IMG/VR virus record: IMGVR_UViG_3300014039_000311
Location: 1-64,000 of that record
DNA length: 64,000 bases
Origin: a virus
Taxonomy: Duplodnaviria; Caudoviricetes
Direction: 5' to 3' (one strand)
In this document: in pieces, positions 1 through 64,000 of the stretch
Numbering within the stretch: position 1 is the stretch's first letter
Layout of the letters: every line of letters starts with the position of its first letter
Position numbers and translations under genes: made by a program
Notes under the pieces: model-generated
Seen by the model: only the letters and a program-made list of their open reading frames with translations
Database searches by the model: none
What the model was told of the DNA's origin: nothing

Positions 1-13
1 TGATTTTATATAG

Positions 14-44
14 GAGGATGTCGGAAACGGCATCCTCTTTTTTT
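14..44 (+). terminator. Rho-independent terminator
   Basis: GAGGATGTCG-GAAA-CGGCATCCTC hairpin followed by a T-tract. Confidence 0.8.
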
Positions 45-63
45 AACTGTTTTACTATATCGT

Positions 64-645
64 TTATATCGACTTTTTCCTCTTTACATCTATTTGCCTT
101 TGAAATTCTTTTAAATTTTTAACTTGAATAGTGTCTTTTTTTATATCCACTTTTCCAGCCATATTTTTTAAAACTTTCTGAACTTCCATAGGTTTTATCG
201 CGCACCAATTTGCAATATCGTTTATCGTAGCGTTTAATTCCTGCGGTTCGTTATAAGCGTCTCTCGGAATATTTTGAATTTCGGCAAGGAGCAGCAAACA
301 ATCGTATATTCTTAAATTCGGTTCGTTTAATTGAAGTATTAAAAGTCTTCTTTTTGAATCGAATATTCTTTTGGCAAACATTTTTGCAAGTTTAAGCGCC
401 ATTTCGATATTATTTGCAAGAACGGATTGAAAATTTTCTTTTTGTAGTTCGAGTAAAACTGTAGGTTCGTTTGCAATCGCGGACGCGCTTCTTGTCGTGC
501 TTTCCAAAATCGCCATCTCCCCGAAAAAATCTCCCGCATGAACCACATCGAGCAGTTTTTCCACATCTTTAATTACTTTCGTTATTCTTACCGAACCGCT
601 TTGAACCATATAGAATTTATCGCCTTTTTCAAATTCCAAAAATAT
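64..645 (-). pseudogene. Crp/Fnr-family cNMP-binding regulator, 5'-truncated fragment, foreign-looking
   Basis: cNMP-binding motifs (FYMVQSGSV, GDFFGEMAIL, RSASAIA) plus C-terminal HTH-like region; the frame is closed by a TAA at 657-655 just upstream of 'IFLEFEKGD', so the N-terminus of the domain is missing. Confidence 0.7.
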
Positions 646-733
646 ACCTACAAATTATATTGATACGATATATACTGAAAAAGAAAATCTACTTCAAGAA
701 ATTAAAAAGATATTTATTTCTAAAGAGTTATAA
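638..733 (+). pseudogene. Orphan C-terminal tail of a DUF559/Vsr-like endonuclease gene
   Basis: Frame reads KNIPTNYIDTIYTEKENLLQEIKKIFISKEL*, resembling the C-termini of the ORFs at 53090 (KYIPIDFSYYKLYTNINNLIKNIK) and 5850 (YKVITDETELLKKIN); no start codon, TAG at 611-613 upstream. Confidence 0.4.
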
Positions 734-738
734 TTGAA

Positions 739-1218
739 ATGAATTTAAAAAAACATATAGTTTTCATCCTATTGTCATTGTTTCTATTCTCTTGTAACAA
801 CAGCGGTCATAAAGATAATGTCAAAAGGTTTAGAAATATCTTCGTGTATGAAAACACAATGCCTGTCATAAAATATAATATAGATGAGAAAGGCGTAAAT
901 TTTATAGTCGACACTGGTTCAGATGTATCCATAATAGATGATGATTATTATTTAAGTCATATGGATTTCTTTAATTTCATCGAGAATAGTTCATCTGACA
1001 TTAACACTATAAGCGGTACAATCTCAAAAGGGGTTATTGTAACAAACACGTTATTGAATGACAGTATACCGGTTACTTTTTATATAACTGATATTGACAA
1101 TGTCAAAAGAGAAGTCTTCATAAAGACGGGAAAGCAAATCGATGGAATATTAGGTTGTGATTTCCTATATGATAACAAGGCGATAATTGATTTCAAGAGA
1201 AAAGAATTACGAAATTAG
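739..1218 (+). CDS. Retropepsin-like aspartyl protease, predicted lipoprotein
   Basis: FIVDTGS catalytic motif, DGILGCDFL C-terminal motif, N-terminal signal with lipobox-like LFLFSC. Confidence 0.75.
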   Translation: MNLKKHIVFILLSLFLFSCNNSGHKDNVKRFRNIFVYENTMPVIKYNIDEKGVNFIVDTGSDVSIIDDDYYLSHMDFFNFIENSSSDINTISGTISKGVIVTNTLLNDSIPVTFYITDIDNVKREVFIKTGKQIDGILGCDFLYDNKAIIDFKRKELRN

Positions 1219-1230
1219 ATGATATAAACG

Positions 1231-1629
1231 ATGCAAGAATTTAATATAAATAAAAACTCCACGCTTCCTTACTTGGAAATGGAACTAATACAAGACGGTC
1301 GAAATGATTACAGAAAGGCATATTATGCCTTACAAAATGCCGATGTATACTTCACGATGGCCAATCTAAACAATGGTATAAAAGTAATATCGAATGCCAA
1401 ATGCAAAATCATTACTTATACTATTGGTTGTGAAGAACGTGTTAAACTAAGGTATTCTTGGAAACCAAGAGATACAAAAATGGAAGGACGTTTTGTCGGT
1501 ACTTTCAAAATAGTTTTCAATGATGACATACACAGTGAAGAATATAGTTTCCCAAAAGGCGAATTGATAGTCCCAATTGCCGAGGAATTGATAATAAATA
1601 TTAATAATTCAATGATTAACACAAATTAA
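1231..1629 (+). CDS. Phage structural protein, possibly BppU-like beta-sandwich
   Basis: 132 aa; pattern IxKNSTLPxL...YxW...DT...GxFxGxF seen in baseplate-upper-like domains (recollection). Confidence 0.35.
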   Translation: MQEFNINKNSTLPYLEMELIQDGRNDYRKAYYALQNADVYFTMANLNNGIKVISNAKCKIITYTIGCEERVKLRYSWKPRDTKMEGRFVGTFKIVFNDDIHSEEYSFPKGELIVPIAEELIININNSMINTN

Positions 1630-1663
1630 TACGATATTCTTATAAAGTTTGATTTAAAAGTTG

Positions 1664-1671
1664 TATATTTG
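1664..1671 (+). promoter_or_regulatory. Bacteroidetes-type -7 promoter element upstream of polB N-half
   Basis: TATATTTG fits TAnnTTTG. Confidence 0.5.
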
Positions 1672-1742
1672 CGGCACATCTTGTATGATGCCGCTATTTT
1701 TGTGGCTTAACTACAGAGTATGTTTAATTTAAAGGATTAGAA

Positions 1743-4286
1743 ATGGCAAATAACATTACAAAAGAGGATATCGATAAATTCCTCTCAGGTACAGACCCGA
1801 TGGAACATATTATAAAGATAGAAGGGTCTTATGACGATGATAAAATGACTGTCATCTTTCGGGGAAAAAATAATAAGTTGAAAATGTTAAAGGATAATTT
1901 TTATCCTTTTGTATGGTGCAAACAAAGTGCAGCCCGAAAGCTTTTCGATGGCGACAGAAAGATTCTGAGGGAGAAAATGGCGATGTACGGTATTACTTGT
2001 AAAGGATTACGTGTCGCCGACGATGAGGGAAACATCCACCCAAGAATGGAGAATGGATATAGGGTATTGTTCTATGCGAAATTTGCGATGTCCTATAAGA
2101 AATTCATGGACTTTTTCAAGGAAGCTGGTAGACCAATATATCCGCAACAGACCGATGCTAATTACGGACTTCGTGAATTTATTGCGGTAGCACCTACAGA
2201 GCAATATATGATTTATACAGGTCGACGAATGTTTAAGGGATATGATGATTACGATGACCTTATTCGTATGTCATTCGACTTGGAGACCGAGGGTCTTAAT
2301 CCACAGATACATGCGATTTCACAGATTGGTATACGAACAAACAAGGGATTTGAAAAAATCATTACCATTGATGGCGAAGGTGAAGAAAAGTTCAAAAATG
2401 AGATAATCGGTCTCAAGGAATTTTTTGAAATCATATATAATGAACAACCTGATATTATTGCAGGATATAATACTGAGAACTTCGACTGGTATTTTATTGA
2501 TGAACGATTAAAGCTCCACGGAAGCTCGTTGTTGGATTTCACCAAGAAAATTTTCTATAATCGTGGGATATATAAGAAAAAGAAACAACAAGTATTGAAA
2601 CTTGGTGGCGAAATGGAGTATTATTATCCTACTATAATGTGGGGTCATAATATCGTTGATGCATTGTTCGCCGTTCGTAGAGCGCAAGCAATCGATTCTA
2701 ATATGAAAAAGGCAACCCTTAAATATATCTGCGCCTACTCAAAGATGAATAAGCCTAATCGTGTATATGTACCAGGCAAAGAAATTAATACAACGTGGTT
2801 GGACTTGACACCTACATATGCATTTAATGATACCGATGGCGAATGGTTTAAGATAGATGATAAACGTCTTGAAAAGACTTATACTGATGATAATGGAACG
2901 TTTCCTCTGTACACCCGTGAAGATAAAAAATTAATTAATAATAAAACAGGTAAGGAGTATGAAATAACGACAGGACGCTATATAATTCAGCGTTATCTGT
3001 TGGATGACCTTTGGGAGACAGATAAGGTAGAAAACCGTTATAATCAACCTAATTTCTTGGTAGGTAAAATGCTCCCAGTATCATATGAGAAAATGTGTAC
3101 AATGGGTACTGCTGCAATATGGAAATACATTATGATGGCGTGGAGTTATCAACATGATCTGGCTATTCCTGAATTGATTGAAACCAAGAAATTTACAGGA
3201 GGATTGTCACGATTATTGAAAGTCGGATATGTGGATAGAATCGTTAAATTGGATTATAATTCACTATATCCTTCGATTATTCTTACTTTCGGTATCAAGA
3301 GTCCAATCGATATTATGGGTGTAATGAATGCCCTTTTGGAGTATATTCTTACACAACGTGAACATTATAAGGGTCTGAAAGCCAAATATGGTAAAGAGGC
3401 AGATGAACTTAAAGAAAAATTAAAGGGTATTACAGATGAGAATGAAATTAAGGAGACAAAGGTCAAGATAGCGCAGTTATCAAGCCAAAAGGCGATGGCA
3501 GACAAAATGCAACTTCCTCTAAAGATAACAGGCAATGGCTTCTTCGGATCATACGGTTCTGGAAGTGTGTTCCCTTGGTCTGATTTGGAATGTGCGGAGG
3601 AAACAACTTGCCGTGGTCGACAAATGCTTCGTCTTATGATTAGCCATTTTTCCACATTGGGAAGTTTTAATACTAATACGCCTAATGACGAATACAATTA
3701 TCATCCTATTGTAGGTGACAGTTTTACTGGTGATACACCTATGTTTATCAAATATGATAATACAAATTTGATTGACATCAAACCTATATCTGAATTAATA
3801 GATATTGATAACATACGCAAGGATGCGTTAGGTAGAGAATACGATACGACTGAGAAAAATTATACTGTCTTATGTCGAAGTGGATGGTATAAACCAAGCT
3901 ACATATATCGTCACAAGACGGGCAAAGATATGTACCGTGTCATGGATAAACGAAATAGTAAGACCTGTGTCAGTGACATAACCGAAGACCATTCGTTGTT
4001 TGATGAAAATAAAGAAAAGGTAAAGCCATCCGAGATTAATAAAAACACGGTATTAGAATACAAATCAGAGCCTTTCTGTAAAAGAGATAAAAAAATAACA
4101 AAAGAGAAATTTAATAAATTATTAGACTTCACAGTAAAATTCCCAATGAAGATACCTATCGAAGTTTTAAATTGTGAAGTAAATATAAGAAAGCGATTTG
4201 CAAGTGAACTGTGCAAGAGATTAGATAAACAAATAACAATTGAAAACTATTCAAAGGTATTTGTAGCGGGATTTAACTTTTTATAA
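1743..4286 (+). CDS. polB: DNA polymerase family B, N-terminal half (3'-5' exonuclease, motifs A and B) fused to split-intein N-part
   Basis: ExoI FDLETEG, ExoII GYNTENFD, ExoIII YLLDD, motif A LDYNSLYPS, motif B KITGNGFFG; motif C is cut after IVGD (residue 659). Confidence 0.92.
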   Translation: MANNITKEDIDKFLSGTDPMEHIIKIEGSYDDDKMTVIFRGKNNKLKMLKDNFYPFVWCKQSAARKLFDGDRKILREKMAMYGITCKGLRVADDEGNIHPRMENGYRVLFYAKFAMSYKKFMDFFKEAGRPIYPQQTDANYGLREFIAVAPTEQYMIYTGRRMFKGYDDYDDLIRMSFDLETEGLNPQIHAISQIGIRTNKGFEKIITIDGEGEEKFKNEIIGLKEFFEIIYNEQPDIIAGYNTENFDWYFIDERLKLHGSSLLDFTKKIFYNRGIYKKKKQQVLKLGGEMEYYYPTIMWGHNIVDALFAVRRAQAIDSNMKKATLKYICAYSKMNKPNRVYVPGKEINTTWLDLTPTYAFNDTDGEWFKIDDKRLEKTYTDDNGTFPLYTREDKKLINNKTGKEYEITTGRYIIQRYLLDDLWETDKVENRYNQPNFLVGKMLPVSYEKMCTMGTAAIWKYIMMAWSYQHDLAIPELIETKKFTGGLSRLLKVGYVDRIVKLDYNSLYPSIILTFGIKSPIDIMGVMNALLEYILTQREHYKGLKAKYGKEADELKEKLKGITDENEIKETKVKIAQLSSQKAMADKMQLPLKITGNGFFGSYGSGSVFPWSDLECAEETTCRGRQMLRLMISHFSTLGSFNTNTPNDEYNYHPIVGDSFTGDTPMFIKYDNTNLIDIKPISELIDIDNIRKDALGREYDTTEKNYTVLCRSGWYKPSYIYRHKTGKDMYRVMDKRNSKTCVSDITEDHSLFDENKEKVKPSEINKNTVLEYKSEPFCKRDKKITKEKFNKLLDFTVKFPMKIPIEVLNCEVNIRKRFASELCKRLDKQITIENYSKVFVAGFNFL
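3720..4283 (+). mobile_element. Split intein N-fragment (IntN, about 188 aa) with degenerate LAGLIDADG remnant
   Basis: Begins SFTGDTPMFIK (block A), contains ITEDHSLF (block B TxxH); tail KIPIEVLN...KRF...YSKVFVAG resembles decayed endonuclease blocks; ends at a stop codon with no C-terminal Asn. Confidence 0.85.
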
Positions 4287-4297
4287 TGTAGTCATAT

Positions 4298-4337
4298 AAA
4301 TGATTCTATCAGATAATTTGTCTCGGTAGAATCATTT
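4298..4337 (+). terminator. Hairpin immediately after polB N-half
   Basis: AAATGATTCTATC...GGTAGAATCATTT inverted repeat; T-tract is weak. Confidence 0.5.
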
Positions 4338-4361
4338 GTTCTATCTTAATAAGAAATAACA

Positions 4362-5762
4362 ATGTATAAAACTGTCATTAAATCGACTGATGAATTTAAA
4401 AGTAAAGCAAGAGATATATTCGGAGATTATTACGACTATACAAAAACAGATATCTCGAAAAAAGATACTAAAAGACGAGTAACAATAACATGCCCCATAC
4501 ATGGAGATTTTCTGCAAAATATGTATAGTCACTTAAAAGGTTGCGGGTGTCCGAAATGTGGAAAACGAAATATGGCAAAAACTCAATCGTTTACAAACGA
4601 ACAATTTATTACTAAGGCAAATATTGTCCACAACTTTAAATATCGTTATACAATAACAGTATATCAAGGAGCAACTAAAGACGTTGACATTATTTGTCCA
4701 AAGCACGGGATTTTCACTCAGAAGGCATATTCACATCTACAAGGTCACGGCTGCCCTAAATGCGCTACCGAACAGAACGCTAATAATATGTTGATGACAA
4801 AAGAGGTGTTCGTCAAAAAAGCCAATATTATTCATAAAAATACCGAGGATTATAGCCTTGCGGAATACAAAGGGGCAAAGATTCCAATTGAAATAATATG
4901 TGCCAATGGTCATCATTATTGGCAAATGCCAAACAAGCATCTATGCGGTCACGGTTGTCCTTATTGTTCCAATGTTGTCTCAACTCAAGAAAATGAAATA
5001 TCAGATTTCATCGAAAATGAACTTGGTCTCGAAGTTATTAAGAATAATCGTAAAATATTGACAGATGGCAAGGAAATTGACATATATATTCCGTCTAAAA
5101 ACATCGCAATAGAACACGATGGCTTAATATGGCATAGTGAAGAATATTGTAAAAATAATCACTACCATTTGAAAAAGACAGAAGATTGTATTAAGCAAGG
5201 AATACGACTACTGCATATTTTTGAAGACGAATGGGTATTTAAGAAAGATATTGTTAAATCTAAAATAAGAGAAATAACAGACAATGTACCAAATAAGATT
5301 TCCTCTGAACTATGTGTTATTAAAAAGTTATCTCCGAAACAATGTATTGATTTTTTAAAAACAAATTCAATTTATAATATCGTTAATCCTCAAATAGTAT
5401 ATGGTAATTTTTATAAAAATGAATTGGTCTCGTTGTTAGGATTTAATAAAATAACTGATGACGAATATGAATTAGTCACATATTGCAATAGACTAAATAC
5501 AAAGGTAATAAATGGTGTAAAAGGACTTTTTAATTTTTTCGTGAATGAAAATAATCCTATCGTTGTTATAGTCAAGATTGATAGACGATGGGATAATGGA
5601 AATGAGTTTAAAAATATCGGTTTTAAGTTCTTAAAAAATACCGAACCAAATTATTATTATGTCGCTAATAGACATCGATATTTGAAGATAATCGATATAG
5701 AAAAAGAGACATATAGGATATTCGATAGTGGAAATTCTGTATACGAATGGAAGAAAAAATAG
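4362..5762 (+). CDS. Hef-like homing endonuclease (CPxHG/CPxC zinc-ribbon repeats, PD-(D/E)XK-like domain, GNAT-like C-terminus)
   Basis: Three CxxHG...GCPxC-type repeats; KEIDIYIPSKNIAIEHDGLIWHS; IFEDEW; DRRW; RIFDSG. Confidence 0.7.
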   Translation: MYKTVIKSTDEFKSKARDIFGDYYDYTKTDISKKDTKRRVTITCPIHGDFLQNMYSHLKGCGCPKCGKRNMAKTQSFTNEQFITKANIVHNFKYRYTITVYQGATKDVDIICPKHGIFTQKAYSHLQGHGCPKCATEQNANNMLMTKEVFVKKANIIHKNTEDYSLAEYKGAKIPIEIICANGHHYWQMPNKHLCGHGCPYCSNVVSTQENEISDFIENELGLEVIKNNRKILTDGKEIDIYIPSKNIAIEHDGLIWHSEEYCKNNHYHLKKTEDCIKQGIRLLHIFEDEWVFKKDIVKSKIREITDNVPNKISSELCVIKKLSPKQCIDFLKTNSIYNIVNPQIVYGNFYKNELVSLLGFNKITDDEYELVTYCNRLNTKVINGVKGLFNFFVNENNPIVVIVKIDRRWDNGNEFKNIGFKFLKNTEPNYYYVANRHRYLKIIDIEKETYRIFDSGNSVYEWKKK

Positions 5763-5813
5763 AGTTTTAACCGATTTTAGTATAATATTCTTGGCGAATA
5801 CGAAAATAAACGG

Positions 5814-5821
5814 TAACTTTG
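5814..5821 (+). promoter_or_regulatory. Bacteroidetes-type promoter upstream of the second endonuclease and polB C-half
   Basis: TAACTTTG, with a TTG about 20 nt upstream. Confidence 0.55.
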
Positions 5822-5849
5822 CCTATTATCCTTTATAAACTTTGATAAA

Positions 5850-6830
5850 ATGAGCAAAAGAAAAAGCAATAGTGATATAGAAAAAGAATGCATTGAATTA
5901 TGTAAACGTTACGGGCACAAATACATTGCGTTTACAAGGACAAAAGATAAAGACAGTCATACAAGAATAAAGGTTGTATTTGAATGTAATAAACACGGGA
6001 TTAAAGAAACACGTCTATTTACGTTGAGAAAAGGAAATGGTTGCAAGGAATGTGCCAATGAAAAACTATCGGAGTCAAAAAAGTTTTCAGATGATAAGAT
6101 AAAGGACATCTTTAATAAGACATATGATGGTAAATATGAATTTATTGACACTATAAGAGAAAAAAATAAAAGAGGTAAAATAATAACTTATATTAATTAT
6201 CTTTGTCCTTGCCACGGTTTAAAAAAGATAGAATTAGGCAACATTAATAATAGTAAATGTGGCTGTAAAGAATGTTCCGATGAAGAACAAAAGATGACCG
6301 AAGATGAAATCAAACGAAGAGGAGATGAAATATGCAATAAAATGGGTTATAAATATAAAGGATATTTCAGAGACAAGGGGTTTATTCGTATTGTATACGA
6401 ATGTCCTATCCACGGAGAGAATAATGCAAGTATATACCATTTAGAAGAAGGAAAAAGATGTCCAAAATGTTATTCAAGCAGTATCGAGGCAAGCGTAAAT
6501 AACTTATTAAAATTAAATAACATTGAGTTTGTTGAACAGAAAAAATTCGAATGGTTAAGGTACCATAATCCTCTTAGATTGGACTTTTACTTACCTAAAT
6601 ATAACATTGCAATTGAGTGTCAAGGAAAACAACATTTTAATTCTGTAAAAACTTGGGGAGGTAATGATGAATTAGAAGACCGGCAACTCAGAGACAAGAC
6701 AAAGAAAGAACTATGTGAAAATCACGGAATTAAAATAATATACTATGCCAATTATACATACGATTTTCCATATAAAGTGATAACCGATGAAACTGAATTA
6801 TTAAAGAAAATAAACGATGGAAACAAATAA
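5850..6830 (+). CDS. Zinc-ribbon repeat plus DUF559/Vsr-like endonuclease (putative homing endonuclease)
   Basis: Three CxxHG...CxxC repeats; EQKKFEWL...LDFYLPKYNIAIECQGKQHF. Confidence 0.7.
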   Translation: MSKRKSNSDIEKECIELCKRYGHKYIAFTRTKDKDSHTRIKVVFECNKHGIKETRLFTLRKGNGCKECANEKLSESKKFSDDKIKDIFNKTYDGKYEFIDTIREKNKRGKIITYINYLCPCHGLKKIELGNINNSKCGCKECSDEEQKMTEDEIKRRGDEICNKMGYKYKGYFRDKGFIRIVYECPIHGENNASIYHLEEGKRCPKCYSSSIEASVNNLLKLNNIEFVEQKKFEWLRYHNPLRLDFYLPKYNIAIECQGKQHFNSVKTWGGNDELEDRQLRDKTKKELCENHGIKIIYYANYTYDFPYKVITDETELLKKINDGNK

Positions 6831-6915
6831 TATTGGTAAGACAAATGATTATGTATACGACATTTCATTAGATGGAACTGTTGTTAATGCATTGGGAATG
6901 AACGTATTAAGTAAT
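6817..6915 (+). mobile_element. Split intein C-fragment (IntC, 33 aa)
   Basis: METNNIGKTNDYVYDISLDGTVVNALGMNVLSN|T: block F (YVYDIS), terminal Asn, +1 Thr nucleophile. Confidence 0.88.
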
Positions 6916-8472
6916 ACTGATGGGTTCAACTTCCAAAAACCGTTAAAATATCGTTATACAAAAGAGCATCCTTATATAGGTAAGGGACTCGGCCGTAATG
7001 TCAAGAAAGGAAAAGAATACACCGAGGTCGACGCCGATGTTGCTGAATTCGAGGATACATTTATTAATGAAGCATACAATGGAGGAGTATTAAAGAACGG
7101 TTTAGGAATCGATGAGTATTGTGACGCTTGTATCCAATTCGCTCGTAAAAATTACGCTGATTTAATGCCTGATGGTTCTAAGAAACTGGTAGGCAACACT
7201 ATCAAATCAAAAAAGATGCCGATATATATTGAGAAGTTTCTTAATAATGCCATTGATATGCTATTGCACGGCAAGGGTTCTGATTTTCTTAACTATTATT
7301 ATGATTATATTGAGAAAATTTATAATATGCAAATTCCTTTGAAAGATATTGCGACTGTTGGCAAAATAAAAACCTCCATCGAGACATATAAGGAAAGTTG
7401 CAAGCAGTTAACTGCTGGTGGTACAAAGAAAGCAAGACAAGCTTGGTATGAATTAGCCATACGTGATAACTTGTCAGTCAATATGGGTGACACTATCTAT
7501 TATATTAACACAGGTGACAAGAAATCGGTGTCTGATGTACAAAGAGTTACTAAGTACTATTTTGACGGAAGAGATGGGAAAGAAATCGATTACATGACCA
7601 ATGAAGATGGCACTCCTAAGACTGACCGTAAAGGAAATATTGTGTCTCTGTCAAAAGGATTGGAAAGTGAATACAACCGTCTTAAAAAAGCCAATGACCC
7701 TATTGTGTTAACTCCACCAAATTCTAAGAAAAAATACATATCAAAAGATGATTATATACACAAGGCATATCCATCAATAAAGGATAAGGATGTTATCATT
7801 TTTAATTGTGTTAGATTACCTAATGATATTGTCGAGGATGAGGACGATCACTTCTGTTCAGACGACATTGAGTATAACAAAGAGAAATATATCGATATGT
7901 TTAATAAACGTATTAAACCTCTGCTTGTGTGCTTTAACGAAAAAATTCGTTACACTGTCAATGAAAAAGGCAAGACAATAAATAACATACTAATAACTTC
8001 CCCAAAGGATAGAAAGGAATTTACGGAGAACGAAAGTCAACTCGTTGCAGGACAGCCATATGAGACAATCGACCAAGATACATATGAGCAATTGATGACC
8101 ATCGAGGATAAGGAGATAAAATTCTGGATAGAAAACAATAAAGTGCCTCCGTATACAAAGGAATGTGGAATGGATTGGGGAAAGATAAAGCAAAATTATC
8201 TTGACCGTCAGAAAGAGTTGGAGAAAGAAGGGATTCGTGAAGAAAAAGAATCTTATGATAATTGTATAGCGTCTCTTAAAAGAGAAGATGTCGATAAGGT
8301 ACTTGAAGAGGGGGTGCTTCCCGAAAAGTTGCTGAGACTGATAGATGAGAATATAAACAATGGCGATTTCGTCTCAAAGAAATACAAAGTGAAAATTGGA
8401 AGCATCTTCGATATTGTTGACAAGGATTTCACAAAGAACAACGAGGTAGAAGAAGACGAAATGGCAGAATAG
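6817..8472 (+). CDS. polB: DNA polymerase family B, C-terminal half preceded by split-intein C-part
   Basis: After IntC the sequence resumes TDG (completing GD-TDG motif C), then FARKNYA (PolB KKxY-like motif) and thumb-type GDTIYY. Confidence 0.88.
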   Translation: METNNIGKTNDYVYDISLDGTVVNALGMNVLSNTDGFNFQKPLKYRYTKEHPYIGKGLGRNVKKGKEYTEVDADVAEFEDTFINEAYNGGVLKNGLGIDEYCDACIQFARKNYADLMPDGSKKLVGNTIKSKKMPIYIEKFLNNAIDMLLHGKGSDFLNYYYDYIEKIYNMQIPLKDIATVGKIKTSIETYKESCKQLTAGGTKKARQAWYELAIRDNLSVNMGDTIYYINTGDKKSVSDVQRVTKYYFDGRDGKEIDYMTNEDGTPKTDRKGNIVSLSKGLESEYNRLKKANDPIVLTPPNSKKKYISKDDYIHKAYPSIKDKDVIIFNCVRLPNDIVEDEDDHFCSDDIEYNKEKYIDMFNKRIKPLLVCFNEKIRYTVNEKGKTINNILITSPKDRKEFTENESQLVAGQPYETIDQDTYEQLMTIEDKEIKFWIENNKVPPYTKECGMDWGKIKQNYLDRQKELEKEGIREEKESYDNCIASLKREDVDKVLEEGVLPEKLLRLIDENINNGDFVSKKYKVKIGSIFDIVDKDFTKNNEVEEDEMAE

Positions 8473-8483
8473 ACAAGAAAAAC

Positions 8484-8520
8484 AGAACCCCGTACGGGAA
8501 AACATCCTGTACGAGGTTCT
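8484..8520. terminator. Terminator between convergent polB-C and tail-fibre operon
   Basis: AGAACCCCGTACGGGA...TCCTGTACGAGGTTCT inverted repeat, T-rich on the minus side. Confidence 0.7.
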
Positions 8521-8559
8521 TAGCAACTATGTCCGTTTTGTTTTTGTTGTTGTTTTCAA

Positions 8560-10068
8560 TTAATATGTTCCGCAGTCCCAAACATTAGACATTGTGATGC
8601 CTCCGCTTTCAATGGTGAACAAGTCATTTGCGTTTCCTTCTTTGGCAGCGGCGAACTGTACCTTTATGGTAGTCTTGTTTGTGGCAGAGTTATCGACTAC
8701 GACACTTTCGTCAGCAGCCTCGACGTGGTTCTTGGCAATAGCGTCAGAGTTCTTCTTAACCTGTGCGTCAAGTGCGGCAATCTCACCAACGACAGTCGTA
8801 GCCTGATTTGTGTAATTGCCCTTTGTTGTAACGTGGTCGCCATTTTCAGCCAAGCCTACGCTTGCCTCGACTGTGTTAACTGATGCGGTAAGTTCTCCCT
8901 CGACACCCTTGGCACGTTCTGTCTCAGCATCTATTGCATCATCGACACCACTTACTTTAAGACCGTCTGCACTTACAGTCAAGTAATTCTCGCTTTTGGC
9001 ATCAATCTTGGCAGTAACCTTGTGATCGACCAATTCTATACCATCACCCATTTCTTTTTCTTGGATAAGGTCAGACATGCTAACTTCCACTACACTGTCA
9101 GTGCCATCTGCAAGTGTGTATGTGAAAGTAAGTATCTGATTTTCATATTTAACACTCTTCAGAGTCTGGTCTTTGTTTATCTTGACAAGTGCGCCCTTTG
9201 CTGTAGTACCATCTTTACCAACCAATTTATATGCAGTCTTGACGTTTGTCTCACCTAGGGCTTTAAGTTCGTCGGCAGTAAGCTCAACGAGTTTTATAGA
9301 CGATTTTATGCCTTTATCAGACTGTGACAGTACATCGTCATTATCGATCGCGAGTGAGATTGTCTTTGTATTGGTTTCCTTGTTAACGTCCGAGACCTTA
9401 ACTGACTCTGCGCCGACATATTGTACTATCGCTTCGCTTGCTACGCTTAGCTTACCCGAGTTTTCGTTGCGTACGATGGTAGTGCCGTCGATGTTCACAC
9501 TTACGTCAACTCCGTTATTGGTATTCAGAGTTACTGACTTGTCATTTGAAGTAATGGACTTACGGCTGACGGTAATAACTCCGTCGGTCTCGCTGACTGA
9601 ATCAACGAACTGACCCTTTACGGCAACATCCTCCTTGTCTAATGCTTCTATCGCAGTTTTTCTTGCGGCTTTCTCGTCCTCGATGGCTTTTTTGACTGTA
9701 TTAGTCTCGTCGAAGCCTGTACCGATTTGGCTTTGTAAGTCTTGCAGTTTGTCTGTTACGTGGTCGGCTGATGAATTAGCGTCAGAAACTTTACGCCAAT
9801 TAGATTCTTTTTGTGCTTCAGTGGTGAGAATACCATTTCCTTTTGAATAAGGGCCTACATACATGTATTCGGCTTTTTCTGTCTCAACATACACATGCAG
9901 TCCAAGTGCAATAAGGCAATAATCTCCGACAGTACCGAATGTATCAGCACAGTTCTTAACCATGTCATCTTTGGTCTCAACTACTTGTCTTGGATCGACA
10001 GGGTCACAAGAACCGGCTTTAAAAGGAGCCGGGAGAGCAATAGGATTTGTAAATTTTATACTAGCCAT
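8560..10068 (-). CDS. Tail fibre-like structural protein
   Basis: 502 aa with beta-repeat and coiled-coil segments (ENYLTVSADGLKVSG also similar to a segment of the 1498-aa ORF); C-terminal WDCGTY. Confidence 0.55.
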   Translation of the reverse strand: MASIKFTNPIALPAPFKAGSCDPVDPRQVVETKDDMVKNCADTFGTVGDYCLIALGLHVYVETEKAEYMYVGPYSKGNGILTTEAQKESNWRKVSDANSSADHVTDKLQDLQSQIGTGFDETNTVKKAIEDEKAARKTAIEALDKEDVAVKGQFVDSVSETDGVITVSRKSITSNDKSVTLNTNNGVDVSVNIDGTTIVRNENSGKLSVASEAIVQYVGAESVKVSDVNKETNTKTISLAIDNDDVLSQSDKGIKSSIKLVELTADELKALGETNVKTAYKLVGKDGTTAKGALVKINKDQTLKSVKYENQILTFTYTLADGTDSVVEVSMSDLIQEKEMGDGIELVDHKVTAKIDAKSENYLTVSADGLKVSGVDDAIDAETERAKGVEGELTASVNTVEASVGLAENGDHVTTKGNYTNQATTVVGEIAALDAQVKKNSDAIAKNHVEAADESVVVDNSATNKTTIKVQFAAAKEGNANDLFTIESGGITMSNVWDCGTY

Positions 10069-10099
10069 GCTATAAATTTCTTTCGTTTAAATTGTTTAT

Positions 10100-11590
10100 T
10101 TAGAATGTAACTACCTGATATCTCTTTGAATCAGCAGCTCCGCCGACCCATTTATATTGGAAATATTTATACTGTTTGTCACCGAAAGTCTTGTTTATCT
10201 CGACCGGTGAGGACAGACTACTTTTAACGTTAACGTCAAACTTGCCTGAAACTTCATTGTATGCGTAGAAAGTGTTTATCTTTCTTGGAGTCTCAATTAC
10301 GAGCGGCGCAGAGGCTGTAGTCGCAGGCCATTTTGCAGAAGGTGCGAATGTCATTGCCCCCCAAGCGATAAGACCCTGCTTTGAGGTATTGGTAGTAGTG
10401 TTAGTCGTAGCGAATATAGGCAGCGTGGCGTTCAAAGTGACTATGCCACTTGTAACGTTTCCGGCCGCATGAGGATTGGCAACATTACCCTTATTGGTTG
10501 TTGGCATTGGATTAGGTGTTGCGCCCTTTGATGTCCTCATTACAGAACCTTGCACGTAGTCAATAGTAACCCTATATGTATATTTACCGAGACCGAACTT
10601 TTCATCGAATTCCGTTACGTCATTTTTTGCGCTACCGTCAGAGGTTGTACCGGCATTGGCGTTAGCCGCATAAGGCACATATGTCATTTTGACTGTCGTT
10701 GCTGACGCATTTCCCACGTAGTCGGTAGTTGCGGTTACTCCGTCTTTCACCTCTACCTTACCCTTATAAAGTGACGTTGTGAAATTGTCTGCCACTTTTG
10801 GTGCAGTTGCACCAACTTCAACCAAACCGTTGTTATTGAATCCTTTGAACGATATGCTTGCTGATGGGTCGGTAACAGTCGGGTAGATAGTCTTGAAAAT
10901 GATGCTGTCAAGGATTTCAGACAATGGTTTACCTTTCAGTTCACTTGCCTTTGTACCCTGTGTGATGTCACCCATTGTCGCAGGAACTTTCAAGTCCATA
11001 GGCGAGAGGGGCGTATATGTGAGTTGGAAGTCATCGACTTTCTCGTCAGTACCATCTTCATTGGTGTGGAGTACGTTATATACGTCAGCTTGAGCACTTG
11101 TGTAGTTAGCGTCCTGCAATTCTTGACTAACCTTATTAGCATATTTCTTTATCTCAACGTTAGACTGAAGTTTCTCAATTGCATCAGACAACTTACTGTC
11201 GGCATCTTTTAGTGATGTCGAGGTCTTTAGTATATTGTCAGCGGCATCAGCTTTATAGCTTCCGTTGTCTTCAAGACCTGCACCTTGCTCTATGGAATTG
11301 ACTTCAGTCGTCAGATTGTCAAGAGAGGCTTTGATGACATCAGGAATTGTTTCGCCGTTATTAATGCCTTCGAAATATGTAACGATAGCATCCTTGCCAC
11401 CTACTTTAGTTACAACACCGATAATTGCCTTAACGGTATCTCCTTTAGTATAACGGCAAGCTATGAGTTCACCGTCACGTTTGGCTTCCTTCATACCTTC
11501 TATCTTTGCGATAGCAGCTGCACGGTCGGCAACCATTTCGGTATTTCTTAAAATTTGTAGAATTTTTTTGTTAAAATCTGATATACCCAT
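10100..11590 (-). CDS. Tail fibre-like/virion structural protein
   Basis: 496 aa, Thr-rich beta C-terminal part; N-terminal LQILR...DGEL motif shared with the adjacent gene. Confidence 0.5.
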   Translation of the reverse strand: MGISDFNKKILQILRNTEMVADRAAAIAKIEGMKEAKRDGELIACRYTKGDTVKAIIGVVTKVGGKDAIVTYFEGINNGETIPDVIKASLDNLTTEVNSIEQGAGLEDNGSYKADAADNILKTSTSLKDADSKLSDAIEKLQSNVEIKKYANKVSQELQDANYTSAQADVYNVLHTNEDGTDEKVDDFQLTYTPLSPMDLKVPATMGDITQGTKASELKGKPLSEILDSIIFKTIYPTVTDPSASISFKGFNNNGLVEVGATAPKVADNFTTSLYKGKVEVKDGVTATTDYVGNASATTVKMTYVPYAANANAGTTSDGSAKNDVTEFDEKFGLGKYTYRVTIDYVQGSVMRTSKGATPNPMPTTNKGNVANPHAAGNVTSGIVTLNATLPIFATTNTTTNTSKQGLIAWGAMTFAPSAKWPATTASAPLVIETPRKINTFYAYNEVSGKFDVNVKSSLSSPVEINKTFGDKQYKYFQYKWVGGAADSKRYQVVTF

Positions 11591-11618
11591 AATATTAATT
11601 AATTAATTTATTATCCTT

Positions 11619-11651
11619 TATAATTGACGGTTTGTATTGCCGTCAATTATA
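11619..11651 (-). terminator. Hairpin overlapping a TATTTAT motif
   Basis: TATAATTGACGG...CCGTCAATTATA perfect inverted repeat. Confidence 0.55.
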
Positions 11652-11658
11652 AATATCT

Positions 11659-14600
11659 TTAGTATTTTCCAAAATCAATCAAATCGCTCAAGGCTTTTTC
11701 GATATTTTTAAGTCTGTCATACACACTTGACTGTTCTTCCTCAGGTGTACCGAGTTGATTCTGAATGTTATTGACTTTAGTTCCTATAGCAAGCAAGTCG
11801 TTCTTAACATTCTTCATGTCAGCTTCGAGAGTGCTAACTCTTTCCTCTTGAGCATCAACTTTATCAGAAAGCTGCTTGAAGCTGTTTGACAGTTCATTAA
11901 AGCTGCTCGATAGGTTGGTAACATCTGAGCTTAAGTTGATGATCTGACCTTTTAACGTGTCGATTGCTCCCTTATTAGACCCGATATCCTTAACGTTTTG
12001 TTCAACCTTGCTGTTGATACTGTCAACAGAAGACCGTAAGTTGGATATGTCTGTTTTCGACTGCTGTACGTCTGATTTCAACGTGTCGATATCGACAGAC
12101 ATGCCTCCGACCTTGTCAGTCTGTGTTTTAAGGTCTTCGATAGCCTTTTGAATGGTCACTTCCGTGCCGCCCCATAAAGCCGTGAGCTTCGATGCCTCGT
12201 TAGATGCGTAGAGCGTACCGTTGTCGTTCAGTATTGCATTATGACTTTCAGTAGAGATATCCAATCTTGCTGTAAGGGTGTCTACGCCGTTAGCGTCAGG
12301 TGACTTAGCAAGCTTGATAGGGTTCTTATCGTTGTTCTCTACGTTCCATGCGTTCATGAGGTCGCCTACGGGTATCGAGATTTTTTCGCTTGTACCGTCG
12401 TCCTTGGCTATTACCAATACAATACTTTTTGTATTGGAATCATAGTACCCTGCGGTCACGAGTGACTGCTTGGATAATTGAATGTCCGTAGTTGATATAC
12501 CATTATTAAGGCTTAATATATTTGTTGCCTTGTTGTATGTGAGTTCAACGTTGGCATACAAGCCATTACCGTCCAATTTCAGTATGTTTTGACCTGAGAG
12601 ATTAAGCTTGACATCTGCATTTATGGTAGTGCCTGTATCGGACTTGCTTACAGTTGTCTTTACTGAATTGCTTTCCGTGGCAGTCAGGCTAAGCCTTGTG
12701 GATTCATTCTTAAGCAACTGTATGTCAGTTGCGTTGGATGCCACTTGCCCATTAAGTGATGCTATTGCGTCTGCGTTCGCCTTCTCTGAGGCTTTCGCCC
12801 GTATGGCTTCTTGTTCAACTTCCGTTTTGGCGGCAAGACTGTCAATATTCGACTGCGTAAGGAAGCCTTTGGTGTCGATTTCCACCTTGGTGTAAACATT
12901 GTCGGCGTTGGCCTTCTTGTCTATCTGACCTTTCAGTTCGTTCTTGGTAGTTTCTATGGAAGTCTCCACTGTTTTTATCTCAGAATCGATGTAGTCTTTT
13001 GATGTCTTTATCGCATTTGCCACTGAGCCTTCTTGTGCTTCGTTACCGTTGATGATAGCTATTGCGTCTGCGTTCGCCTTCTCTGCGGCACGTGCAATGA
13101 CAGCTTCATCTTCCATCTTTTTGTCGGTGTATCTGTTGGCATCTACCAAAGCCTTGGCGATTGACCCTTCCTGTGCATAATTTCCGTTGATTATATCAAT
13201 TGCTGAAATGTTCTCATTAACTTTTTCGTCTAACCGATTCACATTGTCCGTAACTACATTCAGCTCCATCTTAGTCGCAAGACTTGAGATATCTTGATGC
13301 TCAGTCAGGTATCGGCTGTCAGATTCAGTCTTTGTATATGAATCACCAACATTTGCTTTCACGTTTAAAGCATCATTGATTCCCGAAAGCTTAACACCGT
13401 TTTCACTTACGGTAAGATAGCTTTCAGAAGAAGGATCAATCTTCAATGAGAATTTATTTCCATCTAATGATATGCCATCTCCGTTGACATAGTTGTCAAC
13501 CAAGTCTGAAATGTCGATTTCAACAGTCTTATTGCCTGTCTTGGTGATGAATACGAAAGTGATGTGTTTATTTGTTTCATCATAGTTAACACTGTCAACG
13601 AATTGGTCTTGAGGTATGTTTATCTCACCTGAAGGCTTGCCGTCTACCATCAATGTATATTGCAAGTCACTTTGACTATTTTTGACAACAGTAACTTCGC
13701 CTATCTTGGTTGACAACACGATATCCGTATCTTTGTCCTTTTGGACAAGCTCAGCAATCTTGCTGTCAATCTCAGTGTCCTTGGCAGTCAGTGTTGCGGT
13801 TGCTGCATCGGTATATGACTTGGCTTCGGAAAGAGCCGCAGTTGTCTTTGCTGTAGCGTCATCTGATAAAGCCTTAGATACCTCAACCTTTGCTTTTTCC
13901 AAATTCGTATTCACAGACGTGCTGAGTTTTCCGACTTCATTATTGGTGTACGTCTTGGCTTCGGAAAGAGCGTCAGCAAGACTGCCATTAGTCTCAGCAC
14001 TGAACTTTTCTATCTTATCGGCAAGTTCGTTTTCTTTCTGCGTTGCACGGTCAGTCTCGTTACCTATCAGTTGGGTTAGATTGTCAGTGTATTCTGTCTT
14101 AACTATATGTCTTACAGAATAGGGTGTGTCCTCGCTTGCGTTAAGCGTAGCAATATCGGCGGATAAATCGGCAACATCCGCCTTTATTATGTCATCCTGC
14201 CTTGTTCTTTCGCTTGCTTCGTTTCCTATCGCATTATTTGCGTTGGTGACATCAAGCTTTGTTTCATTGACCTTATTGGTCAAATCTTTGACATTGGTCT
14301 TTATTTCGTCATGAAGTGCATTTGCCTCATTATAGTGGGAGTTGACTAAGCTTTCGATACGTTGTTCCTCATTAGTGGCACGTGTCTGTTCTGTAGTCAA
14401 TGCAGTAGCTAAAGCAACGTCTTGTGCCTTCATGTTCACAACTTCAGTCTTTAACGTTGTAACGTCAGAATTAATGGCGGTCGTAGTCGCTATGTTGTTA
14501 TCCAACTTAACTGAAAGAGTGCTTTCTGCTGCCGTTGCCCTGTCTGTCTCGTCATGTATTGCTTTGTTAGCAGCAGAAAGGCCGTCAGTCAATGTTTTCT

Positions 14601-16137
14601 CTACAGCAAGAGCACGGTCGGACTCAGCCTTTACTGCATCTGTTACTATTGACTTTGGCGCAACTAACTCGTTATTGACGACAGACAGCATGTTGTCGTT
14701 AGAAGAGAGTTTAAGTTCAGCCTTGACCTTATTACCGTTGCTGTCATTAGGAGACTCAATGAGACTTACCGGACCTGTCTCGACAAATGTAAATTCTTTA
14801 ACGAGTGCTTGCATGTCTATCTCAACACGTGAATCATTCTTAAATATTATGACAAGCTTCTTGGTCGTAGAATCATAGTGAGCATCCTCTACAATATCAA
14901 CATTCGGCAATGTAATTACCTTGGTCAGATTACCGCAACGTAATAAAAGAGTACCTTCCTTGGCGTTAGCCGAAAGCTCAACATCGGCCTCAATGCCTCC
15001 GTTTTTCACGATGATGGTTCTATCACTTCCAAGACGCAAACCTGCCGACACGTGATATCCCCCCGTATCTTCCTCAGTCGCCGTAACGACAACGGTATCA
15101 GTTGTGTCACCATGTATCTTGCTGTTCTTCTTAAAGTCATCAATATCCGCTTTTATGTCATTTACGGATTTTTCCACAGTATCTGACTTGGCTTCAAGTT
15201 CCTTAATACTTTTATATACTGTCTTGCCTTCATATTTTATGTTGGATGCACGACCATCAACGAATAGTTTACCGTCTTGCAGTCCCAATATGTTATTGGC
15301 ATCTTCAGATAACTTCGCATCGGCTGAGATGGATTGCTTCTCAGAGTCAATCTTAACATCGATGCTATGTGCGATATTATCTGCTACATATTCAGTATGT
15401 TTGCCAAGGCTGATAACCTTGCGATATGCGTCGTCACGAAACTTACCATCTTTAATTCCGCTTGCGGTGAATGTGAGTTCATTTTTGTCTGCGTCATATT
15501 CAAGGTTAGAAGCTGCGTATAGTCCGTCTTCTTTCTGACAGATGATGTTGTTGTTAAAATCAACGTTGTCAGAATCGCCGCTTGCGGACAATTTAACGTT
15601 GGCTTTCAGTACTTTTTTCCCATCTGCACTATCTGAATAAGTCAATGTGATTGATTTCGTGTCCTCTACTTTAATACCGTTGTCACTGAAGCCTTGCTGA
15701 ATGAAGTCTGAAAGACTTGTAACAGCATCAGATAATGATACAGCGTTTCCGATAACTTTATCTTTTGGATCGGGTGTATAAGTAATTTTGTCCTTTATCT
15801 TGTTTTCATCGACGACGAATCCGCAAGCCTTGACTATCTCGTTTATTGACGCAAGTGCATTTGAAATATTCTCCTTTTCCGTCGTCGAACTATTAGAGAT
15901 TGCCGAAATTCTTTCATCTAAGTCATTAGCGTCAATGCAGAATATCTTCCTGTCAGACGTGCCAATGGCGATAATGGCATTCGGAGATTTTTGGTCTCCG
16001 TAAAAGGCCAATGCTGGTTCTCCAATCAGTGAATTCGGTCTAAAATTTTCATTGAAATATTCAATTGCATCCTCACGGGTTGCAAAAATCTCGCTTTTAT
16101 GTGTTAAAAGTTGAAGACTATATTCTTTATTTTTCAT
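11659..16137 (-). CDS. Long tail fibre-like coiled-coil protein (about 1490 aa)
   Basis: Repeated ExxRAxxxE coiled-coil units and beta repeats; C-terminal IDFGKY; start placed at 16137 from promoter-motif spacing (ORF track starts 16155). Confidence 0.6.
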   Translation of the reverse strand: MKNKEYSLQLLTHKSEIFATREDAIEYFNENFRPNSLIGEPALAFYGDQKSPNAIIAIGTSDRKIFCIDANDLDERISAISNSSTTEKENISNALASINEIVKACGFVVDENKIKDKITYTPDPKDKVIGNAVSLSDAVTSLSDFIQQGFSDNGIKVEDTKSITLTYSDSADGKKVLKANVKLSASGDSDNVDFNNNIICQKEDGLYAASNLEYDADKNELTFTASGIKDGKFRDDAYRKVISLGKHTEYVADNIAHSIDVKIDSEKQSISADAKLSEDANNILGLQDGKLFVDGRASNIKYEGKTVYKSIKELEAKSDTVEKSVNDIKADIDDFKKNSKIHGDTTDTVVVTATEEDTGGYHVSAGLRLGSDRTIIVKNGGIEADVELSANAKEGTLLLRCGNLTKVITLPNVDIVEDAHYDSTTKKLVIIFKNDSRVEIDMQALVKEFTFVETGPVSLIESPNDSNGNKVKAELKLSSNDNMLSVVNNELVAPKSIVTDAVKAESDRALAVEKTLTDGLSAANKAIHDETDRATAAESTLSVKLDNNIATTTAINSDVTTLKTEVVNMKAQDVALATALTTEQTRATNEEQRIESLVNSHYNEANALHDEIKTNVKDLTNKVNETKLDVTNANNAIGNEASERTRQDDIIKADVADLSADIATLNASEDTPYSVRHIVKTEYTDNLTQLIGNETDRATQKENELADKIEKFSAETNGSLADALSEAKTYTNNEVGKLSTSVNTNLEKAKVEVSKALSDDATAKTTAALSEAKSYTDAATATLTAKDTEIDSKIAELVQKDKDTDIVLSTKIGEVTVVKNSQSDLQYTLMVDGKPSGEINIPQDQFVDSVNYDETNKHITFVFITKTGNKTVEIDISDLVDNYVNGDGISLDGNKFSLKIDPSSESYLTVSENGVKLSGINDALNVKANVGDSYTKTESDSRYLTEHQDISSLATKMELNVVTDNVNRLDEKVNENISAIDIINGNYAQEGSIAKALVDANRYTDKKMEDEAVIARAAEKANADAIAIINGNEAQEGSVANAIKTSKDYIDSEIKTVETSIETTKNELKGQIDKKANADNVYTKVEIDTKGFLTQSNIDSLAAKTEVEQEAIRAKASEKANADAIASLNGQVASNATDIQLLKNESTRLSLTATESNSVKTTVSKSDTGTTINADVKLNLSGQNILKLDGNGLYANVELTYNKATNILSLNNGISTTDIQLSKQSLVTAGYYDSNTKSIVLVIAKDDGTSEKISIPVGDLMNAWNVENNDKNPIKLAKSPDANGVDTLTARLDISTESHNAILNDNGTLYASNEASKLTALWGGTEVTIQKAIEDLKTQTDKVGGMSVDIDTLKSDVQQSKTDISNLRSSVDSINSKVEQNVKDIGSNKGAIDTLKGQIINLSSDVTNLSSSFNELSNSFKQLSDKVDAQEERVSTLEADMKNVKNDLLAIGTKVNNIQNQLGTPEEEQSSVYDRLKNIEKALSDLIDFGKY

Positions 16138-16167
16138 ATCTTTTATATTACGCATTAATAAATATTA

Positions 16168-18489
16168 TTAGAATTCTCCAAAATTCATAGAGAACTGAAC
16201 TTTTATGTCATTTATACCACCCTTGCTCTTTAAAGTTAAAATACCTTTATCAGTATCAAATGAAGTACCCTCATCTGTTAATATTGCATCCTTAATTTTA
16301 TTATCAGAAGCGATTCTCTCATCTTTTTCTGTGTTGTCAGCATCCTTTCGTTCCTGAATTTCAGTTGCAATTCCGCCATTAATAGTGTTGAAACCATCAG
16401 AAATAACCTTATTAATCTGTTCAAATGCCTTTTCTGTCTCTTTTCCGAAATCAGTTAATACCTGATTGGTATGATTTAGGTTTGAATCTGTAGTGTCAAT
16501 TCTGTTATCCAAATTATCAATTGAGGCTTCGTTTGCATCGACACGTTCTTTCAATTGAGCATAACCATCATTGCCAGTATTTATATACTGTTCAATTTTA
16601 TCTTCTAATTCAGTGTCTTTAGTTTCACGATCTTGTTTTTCTTTTGTAATTGCCTTGTCCAGTTCTTCCTCTTTTGACTTAGCTCTTTCAATCTCTTGAT
16701 CTAAGACTTCTTTGTTTGTTGTAACGGTAGCCTTAATCTCCTCATCAGCATCCTTTCGTTCCTGAATTTCAGTTGCAATTCCGCCATTAATAGTGTTGAC
16801 GGCATCGACCAAGTTATCATTAACGGTCTTGATTGAATCGTTTATCGTATTTATTGAAGCAACCAAATTATTATTGACAGTTTCGATAGTTTCCGAATTC
16901 TGTGTCAATTTTGGTTTCAATTCATTGTTAATTGTATCTTCAATTAATGTATCCTTAGCAATGGAACGATTTATCTCATTTTCTAATTTAGCGTTTAATT
17001 CATCAAGCTTAGGGTTAATATTACCATTTACAGTCTCTTTTACAAATTCTCCGACATTTATTAATTTACCGTTGCTTAAACGATATTCATCATTTGTCTG
17101 ACCATTAGGTGAATTCATAATAACAACACTTTCACCATCCTTTAATTCGTTTCGTAGCCAATTTTTACCATCCCATTCGTTCAAATAAAATTTAGTCGTA
17201 CTAGTTAATTCCAAACCGTTATTTGGTTCAATTCGTCTACCACAATTTCCACAATCTAATGAGATATTGACGGAAGTCCATATTGAATGACCATTCTTTA
17301 CAGATGGCATTAGTACTGTTGGATATTGATCCGACAATATATTTTCACTCTCATGGAAATTATTGCCATTATAATTCTTAACTAATCTAAGTGAAAGATA
17401 ATTTTGGCCTGCAATTACATTTTGATAAACAGAATTCTTGTTGTTCTCAAAACGTTTAACATATACACTCTCGCAATTTGAATTCGTTGCCGTCCAGAAA
17501 TAAGCTCTTTCTCCGAAGAATACAAAATTTTGCCCATCGTCAGCATAACCTGATGGAACTACACGGAATCCGAATGCATCAAGACCATCTGTAGGTATAC
17601 CATCACAATCACAACTACAACAGCAATTATCATTGTCTGAATTTTCACAATTATTATCTCCGCATGAATTGGCAACTGCATCGCAGTTAGTATCATAAAT
17701 AATACAAGTACCATTTCCACCACAACCGTCAGTCACATCTGAATGTAACCATAAATCCTTTGATTTTAATAGTTTTCCTGCGTATTCTCCAAGATATCTG
17801 TTGGCAGATGCAGAACTGTGTTCTCTATCACTTGGACAAGGTTCGACAGCGTTAAGCATATCATCCCAATCTTCTTTTGTCGGTATTCTCCAAGGAGAAT
17901 TTGCGTCACGCAAATTACATGCAATCTTTTTGACTGCCTTGTAATTGTATAACATTCCGTAGGTACTTACATTTTCTTTAGTAAGGTATCTATCACCGAC
18001 AACAGAAACGCTGCAATTTGGCATTTTCTCACCATCAGCCACGGATATAAGTCTTTTGACTGGTCTATACTGTCCTGTTTTAAACATGGGCGAAATTGAT
18101 ACAGGATTGGCTGCAAGCCCATTACCTTTAAGACTATCGTCAACTGATACTGTAACACCTGTATTCATTTCAGTAGCAAAACCTGTAATCGCTATTTGTT
18201 CTCCGTTCCTCGTGAATTTCAATATTCCATTTTCTTTGTCAAACACAATGTCTGATATTGAGGTTTGTTGCAAATCTGTAATACCCTTTAGTGCATCAGC
18301 AGAACGCATAATATCACCGTTTAGCAATTCAATGACAATGTCACTATCTTCGATTCTTAGTGATTTTATGTCACGACCTTCAAGGACAAAGAAATTATTG
18401 TCCACCTCGATACCGTCAAGGGCACAATTTTTCGTAACGTCTCCACTATAAGGAGAATTTTTTCTGAAATATGTTATTCCGTTAATCAT
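16168..18489 (-). CDS. Virion fibre protein with Fib_succ_major (FISUMP)-like domain and C-terminal coiled coil
   Basis: GMLYNY...WRIPTKEDW...AGKLLKS...FGFRVVPSG...AYFWTAT...LSLRLVK; Cys-rich insert; C-terminal MNFGEF. Confidence 0.7.
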   Translation of the reverse strand: MINGITYFRKNSPYSGDVTKNCALDGIEVDNNFFVLEGRDIKSLRIEDSDIVIELLNGDIMRSADALKGITDLQQTSISDIVFDKENGILKFTRNGEQIAITGFATEMNTGVTVSVDDSLKGNGLAANPVSISPMFKTGQYRPVKRLISVADGEKMPNCSVSVVGDRYLTKENVSTYGMLYNYKAVKKIACNLRDANSPWRIPTKEDWDDMLNAVEPCPSDREHSSASANRYLGEYAGKLLKSKDLWLHSDVTDGCGGNGTCIIYDTNCDAVANSCGDNNCENSDNDNCCCSCDCDGIPTDGLDAFGFRVVPSGYADDGQNFVFFGERAYFWTATNSNCESVYVKRFENNKNSVYQNVIAGQNYLSLRLVKNYNGNNFHESENILSDQYPTVLMPSVKNGHSIWTSVNISLDCGNCGRRIEPNNGLELTSTTKFYLNEWDGKNWLRNELKDGESVVIMNSPNGQTNDEYRLSNGKLINVGEFVKETVNGNINPKLDELNAKLENEINRSIAKDTLIEDTINNELKPKLTQNSETIETVNNNLVASINTINDSIKTVNDNLVDAVNTINGGIATEIQERKDADEEIKATVTTNKEVLDQEIERAKSKEEELDKAITKEKQDRETKDTELEDKIEQYINTGNDGYAQLKERVDANEASIDNLDNRIDTTDSNLNHTNQVLTDFGKETEKAFEQINKVISDGFNTINGGIATEIQERKDADNTEKDERIASDNKIKDAILTDEGTSFDTDKGILTLKSKGGINDIKVQFSMNFGEF
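16337..16799. repeat. Identical 55-bp direct repeat (16337-16391 and 16745-16799), in frame
   Basis: Both copies encode NTINGGIATEIQERKDAD. Confidence 0.85.
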
Positions 18490-18531
18490 TATCAAATAAA
18501 ATTATTTAATTATAAATATCTTACTGCAAGT

Positions 18532-20262
18532 CTAAATAATATCATTTTTGTAGTTATTTTCAATCTCACTTCCATTTAATTCGCAAGAATAGAATCTAAA
18601 TAATCGAATATCCCCAATAAAACTACCAGCAAAGTACTTTTCTAATGGATATACAATAGAAGGATTATCTCGATACAATGGATAAATAACATCACACAAT
18701 CCTTGTGTACCTCCGCCTATTGATATATTATATGGTACACCTTCCTGCTTACTATATAGGTCGTTGAGTTCATGTAACCGCAATATAGGAATTTCCTTTG
18801 ATATCATCTTTAATTTTCCATTACAATAGAAAAACAATTTCATTTTATCTACAGAGCATTTATGCAATGTGACAGAAACAGTATACCATTTGTCGTTATC
18901 AATTATATGACTATTTGTATATTCCTCAATAATTCCTAATCCTTTTTCGTTGTCACAATCTTTAATCAAGTAACGATATCCTATTCTACCATCATCAGTA
19001 ATTCTAAACCCCAATGCATTATTAGCTATATCATTGTTAACAGAATACTTTTTGCTTTCTATTTTCAACAAAGAATCTATATTTTCGGTCGTGCATCCTT
19101 TGTCCGCCCTATTAAATAATGTAAAATAATTTTCCATTTCAGGACATTTTACATTATATAATATTGTTTCATTTTTTCCGTCATCTTTGTTGATGTCAAG
19201 ACCATCTTTCGTGTGATTATATGTTATGAACTTATTATCAGTTCTTATCTCTTCAATGTTAGGCTGATAAATATCGTATCCTTCTTCTGTCGTAAAATCG
19301 TCATCATTAATGCTTTCATCATTGTCGTTCAGATAGCCATCCATAAAATAGTTATGGTAAATATCACATTTATTTTCATTATCAAAATAACCATCCTCTG
19401 AATAATCGTCAGACAAATAGTTGCCAATTTTACATTCTTCTGGTTGCTTCATATACTCAGTATTGATAATTGTATCATCAATCTCTTTAATATATTGGTC
19501 ATTCATATGTTCTTTTATATAAAAATCATCCTTCGTATAGCCGTCTTTGAAATATTTCGAATTATCGATTTCATTAGAATATTCAGTCGTGTAATTTTTA
19601 ATCCATTTATTCTCGGCACGAGTACCTATGAAGAAAAACATACCTTCATTAGATGGGTGAACGGTATTTAATAATCTCTTGTCAGTTATGTAATCTCCAC
19701 ATTTATTTAAAGTAATTTCAATAGTTATGCCATTATCTATATTTGACGGAAGTACCTGATAGTCGCTACATTTAGTCTTGAAAAATCCTTGATAAAAACC
19801 TCCTCTTAGTCTTGCAACACCAATTCCGTCATTAACGGCAATGTTATTACTGTAGTCATATAACATATTATTACCGTTTACTTTATTCAACGTAAATCTT
19901 AAATCATCTTTTTCAATAGATAATGATGAATTCGTGAACAATCTTAAAAACTCGTGATTTGTGATTGAATCCTTATCGAAACTTACGTACCCATTATCAA
20001 CACCTGTGTATCCGATACTATTTAATGTGACCCCTTTATTGACTGCATTTTCCCATCTATAATCCGATAGTGAATATGCCTTGTCCATAAATACGCATTC
20101 AGGGTTATTGAAGTCAATAAACGAAGAAAGACAATGGGTGGTTAATCCTTCATTTAAATTACCCCCTGTCCTATAATTCGTGCTTAGATGAAAGTCCCAA
20201 TAATTTTCTCGGTTAAGTATAAAGTCGAATATATTTCTATTATGCTCAAGTATGTTACTCAT
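18532..20262 (-). CDS. Virion protein with C-terminal LamG/concanavalin-A-like domain
   Basis: KWYTVSV...LFFYCNGKL...ISIGG...FIGDIRLFRFYSCEL..EI..NY. Confidence 0.6.
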   Translation of the reverse strand: MSNILEHNRNIFDFILNRENYWDFHLSTNYRTGGNLNEGLTTHCLSSFIDFNNPECVFMDKAYSLSDYRWENAVNKGVTLNSIGYTGVDNGYVSFDKDSITNHEFLRLFTNSSLSIEKDDLRFTLNKVNGNNMLYDYSNNIAVNDGIGVARLRGGFYQGFFKTKCSDYQVLPSNIDNGITIEITLNKCGDYITDKRLLNTVHPSNEGMFFFIGTRAENKWIKNYTTEYSNEIDNSKYFKDGYTKDDFYIKEHMNDQYIKEIDDTIINTEYMKQPEECKIGNYLSDDYSEDGYFDNENKCDIYHNYFMDGYLNDNDESINDDDFTTEEGYDIYQPNIEEIRTDNKFITYNHTKDGLDINKDDGKNETILYNVKCPEMENYFTLFNRADKGCTTENIDSLLKIESKKYSVNNDIANNALGFRITDDGRIGYRYLIKDCDNEKGLGIIEEYTNSHIIDNDKWYTVSVTLHKCSVDKMKLFFYCNGKLKMISKEIPILRLHELNDLYSKQEGVPYNISIGGGTQGLCDVIYPLYRDNPSIVYPLEKYFAGSFIGDIRLFRFYSCELNGSEIENNYKNDII

Positions 20263-20274
20263 AGGAGTTTTACA

Positions 20275-20298
20275 TATTTATATTATATGTAATAAATA
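20275..20298. promoter_or_regulatory. Crossed divergent pair of TATTTAT candidate late promoters
   Basis: TATTTAT on + at 20275-20281 (29 nt before ATG 20311) and on - at 20298-20292 (29 nt before ATG 20262). Confidence 0.6.
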
Positions 20299-20310
20299 GT
20301 TGACAATATT

Positions 20311-20835
20311 ATGCCAAAGATTATAAAACTTACGAGAAAGCAATTAAGAGAAGCCGATGAATGTGACTTCGATTACATAGATAACGAAAACGATATGCCT
20401 TCGAGCAACGGTCAGACCCAAATAGGAGTAGATGGTAAAATTGATGACACCGAAGGCGGAGACACTTTGATAGGCGATAGGGTTGCAGCATCCATGACAC
20501 CTCAAACATACAGTAGATTTAACAATTACTCCAATGGATATCATCATTGTATGAGAGAAGGGGTTGATGTGAACAATGATAATGTCGATGATTTCTATAA
20601 TAACGATGAACTCGATATTCTAAGCAATGGCGACAATAATGACAACTTGGTTAAAATACCGCAAGGGGTTGATTATAAAACGGATATGTTGGTAAATGCA
20701 ATGAGTAATCTTAATTCAAGGCAACAAGCAATAGTGCTGAATAAAATACTTGAAAACGTCGATATGAATAATATACCTTACAAATGGAAAAAAGAACTCA
20801 TTATGAAATTACTCTCGAATAATAAGGTTAAATAA
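20311..20835 (+). CDS. Hypothetical acidic protein, probable internal head protein
   Basis: N-terminal KIIKLTRKQLRE motif. Confidence 0.5.
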   Translation: MPKIIKLTRKQLREADECDFDYIDNENDMPSSNGQTQIGVDGKIDDTEGGDTLIGDRVAASMTPQTYSRFNNYSNGYHHCMREGVDVNNDNVDDFYNNDELDILSNGDNNDNLVKIPQGVDYKTDMLVNAMSNLNSRQQAIVLNKILENVDMNNIPYKWKKELIMKLLSNNKVK

Positions 20836-20843
20836 TAGGCAAT

Positions 20844-21998
20844 ATGATACACTTACTTTTAGAAGGTGGAAATAAAGACCTTAAAAATAGGCAATTCCCG
20901 TTACCAAAAGGTGTAAGGAAATACTTGGTTGCCACATTGAAGAATTACACAGGGGATAAAGATGTTGACGGATACAAACGTTTAAACAACGTCTTGTCAA
21001 TGAATGGAATAAAATATCAAGAAATGAAACGACTGAAAAATTATTTCGATAGTTTCCAAGGTGATGTTAATTCGGATGAATACAAATTAAATGGAGGCGA
21101 CGTAATTAAGACGTGGGTAAATAATACCTTGAATACGGCGACTACAGCAATAAAGGGATTCAAACAAGCGAAGAAAGATGCGGGCATTGCAAACGCTTTT
21201 ATAAAACCGCATACAAAAGACCGTCAAACGCATAGTAAAATGAAACCTACCGTCACAAAATTTCAGACTAACGATATAACAAATAGTATATCGAATGGTA
21301 ATGGCATTAAATATGAATCGGTAAGCCCTAAAACAATCTATCTATCTGAAAATCAAATAAGATTAATAAAAGAGGCGCAAGACGACGAATTTAGTCTTGA
21401 TGTCTTATCGGGAATAAATTCATTTCGTGGACGTTATAATTATTGCAAATTACATATTGGTAATTCGATAGGTAAAGGTTCTTCGAGGGTCGTCTTCCAA
21501 TTGAGTGATCAAAAGGTGCTTAAATTGGCAATCAATCAAAAGGGAATAGCCCAAAATGGTCAAGAAGGACAAAAAGACTATTATTTGGAACAGATGGGTA
21601 TTGTACCAGAAATATATGATTCAGACGATGAAGGTAAATGGATAGTCACTGAATATGTATTACCAGCAACGGCAAAGGATTTTAAGGAATGTCTCGGAAT
21701 TGATGAAAATACTTTTTATCGTTTCCTTATAACCTCATATGCCTTACGGTATGGTAAAAGAAACCTAGGTTATCTATGTGGTAATAATATGATGGATACC
21801 TCGACATATGAAGAAATGTCGGAAAATGAAGACTTGATGAATTGGGACGAATACATAGGAGGTTATAAACCACCGATAGGTGATATGTTGGTGAGACGAA
21901 ATTATGGAATGACTTTGAGGAATGGTTATCCGACCATTGTGCTACTCGACAATGGTCTGACAGATGAAATATATAATGATTATTACAGGAGACGATAA
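20844..21998 (+). CDS. Two-domain protein with C-terminal protein-kinase-like domain
   Basis: IGKGSSRVVF (Gly loop), VLK, Glu in NGQEG, GDMLVRRN (catalytic D..N), LLDNG; preceded by linker LSENQIRLIKE. Confidence 0.6.
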   Translation: MIHLLLEGGNKDLKNRQFPLPKGVRKYLVATLKNYTGDKDVDGYKRLNNVLSMNGIKYQEMKRLKNYFDSFQGDVNSDEYKLNGGDVIKTWVNNTLNTATTAIKGFKQAKKDAGIANAFIKPHTKDRQTHSKMKPTVTKFQTNDITNSISNGNGIKYESVSPKTIYLSENQIRLIKEAQDDEFSLDVLSGINSFRGRYNYCKLHIGNSIGKGSSRVVFQLSDQKVLKLAINQKGIAQNGQEGQKDYYLEQMGIVPEIYDSDDEGKWIVTEYVLPATAKDFKECLGIDENTFYRFLITSYALRYGKRNLGYLCGNNMMDTSTYEEMSENEDLMNWDEYIGGYKPPIGDMLVRRNYGMTLRNGYPTIVLLDNGLTDEIYNDYYRRR

Positions 21999-22234
21999 TG
22001 AAATAGATTACAATTAATGAGAATAACCTTAGGCATATTGCAAGGGGTGCCTTGAATAATGTGGTGGAAGCCATGGTTGACAAATTCACTCCATATTCGG
22101 AAGCTGATAGAAAAAGGAATTTCAGTCCATTCTTAGGAGGCGACAACAGAACTCCCGAAGAACGTAACCCATCGTATGCTAAGGCGAAGAGGGATGCCGA
22201 GGAAAGAATGCGAAAACGTAACGCTAAAAAGTAA
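21998..22234 (+). pseudogene. Small probable head-cargo gene with in-frame amber at codon 3
   Basis: TAATG-coupled ATG at 21998 reads MK*ITINENNLRHIARGALNNVVEAM...; TAG at 22004-22006. Confidence 0.6.
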
Positions 22235-22278
22235 CGTTACTGATATTTATAGAATAATAAATTAAATGAAGTTTACAG

Positions 22279-22644
22279 ATGAAATCATGTCTTGAGAAAA
22301 GAAGTATGGAAGAACGTCACGTGGAAGAGGTGCGTTCCGATTATAATAGAGAGGATCAATATTCAGTAACACATACTGATGCCTTGGCAACAGGCGATGC
22401 ACAAGGTAAAGGTACTGGTTATGGTGGACACACATTCTCATTACCGAACTGTAATGGTACACTAAACGTCATCAGTTATACTAATTTCGATACTGCCATC
22501 AGCAGTGGGCCTGGTAATAAAGACGATAATGAGGCAAGAAATACCGCTTTGGCTCGAAGCCTTTACAATCAAGAGAATATTTATTCGGCAAAATTAGTGG
22601 ATACGTCAGAAAATGTAAGAGAAGGTCAGTATCAGACACGGTAA
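22279..22644 (+). CDS. Hypothetical protein
   Basis: 121-aa ORF preceded by TATTTAT (22244-22250) and followed by a terminator. Confidence 0.6.
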   Translation: MKSCLEKRSMEERHVEEVRSDYNREDQYSVTHTDALATGDAQGKGTGYGGHTFSLPNCNGTLNVISYTNFDTAISSGPGNKDDNEARNTALARSLYNQENIYSAKLVDTSENVREGQYQTR

Positions 22645-22665
22645 TATAATTGGTTAAATGATATT

Positions 22666-22702
22666 AGTCATCCTATTTATTCTATAATGGGGTGACTTTT
22701 TT
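22666..22702 (+). terminator. Rho-independent terminator
   Basis: AGTCATCCTATT...AATGGGGTGACT followed by a T-tract. Confidence 0.65.
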
Positions 22703-22733
22703 GTCTACCTTTATAATTTAGATTAATTTTAAA

Positions 22734-23717
22734 ATGGCAATATTCGGAGATATTATAGATAAATTGTTATTAAATGAAGATGTATCCATCAGCGAGGTCA
22801 ACGATGTGATAGATCGTCATAAACGGGTTATTATCAATTATCATACAAAAGGTGAAGATAAAAATACGGGTGCAAGAGTTATTGAAGTGTATGCCTATGG
22901 TTTAACTAAGGCAGGCAATCCTGTTATAAGATGTTTCCAACCCTATGGCGATACAACATCACGTGTCCCTAGTTGGAAATTCTTCCGATTGGATAGAATA
23001 TCAGCATGGAAAGAAACGAATCAGACATTCGATAGACCTGCGGATTTCTTTTATAAGGGTTTAGGCGACTTTAACCCAAATGGGGACGACACGATGAGCG
23101 TCGTATACAAAATCGCCAAGTTTGGAAATGAAAATATCGTAAATACCGAATTACATACTCCATCAAAAGGACCACGTATGAAAGCCTCCACCGATAAAGA
23201 TAATGGCACTTACAAGACCGATACCGAGCGTGGAATGGAAAGACTAAGGCAACAATTGCAAAATCCAATCAAGTTGTCTGATATTAAGACTAAGAATGGC
23301 TTTAAAAATCTCGACACACCTTCATCGAACGATACTGGTCCTAAATTGAAAGAACCTACTGAAAAGGTGAAAGATAATAATAATAATAATATAAAGTCTC
23401 CTTCCGAACAGCCTTACAAGACCGATACCGAGCGTGGAATGGAAAGACTAAGGCAACAATTGCAAAATCCAAGGAAAATCGACTTGGATAAACTAAGAAG
23501 TCGATTAGGTGATACATCAAAACCAATAAAGTATTCCGATTTGGTTAAACGTGTCAAAGGCATCGACAACGACGATAATGATGAAATGAATAAAGTAACA
23601 AATGACCACCCGGCTGTTGAGCCTTACAAGACCGATACCGAGCGTGGAATGGAAAGACTAAGGCAACAATTGCAAAATCCAAGGAAAATCGATTTGGATA
23701 AACTAAAAAAGAAATAA
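22734..23717 (+). CDS. WYL-domain-like protein with C-terminal triple repeat
   Basis: IINY...RVIEVYAYG...WKFFRLDRI; three copies of YKTDTERGMERLRQQLQNP. Confidence 0.65.
   Translation: MAIFGDIIDKLLLNEDVSISEVNDVIDRHKRVIINYHTKGEDKNTGARVIEVYAYGLTKAGNPVIRCFQPYGDTTSRVPSWKFFRLDRISAWKETNQTFDRPADFFYKGLGDFNPNGDDTMSVVYKIAKFGNENIVNTELHTPSKGPRMKASTDKDNGTYKTDTERGMERLRQQLQNPIKLSDIKTKNGFKNLDTPSSNDTGPKLKEPTEKVKDNNNNNIKSPSEQPYKTDTERGMERLRQQLQNPRKIDLDKLRSRLGDTSKPIKYSDLVKRVKGIDNDDNDEMNKVTNDHPAVEPYKTDTERGMERLRQQLQNPRKIDLDKLKKK
23209..23706 (+). repeat. Three identical 60-bp in-frame repeats (23209-23268, 23413-23472, 23623-23682)
   Basis: cttacaagaccgataccgagcgtggaatggaaagactaaggcaacaattgcaaaatccaa in three copies; copies 2 and 3 share about 87 bp with one mismatch. 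Confidence 0.9.
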
Positions 23718-23772
23718 TTGAAATTATGAAGGTTACTACATTATATTAAATAATAATAGTATAATTAGACAA

Positions 23773-24474
23773 ATGGCAAATGACACACTAAAACGAATGT
23801 TGGAAATCAGCAAGAAAGTTGACCAACAAGTCGCATCGGGTAATGCTCAACAACCACAACAAAGAAAAATGAATTTGGAGGAGCAGCTCAAGACTTATGA
23901 TGACCAAGTATTTGGTAAATACGTACCGAGTGAGAAAGAGAAGAAACAATATTCAGCCGAAGCCGAGATGAAGTTAATAAAGGAAAGAGCTTCCCGTTCA
24001 AATAATGGATATAATCATAATACGAAAGTCCCTAACAGAATACTTGAATCAATATTGAATAATCCTTGTGAACTTGATGCCAATATGTATGAAGACAATA
24101 ATATGACGGAGTTCACCAAGAAATTAAGTCAACGAATACCAGGTATCAAAAACGTACAAGATATACAAAAAAAATTAGAGGAGAGCGATAAACAGAGTCA
24201 ATCAACAAAAATAGCAGAACAAAAACAAATCGTCAATACTAATGATAATTCTACGGTAATAGATTACTCGCTAATTAAGACTATTGTAGAAAGTGTTATA
24301 AATGAAAAATTAGGTAATCTAAAAGAAACGTTGTTGAATGAAGGGATTTCGCATAATGATGAACTTGGTAATTTAAAGGCGATGAAAATGGGTAATAAAT
24401 TTTTATTTTTGGATGATAACAACAATGTTTATGAATGCCAAATGAAATATATTGGTAAGAATAAAAAGAAATAA
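23773..24474 (+). CDS. Hypothetical protein
   Basis: 233-aa ORF containing IKTIVESVINE...LLNE motifs. Confidence 0.6.
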   Translation: MANDTLKRMLEISKKVDQQVASGNAQQPQQRKMNLEEQLKTYDDQVFGKYVPSEKEKKQYSAEAEMKLIKERASRSNNGYNHNTKVPNRILESILNNPCELDANMYEDNNMTEFTKKLSQRIPGIKNVQDIQKKLEESDKQSQSTKIAEQKQIVNTNDNSTVIDYSLIKTIVESVINEKLGNLKETLLNEGISHNDELGNLKAMKMGNKFLFLDDNNNVYECQMKYIGKNKKK

Positions 24475-24491
24475 TACAAATGGTGATACTA

Positions 24492-25280
24492 TCAATTAGT
24501 ATCACCATCATTTTTATTAAACAGTTCTATTATCTTTGTTATCAATTTATCTCTTACAATATCATCATTATTGAATTTGGTAACAGCCACTTCATCCAAT
24601 GGAGACAATACCCTCGCAGCATAGCTTAATCCTTCGATTGATTTATTCTTACGAATATCAGTACGTGAAATCTGTTTATCATCCCCACTAATTACGAATT
24701 TACAGTCGTGACCACCCTTTCTCGTTAATAATAACAATATATCGTCTTTTGACAGGTCCTCAGCTTCTTCAACAAGACATATGCAATTCTCAAAAGTCTT
24801 ACCTTTCACATAATTAATTATCTCAAAATTAATTATTCCTTTCGTTATCAGATTGCCCAATAAACAATCGCAATCGGTATTACCAGAAGCTTCTAGAATC
24901 TTACGGATATTGTTTAATGCGTTTTGAATATAAGGTTCTATTTTTTCTTCATAAGTTCCTTTCAAAAAACCGATAGATAGACTATGGGTCGATTCACAAG
25001 GATTGACAAAAATAAAAATTTTCTTGAAACGTTCACTCTCAGTTATTAATAACTTTAATGATGTAGCCAATGATAAATACGTTTTTCCTGTACCAGCAGC
25101 ACCTACACCAAAACAAATTTCTTTACTATTATCTTTTAGTGAATTTACGAAATCCTTTTGTTTATTGTTTTTACAGCTTAATTTTATTTTATAGTCAATA
25201 ACAGACTCCCTTTCTTTATTAATCGCTTTTTCGTTCTGTATACTATCAGTAGATTTAATCGAGGTCTTTTTTCTTGCCAT
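24492..25280 (-). CDS. phoH: PhoH-like ATPase
   Basis: GAAGTGKT Walker A, IGFLKGTYEEKIEPY, KGKTF, LLLTR, SGDDKQ, DIVR. Confidence 0.85.
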   Translation of the reverse strand: MARKKTSIKSTDSIQNEKAINKERESVIDYKIKLSCKNNKQKDFVNSLKDNSKEICFGVGAAGTGKTYLSLATSLKLLITESERFKKIFIFVNPCESTHSLSIGFLKGTYEEKIEPYIQNALNNIRKILEASGNTDCDCLLGNLITKGIINFEIINYVKGKTFENCICLVEEAEDLSKDDILLLLTRKGGHDCKFVISGDDKQISRTDIRKNKSIEGLSYAARVLSPLDEVAVTKFNNDDIVRDKLITKIIELFNKNDGDTN

Positions 25281-25338
25281 AAACAAATAATTAGTAAATA
25301 TTAACAATCATAAATATAACCCGTAGACAATAAAGTAG

Positions 25339-25346
25339 TACATTTG
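25339..25346 (+). promoter_or_regulatory. Bacteroidetes-type promoter for the nucleotide-metabolism block
   Basis: TACATTTG, 21 nt before ATG 25368. Confidence 0.55.
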
Positions 25347-25367
25347 CAATGTTAAAAAGAAATTAAA

Positions 25368-26000
25368 ATGATTACTGAAGAAAAACTTAATTCAAATTTT
25401 GTGCAGTGGGTTGAAAGACTCAAGAAGTATGGTTGTTATTCCGAGGAAATGATAAGTGAAATCGGTGATAAACTTAAAAGGGCAAGCTTCACTCTATCGA
25501 CTGTCAGCGGCTGTGCATATGACGGCAGTATGATAGATACCGTCTTGAATCATCTATGTGTGATTGCTTACCATATTAATGAGGATGCTTTCGGTTTAAA
25601 TGTGAAACAACGAATGAAGCACCCATTTTTGAAAGTTGATTCTAACACTTTGATGAAAGTTCTGTTACTACAGCATATTTCAAAAGCTGAAATGTTCGTA
25701 CCTCAGGATCAACAATGGAAAATTAAAAACGGTTATGTCTTCGATTTTAATCCTAATATGGCAACAACATTAAAATGTGGTGAACGTTCAATATATCTCT
25801 GTCAAAAGTATGGTATAAAACTCACAGAGGAAGAATATGAGGCAATCAGAATTATTGACAAAGATGACGATAATAAAAAAGCTGATATGTACGTTAATCC
25901 TTTGTGCCAATTAGTCAAAATTGCAAACCAATTGACGGCAATAGAATGCCATCGTCAGAATGAGAACAAAACTAATAATATTAATAATACTGAAATTTAA
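25368..26000 (+). CDS. HD-domain-like protein with degenerate metal ligands
   Basis: Overall pattern (ERS.YL.Q..GI.LTEEEY.AI...PL..LV..A) typical of phage HD hydrolases, but HD is replaced by QH. Confidence 0.45.
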   Translation: MITEEKLNSNFVQWVERLKKYGCYSEEMISEIGDKLKRASFTLSTVSGCAYDGSMIDTVLNHLCVIAYHINEDAFGLNVKQRMKHPFLKVDSNTLMKVLLLQHISKAEMFVPQDQQWKIKNGYVFDFNPNMATTLKCGERSIYLCQKYGIKLTEEEYEAIRIIDKDDDNKKADMYVNPLCQLVKIANQLTAIECHRQNENKTNNINNTEI

Positions 26001-26473
26001 TGGAAAAAAGAATTCTTAAATATGTAAATAAATCTCCTAACGCTGATTTAACTTACGGAAAATGTGACGAAAACGGTGATAGTGGAAACAGTGGTTTTGA
26101 TTTGTATGCGTGGGTGGAAGATGAATCTATAGTCGTTAAGCCACTTGAAAGAGTATTGGTACATACAGGAATATATGTTGAAGTCCCTAAGGATTGCGAA
26201 ATTCAAGTGCGCAGTCGAAGTGGGTATTCTCTTAAATACGGTATTGTAGTCGCCAACTCCCCTGGTACAATTGATAGTAATTATACTGGTGAAATAGGTG
26301 TAATAGTCCACAATCTATCAAACGAAGATTTTACTATCACTAATGGTGCTAAAATAGCTCAAGCCGTATTATGTCCTGTATACAATGGCTATCAAGTCAA
26401 TTTGGTGAACGTAGCTAAAATAAAAGAAAATAAAGAACGAGGCTCACAAGGTTATGCCTCAAGTGGCTTTTGA
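26000..26473 (+). CDS. dut: dUTPase
   Basis: SGFDL, RSRSG, NSPGTIDSNYTGEI, KIAQAV, ERGSQGYASSG. Confidence 0.92.
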   Translation: MEKRILKYVNKSPNADLTYGKCDENGDSGNSGFDLYAWVEDESIVVKPLERVLVHTGIYVEVPKDCEIQVRSRSGYSLKYGIVVANSPGTIDSNYTGEIGVIVHNLSNEDFTITNGAKIAQAVLCPVYNGYQVNLVNVAKIKENKERGSQGYASSGF

Positions 26474-26478
26474 TTTCG

Positions 26479-26514
26479 AAGTGGTATACTATAACGATGG
26501 TATACCACTTTTTT
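26479..26514 (+). terminator. Rho-independent terminator
   Basis: AAGTGGTATACTAT-AACG-ATGGTATACCACTT followed by a T-tract. Confidence 0.8.
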
Positions 26515-26567
26515 GATTTTATGACAGTATTAACTTTATATTATATAAAGATGTAATATAAAATAAT

Positions 26568-26795
26568 ATGTCAATAACTAAAAAAGAAACCTTAGAGGGA
26601 ATGACCATACAGGATTTGTCTTGCTATTATGATGTCATCAAGCAACAGATAGATAATTGCCTCATACGTTTGAGAATGCCATTAAGCAATGGTGAACTTA
26701 CGAGAATAAACGAAAGACGTTTAAAATATAATCAAATATATGAAGCAATCCAAGAAGAATTAAATAAACGTATTCTTAACATCGTTATAAAATGA
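26568..26795 (+). CDS. Hypothetical protein
   Basis: 75-aa ORF overlapping the next start codon. Confidence 0.55.
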   Translation: MSITKKETLEGMTIQDLSCYYDVIKQQIDNCLIRLRMPLSNGELTRINERRLKYNQIYEAIQEELNKRILNIVIK

Positions 26796-27913
26796 AAATA
26801 TTATCTAAATTACGTTCCTTGTTCTATGGTCTATTTTATGGAATGAAAACGACCGAAGACATTCTTTTTAAGCAAAGTGGGGCATCACATCAATTAGACG
26901 GTATGACAATTCAACAGAAAGTACAAGATAACCGAGTATCCAAGGCATTGCTTCGAGGTGAATTGACGCAAGCTGTCGAGGAGCTTAGAGACCGCACATA
27001 CCGTGTCGACCGTGAAGCCAAGAATTACGAATACTATACACCGATGTTGGCAATGCGTCGTGAAAAAATGGATACAAAATTTGTAAAATGTTGGAATGAC
27101 GATAATCTTGACATTGTTACCATACAGCCTAACGAAATAAATGACGACGGTATTAATCAAGTAAGTGTCGATCATGAAGGGGTGTATAAAGGTTATGAAT
27201 TATTCAAACATAATCAAAATTATAGCATCAAGTTGACAAGAGGCGATTTTACTCCAAGGTATTATATCGAAGAATACATAAAACGTGTCGTAGTTCGTAA
27301 AATTGACGATACCCATTCAATGCTTGACTTGTACATATCAAAATACCCAGATAGCAAGGATTTCAAATCAAAAGGTCTCATTAAAGAAATTGAGAAAATT
27401 AAAAACGAGAAATTACGTTCTGACATCATTGACATAAATACATTATCTTTTGTCACGAATCATGCATACAAATACGACAATATGTTTAAGTTCGAATTTG
27501 ATAATCTACATTTGTCATATATAAATGAATATGATGGTTTCTATGTAGTCAGTCTTAAATCACGAAATGTCAAAAACGGAATTGATTTAATGAAAAAATA
27601 TTATAGTAAATCAATGGATGATAAATACAAGTCAAAGACGAAGAAAGAGATTATATTGAATCCATTTGGTGAGACTGATTATATAAAGACATATAAATGT
27701 GAGCACTGCGGTAAAACAATAGAATATAATACGGAAGAAGTCGATTATCTGCCTATATTTAAACCAAAGGATATATTTGATGATGAAACAAAGGCTAATG
27801 AAATTTCACCTACCGAATATTTGGATGCCCAAATTTGTGAACAGACTTTCGGTATTGTTTTATGCCACGATTGTCTTAAAAAATATCTTGAGAATAATAA
27901 AAATACGAAATAG
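26792..27913 (+). CDS. Hypothetical protein with C-terminal zinc-binding Cys pairs
   Basis: 373 aa; CEHC...CHDC. Confidence 0.6.
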   Translation: MKILSKLRSLFYGLFYGMKTTEDILFKQSGASHQLDGMTIQQKVQDNRVSKALLRGELTQAVEELRDRTYRVDREAKNYEYYTPMLAMRREKMDTKFVKCWNDDNLDIVTIQPNEINDDGINQVSVDHEGVYKGYELFKHNQNYSIKLTRGDFTPRYYIEEYIKRVVVRKIDDTHSMLDLYISKYPDSKDFKSKGLIKEIEKIKNEKLRSDIIDINTLSFVTNHAYKYDNMFKFEFDNLHLSYINEYDGFYVVSLKSRNVKNGIDLMKKYYSKSMDDKYKSKTKKEIILNPFGETDYIKTYKCEHCGKTIEYNTEEVDYLPIFKPKDIFDDETKANEISPTEYLDAQICEQTFGIVLCHDCLKKYLENNKNTK

Positions 27914-27918
27914 TATAA

Positions 27919-28437
27919 ATGGACGATAAGAAATATGCCTTCTTAATGATAAAATTCGACACCCCCGAATTTGTTAAAGACTTACAGTCTAAGATACCTA
28001 ATGATGAACTTTATTTCGACGATGAAAGTACAAATGATTACGGTATCGAAAAAGAAACACACGTGACATTAGTCCCTTGTCTTGATAATAATACTGACAT
28101 TGTAAAAATTAAAAAACACCTTAAAGACATCTCACATTATAAGACAATATTGACAAACATATCTTTATTTAAAAATGACAAATATGATGTCCTTAAATGC
28201 GATGCCCAATCAGTGTTATTAAAAGATACAAACAAAAGTATTACAGATGAATTTCCTTCACATTCAGAGTTTAAAGATTACCACCCCCATTTAACCATTG
28301 CTTATTTAAAAAGTGGTATGGGTGATAAGTACGTAAAGGATTGCCTTATACCTTTAGTAATATTAGAGCCGAAATGCTTTCTATACAGCTTTTACAATAA
28401 AAAGGGAGATTACGAGCAGTTATCGTTCACCGATTGA
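27919..28437 (+). CDS. 2H phosphoesterase (Acb1/T4 gp57B-like or 2'-5' RNA ligase family)
   Basis: Two HxT motifs: THVTL and YHPHLTIAY. Confidence 0.7.
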   Translation: MDDKKYAFLMIKFDTPEFVKDLQSKIPNDELYFDDESTNDYGIEKETHVTLVPCLDNNTDIVKIKKHLKDISHYKTILTNISLFKNDKYDVLKCDAQSVLLKDTNKSITDEFPSHSEFKDYHPHLTIAYLKSGMGDKYVKDCLIPLVILEPKCFLYSFYNKKGDYEQLSFTD

Positions 28438-28492
28438 TTTTTAACTTGATTATGACTATAATAAAAATATAAATAAGATTAAAGTATTTACA

Positions 28493-28951
28493 ATGAGTGA
28501 TAGTATTTTAAACCGTTACATGAAACAGCTTACTGAAGACAGAAAAAAAGAAAACAATGATTTCAGTGAAGATTTCGACATTAATGTCGACGATAATTAC
28601 AAGGAACAATATAAAGAAGAGCTGAACAAACAGAGAAATGCTATTCTTGATAACGAGAAACAATACAATGACCGAATAAATAAGACCTTGACTCGTCTAC
28701 ACGAGGATGAACAGAACGCCGACTTAATTAAGGATGAAGAAGTCGAACATGTAATAGTTAAACATTTCTATTGCCCTGAATGCGGTGAGGAATTAATAAG
28801 CAAAGCACCTCCTATGTTTAATCCATTTACGTATGAACGTATCTGTTTACATGAATGTAAATGTGGCAAACGTTATAATCTCGACTATGCTTATCCAAGG
28901 TTTGCCTTGATTAATAAGGACGGTAAAGAAATAAAGGCATTTGGCGTTTAA
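28493..28951 (+). CDS. Hypothetical zinc-ribbon protein
   Basis: CPECG...CKCG. Confidence 0.55.
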   Translation: MSDSILNRYMKQLTEDRKKENNDFSEDFDINVDDNYKEQYKEELNKQRNAILDNEKQYNDRINKTLTRLHEDEQNADLIKDEEVEHVIVKHFYCPECGEELISKAPPMFNPFTYERICLHECKCGKRYNLDYAYPRFALINKDGKEIKAFGV

Positions 28952-28956
28952 AGATT

Positions 28957-29592
28957 ATGAGAATTGCAATAGATTTAAATGATGTAGTAAGAGACTACAC
29001 GAATCAGTTTATTAAATGTTATCAAAAGATAATAGATCCTTCTTTTGAAATTACGGAAGAAGAAGTTACAGATTTTGATTTCTTTAATATTTTCCCATTC
29101 CCAGATCAGGATGGAAATACTGATAAAGACTTGTATTATCGTTTTAAGTACGAAGATGCCGCATATGACTTATTCGGTCGTGCTGAAGTGATGGATAAGA
29201 AAATACCTTCTGAAATGTCGCTATGGCTTCAAAATACTCTTAGGAACTTTGAATATGATAAAATACCTGAAGTATTGTTCGTAAGTCCTTTTGAAATGAA
29301 TTTAAGCATTCAGTCGACATTGTCTTTTTTAGCCAGAATCGGAACGAGAGTTCGTGAAATTTATTTTCCGACGGACAGTATGACTGTATGGGATAAATGT
29401 GACTTACTGATAACTGCGAACCCAAAATTAATCGAAAATGTACCAGAAGGCAAAAAGGTATTCAAGATAGAGACACCTTATAACAAAGAAATAAAGACAG
29501 AATATACCTATGAAGGTTTTATTGATGTAATACACGACGAAAATAATGTTTTATCGGATATAATTGAGAACTATGGAAATACTGAGGTTTAA
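28957..29592 (+). CDS. HAD-family 5'(3')-nucleotidase-like protein
   Basis: N-terminal MRIAIDLNDVVRD; DLLI...PYN. Confidence 0.6.
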   Translation: MRIAIDLNDVVRDYTNQFIKCYQKIIDPSFEITEEEVTDFDFFNIFPFPDQDGNTDKDLYYRFKYEDAAYDLFGRAEVMDKKIPSEMSLWLQNTLRNFEYDKIPEVLFVSPFEMNLSIQSTLSFLARIGTRVREIYFPTDSMTVWDKCDLLITANPKLIENVPEGKKVFKIETPYNKEIKTEYTYEGFIDVIHDENNVLSDIIENYGNTEV

Positions 29593-29968
29593 TGATAAAT
29601 CGTATACCATTAATATTGACAAATTAATGGAATGGATTAGTTCGTCTGTAAATGGTAATGATAACCAGTTGCAGACAACGGTAACTGAAGTGTGGGCAAA
29701 ACCAGATACTGAAATTATCAATGAAGACGGCGAGATAAACGATGACCTTGATTTGGTATCAAAAGAAATGACGGACGTTAAGTCAGACAACACGGCGATA
29801 ACGGCTAAATTTGAGATAATGAAAGATATATTAGGTGTCGTGCTAGATATCAATTATAATCCTGATGGCTCATTGAAATTAGAGGATAGTTTTACACTAA
29901 GTGAAGTATTATGTTTAAATACTTTAGTTAATAATGGAATAATTTATGAAATCGACGAAAATGAATAA
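29573..29968 (+). CDS. Hypothetical protein
   Basis: ORF in tight operon; likely ATG at 29573. Confidence 0.55.
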   Translation: MEILRFNDKSYTINIDKLMEWISSSVNGNDNQLQTTVTEVWAKPDTEIINEDGEINDDLDLVSKEMTDVKSDNTAITAKFEIMKDILGVVLDINYNPDGSLKLEDSFTLSEVLCLNTLVNNGIIYEIDENE

Positions 29969-31118
29969 TACGGTTATCGATAGAATTGACAAGGCAATAG
30001 CTGACCTTAAAAATAATAATTTCACTATATATTTCTTCATTGCCGACTGTAAAAATGTTCCAAACAGTAGTATGGAATATATATATGAAATGGCGAAAAC
30101 TCTCAAGGATAACAAATATAATGTTACAATGCTTTATCAGTTAGACAATGAGTATAGTGATGAAGAACTTGATGAATTAAATCGCAAAGAAAAATATATT
30201 GACACAAACAAGACATTTATCGGTGTAAGGGAATGGTTAGGTGATGAATACGCCGACATTCCGCATATGAATATATCAAAAGGAAATTGGTCAGTATCAC
30301 CTTCTGATTATTTATTTATTCCTGAAGCTTTCTCCTCTTTGATGTATCAGACATATAAACTTAACGCCCCTTGTAAACGTTATGTCATTTTACAAAATTA
30401 TAATTATGTGACTGATTTTATACCTTTGGGTGTCGAATGGAAAAATTATGGTATTTGTGATGTATTAGCGTCGACTGATAAATTGGCAAATACGATACAA
30501 TCTGTATTCCCTTATGTTAGGACTAAGGTTATACCTCCATTTATTAATGAATGCTATCGAAAGCCTTTAACGCCCCATAAACTTTGCGTAAACGTTATTT
30601 CCAAGAAACAAAGTGATGTTAATAATCTAATAAAAACTTTCTATTGGAAATATCCTGTGTACAAGTTCATTTCCTTTATGGATGTTAGAAATTTCAGTCG
30701 TGAAGAATACTGCAAAGCACTTAAAAACGGTGCGATTACTGTATGGATTGACGATGACACTGAGTTTGGGCATACACCTCTACAAGCAATGCGATGTGGT
30801 GATATTGTAATCGGAAAAATACCGGAAACGATTCCTGAGTGGATGCAAGATGAAGAAGGAGTAATTAATAATGGTTTCTGGACATATAATAGAGAAACGT
30901 TGCCTGATGTATTAGCAAAAGTAATCGCATCTTGGATGCAAGATGAAATACCATCGGAGTTAACAAATAGTGTAGAAAGTACAAATCAAAAATATTCTCA
31001 TAAAGAATGGAACGAGAATGTGACAAGTTTCATCAAGGCATCCGTCGAGGAAAGAATTAATGAATTCAAAATGATTAAAGATGGAGAAATCAATAATAAT
31101 GTAAATGACAATAACTAA
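29961..31118 (+). CDS. Glycosyltransferase (GT-B fold, GT4-like)
   Basis: DYLFIPE; C-terminal EFGHTPLQAMRCG (variant of E-x7-E-AM). Confidence 0.6.
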   Translation: MNNTVIDRIDKAIADLKNNNFTIYFFIADCKNVPNSSMEYIYEMAKTLKDNKYNVTMLYQLDNEYSDEELDELNRKEKYIDTNKTFIGVREWLGDEYADIPHMNISKGNWSVSPSDYLFIPEAFSSLMYQTYKLNAPCKRYVILQNYNYVTDFIPLGVEWKNYGICDVLASTDKLANTIQSVFPYVRTKVIPPFINECYRKPLTPHKLCVNVISKKQSDVNNLIKTFYWKYPVYKFISFMDVRNFSREEYCKALKNGAITVWIDDDTEFGHTPLQAMRCGDIVIGKIPETIPEWMQDEEGVINNGFWTYNRETLPDVLAKVIASWMQDEIPSELTNSVESTNQKYSHKEWNENVTSFIKASVEERINEFKMIKDGEINNNVNDNN

Positions 31119-31936
31119 TGGACATTACAGTAATTTTACCTATACATAAGTTAGAAAACGAGGATAACGAATATTTGAAGAAATCGTTGGCAAGTTATAT
31201 TGCCAATACGAAGACCTATTCTCAAGGCGAGCTAAAATTGTTAGTTATTTCTTCAAAAGAAGCCTTGCAAACCGTTTCTACAATCGTGAATTCAACGATG
31301 AATGGCTTAACGAATAATTATTCTATTGTCATTAATGATGGCGACACTGATTTCTGTTCACAGATTAACGCCGCTGTTAAGCTAATAGACACTGAATTTT
31401 TCTCAATTCTCGAAATGGACGATGAATACCAATCCAAGTGGTTTAATATGGCATACGAATGGTATAAAGCCGAGACAAGTGCCAGTGTTTTCTTGCCTAT
31501 TAACGTACAGTATAACGAGGAACATACAAAATGGCAATTCGGTAATGAATTGGTGTGGGCAAACTCTTTTTCAAATGAATTAGGCGTGATTGATTTTGAC
31601 TGCCTTGACAATTGTTCGACATTTAATTTGACAGGAGGTATTTTTAACACTAATGACTTTATCAAAATAGGAGGCTTGAAACCATCTATTAAAATAGCCT
31701 TTAATTATGAGTTCTTATTGAGAGTGACAGACAAAAAGCTTAAAGTTATTGTTGTACCTAAAGAGGGATATAGACATTTAATCGGTCGAAAAGGCAGTCT
31801 TACATCTGAATACGAAGCAACAATAGATGACAAAGACGTGAAAAAATGGTTTGATTTAGCCAAATGTGAGTACCCTTATGTGAAGGATAGAAAAAAGAAA
31901 ATAGTCAGTGATAACAAAAAGGAAATTTTAAAATAA
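31118..31936 (+). CDS. Glycosyltransferase family 2 (GT-A)
   Basis: ITVILPIH, QINAAV...TEFFSILEMDD, IGGLK...YEFLLR. Confidence 0.7.
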   Translation: MDITVILPIHKLENEDNEYLKKSLASYIANTKTYSQGELKLLVISSKEALQTVSTIVNSTMNGLTNNYSIVINDGDTDFCSQINAAVKLIDTEFFSILEMDDEYQSKWFNMAYEWYKAETSASVFLPINVQYNEEHTKWQFGNELVWANSFSNELGVIDFDCLDNCSTFNLTGGIFNTNDFIKIGGLKPSIKIAFNYEFLLRVTDKKLKVIVVPKEGYRHLIGRKGSLTSEYEATIDDKDVKKWFDLAKCEYPYVKDRKKKIVSDNKKEILK

Positions 31937-31955
31937 AGATGATAATTCCCTATGG

Positions 31956-32711
31956 ATGGAAGAGACAACAGTAACAGTACCGAAGAAAAGAGGCCGAAAG
32001 CCATCGAAAAGAAAAAGAAAAGGTTATTTTTACGAAGAACAGGAAGAGGCATTCATAAAATATGTGACAAGTGAAAGTCAATCGGAGAGAGATAGGATTT
32101 TTCGTGACAAACTTTATCCCGCCTTTACTAAGATGATAGAGTCAATCATTAGGAGATATGATTTATTTACTCCTAATGAAGACTTTGAAGATACTTTCTG
32201 TGATACGATGTCTTTCTTGATAACAAAAGTAAATAACTTTGATCCTGCGAAGGGATATAAAGTATATTCATACTGTGGCACGGTTTGTAAAAACTATTTG
32301 ATTTACAAACGTACACAGATGATGAAGCAATTACAGAGACAATCATCATATGATGTAGTATTCACAAATGGTGACAAGGACAATCGCTCCAACGATAACA
32401 GCAAGATAGAAACAATGATTTTCAATAATGATTTAATCGAAGCAACCATTAAAGAGATTAAAAGAATAATCGACATAGAAAATCCTGTATTAAAGCCTTC
32501 TGAAAATGAAATTATCGTCGGCTATTGCCTTATAGAGATGTTAACCAATTGGGAAGAAATATTTAAACAAATTTCGAGTAAAAAATTTAACAAGACATCT
32601 TTCTTGTATTTCGTTAAAGAATATACTAGATTGGAAACCAAGGATATTAGGGAAGCAATGAAACGTTACAAGGAACTTTATTTCTTTACTAAGCAAAAAC
32701 TATTAAAGTAA
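31956..32711 (+). CDS. Phage sigma factor (gp55-like/sigma70 region 2), candidate late sigma
   Basis: KMIESIIRRY...FED...FLITKVNNFDPAKGYKVYSYCGTVCKNYLI resembles sigma regions 2.1-2.4. Confidence 0.65.
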   Translation: MEETTVTVPKKRGRKPSKRKRKGYFYEEQEEAFIKYVTSESQSERDRIFRDKLYPAFTKMIESIIRRYDLFTPNEDFEDTFCDTMSFLITKVNNFDPAKGYKVYSYCGTVCKNYLIYKRTQMMKQLQRQSSYDVVFTNGDKDNRSNDNSKIETMIFNNDLIEATIKEIKRIIDIENPVLKPSENEIIVGYCLIEMLTNWEEIFKQISSKKFNKTSFLYFVKEYTRLETKDIREAMKRYKELYFFTKQKLLK

Positions 32712-32740
32712 TACTTATCTATAAAGTATAAATAACTAAT

Positions 32741-33160
32741 ATGGCAGCAATAAAAAAGAGATACAAGTTAAGATTAAATTCACTTGATAAAATTGAAGAA
32801 TTGTTACAAGAATTATATAACGAAGCAGATAAGAACATTGTCGAAATTCAAAATCAAATGAATAAACTGTCAAATTCTGTTGCGTTGAATGATGAAATCA
32901 TGGATTCTAAGACTAAGTACGCAAAGGCGATGAACGATTTCATTACTAATAAAGACAAAGCGATAGGAAGAAAATTGGACATTGCCAAATTGATGACTGA
33001 GATTCATAAATTCAATGGCGATGTCAGAAAAATGGTAGATAATGAGGAATCGGTAGGTAATTGGGAAGACTTGAAAGACACTGTTCTGACAACTTCGGAC
33101 AGTGATGAAAACAATGAGCAGACTGAGACTGACAGTTATTCTATTAACAAACATTCATAA
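32741..33160 (+). CDS. Hypothetical helical protein
   Basis: 139-aa coiled-coil ORF. Confidence 0.55.
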   Translation: MAAIKKRYKLRLNSLDKIEELLQELYNEADKNIVEIQNQMNKLSNSVALNDEIMDSKTKYAKAMNDFITNKDKAIGRKLDIAKLMTEIHKFNGDVRKMVDNEESVGNWEDLKDTVLTTSDSDENNEQTETDSYSINKHS

Positions 33161-33165
33161 ACGAA

Positions 33166-35172
33166 ATGGCGAATATAAAACAAGTTAAAAGTGAATCGTT
33201 GGCATTAATTGACGCTGTTATGTCAATATTGGATAAATACCCGAATTTAAGCAACGGTAACACATATCTTTCAGTAAATACCTCCACTAATCCCTTTGAG
33301 TACCTGATGGACTGCTTCAAAGGGACTATTGGTTATGATGCATTGATAAATATAATATCAACTTTTATTTCAACAGGATTACCTGCATTAGAAGTTGCGG
33401 TAAAAGGTATATTATTGACTAATATAAAAAACTTATTGACTTGTTCATTAAACCCCTTTATTACTGATGAAATATTAAGAGAAGGCATCGTTTTTGATTT
33501 GTCACAAATAGATATTACGGACAAATTAAAATATTCCCCATTAAGTTCAAAAGGTAAATATTATTACTTCGGCTGTGGAAAATGCGAAACCGCCCTTGAT
33601 GTAAGGGATACCTGTACTAAGAAAAGTAATCTGTTCAAGAATACTCTCGGAGGTTTCGTTCCATCATATACAAGTGATGAACGTGAGGATTCTGATTTCG
33701 ATTGTCTCTTATGGTATATGAAAAATCGTGCCGTTAGACGAGAAGTATGGTCAAGAGACCCTAAGGAGACTGCTAAATCTGCGACGGAGAAAGAAACTAA
33801 AAAAGATGGTATATTAACTCTTGAATTTAATGAATCTTCACGCTCGATAAGAAATGCTGAAGGGCAACCTTCGTATATGCAAACACCATATCTCAATGTG
33901 TTACACGTCTTTATAGGTAACGCCCAAGAAATCGTCGGAAGTAATTATAAAACATATGAGAATGAACTGTCTGATATCGAGATACAATTGAAAGATTGCA
34001 ATGCTGAAATCGACAAAGGACAGAAACGGATAGATAAAACCAATAACAATATTACGAAAATCGAAGAACAATTTCGAGATAATGAAATCGATGAGGATAA
34101 CTATAATAGGCAGCACACCTCTTTATTGGATAAATTAGCCAAATACGAAGAGAAAATGTCCGAGCTTGAGAGTGAAAGATGTAAGATATTTGAAGAAAAA
34201 GCAAAGGCATTACAGAAATTAAAAAACGCTTCGCAAGACAGAGCATATCGTAAAATAGACACCAATTATTATCATCACAAGACCTTAATTGAATTTAATA
34301 CCGATTATGTTAATTCACTACGTCTATTCGATAGTAAAGTTGTCGCTGCAAGATTGATAGATAGTTTAACTGGGTTATTATCAATAGACTTAGATTTATC
34401 ATACAAGCAACTATTGATACGTAACGAGATTAATAAAATGGTTTCAGCTGTAGTTGAAAGCGATGATGTTGTGGTGAATGATTGTTTCTTCTCTTTCTCG
34501 AATGATGAATATAATTCAATGGTTCAAAAGAGTGAATATAATAAAATGGGCTTGTATTCATCAGATGGTACTAATACATCAGGTGTGAAAATTGATGCGG
34601 AAAGTCTATTGCAGCAATTAAACGGTATTGATTCATCTGCAACAAAAGAAGAAGTCAACACAATTATCAAAGGAAGTATTACTGAGATAAGCAAACAGTT
34701 ATCAAAAGTCGATTATCTTGAAACAGACCAGTTAAATTTCGGTTTGCAAATAAATTTTATCGAAAAACTAATGAACAACCTTGCTAATGTCATTGTTCAA
34801 TCGATATTGTCACCAAAAGTTTATTTGTTAATATTAATCAATCTGAAACTGTTAGGGCAGGATGTTAATTTCAATCTTGAAGGATTTATTGAGAAGTTTA
34901 AACAACTTATTGTGAATTTGATAAGGTCTATTCGAGATTACTTAATTCAATACCTTGTAGATAAATTGATGTCGATATTATCTGATTTGGTAAAAGAAAT
35001 CGCAATAAAGATAAACATTGAGCAAGCACAATATTATGCACGATTAATCAAGAAATTGATAGATTGCTTCAAGAATAACGGTAATGGAATGGACATGGAC
35101 TTTAGTATTGATAATGTCGACTATGCTGACATATATCAGCAAGAAACTGAAAATAATACAGATAAATGTTAA
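33166..35172 (+). CDS. Hypothetical protein, probably virion/baseplate associated
   Basis: 668 aa with central coiled coil, in an operon with the spike gene. Confidence 0.5.
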   Translation: MANIKQVKSESLALIDAVMSILDKYPNLSNGNTYLSVNTSTNPFEYLMDCFKGTIGYDALINIISTFISTGLPALEVAVKGILLTNIKNLLTCSLNPFITDEILREGIVFDLSQIDITDKLKYSPLSSKGKYYYFGCGKCETALDVRDTCTKKSNLFKNTLGGFVPSYTSDEREDSDFDCLLWYMKNRAVRREVWSRDPKETAKSATEKETKKDGILTLEFNESSRSIRNAEGQPSYMQTPYLNVLHVFIGNAQEIVGSNYKTYENELSDIEIQLKDCNAEIDKGQKRIDKTNNNITKIEEQFRDNEIDEDNYNRQHTSLLDKLAKYEEKMSELESERCKIFEEKAKALQKLKNASQDRAYRKIDTNYYHHKTLIEFNTDYVNSLRLFDSKVVAARLIDSLTGLLSIDLDLSYKQLLIRNEINKMVSAVVESDDVVVNDCFFSFSNDEYNSMVQKSEYNKMGLYSSDGTNTSGVKIDAESLLQQLNGIDSSATKEEVNTIIKGSITEISKQLSKVDYLETDQLNFGLQINFIEKLMNNLANVIVQSILSPKVYLLILINLKLLGQDVNFNLEGFIEKFKQLIVNLIRSIRDYLIQYLVDKLMSILSDLVKEIAIKINIEQAQYYARLIKKLIDCFKNNGNGMDMDFSIDNVDYADIYQQETENNTDKC

Positions 35173-35177
35173 TTTAA

Positions 35178-35573
35178 ATGAGTTGGATTGAAAATATTGC
35201 TAATGGTATAAATAAAGCACTTAAGTCGGTTAGACCTGCATTACCCGCAATTCCTGCGTTATTATTAATCTGTGAACTTAAAAGAAGACCAGGACTGAGT
35301 GCCATTGCTTTGACAAGTGCGATTATTAGTCGTCTAAATGAGGCTGGTATTACGACGGGTGTAAATGAAGACGGCTCACAAAATAAAATTAACAAATTCG
35401 TTAGAATAATGTGTGAGGAAATGATTAACGAAATAAAGGATAATGCTGTCGTTAATGCTGTTATTGAACCTGGTAGTGTCATTACTACGGGCACAGGTGC
35501 TAATGCTGGTGGACCTGTCACAGTTATATCTACGAATACAATGGTTTCACAATTATCAGGTTTAATTAGATAG
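35178..35573 (+). CDS. Hypothetical protein (possible baseplate component)
   Basis: 131 aa, C-terminal GTGANAGGPVTV. Confidence 0.5.
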   Translation: MSWIENIANGINKALKSVRPALPAIPALLLICELKRRPGLSAIALTSAIISRLNEAGITTGVNEDGSQNKINKFVRIMCEEMINEIKDNAVVNAVIEPGSVITTGTGANAGGPVTVISTNTMVSQLSGLIR

Positions 35574-35579
35574 AAATAA

Positions 35580-35765
35580 ATGGCAAAGAATTACAATATA
35601 TTAAGTACATCTGAATTAAAGGATGAAATTAGAAAATTAACCGAACAATTCAACAAGGCAAAAGAAACATTATCTGAAAATTATAAGATAATGGAAGAAA
35701 CTTCTAACAAGTATGAAGAAATTCAAGCTATAATTAATAAGAGGGAAGGAAAATCAAATGATTAA
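35580..35765 (+). CDS. Small coiled-coil hypothetical protein
   Basis: 61-aa ORF coupled to the next gene. Confidence 0.5.
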   Translation: MAKNYNILSTSELKDEIRKLTEQFNKAKETLSENYKIMEETSNKYEEIQAIINKREGKSND

Positions 35766-36624
35766 TATAATACGTTTTTGTGAAGTATTGAGTGTCGTCG
35801 ATGACAAAGCAGGATTGCGCATCAAAGTTCGTTTAGAACCTGAGGATGCCGACTGTAAGTATATCGACGACTTGCCGTATTGTTTTCCTTTATTGCCAAA
35901 ATTAATACACATTAATCCAAAAGTAGGGGAATGCGTAATGGTGATACTGACAGACCCAGATTCACCTAAGGGGAACAGATTATTTATTGGCCCTGTCATC
36001 TCTCAGCAATACGGTTTAAATTATGAACCATTTCGCTTTCAATCAAGGGCATTGTTAAATGGAAATAATTATGCCAAACCATTACCAGATCCTATAATGA
36101 ATGCTGATAATGATGGCTCATATCCTGATAGAGAGGACGTTGCATTACAAGGCAGACAAAATGCCGATGTAATATTAAAGGATAATGAGGTAAGAATAAG
36201 ATGTGGTTTTAAACGTTATCCGAACGGTAAACCTGAGAATACGTTGTTGTTCAATCGAGATAACTTATCATATATACAAATGAAGTACAAACAGATGCAG
36301 GATGAAAAGAATAAAGATTATGCCTCTTGTATTAACCTTGTTGCTGATAAAATTAATTTATTGTCCCATAATTCAAAGACGATGTTTAACCTTAATAATC
36401 CGAAGCAACTTATTACCGATGAAGAACAACAAAATATAGAAAAAGAAGCGCACCCTATGATTTATGGCGACGAATTGGTGGAATTCTTAAAAAAACTAAT
36501 AGAAGTTATCAAGACCCACACACACCCATTCTCTATGGATCCACCTTGTTTTAATGAACCTAAGACAAAGGTGTTGAACACTGACTTGGACAGTATGTTA
36601 TCGAAATCAATAAAGTTCAATTAA
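35758..36624 (+). CDS. Baseplate central spike (gp5/gpV-like OB fold)
   Basis: N-terminal VxSVxD...RIKVR...PKVGExV OB-fold pattern; C-terminal HTH metal-binding spike motif. Confidence 0.65.
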   Translation: MINIIRFCEVLSVVDDKAGLRIKVRLEPEDADCKYIDDLPYCFPLLPKLIHINPKVGECVMVILTDPDSPKGNRLFIGPVISQQYGLNYEPFRFQSRALLNGNNYAKPLPDPIMNADNDGSYPDREDVALQGRQNADVILKDNEVRIRCGFKRYPNGKPENTLLFNRDNLSYIQMKYKQMQDEKNKDYASCINLVADKINLLSHNSKTMFNLNNPKQLITDEEQQNIEKEAHPMIYGDELVEFLKKLIEVIKTHTHPFSMDPPCFNEPKTKVLNTDLDSMLSKSIKFN

Positions 36625-36632
36625 TATTGTTA

Positions 36633-36657
36633 TAATCGCCTATGGAATGGGCGATTA
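36633..36657 (+). terminator. Terminator-like hairpin
   Basis: TAATCGCCTAT-GGA-ATGGGCGATTA. Confidence 0.55.
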
Positions 36658-36696
36658 ATTTATTTTACAAATATTTATATTAAAAGTCTTTTTAAT

Positions 36697-38133
36697 ATGG
36701 CTATAGTAACAAGGACATATTTGGAAAAATGTAATACTATTGTTAAGGATAACCACGCCAACTTGTCTCTGAATCCAATAATGGAGATAAATTACGGTAA
36801 CATGTTATCCAGGGGTATTATATATTTTGATCATACGAAAGTAAAAAAATTGGTCGACGATAAAACATATCCTGACATTAATAAGCTAAAGCATATACTA
36901 CATATGACAAATACATCATCGATTGTTGATAAAAATATAAATCGATGTGGTATGGATTCACAAATGGATGGTCATAAGCAACGTGCGGCATCTTTCGACT
37001 TAATATTCTTTTTGATACCTAATGAATGGGATAATGGAAAAGGTTTTGACTACATTATGGACTTATACAATGGTGGACATCGTGGCGTAAGTACCGACGG
37101 TTCTAACTGGTATAAGTTCCGTAATCATTTTAGATGGATGGAAGATGGAATATATTCAACTGAAACACTATCAAGAGAACTTGATTTAGCGACATCGATG
37201 AATGGAAATCTATCTGATAAGATAATAGGTTTTCAACATTTCGACTATGGTAATGAAAATATTGAGTTGGATATTACCTGCCTAATGAATAAATTTATTA
37301 CAGGTGAGATTAAAAACTATGGTATAGGCATTGCTTATGCACCTTCGTTTGAAGGAATGAATACAAAATTGTCACAGTATGTAGGCTTTTTTACAAATCA
37401 TACACGTGGCTTTTTTGAGCCTTATGTCGAGACAACATATAATGATATTATAAAAGACGACAGAACAAATTTCTATTTAGATAAAGACAATAAACTATAC
37501 TTCTATAGTATTATCGGAGGCAATTACACAAATCTTGATGAAATACCTACTTGTATAATAAATGATACTAACTATGAGGTAAAACAAGCAACCAAAGGTA
37601 TCTATTATATCAACATTAATCTATCATCGAATGACTACGATATTGATACAATGTTATATGATAATTGGTCAAACATAATATACAAAGGTCATCGTTTTAA
37701 AGATGTCGAACTACAATTTGTGACGAAATCCGATGAAAGTTACTTTAAATTCGGTCTTCCTAATGAGGGTAATAACGATAATGAGATTGTTCCTTCGTTA
37801 TATGGTATCGGTGTTAATGAAAGAATACTACAGGGAGATATACGTAAGGTAAATGTAGAATGTAAGATACCTTATAGTAGCAAACAAATGAGAGCAGTCG
37901 ACGGTCTTGAGTATCGGTTATACGTTAATGAAGGAACTGAAGAATATGAAGTGATTAATTGGCAAAAAGTAGAAATAGGGTATAATGAAAATTACTTCTT
38001 GATAAATACGAATGAATTAATACCTCATAGATATTTCATAGACATTAAGGTAAAAAAAGGTCTCGAAGAATTTATTTATAAAAAATCATTGCAATTTGAT
38101 ATTGTCAGTATAACAAATAATAAAAAAGTTTAA
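36697..38133 (+). CDS. Putative virion structural protein
   Basis: 478-aa beta-rich ORF preceded by TATTTAT (36672-36678). Confidence 0.5.
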   Translation: MAIVTRTYLEKCNTIVKDNHANLSLNPIMEINYGNMLSRGIIYFDHTKVKKLVDDKTYPDINKLKHILHMTNTSSIVDKNINRCGMDSQMDGHKQRAASFDLIFFLIPNEWDNGKGFDYIMDLYNGGHRGVSTDGSNWYKFRNHFRWMEDGIYSTETLSRELDLATSMNGNLSDKIIGFQHFDYGNENIELDITCLMNKFITGEIKNYGIGIAYAPSFEGMNTKLSQYVGFFTNHTRGFFEPYVETTYNDIIKDDRTNFYLDKDNKLYFYSIIGGNYTNLDEIPTCIINDTNYEVKQATKGIYYININLSSNDYDIDTMLYDNWSNIIYKGHRFKDVELQFVTKSDESYFKFGLPNEGNNDNEIVPSLYGIGVNERILQGDIRKVNVECKIPYSSKQMRAVDGLEYRLYVNEGTEEYEVINWQKVEIGYNENYFLINTNELIPHRYFIDIKVKKGLEEFIYKKSLQFDIVSITNNKKV

Positions 38134-38143
38134 CATAAGAAAA

Positions 38144-38572
38144 ATGATAGCATTAAACGAAAACGATTATAGAAACATCATTGAGAATTGCGTCAGAAGA
38201 CTCATTAAAGAAGACATATACGATGATGAAGAAGAAATAACACCTTTTGATGACTATGCGCAAGATTATCCTAACGATGGCTTCAATGTCGATAATATGG
38301 ATAGGGATGAACTTGCCGAATGGTGTCTTGAAAACGATTTCTTATATATTTACAACCCATTCGGTAATTGGCGAATTTCTTGTGCAAACTCAAGTGAAAT
38401 CCAAGAGGATATTGCGAACGATATACGGAACTGTGCCTATATTGAAAAAACTCACGAAATGGATTGGCTGATTGAAAATAAGAAAAATCTATTCGGTTAT
38501 CGTTCGCACATTGCGGTGTTTAAATTACATAACACCAAGGATGGTGATTATTATGTAATTTACGAAGAATAA
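38144..38572 (+). CDS. Probable internal head protein
   Basis: N-terminal IALNENDYRNIIENCVRRLIKE leader. Confidence 0.55.
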   Translation: MIALNENDYRNIIENCVRRLIKEDIYDDEEEITPFDDYAQDYPNDGFNVDNMDRDELAEWCLENDFLYIYNPFGNWRISCANSSEIQEDIANDIRNCAYIEKTHEMDWLIENKKNLFGYRSHIAVFKLHNTKDGDYYVIYEE

Positions 38573-38597
38573 TGATTCTATTTATTAAAAATATATA

Positions 38598-38843
38598 ATG
38601 ATTACGTTTATATTAGGTGTTTTTATAGGTATTATTCTTGTACCATTGTTAATTTACCTTAGGGCAAGAAAATCAGGATGGGATGACAGTAATATATTTA
38701 ATATATTTAGAGTCTTATGTCACTTGGCATTACATCCAAAGGATTTTATCTTAATGCAATATAAGGATGGCACTAAGCCATTTTGGTATCTGACCAAGGA
38801 TGAATTTTCAGAAATAGTAAAAACGAGACCAAAGATGAATTAA
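38598..38843 (+). CDS. Small membrane protein
   Basis: N-terminal hydrophobic helix. Confidence 0.55.
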   Translation: MITFILGVFIGIILVPLLIYLRARKSGWDDSNIFNIFRVLCHLALHPKDFILMQYKDGTKPFWYLTKDEFSEIVKTRPKMN

Positions 38844-38849
38844 TATCGA

Positions 38850-38885
38850 TTAATAGCCCACTATCTAATGACGGTGAGCTATTAA
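38850..38885. terminator. Bidirectional terminator between convergent genes
   Basis: TTAATAGCCCAC...GTGAGCTATTAA. Confidence 0.55.
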
Positions 38886-39256
38886 TATTTTATTATTCTA
38901 ACTAATTTATTCTGTTTTTTCATTACTTTTACAATGTGTTCAGTCCCTTTACTCTTACCATCCCAAAAAGCTATCAAAGCGTGTGAATATTCTGCCATAA
39001 TATTATTTCTGACATACCCAGCAGACTTACCATATTTATCCCAATCGGCGGGATAACAATAGAGTTGTAAATCGTGATTAATAGCAAACTGTTCTCCTAA
39101 TCTATCAGCACCTCTTGCACCACCTGATACAATCTCCACTTTATGTGTTTTTAACTTATTGGATAATATTTTTAGACATTTATCCTCCAACAATTTATAG
39201 TCGTTAAAATCACGTCCTCCTGCTATTATAACTTTGAATATTTTTTTCTCTTTCAT
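38882..39256 (-). CDS. SLOG-family protein (DUF2493/YspA-like)
   Basis: IIAGGRDF...IVSGGARGAD...PADW..YGKSAG..RN..MA....LIAFWDGKSKGT. Confidence 0.8.
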   Translation of the reverse strand: MKEKKIFKVIIAGGRDFNDYKLLEDKCLKILSNKLKTHKVEIVSGGARGADRLGEQFAINHDLQLYCYPADWDKYGKSAGYVRNNIMAEYSHALIAFWDGKSKGTEHIVKVMKKQNKLVRIIKY

Positions 39257-39266
39257 ATTAATCGTC

Positions 39267-40223
39267 TTACTGAAATATTTTATTGATTTCTTCTATCCAA
39301 TTATGTTTTATCACCGCCTTATATGCTCCTTGATGATTTACTATAAAATCTGTCTTATTTTTACATTTCATCGCAGCCTTCAAACAGTTTTTCTTACAGT
39401 TCCAAAATCCGTTCGAATATTTCTTTTTATCATAGATGCCAAACTCATCAAACCACCCATTTTTAAGACAAACATAATAACATTGATAATTCGCCTTCCG
39501 TAAATCACATTTATAAATATAATCCTTGCAAAATTCCTTACATTTATCGTAAGTCCATTGTTTATTCAAGCCAAGTGAGCCACTATGTTCTCCTGTCTTT
39601 GCAATATTCAATACTTTCCATCCTTTATCCTTGTATATAGTAACCCAACGATCTTCTTGTATTAAACTTTCCCTTGCATTCAAATTTTCTTCTTTAATGA
39701 TCGGAGAAGGAATATCAATGTTATTATTATTGCAAAACATATACAAGGAATCATATGTTATCCTTCCATCTGAATGTCTTCGGCCTCTTCGATGTGATAA
39801 GTCTCTCTCATGTAGATTTATTGTTCTTCCTATATAACAAGCATTATACGATTTAATTTCATATACATATATCAGATTATTTCTTTTTTCAATATCATTA
39901 AATCTTTTATCATCTTTAATGAATACGTTTTCATCCAAGTAAGCGATGCAGTCGTTCTTCAAGGCAGCATTATAACCACTTTTACAGTGTTTCCTAAAAT
40001 CTTTCTTTGTACGATATCTTTTTGCCTCCACGATAATATTATCGATTTTATCCCAATAGCCTACAGGTTTAGACTTTAATGGAAATATATCGTGCAACCA
40101 CCCGTTCCTTTTCAAACCCATATAACATCCGTAGCAATTCTTTTGTAAATCAGAAATACATTTATATTTTACGGCTTCATTAAGACAGTTATTCTTATTA
40201 TTCCAATAATTAATCTCTCTCAT
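39267..40223 (-). CDS. GIY-YIG endonuclease flanked by tandem helical repeats (2+2)
   Basis: LIYVY...YIGRT...R...H, QEDRW, LN; repeats of W...C..EA.KY....Y....NGW. Confidence 0.75.
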   Translation of the reverse strand: MREINYWNNKNNCLNEAVKYKCISDLQKNCYGCYMGLKRNGWLHDIFPLKSKPVGYWDKIDNIIVEAKRYRTKKDFRKHCKSGYNAALKNDCIAYLDENVFIKDDKRFNDIEKRNNLIYVYEIKSYNACYIGRTINLHERDLSHRRGRRHSDGRITYDSLYMFCNNNNIDIPSPIIKEENLNARESLIQEDRWVTIYKDKGWKVLNIAKTGEHSGSLGLNKQWTYDKCKEFCKDYIYKCDLRKANYQCYYVCLKNGWFDEFGIYDKKKYSNGFWNCKKNCLKAAMKCKNKTDFIVNHQGAYKAVIKHNWIEEINKIFQ

Positions 40224-40226
40224 CTG

Positions 40227-41624
40227 TTACCTTGAATACCTTAAATCATCAAAATGGTTTTTCTTAATTGAATTATAGCAACCGCCATATATCTTTATCA
40301 ATTCTCTCGCATTCTTACATTCCTTAAACGCCTTACGACAATTTTCATAATCATCCCAATATCTATTCGGTAATTTCGAATATTTAAAGAAATCTTGAAG
40401 CCATCCCTTCTTTCTACTAGCATTATAGGCACTTTGATTTTTTATCTTAAATTCAGTTATGTTCCTATATCTTGAGGCTTCCTCTCTGCAAGCCTCATAA
40501 TTCCACTTGCATATTGCACCTAAGGAACCCTTGTTAATACCCGTGGTGGCAATATTCAAAGACGTCCATCCTTTATCAATGTATTCTTTCAGATAAAAGT
40601 CCTCATAATATTGGCTTTCTGGAGCGGTAAGGTTTTCTTTGAGTATTACGTATGGAGGGATTTCAATCCCTTTATCATTACAGAACTTAAAAATAGAGTC
40701 GTTATGGTCTCTAATGTGTTGTTGATTTCTTCTCTTTAAATTATTCGTTCTCCCGACATAAAAAGTGTTATAATCGACAAAGAGATAAATATATACAAGA
40801 TGAATCTTTTCATCATATGAATGATATAATATTGTTTTATCGTATAGATTATTTATCTCATTCTTCCAACCGTTTTTAATCGCACAATGATAAGCACCAT
40901 AACATTTGAGCTGAAACTCTTTCAGATTCCTATATTTCTTGGCTTCATTAAAGCAGTTTTCCTTTATATCCCAATATCCATTAGGTTTCCTCTTCTTGAA
41001 ATCAGGGAAACAATCCGTCTCCCAATGATGCTTCAATACCGATGCATAGCATCCATTACTTTTGTCCTTCAATTCTGTCATCGTCTTATACTTCTTTGCT
41101 TCTTCGATGCAATGGGCTTTATTATTCCAATAACCGAATTCCTTGCCATTATGTCGGTTAATATTAAAAAATCCGTCTTTCCATTTATTGCGAACAATGG
41201 AATTATAACAGTATTTATTGTTTTTCTTTAATTCAGTGATTGTTGAATATTTTTCACATTCTTTTTTACAATTTACATAGTCATTCCAATATTTAAATAT
41301 TTTATAATCAGGATAATCGGCAAACACTTCTTCAAGCCATCCATTTTCTTTCATCGATAAATAACAAACAGGTGATAGTCTGATAAAGGTCGCAAAATTC
41401 GGATATCTTTTAGCTTTAACAATACAATTTTCTTTATTATCCCATTTAGTGATGACTTTACCTTTATTAGGATAAAATATATTAATCCATCCATTACGAC
41501 TTATAGAATTATAACAAGCTGATGAATTAGATTTTAATTCCTTAAGATTTTTATATTTTTGACATTCGATTTTACATATATCGAAGTTATTCCAATATCC
41601 ATTTGGTTTCCTTTTATTTTCCAT
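40227..41624 (-). CDS. GIY-YIG endonuclease flanked by tandem helical repeats (5+2)
   Basis: LVYIY...YVGRTNNLKRR..QH, YEDFY, LN; seven repeats of about 50 aa. Confidence 0.75.
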   Translation of the reverse strand: MENKRKPNGYWNNFDICKIECQKYKNLKELKSNSSACYNSISRNGWINIFYPNKGKVITKWDNKENCIVKAKRYPNFATFIRLSPVCYLSMKENGWLEEVFADYPDYKIFKYWNDYVNCKKECEKYSTITELKKNNKYCYNSIVRNKWKDGFFNINRHNGKEFGYWNNKAHCIEEAKKYKTMTELKDKSNGCYASVLKHHWETDCFPDFKKRKPNGYWDIKENCFNEAKKYRNLKEFQLKCYGAYHCAIKNGWKNEINNLYDKTILYHSYDEKIHLVYIYLFVDYNTFYVGRTNNLKRRNQQHIRDHNDSIFKFCNDKGIEIPPYVILKENLTAPESQYYEDFYLKEYIDKGWTSLNIATTGINKGSLGAICKWNYEACREEASRYRNITEFKIKNQSAYNASRKKGWLQDFFKYSKLPNRYWDDYENCRKAFKECKNARELIKIYGGCYNSIKKNHFDDLRYSR

Positions 41625-41643
41625 TCAATTTATCCTTAATAGT

Positions 41644-43149
41644 TTACGAAATGTATTTTGAATTAGTATAGGTATATTCGATAAAACCGCAATCCCATAT
41701 TCGGTAATAATCATTATCTTTTCTGTTAATTAACGTTATAATTTCAGTTTTATTTATCCTTTTTCCATGACCATTAGTATATGTATAGTCAACATCGAGT
41801 ACTTTATTGAAAATAAACCCGTTCTTAGTATATAAATTATTATCCTTATCGTATTCCCATCTTCGGTCAATAAAAGCTTTTATGCTCTTGCAATTATATT
41901 CGTTGGTAAAAAATTTTATTATCTTTGAAAAGGTATCTTGAACTGTGTAATGGATATCGTTAGCAAACCTATCAAGTATCCATTCTTCATCATGACGCCT
42001 ACTGAGTGATATTACACTCATTAATTTTTCCTGATAAAACGCTCCTAAATGGATATCTGCGTCGCAATAACCTTGAATATTGTTATAATTCATAAATTTT
42101 TCTGCCTCATCATTTCTAAGCTCTCTGATACTGCATTCTCTCGTCTCAATTTTAGGTAATGATTTATCAAGTTCTAGTAAACGACTTATCTTACTAAACA
42201 AGGCTTCTTTATGAAAGATATACTCGTCCTCGAAAATATGAAATAATTTAATTCCTTTCTCTTCACATTTATTCTTCTTGGAAAGGTGGTAGTATTTATC
42301 TTTATTAAACTGCTCAGAATGCCATCGTAGTCCATTATATTCAAATGCAATATGCTTCTGAGGCAAATAAATATCGAGTTCCTTTCCATCGAGAATAGAA
42401 TGATTTCTTCGTTCGATTGATAAGTCAGATTTACCCTTGATGAAGTCAACAATTTCGTCTTCGGCATCCGATCTATGATTACCACATTTAGGGCATCCTT
42501 TTCCTTGTAATAATGCATCTGGACAAATTTGAAATTCTCCATGCTTTATACCCTTATTGTTACACTTATTGCATATTAAGGTAATCTTTGTTTGACTTGA
42601 TATATATTTAACTTTGCTAAAGTCAAGCCACTCACAATCGGATATTTTCTTAAGCTTATCAATAAACGTCTCAGTCGTATAGGTCTGCGATTTTATCTGC
42701 CTTTGTCTTCCAATTTCAGGATGGGTGCCGCCTTTCAAATGCACGATAGGCTCCTGCCAAAAGACCCCATACTCTGTACCATCTGGACGTAAATCGTGTG
42801 AAATTATCTTGACTTTGATGTGCATACCTTTATATTCAACTTCAGAATAATCTAAATTTTCTCCTTTGTGTACCTCCTTAAATCTTTTAATTATTTTGTC
42901 TCGTGAAAATAGCTTGCCTTTTGATATACGTAACCCTTTTTTATCAGGATGACATTGTCCCTTTAAATGGTTCGACGGTGTTTGCCAAAACTCACCGTAT
43001 TCGACACCATTTGGGCTCTTGTCGTGATCTATTATTTTTACTGGTGTACGATTATTAATATATTCAACTTCAGAATAATCTAAATTTTCTCCTTTGTGAA
43101 TATGCTTTGCCTTTAAAATAAAGTTATTTTTTAATATATTTCTATCCAT
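41644..43149 (-). CDS. Hef-like homing endonuclease
   Basis: N-terminal DYS.V.Y...GEFWQ repeats; KELDIYLPQKHIAFEYNGLRWHSE; DRRW; RIWDCG. Confidence 0.7.
   Translation of the reverse strand: MDRNILKNNFILKAKHIHKGENLDYSEVEYINNRTPVKIIDHDKSPNGVEYGEFWQTPSNHLKGQCHPDKKGLRISKGKLFSRDKIIKRFKEVHKGENLDYSEVEYKGMHIKVKIISHDLRPDGTEYGVFWQEPIVHLKGGTHPEIGRQRQIKSQTYTTETFIDKLKKISDCEWLDFSKVKYISSQTKITLICNKCNNKGIKHGEFQICPDALLQGKGCPKCGNHRSDAEDEIVDFIKGKSDLSIERRNHSILDGKELDIYLPQKHIAFEYNGLRWHSEQFNKDKYYHLSKKNKCEEKGIKLFHIFEDEYIFHKEALFSKISRLLELDKSLPKIETRECSIRELRNDEAEKFMNYNNIQGYCDADIHLGAFYQEKLMSVISLSRRHDEEWILDRFANDIHYTVQDTFSKIIKFFTNEYNCKSIKAFIDRRWEYDKDNNLYTKNGFIFNKVLDVDYTYTNGHGKRINKTEIITLINRKDNDYYRIWDCGFIEYTYTNSKYIS
42831..43098. 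repeat. Identical 40-bp direct repeat (42831-42870 and 43059-43098)
   Basis: Both copies encode HKGENLDYSEVEY. Confidence 0.8.
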
Positions 43150-43232
43150 TACATTTATAGTCCTAATAAACTAAAAGACAAAATTATATAATTTGTCTTT
43201 AATAGCAAAGAAAAAAATAGTTAAATAACTAT

Positions 43233-43263
43233 AAAAAAAAAAGACACTACATTATGTAGTGTC
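43233..43263 (-). terminator. Terminator after major capsid gene
   Basis: GACACTACAT-T-ATGTAGTGTC followed by a long T-tract on the minus strand. Confidence 0.75.
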
Positions 43264-43290
43264 CTTCAATATAATTAAGATATTGTTAGA

Positions 43291-45228
43291 TTATCTCAAT
43301 TCATTAGGGTTCCAATAAACCAAACCGTCGACCTTTATTGCTCCATAGTATCTATTATTTACTAACTTCTTGGCATAACGGGTACATATACCCTTTACAG
43401 GTGCGAAGTTAAATGGATTATACATTGTAGGTGTTAATGCCATCGGAATATATGGGGCATATATGTAGCCAGTGTCGAGCAAGCTTGTACCGTGGTGTCC
43501 CATAATCAGTGACCAATGAGGTGCGTATGGGTCGACAATCACCTGATAACGTCCTTGCAAAGAACCAATCTTCTCAATACCCATATTGTATTGGTCACTC
43601 TCGGCAGATGCATCTGTCACGTGGAAATACTCAAGGTCATTCAACACAGCAGAAATCTCAGCAGAAACTACGATGAAGTTTGCACCACCACGTAATGTAG
43701 CCTTCTGGATCTGTGCAGAAATTTGGTTAATCTTAGTCATCAAAGTCTGGTTCCAATCCTTCTGTGTATAGACAGTCGATGTGGTAGCCAAACGTTGCCA
43801 TCCGTTATAGTCCCAACGTGCTTGCCAAGGAGCTGCCTTACGTAAATCACGAAGAATCTCACGGTCAATCTCGGCTGCGATTTGCTCAGAAAGGATTGCT
43901 GTCAACTCAGCTTCGGCATCGATATTATGGAAAGCGGACACGTCTTGTGCAAGTTCAGGTGACCAAGTAGCTCTCAACTTTCTTTCCTCGACAGATACTG
44001 TTTCTGAAGTAAGTTGGAATGAAACCTCACCCATCTCAGTCTCCAATTCGAGCGAATCGTACTGTGCCCAAGCAATCTGGAATAACTCGTCGGCCAACAA
44101 TGCGTTATCATCATCCTTGTCAGTCAAGTCAGCGACCTTTGTAGGATCGATACCGATATAACCATTAATTGTCTTACCTTGTTTCTTGCAAGGCTTTGTC
44201 AAGTCAAGTTCGATATACATCTTACCCTTGCCATCACAAATGTTTGCCTTACCCTTATCGTCGTTATAATTAACCAACTGGTCACCATACTTCTGAGTTA
44301 CGAAACGGAAAGGAATTGATTCACCTTTTTTGAACGATGTGAAATCATCACCACCATCAATATCTTTTGTAACAATAACCTTCATTGAAGCTGTAAATGC
44401 TTCGCTATCCATTTCATTACCGTCAGGACCGGTCAAACGACCTGCATTATAAGAAGAGAAACCTCCTACTTGAAGCAAAAGGCTGCTCAAAGAGTTATCC
44501 ATGCTATTCAAAGGCAAATGTGCCACATCCTCTACTGAATGATAAGCACCATCTGCACCGATTTCAACGACACTTGCAGTACCTACCTTAATAGTTACAC
44601 GACCTTTAGAGTTGTCGAACAAGAAATCATTGTAGAACAAGTCGTACAAAGTCTTCTTCATATAGGTTGTAACCTTTGGTGTTGTGTGATCCTTGTCAGT
44701 CTGTACTGGTTCTACAACCTCATCAGGGAGACCATAACGACCGTATGATTCGAATGAACGTCTTGTCTTATCATTGGCATCGAAACTAGAACCATCATAG
44801 AAACGGTTTTGTCTCTGATAACCTTGGAGACCTACGTGGCGTCCAGTATCACCGTCTGTAATCTTAGTAGCGTCTTTGAAATCCCAATCTCTCTCTGATG
44901 TAACAGGCTTGATGAAGAACAACTTTCCGATAGGAAGGTTCATTGCCTGTACTGATACGATGTCGTTTGCAAGCAATTTTGAGAACACACGACGAATAAG
45001 AGGGAATACAACTGTCTCGAATGAACCTGAGTTATCAGCGGTAGTTGCCTCGTAAATCAAGTGTTTAGCCTGACTTTCGTAAAGAGTTGCGATACTCTCC
45101 TTAATATGTCCTTGCAAACCGTCGAGAAGACCAAGGTTTTCCCAACGTTTCTGAATATCTTCTCTGATTTTCTTTTGTGCGTTGAGTTCAATGTTGCCAA
45201 CCGCACCACTAGTTAATAATTCACGCAT
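43291..45228 (-). CDS. Major capsid protein (T4 gp23-like) with large insertion
   Basis: PLIRRVF...VSVQAM; RKLRATWSPELAQD; DAEAELTAILSEQIAAEIDREI; GYIYAPYIP; TRYA. Confidence 0.93.
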   Translation of the reverse strand: MRELLTSGAVGNIELNAQKKIREDIQKRWENLGLLDGLQGHIKESIATLYESQAKHLIYEATTADNSGSFETVVFPLIRRVFSKLLANDIVSVQAMNLPIGKLFFIKPVTSERDWDFKDATKITDGDTGRHVGLQGYQRQNRFYDGSSFDANDKTRRSFESYGRYGLPDEVVEPVQTDKDHTTPKVTTYMKKTLYDLFYNDFLFDNSKGRVTIKVGTASVVEIGADGAYHSVEDVAHLPLNSMDNSLSSLLLQVGGFSSYNAGRLTGPDGNEMDSEAFTASMKVIVTKDIDGGDDFTSFKKGESIPFRFVTQKYGDQLVNYNDDKGKANICDGKGKMYIELDLTKPCKKQGKTINGYIGIDPTKVADLTDKDDDNALLADELFQIAWAQYDSLELETEMGEVSFQLTSETVSVEERKLRATWSPELAQDVSAFHNIDAEAELTAILSEQIAAEIDREILRDLRKAAPWQARWDYNGWQRLATTSTVYTQKDWNQTLMTKINQISAQIQKATLRGGANFIVVSAEISAVLNDLEYFHVTDASAESDQYNMGIEKIGSLQGRYQVIVDPYAPHWSLIMGHHGTSLLDTGYIYAPYIPMALTPTMYNPFNFAPVKGICTRYAKKLVNNRYYGAIKVDGLVYWNPNELR

Positions 45229-45303
45229 ATTTTAATATACAATTTTCACTTATTATTATATAAATATTACCTTGTTATAAGAAAATTAACATTTTTTAAC
45301 AAT

Positions 45304-46653
45304 TTATTGTACTTTGTCAAGTCTTCTCATAAAATCAAGGGTTTCTGACAAATCATCTGACTGATACATCGGAGTCTCGACAGTGTGTTTTGTCGCCTCT
45401 GACAATTGTGCATTAAGAACATTGTCTACGTTCTGAGACTGATGCGTACGATGTAACTCCTCGGTAATAGTCTTGTACAAAGAATTACTCTCGTTGCAAG
45501 TCTTTACGTCGTTGAAACGTTTAATAATGGATTGTTTTTCTTCGGCAGTTGTCGCATTTTCTTTAAGCAATTTAACGATGTTACCAAGGCTTTGGTTAAT
45601 TACGACGGCTTCCTGCAAACGTTTCTGTAATTCTGGCAATAATGACTTAAGTTCCTTGTTCTCACGGAAAATCTCATTCGCCTTTCTCTTGATACCTTCC
45701 ATCTGTGCCTCACTATAAGAGTTATCTGCTGTTCCGTGAATTTGCTTTCCTCCTGCGTGGGCATTACGTCCTTTAGCAGCCTTTGAATTAGTGTTGGTAT
45801 GAACCATACCATTTCCACGATTGTATGCACCTTGTTCTTGGGTTGTCATTGCTTCATTGACATCTTGATCGAACGGTGCAGTGTCACCTTTTCCTGGGAA
45901 TGGTTTCTCAGTACCTGTAGGTACACCACCATCCATTGAGTAGGTTTTGCTTGTATCAGCAGGTTCATGATTATCAGGGGTTGTCATTGCTGTCTTTTTC
46001 TGATAATTGTCGGTATAACCTACGTTGCCATGATTTTCAGCTTCACCCAATGAATCGTCTACATCGTCGGCACAAGCATCATCGTCTAGATCAACTTGGA
46101 TAATATATTCCTTGTTGGTCTCATCGTCAGTCAATTCGATGTTTCCATCATCATTCTTAACAACACGCACGCCATCTTCAGGCTTCATTACTTTCAGAAC
46201 TTTGATGACCTCGTCGGCATCCATTCCTGTCAAGTCATATTCTCCGTCCTCACCTTTGTAATCCTCAAGACCACTCCATACATCATCGTCAGTGTCATCA
46301 GTAGTGTCATCTGCTGCATTTGCGTCTGCATCATCAGCAATGGCATCACCATCGTCACTCGTACCTTCTTCAGCGTCATCAGTTGCTGTAACATCATCAT
46401 CAGCTACAGTAACATCGTCAGTAGAAGCATCGTCGTCTTTCGTATCATCGACAGGTTTAGTATCGTCGTCTGTGACTTCTTCCTCTTCGAAAGAATTTGC
46501 GTCCTCAGATATGATTTGTCTTAAATTTCCTTTTACCTCGTCTTCAAGCAATGATTTGATTGTAGACTCAGTAATACCCTTCAACTGTTTTTCAAGGGTT
46601 TCCTTATCTTCGAGTAAATTTCTTACATATTCACTTCGGATATTCTTTGCCAT
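45304..46653 (-). CDS. Prohead core/scaffolding protein (gp22-like position)
   Basis: Highly acidic with C-terminal coiled coil and many x-x-E|A sites; lies between protease and capsid genes. Confidence 0.65.
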   Translation of the reverse strand: MAKNIRSEYVRNLLEDKETLEKQLKGITESTIKSLLEDEVKGNLRQIISEDANSFEEEEVTDDDTKPVDDTKDDDASTDDVTVADDDVTATDDAEEGTSDDGDAIADDADANAADDTTDDTDDDVWSGLEDYKGEDGEYDLTGMDADEVIKVLKVMKPEDGVRVVKNDDGNIELTDDETNKEYIIQVDLDDDACADDVDDSLGEAENHGNVGYTDNYQKKTAMTTPDNHEPADTSKTYSMDGGVPTGTEKPFPGKGDTAPFDQDVNEAMTTQEQGAYNRGNGMVHTNTNSKAAKGRNAHAGGKQIHGTADNSYSEAQMEGIKRKANEIFRENKELKSLLPELQKRLQEAVVINQSLGNIVKLLKENATTAEEKQSIIKRFNDVKTCNESNSLYKTITEELHRTHQSQNVDNVLNAQLSEATKHTVETPMYQSDDLSETLDFMRRLDKVQ

Positions 46654-46736
46654 TACAAAATAATTTTATATTTAATTATAAATATGTACCAATAATCAAA
46701 AATATTTAAGTATCTTATCAGTACTGAAAGTTTTTA

Positions 46737-47462
46737 TCAAATACCGAGTATTTGATTTATTTTATTTATTTTTTCATTAATTATAGGCTTCTTTTCCTTG
46801 GTTTTATCATCCTCAACGAATGGCTGCAATTCTTCTTCACTTTGCCTTATCCACGCATTAGGTGTACTTGGTTCCATTACCACGTCCCAACATATTAATT
46901 CAAAGTCATCATCTACGACGACTTTTCCACCTGGTATTTGTTTCACGGAACCTACACCTCGTGACGATACTCCTATTAGATAACCAGATAAAAGCATATT
47001 TGCCACCATATCACCACTTGTAGAACAAATACCATATTGTTTATAACCAGGAGATAAATGGAGTTCCATTGTGCCTACCAAAGTATGATTATCCCAATGC
47101 AATTCCAATATGTTATGTGATACGTCATGTCCTGATAAACTTGAGCTGCTTGGATGGTCAAGACTTCCTATTGCGCAACGTTTATTCACTCTGTCATTTA
47201 TGTATTTGTCGACTTCACGTTTTAATATTGCTTCAGGATAAATACGATTGTTTGCGTTAGGAATACCGAACTTTTGGAAAACTGCGGATACGACAAAGTG
47301 GTCTGGACAAACGAATTTATGTCCAGACTCAATGTCTTCACGTATTTGTTTAATTGAATCTTGTTCTGTTATAATATGACCGTCATTCTCAATGAGCAAA
47401 CCAGTACCTGTTTGCCCTTTCTTAATTTCGGTCAATTGAGATGTATATTGTTCACTATTCAT
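46737..47462 (-). CDS. Prohead protease (T4 gp21-like)
   Basis: NANNRIYP, GSLDHP, GVSSRGVGS, WDVVMEPSTPNA. Confidence 0.9.
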   Translation of the reverse strand: MNSEQYTSQLTEIKKGQTGTGLLIENDGHIITEQDSIKQIREDIESGHKFVCPDHFVVSAVFQKFGIPNANNRIYPEAILKREVDKYINDRVNKRCAIGSLDHPSSSSLSGHDVSHNILELHWDNHTLVGTMELHLSPGYKQYGICSTSGDMVANMLLSGYLIGVSSRGVGSVKQIPGGKVVVDDDFELICWDVVMEPSTPNAWIRQSEEELQPFVEDDKTKEKKPIINEKINKINQILGI

Positions 47463-47506
47463 TTATTTTATAGCATCTGAACTAATCTATAAAATAAATA
47501 TTTATA

Positions 47507-47935
47507 TTAATCCATTTTTAGCCTAAAATCAGTGCCTAATCTTTCTGATATTGAAAGATTTATTTCATTCGTTAAATTAGAGACACTTTCGTTATGAGAT
47601 GAAACACCTCTTGAATTATAAGGCTTCACGTAAACATCATATTTAATGAAACTATATTTTCCGTATTTAATAGACTTTGAACTTATATCAGTATTAGCAA
47701 GACATTCATCTGAAAATTCAGTCGAATTGCGTACTCTTGACCTTATTATGCTGATAATGTCATCCTTCAATGAATTAATGTCATTTTCATAAGTTGTCTT
47801 TTTTATTAAAGGTTTTATTCTTCCTTTGCATCTGATAATTAAAACTTTGGGATTTTCGTCTTCCAATACCGTGCCGAACGTTACATTTATTCCATTTTGT
47901 TTACCAATATTTTGATACTCGACTCTATTATTCAT
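47507..47935 (-). CDS. Hypothetical protein
   Basis: 142-aa ORF preceded by TATATTTG (47967-47960, minus strand). Confidence 0.55.
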   Translation of the reverse strand: MNNRVEYQNIGKQNGINVTFGTVLEDENPKVLIIRCKGRIKPLIKKTTYENDINSLKDDIISIIRSRVRNSTEFSDECLANTDISSKSIKYGKYSFIKYDVYVKPYNSRGVSSHNESVSNLTNEINLSISERLGTDFRLKMD

Positions 47936-48000
47936 TTATTACGTTAACATAATATGGTACAAATATATTATTTATTTTAACAAAATTAATAGTATAAATA

Positions 48001-48039
48001 AAAAAAAAAATCTGAAGCAATTATAATAATCACTTCAGA
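48001..48039 (-). terminator. Rho-independent terminator
   Basis: TCTGAAG...CTTCAGA imperfect hairpin followed by a T-tract on the minus strand. Confidence 0.65.
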
Positions 48040-48051
48040 CTACATTTATAA

Positions 48052-48987
48052 TTATAATGTTTCTTGGATTTTGATGAAATTTAATATATCGTCAATTAAT
48101 GTTTTCTCATTATATCTTTTCTCGTTTAAAGTAGTTTTGATGTTTTGCCACTGTTCCTTGTCTTCCTCCGAAGCATTGGTAATTGCCTCATCGATACTAT
48201 TAATGGTTTCAGTTTTATAATCCTCGAACAAGGCAGATTTATCAGTCTTGGATGAAACAATACTTTCGACCAACTTAACCTCATCATCAGTCAGTTTATC
48301 ATATTTTTCTGTAATCTCAGACAATGTCTGTTCGTAATTCTCTTCAATGTTATTAACGTTACTCTTACCTTTCCTTTCAAAATTTTCAATCAGATTATCC
48401 TTTACCTTGTTGAATTCATCAACGTTATTGAATGTCTTCTTATTAGTCAAAATAAATTCAATCTCTTCATACAATTTAATAGTGTCTTCATCGATATCCA
48501 ACAGTTTATTAACATTGGAATTTGTTTCGACTAAATCTATCAACTTGTCGTTTGCCTTTTTAATTGCTTTTTTATTAGTATTAACATCTGAAATACATTC
48601 GATGATACCATCAACATACTTTTCCGGATTACTTACATTCTTTTTATTACATATGCTGTTGTATACGTCAAATTGTTCTTTCAAGACTTTATCATTTTTG
48701 ATTAAATTACTTACCTCGTTGATAAATTTTTTGCCGACACGGGTTTTCATATTCTTTAGAAGACTATCTTCAAAGATGTGATAACATATTCCGAAGTTGC
48801 GGTTCTTGCCATATAATTTATCCCTATCAGTGTTTTCAATGCAATATAAGGTGTTTGCTTTGTTATATACATCATTGGCTCTCTTACGATAGTCTTCGCC
48901 CTCGTTTATCTTATTCTTGGAGTAGCATTCAATGGCTTGTTCCATCAAGGATTTGCCTTCATTATATAATTTATCTAACTTATCCAT
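48052..48987 (-). CDS. Hypothetical head-module protein
   Basis: 311-aa helical ORF downstream of portal. Confidence 0.55.
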   Translation of the reverse strand: MDKLDKLYNEGKSLMEQAIECYSKNKINEGEDYRKRANDVYNKANTLYCIENTDRDKLYGKNRNFGICYHIFEDSLLKNMKTRVGKKFINEVSNLIKNDKVLKEQFDVYNSICNKKNVSNPEKYVDGIIECISDVNTNKKAIKKANDKLIDLVETNSNVNKLLDIDEDTIKLYEEIEFILTNKKTFNNVDEFNKVKDNLIENFERKGKSNVNNIEENYEQTLSEITEKYDKLTDDEVKLVESIVSSKTDKSALFEDYKTETINSIDEAITNASEEDKEQWQNIKTTLNEKRYNEKTLIDDILNFIKIQETL

Positions 48988-49019
48988 TTGTTTAACTTTT
49001 TATTATTATAAATAGTCTG

Positions 49020-51107
49020 TTATTTCTTGCCTTTGTCATCGAAATTTTTCAAATCTTTTGAAATCTCTTCAAGTTCCTCATTCAATGATAAATTCTTAAG
49101 ATAAATGTCGTTAATGTCATCATTTTTCTTTTCTTTATGGGTTGATGCGACTTCGACGAGACGATTAATTAAGAAATGACTGTAATTCTCGGAACGTTTC
49201 AAGGCATTATGATTAATCGCCCTTTTCTTTTCCTCGATTTTAGACTTCATCCCATGTAATATCATTTCGCCCAAATTAGGCATTGTGCCTGCATCGGATT
49301 GATCATTAGCTTCTCCGCCACCTTCATTAGGCGCACCATTGTCTTCATTGGCAGTATCTTCCATTGACATTTCACCCTCTTCACCAGTTTCCATTCCATC
49401 ATCAGACATATCATCGCCGAAACTCATATCGCCTGTTCCGATAGGCATACCACCACCTCCACCACCAGGGGCAGCACCTCCTTCTTCGCCATTAGCGTCA
49501 AGAGTATCCTGATATTCGGCACCAGGCTCACCATAGATATTATCGACAGGATCAAACAAGCCAGTTTTTTTAATAATTTGTGTCGTTTTCTGTAACTCCG
49601 CCGCCAATGCCGTTTCAAGACGTATTTCTTCAAGATTCCTCTGAATTTCCTTATCAGACCATTTCATTATGTTTTTCCAAGCCCACGTCATAGAGGTCAA
49701 AGGTATACCTCCACCAGGGTCAGAAACTGCATCTTTCGCCGTGGTAATACGCTTTGCGACGTTCTCTATTTCCAACATCTCGGCTTGTGAAGAAGGATTA
49801 TTCATTGTCAGAGTGAAGTTATTCAATTCATCAAAGAAGCCTAACAGACAAAGATGAATAATGGCTATTTTATTTAATTCCATTATTAACGCTTGCTGTA
49901 CTCTATTAACTGTTCTAGTGAATCTCACATCCAATAACGATAGATTTTTACCATCACCTTGTGCATCATCAAAGTTAAGGAAAGACTTAGGAATTCTTAA
50001 AGCTGTCAATACCTTGTTTTGAATATACTTAATATCATCCATTGCAGTTAAGTTTTGACCTGCCGAAAGAGTCTCAATAGGATTTGGTGCGCTGTCATCT
50101 CTTACAGGAATAAAGAAATCTTCTAGATTATTCATTACGTTTTTCCTTAAATCAATCTGTCCGGTCATAGGGTCGATAATAGGTGTTCTCTTGAAATTAT
50201 CTGCAATCTGTTGTACATAAGCGGGAACATCGGCCTCATCAATTGCACCGACATTGATTTTAAACACACGTCTCTCCACTGACCGGTCCAAGCGATAGAC
50301 AAGCATCATATCCTCCATCATGCTAAGCATCCTGAAATGCCTTCTTGCCTTATTTAATATTGAAACACCATAAGGCAAAAATTGCGAATCATACAATAAT
50401 CGGAAGTGTGCAATTTGGAATTCCCTATACGGAATATATTCGGATTGGCCAACCCATACAAATTTAGTCTTATCAATATTTTTCTCATTTACATTATTAA
50501 GATTATATCCCACGGTCGATGATGCATAAGGGCAATCCATTCCATTCTCATATCTTTCGATTTCATAGACAGGTAATTGTTTCCATCCCAATACGCCCTT
50601 TGATTGGTCGACATTTAATAACATGAAGGTATTACCGTATTTGCACATTGAACGGCAAATCATTGGTAATATAATATTAATGTTTAACCTATTGGTAAAT
50701 AAATCTTGTAGAATTGACTTAATACGTTCTGACTTGGAAAATACATTAACAATAAAACCTTTATCATTTGCAGTACAGCTCTCTTCCGCATAGGCATCAA
50801 GAGCAGCACCAATCTCAGGAAAAGCATCCATAAGATCTGAATCCCTATAACTTAATTTTAGCTCATTTAAACCTGATAATGATTGATTCGTAATATCATA
50901 ATGTGCTTTCACCCATTGTCTTCCAAGTAATTTCTGTTGTTTGGCTTGCAACAATTTCATCTGGTAATCAGATTTACTTGTCGCAGTATCAATGACATTA
51001 TTGTCACTATGTATATTATATGTATTGCTAGTTGACAACGATGGTGAAACCGATGCGCCGGTTAGCACTTGTTGTAACCTTTGAAATACAGTTTTTTCCT
51101 TTGACAT
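49020..51107 (-). CDS. Portal protein (T4 gp20-like)
   Basis: PEIGAALD, PYGVSIL, MEDMMLVYRL.R..ERRVFKINVG, EDFFIPVR, IETL, DDIKY. Confidence 0.92.
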   Translation of the reverse strand: MSKEKTVFQRLQQVLTGASVSPSLSTSNTYNIHSDNNVIDTATSKSDYQMKLLQAKQQKLLGRQWVKAHYDITNQSLSGLNELKLSYRDSDLMDAFPEIGAALDAYAEESCTANDKGFIVNVFSKSERIKSILQDLFTNRLNINIILPMICRSMCKYGNTFMLLNVDQSKGVLGWKQLPVYEIERYENGMDCPYASSTVGYNLNNVNEKNIDKTKFVWVGQSEYIPYREFQIAHFRLLYDSQFLPYGVSILNKARRHFRMLSMMEDMMLVYRLDRSVERRVFKINVGAIDEADVPAYVQQIADNFKRTPIIDPMTGQIDLRKNVMNNLEDFFIPVRDDSAPNPIETLSAGQNLTAMDDIKYIQNKVLTALRIPKSFLNFDDAQGDGKNLSLLDVRFTRTVNRVQQALIMELNKIAIIHLCLLGFFDELNNFTLTMNNPSSQAEMLEIENVAKRITTAKDAVSDPGGGIPLTSMTWAWKNIMKWSDKEIQRNLEEIRLETALAAELQKTTQIIKKTGLFDPVDNIYGEPGAEYQDTLDANGEEGGAAPGGGGGGMPIGTGDMSFGDDMSDDGMETGEEGEMSMEDTANEDNGAPNEGGGEANDQSDAGTMPNLGEMILHGMKSKIEEKKRAINHNALKRSENYSHFLINRLVEVASTHKEKKNDDINDIYLKNLSLNEELEEISKDLKNFDDKGKK

Positions 51108-51168
51108 ATAAAAATAAAAAATACCTTATACAATAAATATAAGGTATCTTCTCTGTTTAATCAAGGTA

Positions 51169-53046
51169 TTATTTTACTTTAAATCCGCCCAACATTATAC
51201 ACGCAGCCATTCTCATTCTCTCTTGTTTTTTACTGTCGAACATAAAAGGATCAAATCTTTTATTGTATTTGTTAATATTTTCTTCCTCTTTCAATTGCCT
51301 TGTCGATGGGGTCGTATTATTCGCATTATTGACATACCAAGACTTCACGATACATTTATCCTTTGTTTTTTGTTTTTCAGATTTCAACATATAGAATTGC
51401 ATTACAAACAAACCCATTGCAAGGCAAGTCAATAGGTCATCATGTGCGCCATCCATATGATCCGGTCTTCCATTTTTGAATATCCAAGTGTCCAATTCAT
51501 TTATTCCCCTCTGTGAACGAACCTTGAAGGCATTAGATTTCAACATATCGACGAAATTCGCAATCATTTGTAATCGTAATGCACTGGTTCTAAAACCAGG
51601 TAATTGTTTCTGCTGGTCAAACACGTTTTGTACTTTTACTAAATTCTGATTGGTATAGTTTTTCATCTGGGGATTATCGTAATATAAATTTGGATAACCT
51701 AAATCCATCAAGGTAAGAACAACTGAGTCCCCGTAACCACCAATACATTCGACAACTGTCAGTGCATCATTATATATACGAGCATACCTATCGACCAATT
51801 GACCCACCTCATTACCATTTATTTTTCCATTATATTCGAGAACTTGTTCAAAGCAAGGCATTCCGTCTTCATCAACTCCATCTATATCAATTATTTGTAT
51901 TGCGGTTGAATCTTCACCAGAACCAGAAGAAGGGTCACAAGCACATATATAACGATGCATCGGTATTGGATCTTTCCATATCCAAGTTTCCTTTACCAAG
52001 GTATCCATCAATTTCCAATCATCAGTAATTTGCACTACATTACTTTTCATCTGCCTTTCGATCACTTCAACTGGTACCACGTTATCAGAAGAACCAAGGA
52101 ATGACACGTTCAACTCTTGTGCTATCTTTTGACTGTCATTATTGAATGATTTACACATTGAAACATACCAAGGTGAAGTAGGTATCCATCCTTCCCTTTC
52201 CAATTTACGCCATCTCTCCTCGTTATATTCAATTTCTCCTCTATTACCAATTACGGTTTCGACTATCTCATCGTTATGACCATTCTCCTTATTAAGTCTA
52301 TGCCATTTCAAATTTCTATTGTAACGTAAATCTTGGAACCATTTGAACTCTACAGGATTAAAGTTATTCCTTTTGTCCAATGCGTTCACGTATGTTTTGT
52401 AGTAAAGGGCGTCCTTACCATTTGGGGTCGATACCATAATAATTTTGGCATCTTTTACTGATGCAGTGGCAGCAACAGCCTGTGCATAAACAGTAGTACC
52501 GTCTTGGATGAACGCAGCCTCATCAAAAATAAGAATTGAAACGGCGGAAATACCACGAGCGGCGTTAGTGCCTGATGATCTTGCATAAACCTTACAGCCA
52601 TTAAACAATTCGATATACGATTTATTCCTTGCCTTATATATAGATTTGGTGTTTTTCTCACTCTTAGGATCAGGTGAATAATAATCATTACCCCACATCC
52701 ATCTTGGAACTTGGTCAAGGAAGTTACCTATTTTTTCGACCAATTGTTGTGAAATGTCAAGTTTATTACCAATACACAAGACGGTTTCTGGCGACTTCGA
52801 ACTTGCGAATACACATTGACCCGTTATCCATGCACTAGATACGGTAGTAATACCCGCCTGTCTGTGTTTGATAGCAATTGTGTTTGAATTTGTGCATAAT
52901 GAATGTAAAAATTCTATCTGCCGTGGAAAAAGTCTGAATGGTACTTCCTTCCTTTCATCAGCATTGAAAGTCGATAAATAATGCTCAATAAAATATTTTC
53001 TTGTCTTGTCTTTAAGACATCTTATATATTCTTCTTTAAAACTCAT
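51169..53046 (-). CDS. terL: Terminase large subunit (T4 gp17-like)
   Basis: LFPRQ, KHRQAGITT (Walker A variant), ILIFDEAAF, STPNG, CDPSSG, HDDL. Confidence 0.92.
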   Translation of the reverse strand: MSFKEEYIRCLKDKTRKYFIEHYLSTFNADERKEVPFRLFPRQIEFLHSLCTNSNTIAIKHRQAGITTVSSAWITGQCVFASSKSPETVLCIGNKLDISQQLVEKIGNFLDQVPRWMWGNDYYSPDPKSEKNTKSIYKARNKSYIELFNGCKVYARSSGTNAARGISAVSILIFDEAAFIQDGTTVYAQAVAATASVKDAKIIMVSTPNGKDALYYKTYVNALDKRNNFNPVEFKWFQDLRYNRNLKWHRLNKENGHNDEIVETVIGNRGEIEYNEERWRKLEREGWIPTSPWYVSMCKSFNNDSQKIAQELNVSFLGSSDNVVPVEVIERQMKSNVVQITDDWKLMDTLVKETWIWKDPIPMHRYICACDPSSGSGEDSTAIQIIDIDGVDEDGMPCFEQVLEYNGKINGNEVGQLVDRYARIYNDALTVVECIGGYGDSVVLTLMDLGYPNLYYDNPQMKNYTNQNLVKVQNVFDQQKQLPGFRTSALRLQMIANFVDMLKSNAFKVRSQRGINELDTWIFKNGRPDHMDGAHDDLLTCLAMGLFVMQFYMLKSEKQKTKDKCIVKSWYVNNANNTTPSTRQLKEEENINKYNKRFDPFMFDSKKQERMRMAACIMLGGFKVK

Positions 53047-53089
53047 AAACTTTCAGTATATTTGTATTAATATTATAAATATTAAGGTA

Positions 53090-53854
53090 ATGAAAAAGAA
53101 AACCATAGAGGAATTAATAAAGAAGGCTAACGCAATACATTGTAATAAATACAAATATGACAATTACGTATTAGTGAATACCCATACACCGAGTTGCATA
53201 ACGTGCCCTATACATGGAGATTTCTTGCAGTCATTCGATGCTCATATTCATCAAAAATCAGGATGTCCTGAGTGCGCAAAAATAAAGAGAAATAAAAAGA
53301 ATACGAAGTTTAATTATGATATGTTGTCTGAAAACAATGCAAAATATTCTTTTAATTATGATTACCGAAATTTTGAATACAATGGATATGATGCAAAATC
53401 GACTGTAATATGTCCAACCCACGGGGAATTTATTACTTCTTGGCATAAATTAAAATATGGTCACGGATGTCCTATGTGTGGAAATAAAAAGAATTATTCA
53501 GAATTAAGGTTAAAATCAATTCTTGAGAAAGAATTTAACAAAGTGGAGTATCAAAAGAGATTTGATTGGTTAGGTAGGCAAAGTTTGGATTTCTATCTTC
53601 CTCAATATAATGTTGCAATTGAATATCAAGGCAGACAACACTTTTGTGAATATTCATTATTCAATCACGATGAGACTCTCAAGTCTGATTTAACGAAATT
53701 GGAAAAATGTAAAGCACATAGTATTTCAATTTATTATATCACATTTGAAGGAAAATACATACCTATTGATTTTAGCTACTATAAATTATATACTAATATA
53801 AATAATTTAATTAAAAATATAAAATATGGCAAGAGAAAGACTAAAATTAAATGA
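53090..53854 (+). CDS. Zinc-ribbon plus DUF559/Vsr-like endonuclease
   Basis: Two CPxHG..GCPxC repeats; YQKRFDWL..QSLDFYLPQYNVAIEYQGRQHF; TATATTTG at 53057-53064. Confidence 0.7.
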   Translation: MKKKTIEELIKKANAIHCNKYKYDNYVLVNTHTPSCITCPIHGDFLQSFDAHIHQKSGCPECAKIKRNKKNTKFNYDMLSENNAKYSFNYDYRNFEYNGYDAKSTVICPTHGEFITSWHKLKYGHGCPMCGNKKNYSELRLKSILEKEFNKVEYQKRFDWLGRQSLDFYLPQYNVAIEYQGRQHFCEYSLFNHDETLKSDLTKLEKCKAHSISIYYITFEGKYIPIDFSYYKLYTNINNLIKNIKYGKRKTKIK

Positions 53855-54743
53855 AGAAAGTTCCATTTCAACAAAAGTAAGGTTTATGTCCCAAGAAATT
53901 AGGGATTTGCTATTAAGAAAGCTTCAGTATTCACCTAAATATATGTCAAAAGAAGGAAATTGTCTTATAAAAAAAGGCAGTTTCGTTTATAAACCAAGAG
54001 ACATTATGAAATTGGATTCATTTATCGTAACATATATTGCCTATTATTTTGATAACGAAACCGAATATAAAGACTTTTACCGATATAATCAAAAGAGATT
54101 GTCAAGTGAAACAGATTATGAGAAAAAAATTATCTATTATCGATTCGCAATAGTAAATGACAAGATACCAAAAGAATTCGATGGAATGATTCAACACGAA
54201 TTAAGTCATTTTTTTCAATGTTACAATGGGCAAACAAAAAACGAAGAACTTTATAATAAAATTAAAGATGTAATAAACGATTCTAAGAATGATGTCGATA
54301 GAAACATTGCATATGCATTGTATTTAACTTTTAATACTGAAATAGATGCCTTTGCTAATCAATATTATGCGTATCTTAAACAAAATAAGATAGGAGTTGA
54401 AATAGCAATAACTACATTTCCTAATGGTGAAGGGAATCCTTATAATACATTTGATAAATATTATGACTACGTAGTCGACATTGAGAAATATCTCGATGAT
54501 AAACATATGAAGGATGTCTTCGGCTTAAGTGTCGAACAAATATTCAGTAGACTGGAAAATGCCGAAAAAAGATATAAAAATAAAATGATGAAAGTTATTT
54601 CTTTATATGATAAAGAAATTGTTTCCTCTAAGATGAACGAACACGTTCATCTTAATTTATCACTTTTATTCGGAGTAAGATTAAACTTTGAAATGGACTG
54701 TTACCAAAGAGGGATATATGAAACAGAAAGCGAATTTTTTTAA
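53826..54743 (+). CDS. Protein with zincin-like HExxH motif
   Basis: IQHELSHFFQ ... EIDAF; N-terminal LKLNEE. Confidence 0.55.
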   Translation: MARERLKLNEESSISTKVRFMSQEIRDLLLRKLQYSPKYMSKEGNCLIKKGSFVYKPRDIMKLDSFIVTYIAYYFDNETEYKDFYRYNQKRLSSETDYEKKIIYYRFAIVNDKIPKEFDGMIQHELSHFFQCYNGQTKNEELYNKIKDVINDSKNDVDRNIAYALYLTFNTEIDAFANQYYAYLKQNKIGVEIAITTFPNGEGNPYNTFDKYYDYVVDIEKYLDDKHMKDVFGLSVEQIFSRLENAEKRYKNKMMKVISLYDKEIVSSKMNEHVHLNLSLLFGVRLNFEMDCYQRGIYETESEFF

Positions 54744-54751
54744 TAACGAAA

Positions 54752-54782
54752 ATAGGAAGCCGACTTGTTGTTGACTTCCTAT
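54752..54782. terminator. Bidirectional terminator
   Basis: ATAGGAAGCCGAC-TTGTT-GTTGACTTCCTAT between convergent genes. Confidence 0.65.
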
Positions 54783-54788
54783 TATATT

Positions 54789-57317
54789 TTATCTTGTCTT
54801 GTATGTCCTTGGTTTTCCTTTTTCAATCCAAGACCAATTGTCCCTCATTCGTGAGTTATCTGATGGGGTCGCATTATTTTCTTCAGTTTCTTCATCAGGT
54901 AAACCATAGAATGAAGGTGGAACATTGTTTTTCTCAAGGATTTGTCTTACGTTGTTCAAATCGAAATCACGTTCGCATACCGACAAGTCATCGGTCTCAA
55001 TAAACAGACATTTGATTATCGGCTGCTTTGTTCCGAATAACAGCATACAAGAATGCCCTATTACTGTATCGCCTTTGGTTTTCATACTGATGAAACCATC
55101 GTCACAGTATTTTTTAATTATACTATTATATTGTCTTACAAGTCTGTCTTGCATACCATTAATGATACGCACTCTTTCATACCGTCCGTTATTAAAACCT
55201 TTTATTACAATTCGTGATAGACTTTTACCTCCATGTGACTTTTTATTTATTTTGACGGTTGACATTTCGCCATTGGAAGTATTTCCAATCTTTACCGAGT
55301 TAGGTTTAACAACGTTCCTATTGGCAGCTTTCCTTAACTGATTTTGTGTTATTTCTTCGAGAATGACTGAAGGTGAATATATTTTTCCTTCCTCGAACGA
55401 TTGTCGTTGTGGTATTTGCTGTTGAGGTTGAACGTTATTTTTCCTTTGCGCTATTACTTGTTTCTTAAGTTGTAAGGCCTGTTTCTTATTTGCATAAATT
55501 AGAGGCTTAATTCCACTCTTAGCGTTGATGGCATCTACCTCATCTCTGGTTAATACTTTATTTATCTTTACGGCACCCGTGATAATCCAATCCTCTGTGG
55601 ACGGGTCTACATTTGTCCTATAACGATAAAATGCGTTCTTAGGTATCCTTGGAATACCAGCCCTACTATGTTGATATTTACCAGCTTTAGTCAAACCATT
55701 CTTATAGCATTCATCACTCAAATCATTATCAGCTTGGTATTCACATTCTGCAAAAACAAAGTCATCGGGAAATACATATTGTCCATTTACAAGTAATGTT
55801 TCGCTGTTATTTAGCTTATAACAGAATTGTTTGGCAAATGGTATCATTCCTAAGTGCCAACCGGGACGGAAACTTAAATTACCTAAATTTCTTGCTGTAC
55901 CTTTACCGCCAGTTTTCACCTGTGGTCTATGTTCTGCTGCCGTATATCCTACAATAGGAGGACAATCACAAGGTAGCCATTTACCTATAGGTGTTGGTTG
56001 TCCATCTTGATTAGCAACAACAGGAGGATACAACTGACCATTTTTTAAAGCAAATACCTTATAACCTATCTCTTTCTTCTTAGGTATCTGAAATTCGCCT
56101 TCTTTCCACGTTATATGTTCCTTAGGCACAGCGAAACCTTGTTTTTCGGCTTCCTCAGGACTAATTAACGGTTTGCTCGCCTCATCGATAGGCAATTCAG
56201 AATCAGTTATTAATTCATCTGGTGTATAACATTCATCATCACTAATTTCTGAATAATCCGAATTCATATCGTTCATATGAGTTATGAAGTCTTCTTCTTC
56301 CTTCATATTATTGATTTCATTAACTATTCTCGCCAATGAAGTTTTACCTTTCTTAGTACCTTTGAATACCTCTCTTAGTAACGAATTGAATTTCTCGGAA
56401 GGCAACTTGGATATTTCCATTAGTAAATAATTTGCCCCAATATTATCGATATCAATACCTTGTGTTTCCAAGGCATTAATGATTAAACACCATAATGGTA
56501 CGCCTAATCTTGCGTCCCACATCTCAGCTAATTTAAAATCCGATTTACTGATGACATATTGTGCCTTATCGGAATTTTTAGGCAAACCGTGGGATACTGC
56601 AAGCTCAAGGATGCCTTTGATAGTTTCTTCTAACAGTACAGGCATTAATACCCCTTCAGCTTTGATTTCGACCATATTATCAGGTGACATTATGTTTACA
56701 TCGACTTTACCTGCGTCAGTAATATCATCCTTATTCATCGTATCCTTTTCAAGATACAATAACAGATTATTTAACTCGAATATTTTTTTATAAAGTGAAG
56801 GCAATTCATCATTAATTTCAAACAATCCTTGGAGATAGTATCTCATTTCCTCAGAATTAACAATAGCGGCACCTGTTACCAAAGAATCCAGCATTCTTCG
56901 TTTATATACTTCGTCAGTCAATCGATTCATGTCGTCAATATCATCGAAAGTATAATCAATCGTTTTTTCAGGTACCAATCGTTCATCCTTAGTATCAATA
57001 CTATCGACAAGCTTCATCGATATTTTAATAGTATTGTCAGGTATTTGAAATATCTCATTAACAGTGTCGGCACACAGTTTTTCCAAAGCAGCAACATTAT
57101 TACTTTCGATCTTTTTTGCCTGAGTAATTAATGATGATAATTTACCCTTGAGTTCATTGACATTGTCATATTCAAAGCTATTCGATAAATTTTCAAAATA
57201 ATCACTAACGATACTAACAATAAAACTGTCTTCTTCGTCCGGTGGATATGAAGGGTGTTGCCCCAACGAAGTCTTTGAATTTTGTAACGAGCTTAATATA
57301 TATGATGGTAATTTCAT
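54789..57317 (-). CDS. Large multidomain hypothetical protein (probable head cargo)
   Basis: 842 aa; helical N-domain, acidic linker ending IDEA, central GYKVF...RPGWH...YRYRTN domain, then FEEG/LEE linker and C-domain. Confidence 0.6.
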   Translation of the reverse strand: MKLPSYILSSLQNSKTSLGQHPSYPPDEEDSFIVSIVSDYFENLSNSFEYDNVNELKGKLSSLITQAKKIESNNVAALEKLCADTVNEIFQIPDNTIKISMKLVDSIDTKDERLVPEKTIDYTFDDIDDMNRLTDEVYKRRMLDSLVTGAAIVNSEEMRYYLQGLFEINDELPSLYKKIFELNNLLLYLEKDTMNKDDITDAGKVDVNIMSPDNMVEIKAEGVLMPVLLEETIKGILELAVSHGLPKNSDKAQYVISKSDFKLAEMWDARLGVPLWCLIINALETQGIDIDNIGANYLLMEISKLPSEKFNSLLREVFKGTKKGKTSLARIVNEINNMKEEEDFITHMNDMNSDYSEISDDECYTPDELITDSELPIDEASKPLISPEEAEKQGFAVPKEHITWKEGEFQIPKKKEIGYKVFALKNGQLYPPVVANQDGQPTPIGKWLPCDCPPIVGYTAAEHRPQVKTGGKGTARNLGNLSFRPGWHLGMIPFAKQFCYKLNNSETLLVNGQYVFPDDFVFAECEYQADNDLSDECYKNGLTKAGKYQHSRAGIPRIPKNAFYRYRTNVDPSTEDWIITGAVKINKVLTRDEVDAINAKSGIKPLIYANKKQALQLKKQVIAQRKNNVQPQQQIPQRQSFEEGKIYSPSVILEEITQNQLRKAANRNVVKPNSVKIGNTSNGEMSTVKINKKSHGGKSLSRIVIKGFNNGRYERVRIINGMQDRLVRQYNSIIKKYCDDGFISMKTKGDTVIGHSCMLLFGTKQPIIKCLFIETDDLSVCERDFDLNNVRQILEKNNVPPSFYGLPDEETEENNATPSDNSRMRDNWSWIEKGKPRTYKTR

Positions 57318-57329
57318 TATGTTTTTATA

Positions 57330-57629
57330 CTATTTCAATTTATTTAGAAAATCGTTCAAAGAATATAATTCTGAGTTTTCTTTTAACACCCTTAAACGAT
57401 TTTCCTGCAACTGTTTCTTAGTAATAATTTTCCCTTCGTTTTGTGATTGTGCAGGAATTTGAATGTTAGCATTACTTAAATCAACTCCGTTATTTTTTGC
57501 GTTTTGTTTGGTCTTATCAATGGCTTGTTTCACGTCTCCATTACATGCATCCACGTCTGCGTTTAAAGTAATGCCTTCACTTAAAGCTTTTTTATATTGG
57601 TCTTCACTAATCTTTAAATTTCTACCCAT
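57330..57629 (-). CDS. Small probable internal head protein
   Basis: LKISEDQYKKALSE leader; TATTTAT upstream. Confidence 0.55.
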   Translation of the reverse strand: MGRNLKISEDQYKKALSEGITLNADVDACNGDVKQAIDKTKQNAKNNGVDLSNANIQIPAQSQNEGKIITKKQLQENRLRVLKENSELYSLNDFLNKLK

Positions 57630-57671
57630 TTTAATAAAAATAAAGTTTTATTATTAATAAATATTAAACAA

Positions 57672-59141
57672 TTATCTATAAGGTTTCCAAACATATTTTA
57701 TTAACCCGCAATCCCATATTTTCGTATAACCGAGTCTTTTTACCATTTCATTTTCAGTCATCGATAATGGTAAATTGTATCGTTTATGCAATAATTGTTT
57801 TCTGAAGCCAAATTTATGAAGTCGAACACAACCATCTGATTGTTTATAATACCAATAAGATGGTCTTACAAACGAATTAAACTTGAAGCCAAGCTTTGTG
57901 TATATGTTATTATCTTTATCAATCGTCCATCTTCTATCAGCAAACGTCTTTATATTTTCAACATTGTAATTCTTTATAAAATATGTAAGTAATTTACCTC
58001 CGATACCGATACAGCGATAATTAATATCTGTTGCAAATCTATTCAATTCCCAACATCCATCTTTAACTTTTTTGAATGTCATTACAGCCACCATTCGTTC
58101 ATTAAAATAACCGCCTATACCGACGGTAAAACCGGTTTTACCTTGTATATGGTTTTTACATAAAAAATCATAAGCATCTTGTTTATTCGTAATTTCTTTA
58201 ATCTTGCATTTTCTGGCGTAAATCTTGGGAATAGTATCTATTTTACAAAGATGTTTTAGCTTCGAAATACAAATTTCTTTATTATTAACCCATTCATCCT
58301 CAAATATTTGAATTAGTTTAATTCCTTGTTTATTGCATTCTTCGAGTTTGTTTATATGATAGTTTTTATCCTTTCCTAATTCTTCCGAATGCCACCATAA
58401 CCCATTATATTCAATACCTATTCTCAACGACGGAATATAGATATCTATTTCTTTCCCATTAAGGATGCTACGATCTCTCTGTTGAGGGTTTAAACATTTT
58501 AGAATTTCACAAATTTTATCTTCTGCTTTAGAAACCTGTTTTGCGCATTTAGGACAGCCGCCCCCTCGTAAATGACAATCTGGAAGTTGTTTAAAATCAC
58601 CGTGTATCGGGCAAGTTATAATGATATCTTTCATAGTGCCATTATACACAGATTTGTCATAAGTATATTTACCCTTATGTTGTAATGTTGAACGTTTAAT
58701 AAACTCAGAAATATCCATTAAATTTGCCTTACTTCTTTTTTCATTTGCACATTTCGGACAACCACTTCCATTCAAATGATTGAATGGGGTTTGCCAAAAT
58801 TCACCATGTTTAGGACAAGTAATACAAACCTTTTGATTCCATTTGTGATATATAGTATTAGTGTAAATATATTTATTTCCGTGTACTTTAATAGCTTCTT
58901 CAATAAATTTATCTGTTGTTTTTTCTCTCGCCGAAGCCGTTATAGTTTGTCCACATTTTCTACAGCCATACCCTTTTAGATGGTTGTGAGGGGTTTGCCA
59001 AAATTCACCATGTTCAGGACATATAATACAAACCTTGGTTCTCGAATTTAAATAATTTACTTTTGAATAATCATATTTGTCCCCATGAATTGCTATTGAT
59101 TTTGAAATGAAATCTTCTTTACTATATTTTTTAATTTTCAT
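57672..59141 (-). CDS. Hef-like homing endonuclease
   Basis: Three CPxHG..GCxKC repeats; KEIDIYIPSLRIGIEYNGLWWHSE; IYARKC; WELNRF; FADRRW; KIWDCG. Confidence 0.75.
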   Translation of the reverse strand: MKIKKYSKEDFISKSIAIHGDKYDYSKVNYLNSRTKVCIICPEHGEFWQTPHNHLKGYGCRKCGQTITASAREKTTDKFIEEAIKVHGNKYIYTNTIYHKWNQKVCITCPKHGEFWQTPFNHLNGSGCPKCANEKRSKANLMDISEFIKRSTLQHKGKYTYDKSVYNGTMKDIIITCPIHGDFKQLPDCHLRGGGCPKCAKQVSKAEDKICEILKCLNPQQRDRSILNGKEIDIYIPSLRIGIEYNGLWWHSEELGKDKNYHINKLEECNKQGIKLIQIFEDEWVNNKEICISKLKHLCKIDTIPKIYARKCKIKEITNKQDAYDFLCKNHIQGKTGFTVGIGGYFNERMVAVMTFKKVKDGCWELNRFATDINYRCIGIGGKLLTYFIKNYNVENIKTFADRRWTIDKDNNIYTKLGFKFNSFVRPSYWYYKQSDGCVRLHKFGFRKQLLHKRYNLPLSMTENEMVKRLGYTKIWDCGLIKYVWKPYR

Positions 59142-59280
59142 ACTATATTAGTTAAAATAATAAACTTGTTATTGTATATAATATTATTATATAATACAAA
59201 TATACAATTTATTTTTATTGTTCAATCATAAATTGTTATATTTTGTGTATTTTTAATTTTTTTTTTAATAATAATAATAA

Positions 59281-59318
59281 AAAAAAAAAATAATAGGAAC
59301 ATTGGTTCCTATTATTTT
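59281..59318 (-). terminator. Rho-independent terminator
   Basis: AAAATAATAGGAAC-ATTG-GTTCCTATTATTTT with long T-tract on the minus strand. Confidence 0.75.
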
Positions 59319-59336
59319 ATAATTAATATTTAACTT

Positions 59337-59897
59337 TTAATCAAATTTAGGTGCAATGAATGGTGATTTACGGTATGAACTATCGTGATTTATTTTCATT
59401 TCACATCCCTCTTCATCATCTGTATTTCCAGTTAACTCTTGAAACAACTCATTCAAACTGTTTTCACGTTCAATACCCTCATTCGTATCTTGGCTTTCAT
59501 CATCCTTCATTTTGTTGAGTATTTCATCAACATCTTTATCGTCCAATCCATCAGTCGTTTGTTTTAAAATCATTCCTGCGACATATTTGTCAAGATCTGA
59601 ATCAGGAGTTGGAAGTTCTTGCTGATATTTTCTGAGCGATTGACTTAACTTTCCTGTAAGTTGTTGTATATATCTCTTTGGGTCATCATCTTCATTAGTG
59701 TCGATACCAGCGTCAAAGTTCGTGTCGTATGGATTAATATTATCACCATCATTATTATCCATCGGCGTTTGACCGTCCATAGGAGTAGCATCATCAACCA
59801 TAGGTGTTGTATCATTTATTGACATTTCCTGTGGTGGTTGGTTTAACTGCGCATCCATTGGCATTTCCTGAGTACGAGGTGAACTAACCTTTAACAC
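59337..59897 (-). CDS. Acidic hypothetical protein, probably the -1-frameshift extension of the upstream gene
   Basis: Frame stays open upstream through LKESLSERK to the slippery site. Confidence 0.6.
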   Translation of the reverse strand: MLKVSSPRTQEMPMDAQLNQPPQEMSINDTTPMVDDATPMDGQTPMDNNDGDNINPYDTNFDAGIDTNEDDDPKRYIQQLTGKLSQSLRKYQQELPTPDSDLDKYVAGMILKQTTDGLDDKDVDEILNKMKDDESQDTNEGIERENSLNELFQELTGNTDDEEGCEMKINHDSSYRKSPFIAPKFD

Positions 59898-59920
59898 TTT
59901 TCGTTCACTTAGGCTTTCTT

Positions 59921-61447
59921 TCAGAAATTTAACTTCTTCATTATGGCATCCGTCAAGGTATCGATTACCTTGTCGAAAGGTGCCGATGACCCTATTTTCT
60001 CTCCGAATGGCTTCTCTCCCTTTGCACTTTCGTCATTCCAATCCTTAGCACCGTTCTTGGCAACCTCAGTATTAGGAGGGGTGGTCATAGGCTTCTTCCT
60101 ATATGCAGGATGTTTGCCGAATACATTAAGTTCACTTTCACGTATTGTACGTTTGTCCTTACGGTTTCTACTCTCGTAGAAGTCATCGTCGTCTCCGTAA
60201 TTTGCGGTATCATTCGCAAGGACATCGCCTTTTACGCCCTCGAAATCATCATCATCGTCAAGGTCAAAGCTGTCGAGGTCTACATCATATTGGTTTTCGC
60301 CACCGTTGTCTTCCCAATCGTTGTATTCTTTTTCGAAATCAAGATAAGAACCTCCATCTTCAACTTCTGGGAAAGGTACGTCATCGTGGTCTTCCTCTTC
60401 AGATGGCATACCAGCGACATCGTCCACATTGTTCGAATCCTCGTTCACCTTTTCGGTATAAGGGGCATCGTCACCGATTTCTCCGTTACCAGGCGTAGGT
60501 GAGTTCTGATTATCAGTGTCATGCACTGTTTTTTCCTCGTTCACATCGGATGGTTTCTCAGTGAAAGGTGCTTTATTACCAATTTCTGTACCCTTTGAAG
60601 TATCAAGATAATCCTTGCTCTTACTCCAAGCAAGCACTTGTTCCTCGGTCAGTTTGAATGTCCTATGCTGTGCCTCATCCACCTTTGCCACTTTTCCTCC
60701 CGATGGTTTCTTGGTCGCTACTGAATTGTCAGGAGCGTATTTTGCGTTCTCTGAGTAGGTATCTTCTCCGTTCCCGTTAGGCTTCTTATCGGACTGCATA
60801 TCTTTGTCTGTAACATTTGCGTCGTTGTCATAAGGCTGTCCTTCTTTTTTAGGGTCAGTGCTTGTCTGCTTGGTGTCTTTATCTCCGTTTGCCATAGCAG
60901 TGTCAGTGAAAGGAGAATTTACCTTATCCTTTGATGGGTTTGATGCAGGTGCTTCAGGTAAAGTGTGTTCAGCAGGTAATATACCCTTGTCCTCTTTCAA
61001 AATAACGGCTACATTGTTTGTGATTTGTTTAAAACGTTCCAACTCTGACCTCATTTCTTTGGTTTCATTGATTTGCCATTCAGACGATTCAACAGGCTTG
61101 AATTGTTGAATTTCTACTTTATGCGTGTTTGCCTCGTTGATTGACATCATTTTAAGGTCGAATTGTTTTGAAGCCATCGCATATGTCTTGTATTCGTTTT
61201 CCTTACGATTATTCCATCCTCCAATGTAATCAAAGTCCTCAGCAAGAACCTCAGTATCTTTCTTAGGTGCTACCTTGATGTAGAACTTATTACATTCGTG
61301 GATAATTCCATATGTCTTGCCGTCAGCGGCTTTCATCTTATATTCTACGATAGGTTTAGAACCGCCAGTGTTAACAACTTGTTCATTAATGCCATAGCCC
61401 ATAAGCTCTTTCATTCTCTGAACTTCACTTTCGTTTTGATAATTCAT
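59921..61447 (-). CDS. Acidic low-complexity prohead/internal protein
   Basis: Many [IV]NE/LKE/IRE sites; repeated IGxxAP[FY] motifs similar to the scaffold's GDTAPFD. Confidence 0.6.
   Translation of the reverse strand: MNYQNESEVQRMKELMGYGINEQVVNTGGSKPIVEYKMKAADGKTYGIIHECNKFYIKVAPKKDTEVLAEDFDYIGGWNNRKENEYKTYAMASKQFDLKMMSINEANTHKVEIQQFKPVESSEWQINETKEMRSELERFKQITNNVAVILKEDKGILPAEHTLPEAPASNPSKDKVNSPFTDTAMANGDKDTKQTSTDPKKEGQPYDNDANVTDKDMQSDKKPNGNGEDTYSENAKYAPDNSVATKKPSGGKVAKVDEAQHRTFKLTEEQVLAWSKSKDYLDTSKGTEIGNKAPFTEKPSDVNEEKTVHDTDNQNSPTPGNGEIGDDAPYTEKVNEDSNNVDDVAGMPSEEEDHDDVPFPEVEDGGSYLDFEKEYNDWEDNGGENQYDVDLDSFDLDDDDDFEGVKGDVLANDTANYGDDDDFYESRNRKDKRTIRESELNVFGKHPAYRKKPMTTPPNTEVAKNGAKDWNDESAKGEKPFGEKIGSSAPFDKVIDTLTDAIMKKLNF
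59924..59930 (-). other. Candidate -1 programmed ribosomal frameshift site A_AAT_TTC
   Basis: X_XXY_YYZ heptamer in the correct phase, immediately before the TGA of the 508-aa ORF; the -1 frame continues into the 59337 ORF. Confidence 0.6.
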
Positions 61448-61507
61448 ATTTAATTAACTAAATAGTTTTATTAATAATAAATATATTGATATGACGATAA
61501 ATTTATC

Positions 61508-63310
61508 CTAAATATTTCTTTTTCCTTCGGTAATGCTATTTACCTTGTCATAGGCTTTATTGGCGATGTTCCAAATTTTATCGATATATTTCATTCGCCG
61601 TATCAATTTATATATTATATTGCCGCTACTCATTTCTTTTTGACGGCTTTTTAGACCTTCAGCCCTGAGATTTTTTAGACGGTTGAAAATCTTCTCGACT
61701 TTTTGACCAAGAATCTCTATTTTATGTCTATCATTCTCATTGTCTATCTGATTATCAATCTTGTCGATTTCAGTCATTACCTTTGCTGAGTAATCTTTTA
61801 TATATTTGGCATTAAGTCTGGCATCTTGGAAATCGGAAGGTTCTACGACCCAATTGTTGTCCTCAAGTGAATATTTGCCGCTTGAAGGATTTTTTTCGCT
61901 GGAATCCTCTACACTGATTTCAATAGGGTAGCCGTATATCTTTAATGTCTTATGGTTCTTTAACCACACCTCTTTCTTTGCTTTGAAGTAATCATCAACA
62001 AATTCAGGTTTCTTATATATTTTCTTGAAATCATATAAAATATGCAAGTCAACATCAGAATATCTTGACCAATTGTAGTTCGCCAATGAGCCTGTAAATT
62101 GTATGTCGACGGGTTTGACCCATGATACCGATAATTCTTTGATAAAATCATCGGCAATATCCAATAAGCGTAATCTTACTTTTGAAGATAGAAGGTATTT
62201 ATCTTTCTTATTATCCTTCACCCAAAATTTTTCATTCAATGTATTTCGAATATTAAATGAATTGAGATTTAATTCCGAAGAATTTACCTCGTTTATATTA
62301 TAATTTATACTTTCATTTTTCATCTTATCTATCATTGCTAAAGCTTCCGTCCTATTATAATATTTTGGTGACGAGGTATTATTGTTCCCCTCGTATATAT
62401 AGCAAGCTTCAATGGCATTAGGCATAATTAGTCCTTTATAACCTACTTTTGAGAACTTAGTTCCATAACGACCATTTGATGACACTACATTACCCTTATG
62501 ATATTTTCCCATATTTCTGTCTGATATTGGTTTTCCTGTATACACAGAAATCTCACAGTCATCAACAAACGAGTTTTCGAAATCATAATCCAAGACTATC
62601 TTATCAGTATCAAGATGGTTTGAATTTATTACTAATACCACCATTTTCCCACCGATATCCCTTGAATAACTTAAAGCATATTCCTCAGCAATAGCATAAT
62701 CGCTTGTTAGGAATACAAAGCTATCGTTATCGACATCGAATATTGAATTTTCTTTTGTGGGTCTTAAACCTTTATGGAGTATAGATGATAAATAGCGTGA
62801 GGTAGTGCCGTGATACAATTGTTTGGTTAATGGTATGTCTAAAGGCTTTGAATTCGGTATATCGACGAGTTTACCATTTATTTCTAATTTATTTATCTTA
62901 TTTTTAAATTGAACGAGATTTAATAATTCGTATAATTCTTTCGAGTTGTATACATCATAGCTCTCGTTATTAATGGATAAAACATAACCATTATGTTCCC
63001 AAAATATTTGACCTACTAAGATTTTCGGCATATTCTCAAAGTTGAATAAGGCATCGTACATATTTCGATAATAGTGGTTACTGAATATGTCTCTTAAATT
63101 ACCATTCTCATCAAATATGATGTCATACATTCCTTTATAACGTTGACATAACTTTTGTAATAATGATACTGTCCTATCAATATCATAATCTCTTTGTCGT
63201 AGTCCATCGTAATTGAATATGTAAACGTTCCCTCTGAAAACGACGATTATATCATTCTCTCTTAGTTGTTTATCAAAATTATTATCCGCCAACTTTAAAT
63301 CATTCAACAT
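61508..63310 (-). CDS. Fusion of ADP-ribosyltransferase-like (Tpt1/KptA-like) and Pol-beta-type nucleotidyltransferase domains
   Basis: LYHGT...IL..GL.P...VFLT....A..YA; linker KNE..INE; FTGSLANYNWSRYSDVDLHI (GS...DxD) and a third acidic residue in YPIEIS. Confidence 0.7.
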   Translation of the reverse strand: MLNDLKLADNNFDKQLRENDIIVVFRGNVYIFNYDGLRQRDYDIDRTVSLLQKLCQRYKGMYDIIFDENGNLRDIFSNHYYRNMYDALFNFENMPKILVGQIFWEHNGYVLSINNESYDVYNSKELYELLNLVQFKNKINKLEINGKLVDIPNSKPLDIPLTKQLYHGTTSRYLSSILHKGLRPTKENSIFDVDNDSFVFLTSDYAIAEEYALSYSRDIGGKMVVLVINSNHLDTDKIVLDYDFENSFVDDCEISVYTGKPISDRNMGKYHKGNVVSSNGRYGTKFSKVGYKGLIMPNAIEACYIYEGNNNTSSPKYYNRTEALAMIDKMKNESINYNINEVNSSELNLNSFNIRNTLNEKFWVKDNKKDKYLLSSKVRLRLLDIADDFIKELSVSWVKPVDIQFTGSLANYNWSRYSDVDLHILYDFKKIYKKPEFVDDYFKAKKEVWLKNHKTLKIYGYPIEISVEDSSEKNPSSGKYSLEDNNWVVEPSDFQDARLNAKYIKDYSAKVMTEIDKIDNQIDNENDRHKIEILGQKVEKIFNRLKNLRAEGLKSRQKEMSSGNIIYKLIRRMKYIDKIWNIANKAYDKVNSITEGKRNI

Positions 63311-63370
63311 ATTTTAGAAACTTTAACTATAAAATAAATAGAAAACTTTTGTTGTTTCAAAATAATGTTG

Positions 63371-63378
63371 TATCTTTG
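63371..63378 (+). promoter_or_regulatory. Bacteroidetes-type promoter for clpX
   Basis: TATCTTTG with TTTG at 63348-63351 (19-nt spacer). Confidence 0.7.
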
Positions 63379-63419
63379 CAACGAGAAAATCAAAATGTTA
63401 ATTAAAAATTAAAGGTTAA

Positions 63420-64000
63420 ATGTCAGAAAAGAACAGTATTGTTAAGGCTAATAACAAAGAAAGCAAGGAGATAAATAACGCCAATAACGAAAAGAATTTC
63501 TTTATGCCATCTCCGAAACAATTATATAATCATCTTAGTGATTTCGTTATTGGTCAAGAAGAGGCAAAAAAGGTGTTGTCAGTCACAGTTTACAATCATT
63601 TTAAACGTTTCTTATCCAATGTGTATCACGCAACGGATGGCATCAAAGGGTATGAAAAATTTAAAGATGTAACCATTGACAAATCAAATATGTTGATTTT
63701 GGGAAATACTGGTACAGGCAAAACATATATGATTAAGACTTTATGCAAATATCTACATATTCCTTGTTATGTTGCCGATGCAACGAAGCTAACTGAGTCT
63801 GGTTACGTAGGTGATGATGTCGAGAATATATTGGTAGGTCTTCTCAAAACGTGCGATTATAACATAGAACAAGCGCAATGTGGCATCGTAATCATTGATG
63901 AATTTGATAAAATCGCCACTAAGGGCGAAAATATGTCGATAACACGTGATGTCAGTGGAGAGGGTGTGCAACAAGGTTTATTGAAAATTGTCGAAGGTGG
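63420..64000 (+). CDS. clpX: ClpX ATPase, partial (runs off window), no N-terminal zinc-binding domain
   Basis: Translated by hand: [78 protein letters not shown]. Confidence 0.92.

Follow-up and report, generated by a model that had tools for sequence, protein, structure and literature searches.

The replicative DNA polymerase gene (polB) analysed here consists of two separate reading frames, one ending and the other beginning with a part of a naturally split intein located in motif C; free-standing endonuclease genes lie in the gap. Comparative, profile and fold evidence supports this anatomy, which an initial annotation had proposed from the DNA letters. The locus is a further member of the published class of fractured genes (Dassa 2009; Aes123, MIJ3). 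We assign a probability of roughly 0.85 to the whole reading, in which the intein halves would trans-splice, the intein would be of LAGLIDADG ancestry and homing endonuclease genes (HEGs) would have invaded it.

The window, the whole stretch of DNA analysed, is 64,000 nucleotides long and belongs to a 92.7-kb record, about 25% complete, of a jumbo phage. Four ORFs, all on the + strand, make up the locus: 1743-4286 (847 aa), 4362-5762 (466 aa), 5850-6830 (326 aa) and 6817-8472 (551 aa). The first comprises PolB residues 1-659, ending IVGD, and a 188-aa N-intein (IntN); in the last, a 33-aa C-intein (IntC, with LSN at its end) precedes TDG and the remaining PolB. Between the PolB halves lie two endonuclease genes, HEG1 and HEG2. 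The ORF positions and sequences agree with the coordinates, extein ends and intein limits given initially. The features are as follows.

1743..3719, + strand: PolB N-extein, 659 aa; exonuclease domain and polymerase motifs A/B, with the IVGD end as first half of motif C
3720..4058, + strand: IntN splicing lobe, intein residues 1-113; Ser1, NX motif R64-H65, block B T88-E-D-H91
4059..4286, + strand: IntN tail, residues 114-188, and TAA stop; folded helical LAGLIDADG remnant (second half of the domain)
4296..4338, + strand: RNA hairpin in the interval from the IntN stop to the HEG1 start; folding energy compared with shuffles
4362..5762, + strand: HEG1, 466 aa; Pfam and phrog matches, paralogue of HEG2
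5850..6830, + strand: HEG2, 326 aa; AF2 model with structural matches to Vsr and I-Bth0305I
6817..6915, + strand: IntC, 33 aa; block F VYDIS, block G LSN, terminal Asn33
6916..8472, + strand: PolB C-extein, 518 aa and stop; starts at Thr+1 of TDGFNF, second half of motif C

Several in-frame TAA stops in the spacer between the first two ORFs show that these are not joined by read-through or recoding, and the presence of the same arrangement on 16 independent metagenomic contigs excludes an assembly artefact. The split polB arrangement in this giant gut phage is real and probably functional.

The N-extein ends in PIVGD (residue 659, nt 3719). Forty-three relatives lack an intein, and in these the PolN match runs directly into the PolC match, with zero gap; the sequence there is P[ILV]VGD/TDGFNF, the slash marking the insertion point. 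This unbroken sequence shows that the inferred junction is exact and bears out the earlier proposal that joining the exteins would restore VGD-TDG. The insertion separates Asp from Thr within motif C, as in the YxD/TDx definition of pol-c, a site that reads YGD/TDS in Mimivirus and YxD/TDG in archaea and at which the Nanoarchaeum PolB is naturally split (PMC549080). Judged by its sequence context, the polB intein occupies this classical site. Since motif C is broken between the two PolB halves, an active polymerase would need trans-splicing.

The Pfam exonuclease and polymerase domains of the first ORF end by residue 659 (DNA_pol_B_exo1, 4.5e-12; DNA_pol_B, 4.1e-11, residues 484-659), and the N-extein matches the phrog_262 DNA polymerase at 2.9e-71. 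The C-extein is 33-89% identical to 80 viral loci and gives weak matches to a Salinibacter phage DNA polymerase. Purifying selection on both exteins is strong, with pN/pS of about 0.06-0.09 (~0.06 for the N-extein against its nearest relative) and pN of 0.04-0.07 versus pS of 0.65-0.8. Such constraint argues against polB being a decaying pseudogene disrupted by selfish elements while another polymerase replicates the genome, as do the ORFs, which are all unbroken here and in 14 or more independent split loci, and searches of the 92.7-kb record that found neither PolA nor DnaE. A frameshift at the IntC/extein junction of one relative (L021) fits decay, and the incompleteness of the record means that a second polymerase could lie off-contig; on balance we regard decay as very improbable.

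IntN (3720-4283) begins with SFTGDTP and includes TEDH. Its Ser1, directly after VGD, does not vary among 14 split and 7 contiguous alleles, and R64-H65 and T88-E-D-H91 are likewise invariant among the 14 split homologues. Block B T88-E-D-H91 aligns with block B of the PI-PkoII, Aes123 and TFIIB inteins, and R64-H65 with the K-H of Aes123 in a profile alignment. An NX-motif His preceded by Arg or Lys is a trait of cysteine-independent Ser1 inteins (PMC10189870), and R64-H65 displays this trait of the Ser1/Ser+1(Thr+1) subgroup. No Pfam Hint or Intein match was found on IntN or IntC alone; a contiguous allele (L006) scores 25.7 bits against Intein_splicing, below the 35.8-bit cut-off. The split IntN profile matches that of the contiguous allelic inteins with an hhalign probability of 99.9 (E 3.9e-32), and against solved inteins it gives weak sequence similarity (E 0.0064 at best). 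The AF2 model of IntN (mean pLDDT 81.6) supports a Hint fold. Its best 16 structural matches in VIA are all inteins, with Z from 7.9 to 4.3 (PI-PkoII 7.9 over 179 residues, NeqN 6.4, PolB16 5.2, Aes123 4.4) and 2.6 for the next row, values below 8 being middling by the tool's own scale and the Hint-fold comparison covering the N lobe only; Foldseek E-values are weak (1.4e-2).

IntC contains YVYDISLDG, ends in NVLSN before TDGFNF, and aligns with the blocks at the C-terminal end of PI-PkoII and of the contiguous inteins of this allele. It carries the block F Asp (VYD15IS), the terminal Asn N33 and then T+1, as in class 1 inteins; the penultimate residue is Ser, not His. V13-D19, N24 and N29 are invariant among split homologues, and S32/N33 occur in 11 of 12, L036 having KQ instead. 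Both intein halves are under purifying selection (pN/pS about 0.14-0.18 for IntN and IntC; IntN dN/dS 0.15-0.16 in unsaturated pairs).

The polB gene is a "fractured gene", interrupted at the pol-c site between Asp and Thr of motif C by a naturally split class 1 intein without cysteine nucleophiles (Ser1/Thr+1), and these features suggest the following mechanism. The polymerase halves would be translated separately, and IntN (188 aa) and IntC (33 aa) would associate into one Hint domain. Ser1 would then undergo an N-O acyl shift, followed by transesterification to Thr+1; cyclisation of Asn33 and an O-N shift would release a full-length polymerase with motif C intact. The initial annotation had regarded Ser1/Thr+1 as unusual, but inteins of the pol-c type, like other PolB inteins that lack cysteine, normally use this pair (PI-TkoII, Neq Pol, Aes123, PolB16; PMC10189870, PMC549080); its claims of unusualness were mostly overstated.

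Intein halves that no longer splice might instead form a non-covalent clasp holding the polymerase pieces together, as in HEG-split genes with interaction domains. A precedent is the split NrdA of Aeh1, which assembles without splicing (PMC3045599). The penultimate His is gone in all split lineages (SN), and L036 lacks the terminal Asn although its ORFs are intact, so splicing may not be obligatory in every lineage. A clasp, however, would not require conserved splicing-chemistry residues, whereas S1, R64-H65, T88 and H91 are invariant in 14 IntN whose exteins are only 45-94% identical, and the block F Asp, N33 and T+1 are kept in 11 of 12 IntC. It would also leave motif C broken between the catalytic-site residues D and T. 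The Ser before the terminal Asn, also initially taken as unusual, has parallels in documented splicing without a penultimate His, notably that of the split DnaE intein (references in PMC4031507). We therefore consider a clasp unlikely and favor trans-splicing.

The length of IntN, 188 aa here and 175-192 in relatives, had been singled out as odd. It does exceed the 88-105 aa of the inteins of Dassa 2009, which are split at the endonuclease insertion point, but the oddity disappears because the excess is a retained LAGLIDADG remnant. The tail maps to columns ~225-290 of the contiguous inteins (hhalign), the Pfam Hom_end region adjoining LAGLIDADG_3, and is modeled with pLDDT 83-97; in VIA, the model of residues 1-188 aligns onto the splicing and endonuclease domains of the PI-PkoII and Tli VMA inteins. 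The tail has a pN/pS of about 0.15-0.18. It lacks the catalytic acidic LAGLIDADG motif and is a nuclease-dead remnant of the domain; IntN is thus interrupted within what was once the endonuclease.

In other relatives a single ORF includes, at this site, a contiguous LAGLIDADG intein of 355-358 aa (Pfam LAGLIDADG_3 1.8e-14, Intein_splicing 1.1e-5; ends S...HN/T). Intein distribution among relatives is patchy. In the intein tree, one branch separates the split inteins from the others (SH-aLRT 99), and on the extein tree the intein state must change 11 times or more. A contiguous and a split locus (L006 and L009) share 91-99% identical extein DNA, and between L062 and L063 identity falls to 75-80% only beside the junction. 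In the split form, the gap of relatives holds from zero to at least three nuclease genes; in L019 only 25 nt separates the two split ORFs, and the HEG of L004 is an internal-deletion derivative of that of L005. This pattern is consistent with a history in which a LAGLIDADG intein of the same allele, still contiguous, would have given rise to the split lineage. The intein's own nuclease domain would have decayed, and its coding region would have been broken by invading free-standing Vsr-like (EDxHD) HEGs, leaving the 75-aa folded remnant on IntN. The two HEGs in the gap, subject to fast turnover, may be the source of mobility now or formerly.

HEG1 and HEG2 are members of the Vsr-like (EDxHD) homing endonuclease family. 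The presence of two tandem endonucleases was noted initially and holds, but not their different architecture: they are distant paralogues (BLASTP E 3e-10, matching in the Vsr-like core), each with three zinc-ribbon modules and a Vsr-like nuclease, HEG1 being longer by a C-terminal domain of about 165 aa. In HEG1, the modules are of DUF723/DUF4379 type (Pfam DUF723 9.7e-10, DUF4379 2e-8) and the core reads IDIY...IEHDG..WH (MTES_1575 0.0029, sub-threshold). It matches phrog_559 (1.8e-87) and the homing endonucleases of phrog_3339 (7.9e-57), and its orthologue at the same position in L002/L003 is 76% identical, with a pN/pS of about 0.19. The AF2 model of HEG2 (pLDDT 89.7) places nuclease domain 209-326 close to Vsr (1cw0; Z 11.0, rmsd 3.1, 105 aa) and to the catalytic domain of I-Bth0305I (3r3p; Z 10.5, rmsd 2.9, 92/97 aa). 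HEG2 has more than 635 homologues, and E213, D245, E256, Q258, H262, D282 and K285 are invariant in 37 of them, which supplies the conserved E, D, H and D (E213, D245, H262, D282) expected with this fold. Conserved acidic and His residues, with a D-to-H spacing of 17, are shared with the I-Bth0305I/EDxHD family (PMC3239194; PDB 3R3P). HEG2 differs from I-Bth0305I in its N-terminal part, three DUF723/DUF4379 treble-clef zinc-ribbon repeats in place of a NUMOD/HTH region, and the HEGs here are free-standing in an intein gap, not inside an intron.

Vsr-like HEGs are known within group I introns (PMC2677866, PMC3239194), and the polB of one relative (L033) contains a group I intron (RF00028, 70.6 bits). 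A group I or II intron carrying the endonuclease ORFs and removed at the RNA level, with coincidental intein-like ends, would be another way to restore the polymerase. Intron models searched over 3500-7100, at E up to 5, matched neither a group I intron nor any other, while the same method detects the L033 intron. Moreover, the flanks are in-frame coding, intein-homologous and under purifying selection, and in L019 the ORFs stand 25 nt apart. An intron is thus hardly credible, and a split intein remains the preferred reading of the gap.

The hairpin upstream of HEG1 (4296..4338) has an MFE of -20.7 kcal/mol (z -4.16), and 0 of 200 shuffles fold as well. Its 5' arm begins in a TATAAAT-like sequence, and a U-rich run lies 3' of the hairpin. 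L001/L002 have a hairpin at the same place with another stem sequence, which indicates that pairing was kept through changes on both arms. A putative role as terminator or in translational control may be suggested after Dassa 2009. Folding against shuffles gave no significant hairpin upstream of HEG2.

That fractured genes with split inteins and a free-standing endonuclease exist, and that motif C is an intein site, was already known, as the initial annotation said (PMC2677866, PMC549080). Dassa, London, Stoddard, Schueler-Furman and Pietrokovski (2009) described gp41-1, NrdJ-1, IMPDH-1, DnaE and others (PMC2677866). As in their phage examples, a replication gene is present here as two ORFs with intein halves and a free-standing HEG between them, Vsr-like as often in their set, and HEG-lost alleles occur. 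Their hallmarks, an overlap of 6-69 bp between the HEG 3' end and IntC and a hairpin in the HEG 5' UTR (PMC2677866), are found here as the 14-nt overlap of the HEG2 3' end with the IntC ORF and the hairpin upstream of HEG1. In contrast, PolB at pol-c lies outside their eight enzyme types, the nucleophiles are Ser1/Thr+1 and not Cys, two HEGs stand in tandem, and HEG DNA binding would involve three zinc-ribbon (DUF723) modules where theirs have NUMODs.

Phage split PolB inteins with a HEG between the halves have also been published (Aes123 PolB1, PMC11923092; MIJ3/PA5oct, PMC6892783). The Pseudomonas jumbo phages MIJ3/PA5oct resemble our phage in that their PolB is divided between two ORFs that bear a split intein, with an intervening HEG, and in block B TEDHS and block F VYDI (PMC6892783). 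They differ in having one HNH-type HEG and a block G of VHN/S, with the penultimate His kept and Ser+1; a LAGLIDADG remnant is not reported for them (PMC6892783). The YxD/TDx insertion point is common to Neq Pol (PDB 5OXZ), PI-PkoII/Tko Pol-2 and the Mimivirus PolB intein, and Ser1/Thr+1 chemistry to Neq Pol and the pol-c allele. The PI-PkoII and Mimivirus inteins are contiguous, whereas the intein here is split. Neq Pol is naturally split at the endonuclease position, comparably to IntN/IntC, but comes from a hyperthermophilic archaeon, with halves at unlinked loci, no HEG and an IntN of about 98 aa.

The Aes123 PolB1 intein of T4-like Aeromonas phages (PDB 9HTH; CL/CLm inteins), published with CP21 PolB1 and LCGC14 PolB2, has been demonstrated experimentally to trans-splice (PMC11923092, PMC12707363). 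Like the intein here, it is naturally split, cysteine-independent, located in the motif C region of a phage PolB, and has an NX-motif basic residue followed by His. It is inserted two residues downstream (DTD/SVY, Ser+1; GD/TDG here), with an IntN of 120 aa and an IntC of 39 aa, and its similarity to our IntN is marginal (profile E 0.0064, Z 4.4), which sets our intein apart from the Aes123 type. The idea that the PolB intein described here could serve as an orthogonal, cysteine-independent split intein for engineering is still reasonable.

The polymerase locus is made up of four ORFs, all on the + strand, and their positions in the initial annotation proved exact:

Features of the polB locus
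1743-4286, + strand: ORF1, 847 aa; PolB exonuclease and polymerase domains in residues 1-659 (Pfam, PHROG)
4362-5762, + strand: ORF2, homing endonuclease gene HEG1, 466 aa
5850-6830, + strand: ORF3, homing endonuclease gene HEG2, 326 aa
6817-8472, + strand: ORF4, 551 aa; 33-residue C-intein (IntC), then the C-extein

The polymerase part of ORF1 terminates in IVGD and is followed by 188 residues (the N-intein, IntN) that begin SFTGDTP and include TEDH; the first 33 residues of ORF4 terminate in NVLSN, directly ahead of TDGFNF. HEG2 and the IntC ORF share a 14-nt overlap. The ORFs at 1743, 4362 and 5850 lie in one reading frame, apparently by coincidence, with TAA stops between them. Joining of the ORFs by stop-codon recoding or read-through was ruled out by several in-frame TAA codons in the ORF1/ORF2 spacer. 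The window (GC ~33%) comprises the initial 64 kb of a 92.7-kb IMG/VR virus record, ~25% complete according to CheckV, on which neither PolA nor DnaE was found. Because its polymerase relatives sit on 216-392 kb contigs, the virus is a jumbo phage. Searches of the GenBank phage collection with DNA and protein, from near to distant, gave no matches other than distantly related polymerases of Salinibacter phages.

Viral contigs scanned with the window's C-extein yielded 80 loci (numbered with the prefix L), onto which six parts of the window were mapped by tblastn, and allelic states were counted in the 66 relatives with both exteins covered. In 43 of these the gene is intein-less: the two extein matches adjoin with no gap between them, giving an unbroken P[ILV]VGD/TDGFNF (the slash marks the insertion point), which matches the junction proposed initially and fixes it to the residue. 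Seven relatives carry a contiguous insert of 355-358 aa within a single long ORF, exactly at the VGD/TDG point; these inserts begin SVT.DTP and mostly terminate in (A/C)HN before TDGFNF. The remaining state, the split form, was found in 16/66 relatives, with every degree of gap occupancy:

Occupancy of the gap between the polymerase halves in split alleles
No endonuclease gene: L019, 25 nt between the two ORFs
No endonuclease gene: L004, 164-nt spacer (9738-9901)
One endonuclease gene: L005, L007, L009, L017, L033, L036 and others
Two endonuclease genes: the window, L002/3, L012, L027
More than two endonuclease genes: L018, 6.3-kb gap

Three relatives showed further peculiarities. L020 has polB in two ORFs (6566-8569 and 8622-10211) interrupted ~20 codons before motif C (8539-8691) with no intein sequence, the second ORF beginning MAKILEDTPIF...VVGDTDG; this is possibly an intein-less fracture or a small unrecognised insert. 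The split locus of L021 is intact apart from a frameshift (9924-10001) between IntC and the C-extein, which could be a sequencing error or the onset of decay. The N-extein of L019 contains a 132-aa in-frame insert (6240-6635), between query residues 372 and 387, whose acidic low-complexity composition and absence of intein blocks ruled out a second intein.

A group I or group II intron would also account for an interrupted polymerase gene, through removal of the gap at the RNA level. Rfam searches gave no intron anywhere in the window at the gathering threshold, nor in 3500-7100 when E was relaxed to 5, and this explanation was rejected; the same search works in this clade, as it detected a group I intron in L033 (10221-10525; RF00028, 70.6 bits, E 7e-18). 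That intron lies in the polB C-extein, ~75-85 codons downstream of the intein site, and L035 and L036 carry one at the equivalent place, so that in these relatives one gene houses an ORF-less group I intron as well as a split intein.

To the Hint-profile comparison proposed in the initial annotation, Pfam contributed no direct Hint or Intein match for IntN and IntC themselves, but the contiguous alleles supplied the link. The profile of 14 split IntN aligned with that of the 7 contiguous inteins at an hhalign probability of 99.9 (E 3.9e-32). The contiguous alleles match Pfam LAGLIDADG_3 (E 1.8e-14) and Hom_end, with an Intein_splicing match in L006 below the curated cut-off (E 1.1e-5), and align blockwise with PI-PkoII, which occupies pol-c in Thermococcus PolB. 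Inteins ranked top, with weak E-values, in a Foldseek search with the AlphaFold2 model of IntN (mean pLDDT 81.6), and the best 16 rows from VIA-align were all inteins, after which Z fell to 2.6:

VIA-align matches to the IntN model
PI-PkoII: Z 7.9, 179 residues
Tli VMA: Z 7.2
NeqN: Z 6.4
PolB16: Z 5.2
Aes123: Z 4.4

Across lineages with exteins only 45-94% identical, Ser1, R64-H65, T88 and H91 (block B) are conserved, as are the block F Asp of IntC, Thr+1 and, in all but L036, Asn33. R64-H65 corresponds to the NX histidine with its preceding basic residue, a signature of Ser1/Ser+1(Thr+1) inteins (PMC10189870). As dS between the window and its nearest relatives is saturated, we used pN/pS, which is ~0.14-0.18 for IntN and IntC, and two closer, unsaturated pairs, in which IntN dN/dS is 0.15-0.16; by these measures, both halves are under purifying selection. 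The exact junction, the homology to contiguous inteins and the fold thus support the core of the initial proposal, a split intein in PolB motif C with endonuclease genes between its halves, and we infer that the polymerase halves are joined by trans-splicing.

The length of IntN, initially regarded as unusual, is accounted for by its tail. Residues 114-188 are modeled as a confident helical unit (pLDDT 83-97) and are aligned by hhalign with the contiguous inteins at columns ~225-290, where the second half of the LAGLIDADG domain begins (Hom_end in Pfam). VIA-align placed all 188 residues onto the splicing and endonuclease domains of PI-PkoII and VMA inteins. Given this placement and the absence of the acidic catalytic motif, the tail is a nuclease-dead LAGLIDADG remnant; it is still constrained (pN/pS 0.15-0.18).

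The two gap endonucleases had been described as different in architecture; they are instead distant paralogues (BLASTP E 3e-10), in each of which a nuclease core is preceded by three zinc-ribbon modules (DUF723/DUF4379). HEG1 (4362-5762) has an extra C-terminal domain of ~165 aa (residues ~300-466) with no Pfam family and only phrog_559 coverage. Since phmmer and profile searches of both proteins against PDB sequences returned nothing meaningful, a fold search was used. The HEG2 model (pLDDT 89.7) has a nuclease domain that matches Vsr (Z 11.0) and the catalytic domain of I-Bth0305I (Z 10.5, 92/97 residues) on superposition, which assigns HEG2 to the Vsr-like/EDxHD homing endonucleases; this family was originally discovered in fractured genes (PMC2677866, PMC3239194). 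The HEG family is a large one, with >635 homologues, most of which are located on large phage contigs. Between the stop codon of IntN and HEG1 there is a strong hairpin (z -4.16), and L001 and L002 have one at the same place with a different stem sequence; this hairpin and the HEG2/IntC overlap are two published hallmarks of fractured genes (PMC2677866).

Intein state is scattered across the extein tree and requires at least 11 changes. In the splicing-block tree, all split inteins fall on one side of a branch with SH-aLRT 99, which is compatible with a single splitting event that may have been followed by spread or loss. In pairwise comparisons, which agree with this picture, contiguous L006 and split L009 have extein DNA 91-99% identical. 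Contiguous L062 and empty L063 are 95-99% identical but only 75-80% within 150 nt on each side of the site, a dip that looks like a co-conversion or resistance tract. The L004 spacer (9738-9901) retains ~35 nt from the beginning and ~100 nt from the end of the 633-aa HEG (7984-9885) present in its near-identical sister (99%), L005, and is a clear case of a HEG lost through internal deletion. Among the closest loci, the window has HEG1 and HEG2, L002 has HEG1 and a 622-aa HEG, and L001 has a remnant and the 622-aa HEG. One phage clade thus presents five states at one site (intein-less, contiguous LAGLIDADG intein, and split inteins that have a HEG, have several or have lost theirs by deletion), which bears directly on the model of free-standing nucleases breaking inteins and genes.

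A tentative joint reading, to which we give about one chance in four as a whole, is that the intein fractured inside its own LAGLIDADG domain, that the 75-aa remnant was kept by selection for a new function, and that the cassette of IntN tail, HEGs and IntC still moves between polB alleles as a unit. The remnant might serve the solubility of an otherwise aggregation-prone IntN, guide assembly or help the Vsr-like nucleases bind DNA. If this reading is true, the clade preserves each stage of the gene-breaking model in living form and holds more than a dozen natural cysteine-independent split-intein variants in which a solubility domain is built in.

The class is unchanged by this locus, since publications already describe fractured PolB genes that carry split inteins. 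The window's insertion point is that of the pol-c allele (YGD/TDS), at which Nanoarchaeum PolB is also split in nature (PMC549080). The insertion point of Aes123 PolB1, an assayed, naturally split, cysteine-independent phage PolB intein (flanks DTD/SVY; PMC11923092), lies two residues downstream; CP21, LCGC14 and GOM-OPS-1 are further assayed phage examples, and in the MIJ3/PA5oct jumbo phages an HNH gene separates the two parts of a split PolB intein (PMC6892783). Most features initially called unusual are ordinary for this intein class: Ser1/Thr+1 nucleophiles belong to a described group (PMC10189870), and splicing without the penultimate His, here Ser, is documented, including in a split DnaE intein, in work referenced in PMC4031507. 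Particular to this locus are the phage pol-c split allele, the LAGLIDADG remnant retained under constraint on IntN, the Vsr-like HEGs in tandem and a clade with all gene-breaking stages. Cysteine-independent inteins that are split in nature are sought-after tools in short supply; only a handful have been characterised, all of which needed engineering against IntN aggregation (Mootz-lab papers). For the pol-c site, this lineage supplies at least 14 natural IntN/IntC pairs that have diverged from one another; IntN has an extra folded domain, and the highly conserved IntC, at 33 aa, could be synthesised chemically. In the split allele of L036, IntC (9902-10000) terminates in LKQ rather than LSN, with both the Ser and the terminal Asn gone, making it a candidate for either a Gln-cyclising variant or a non-splicing clasp.
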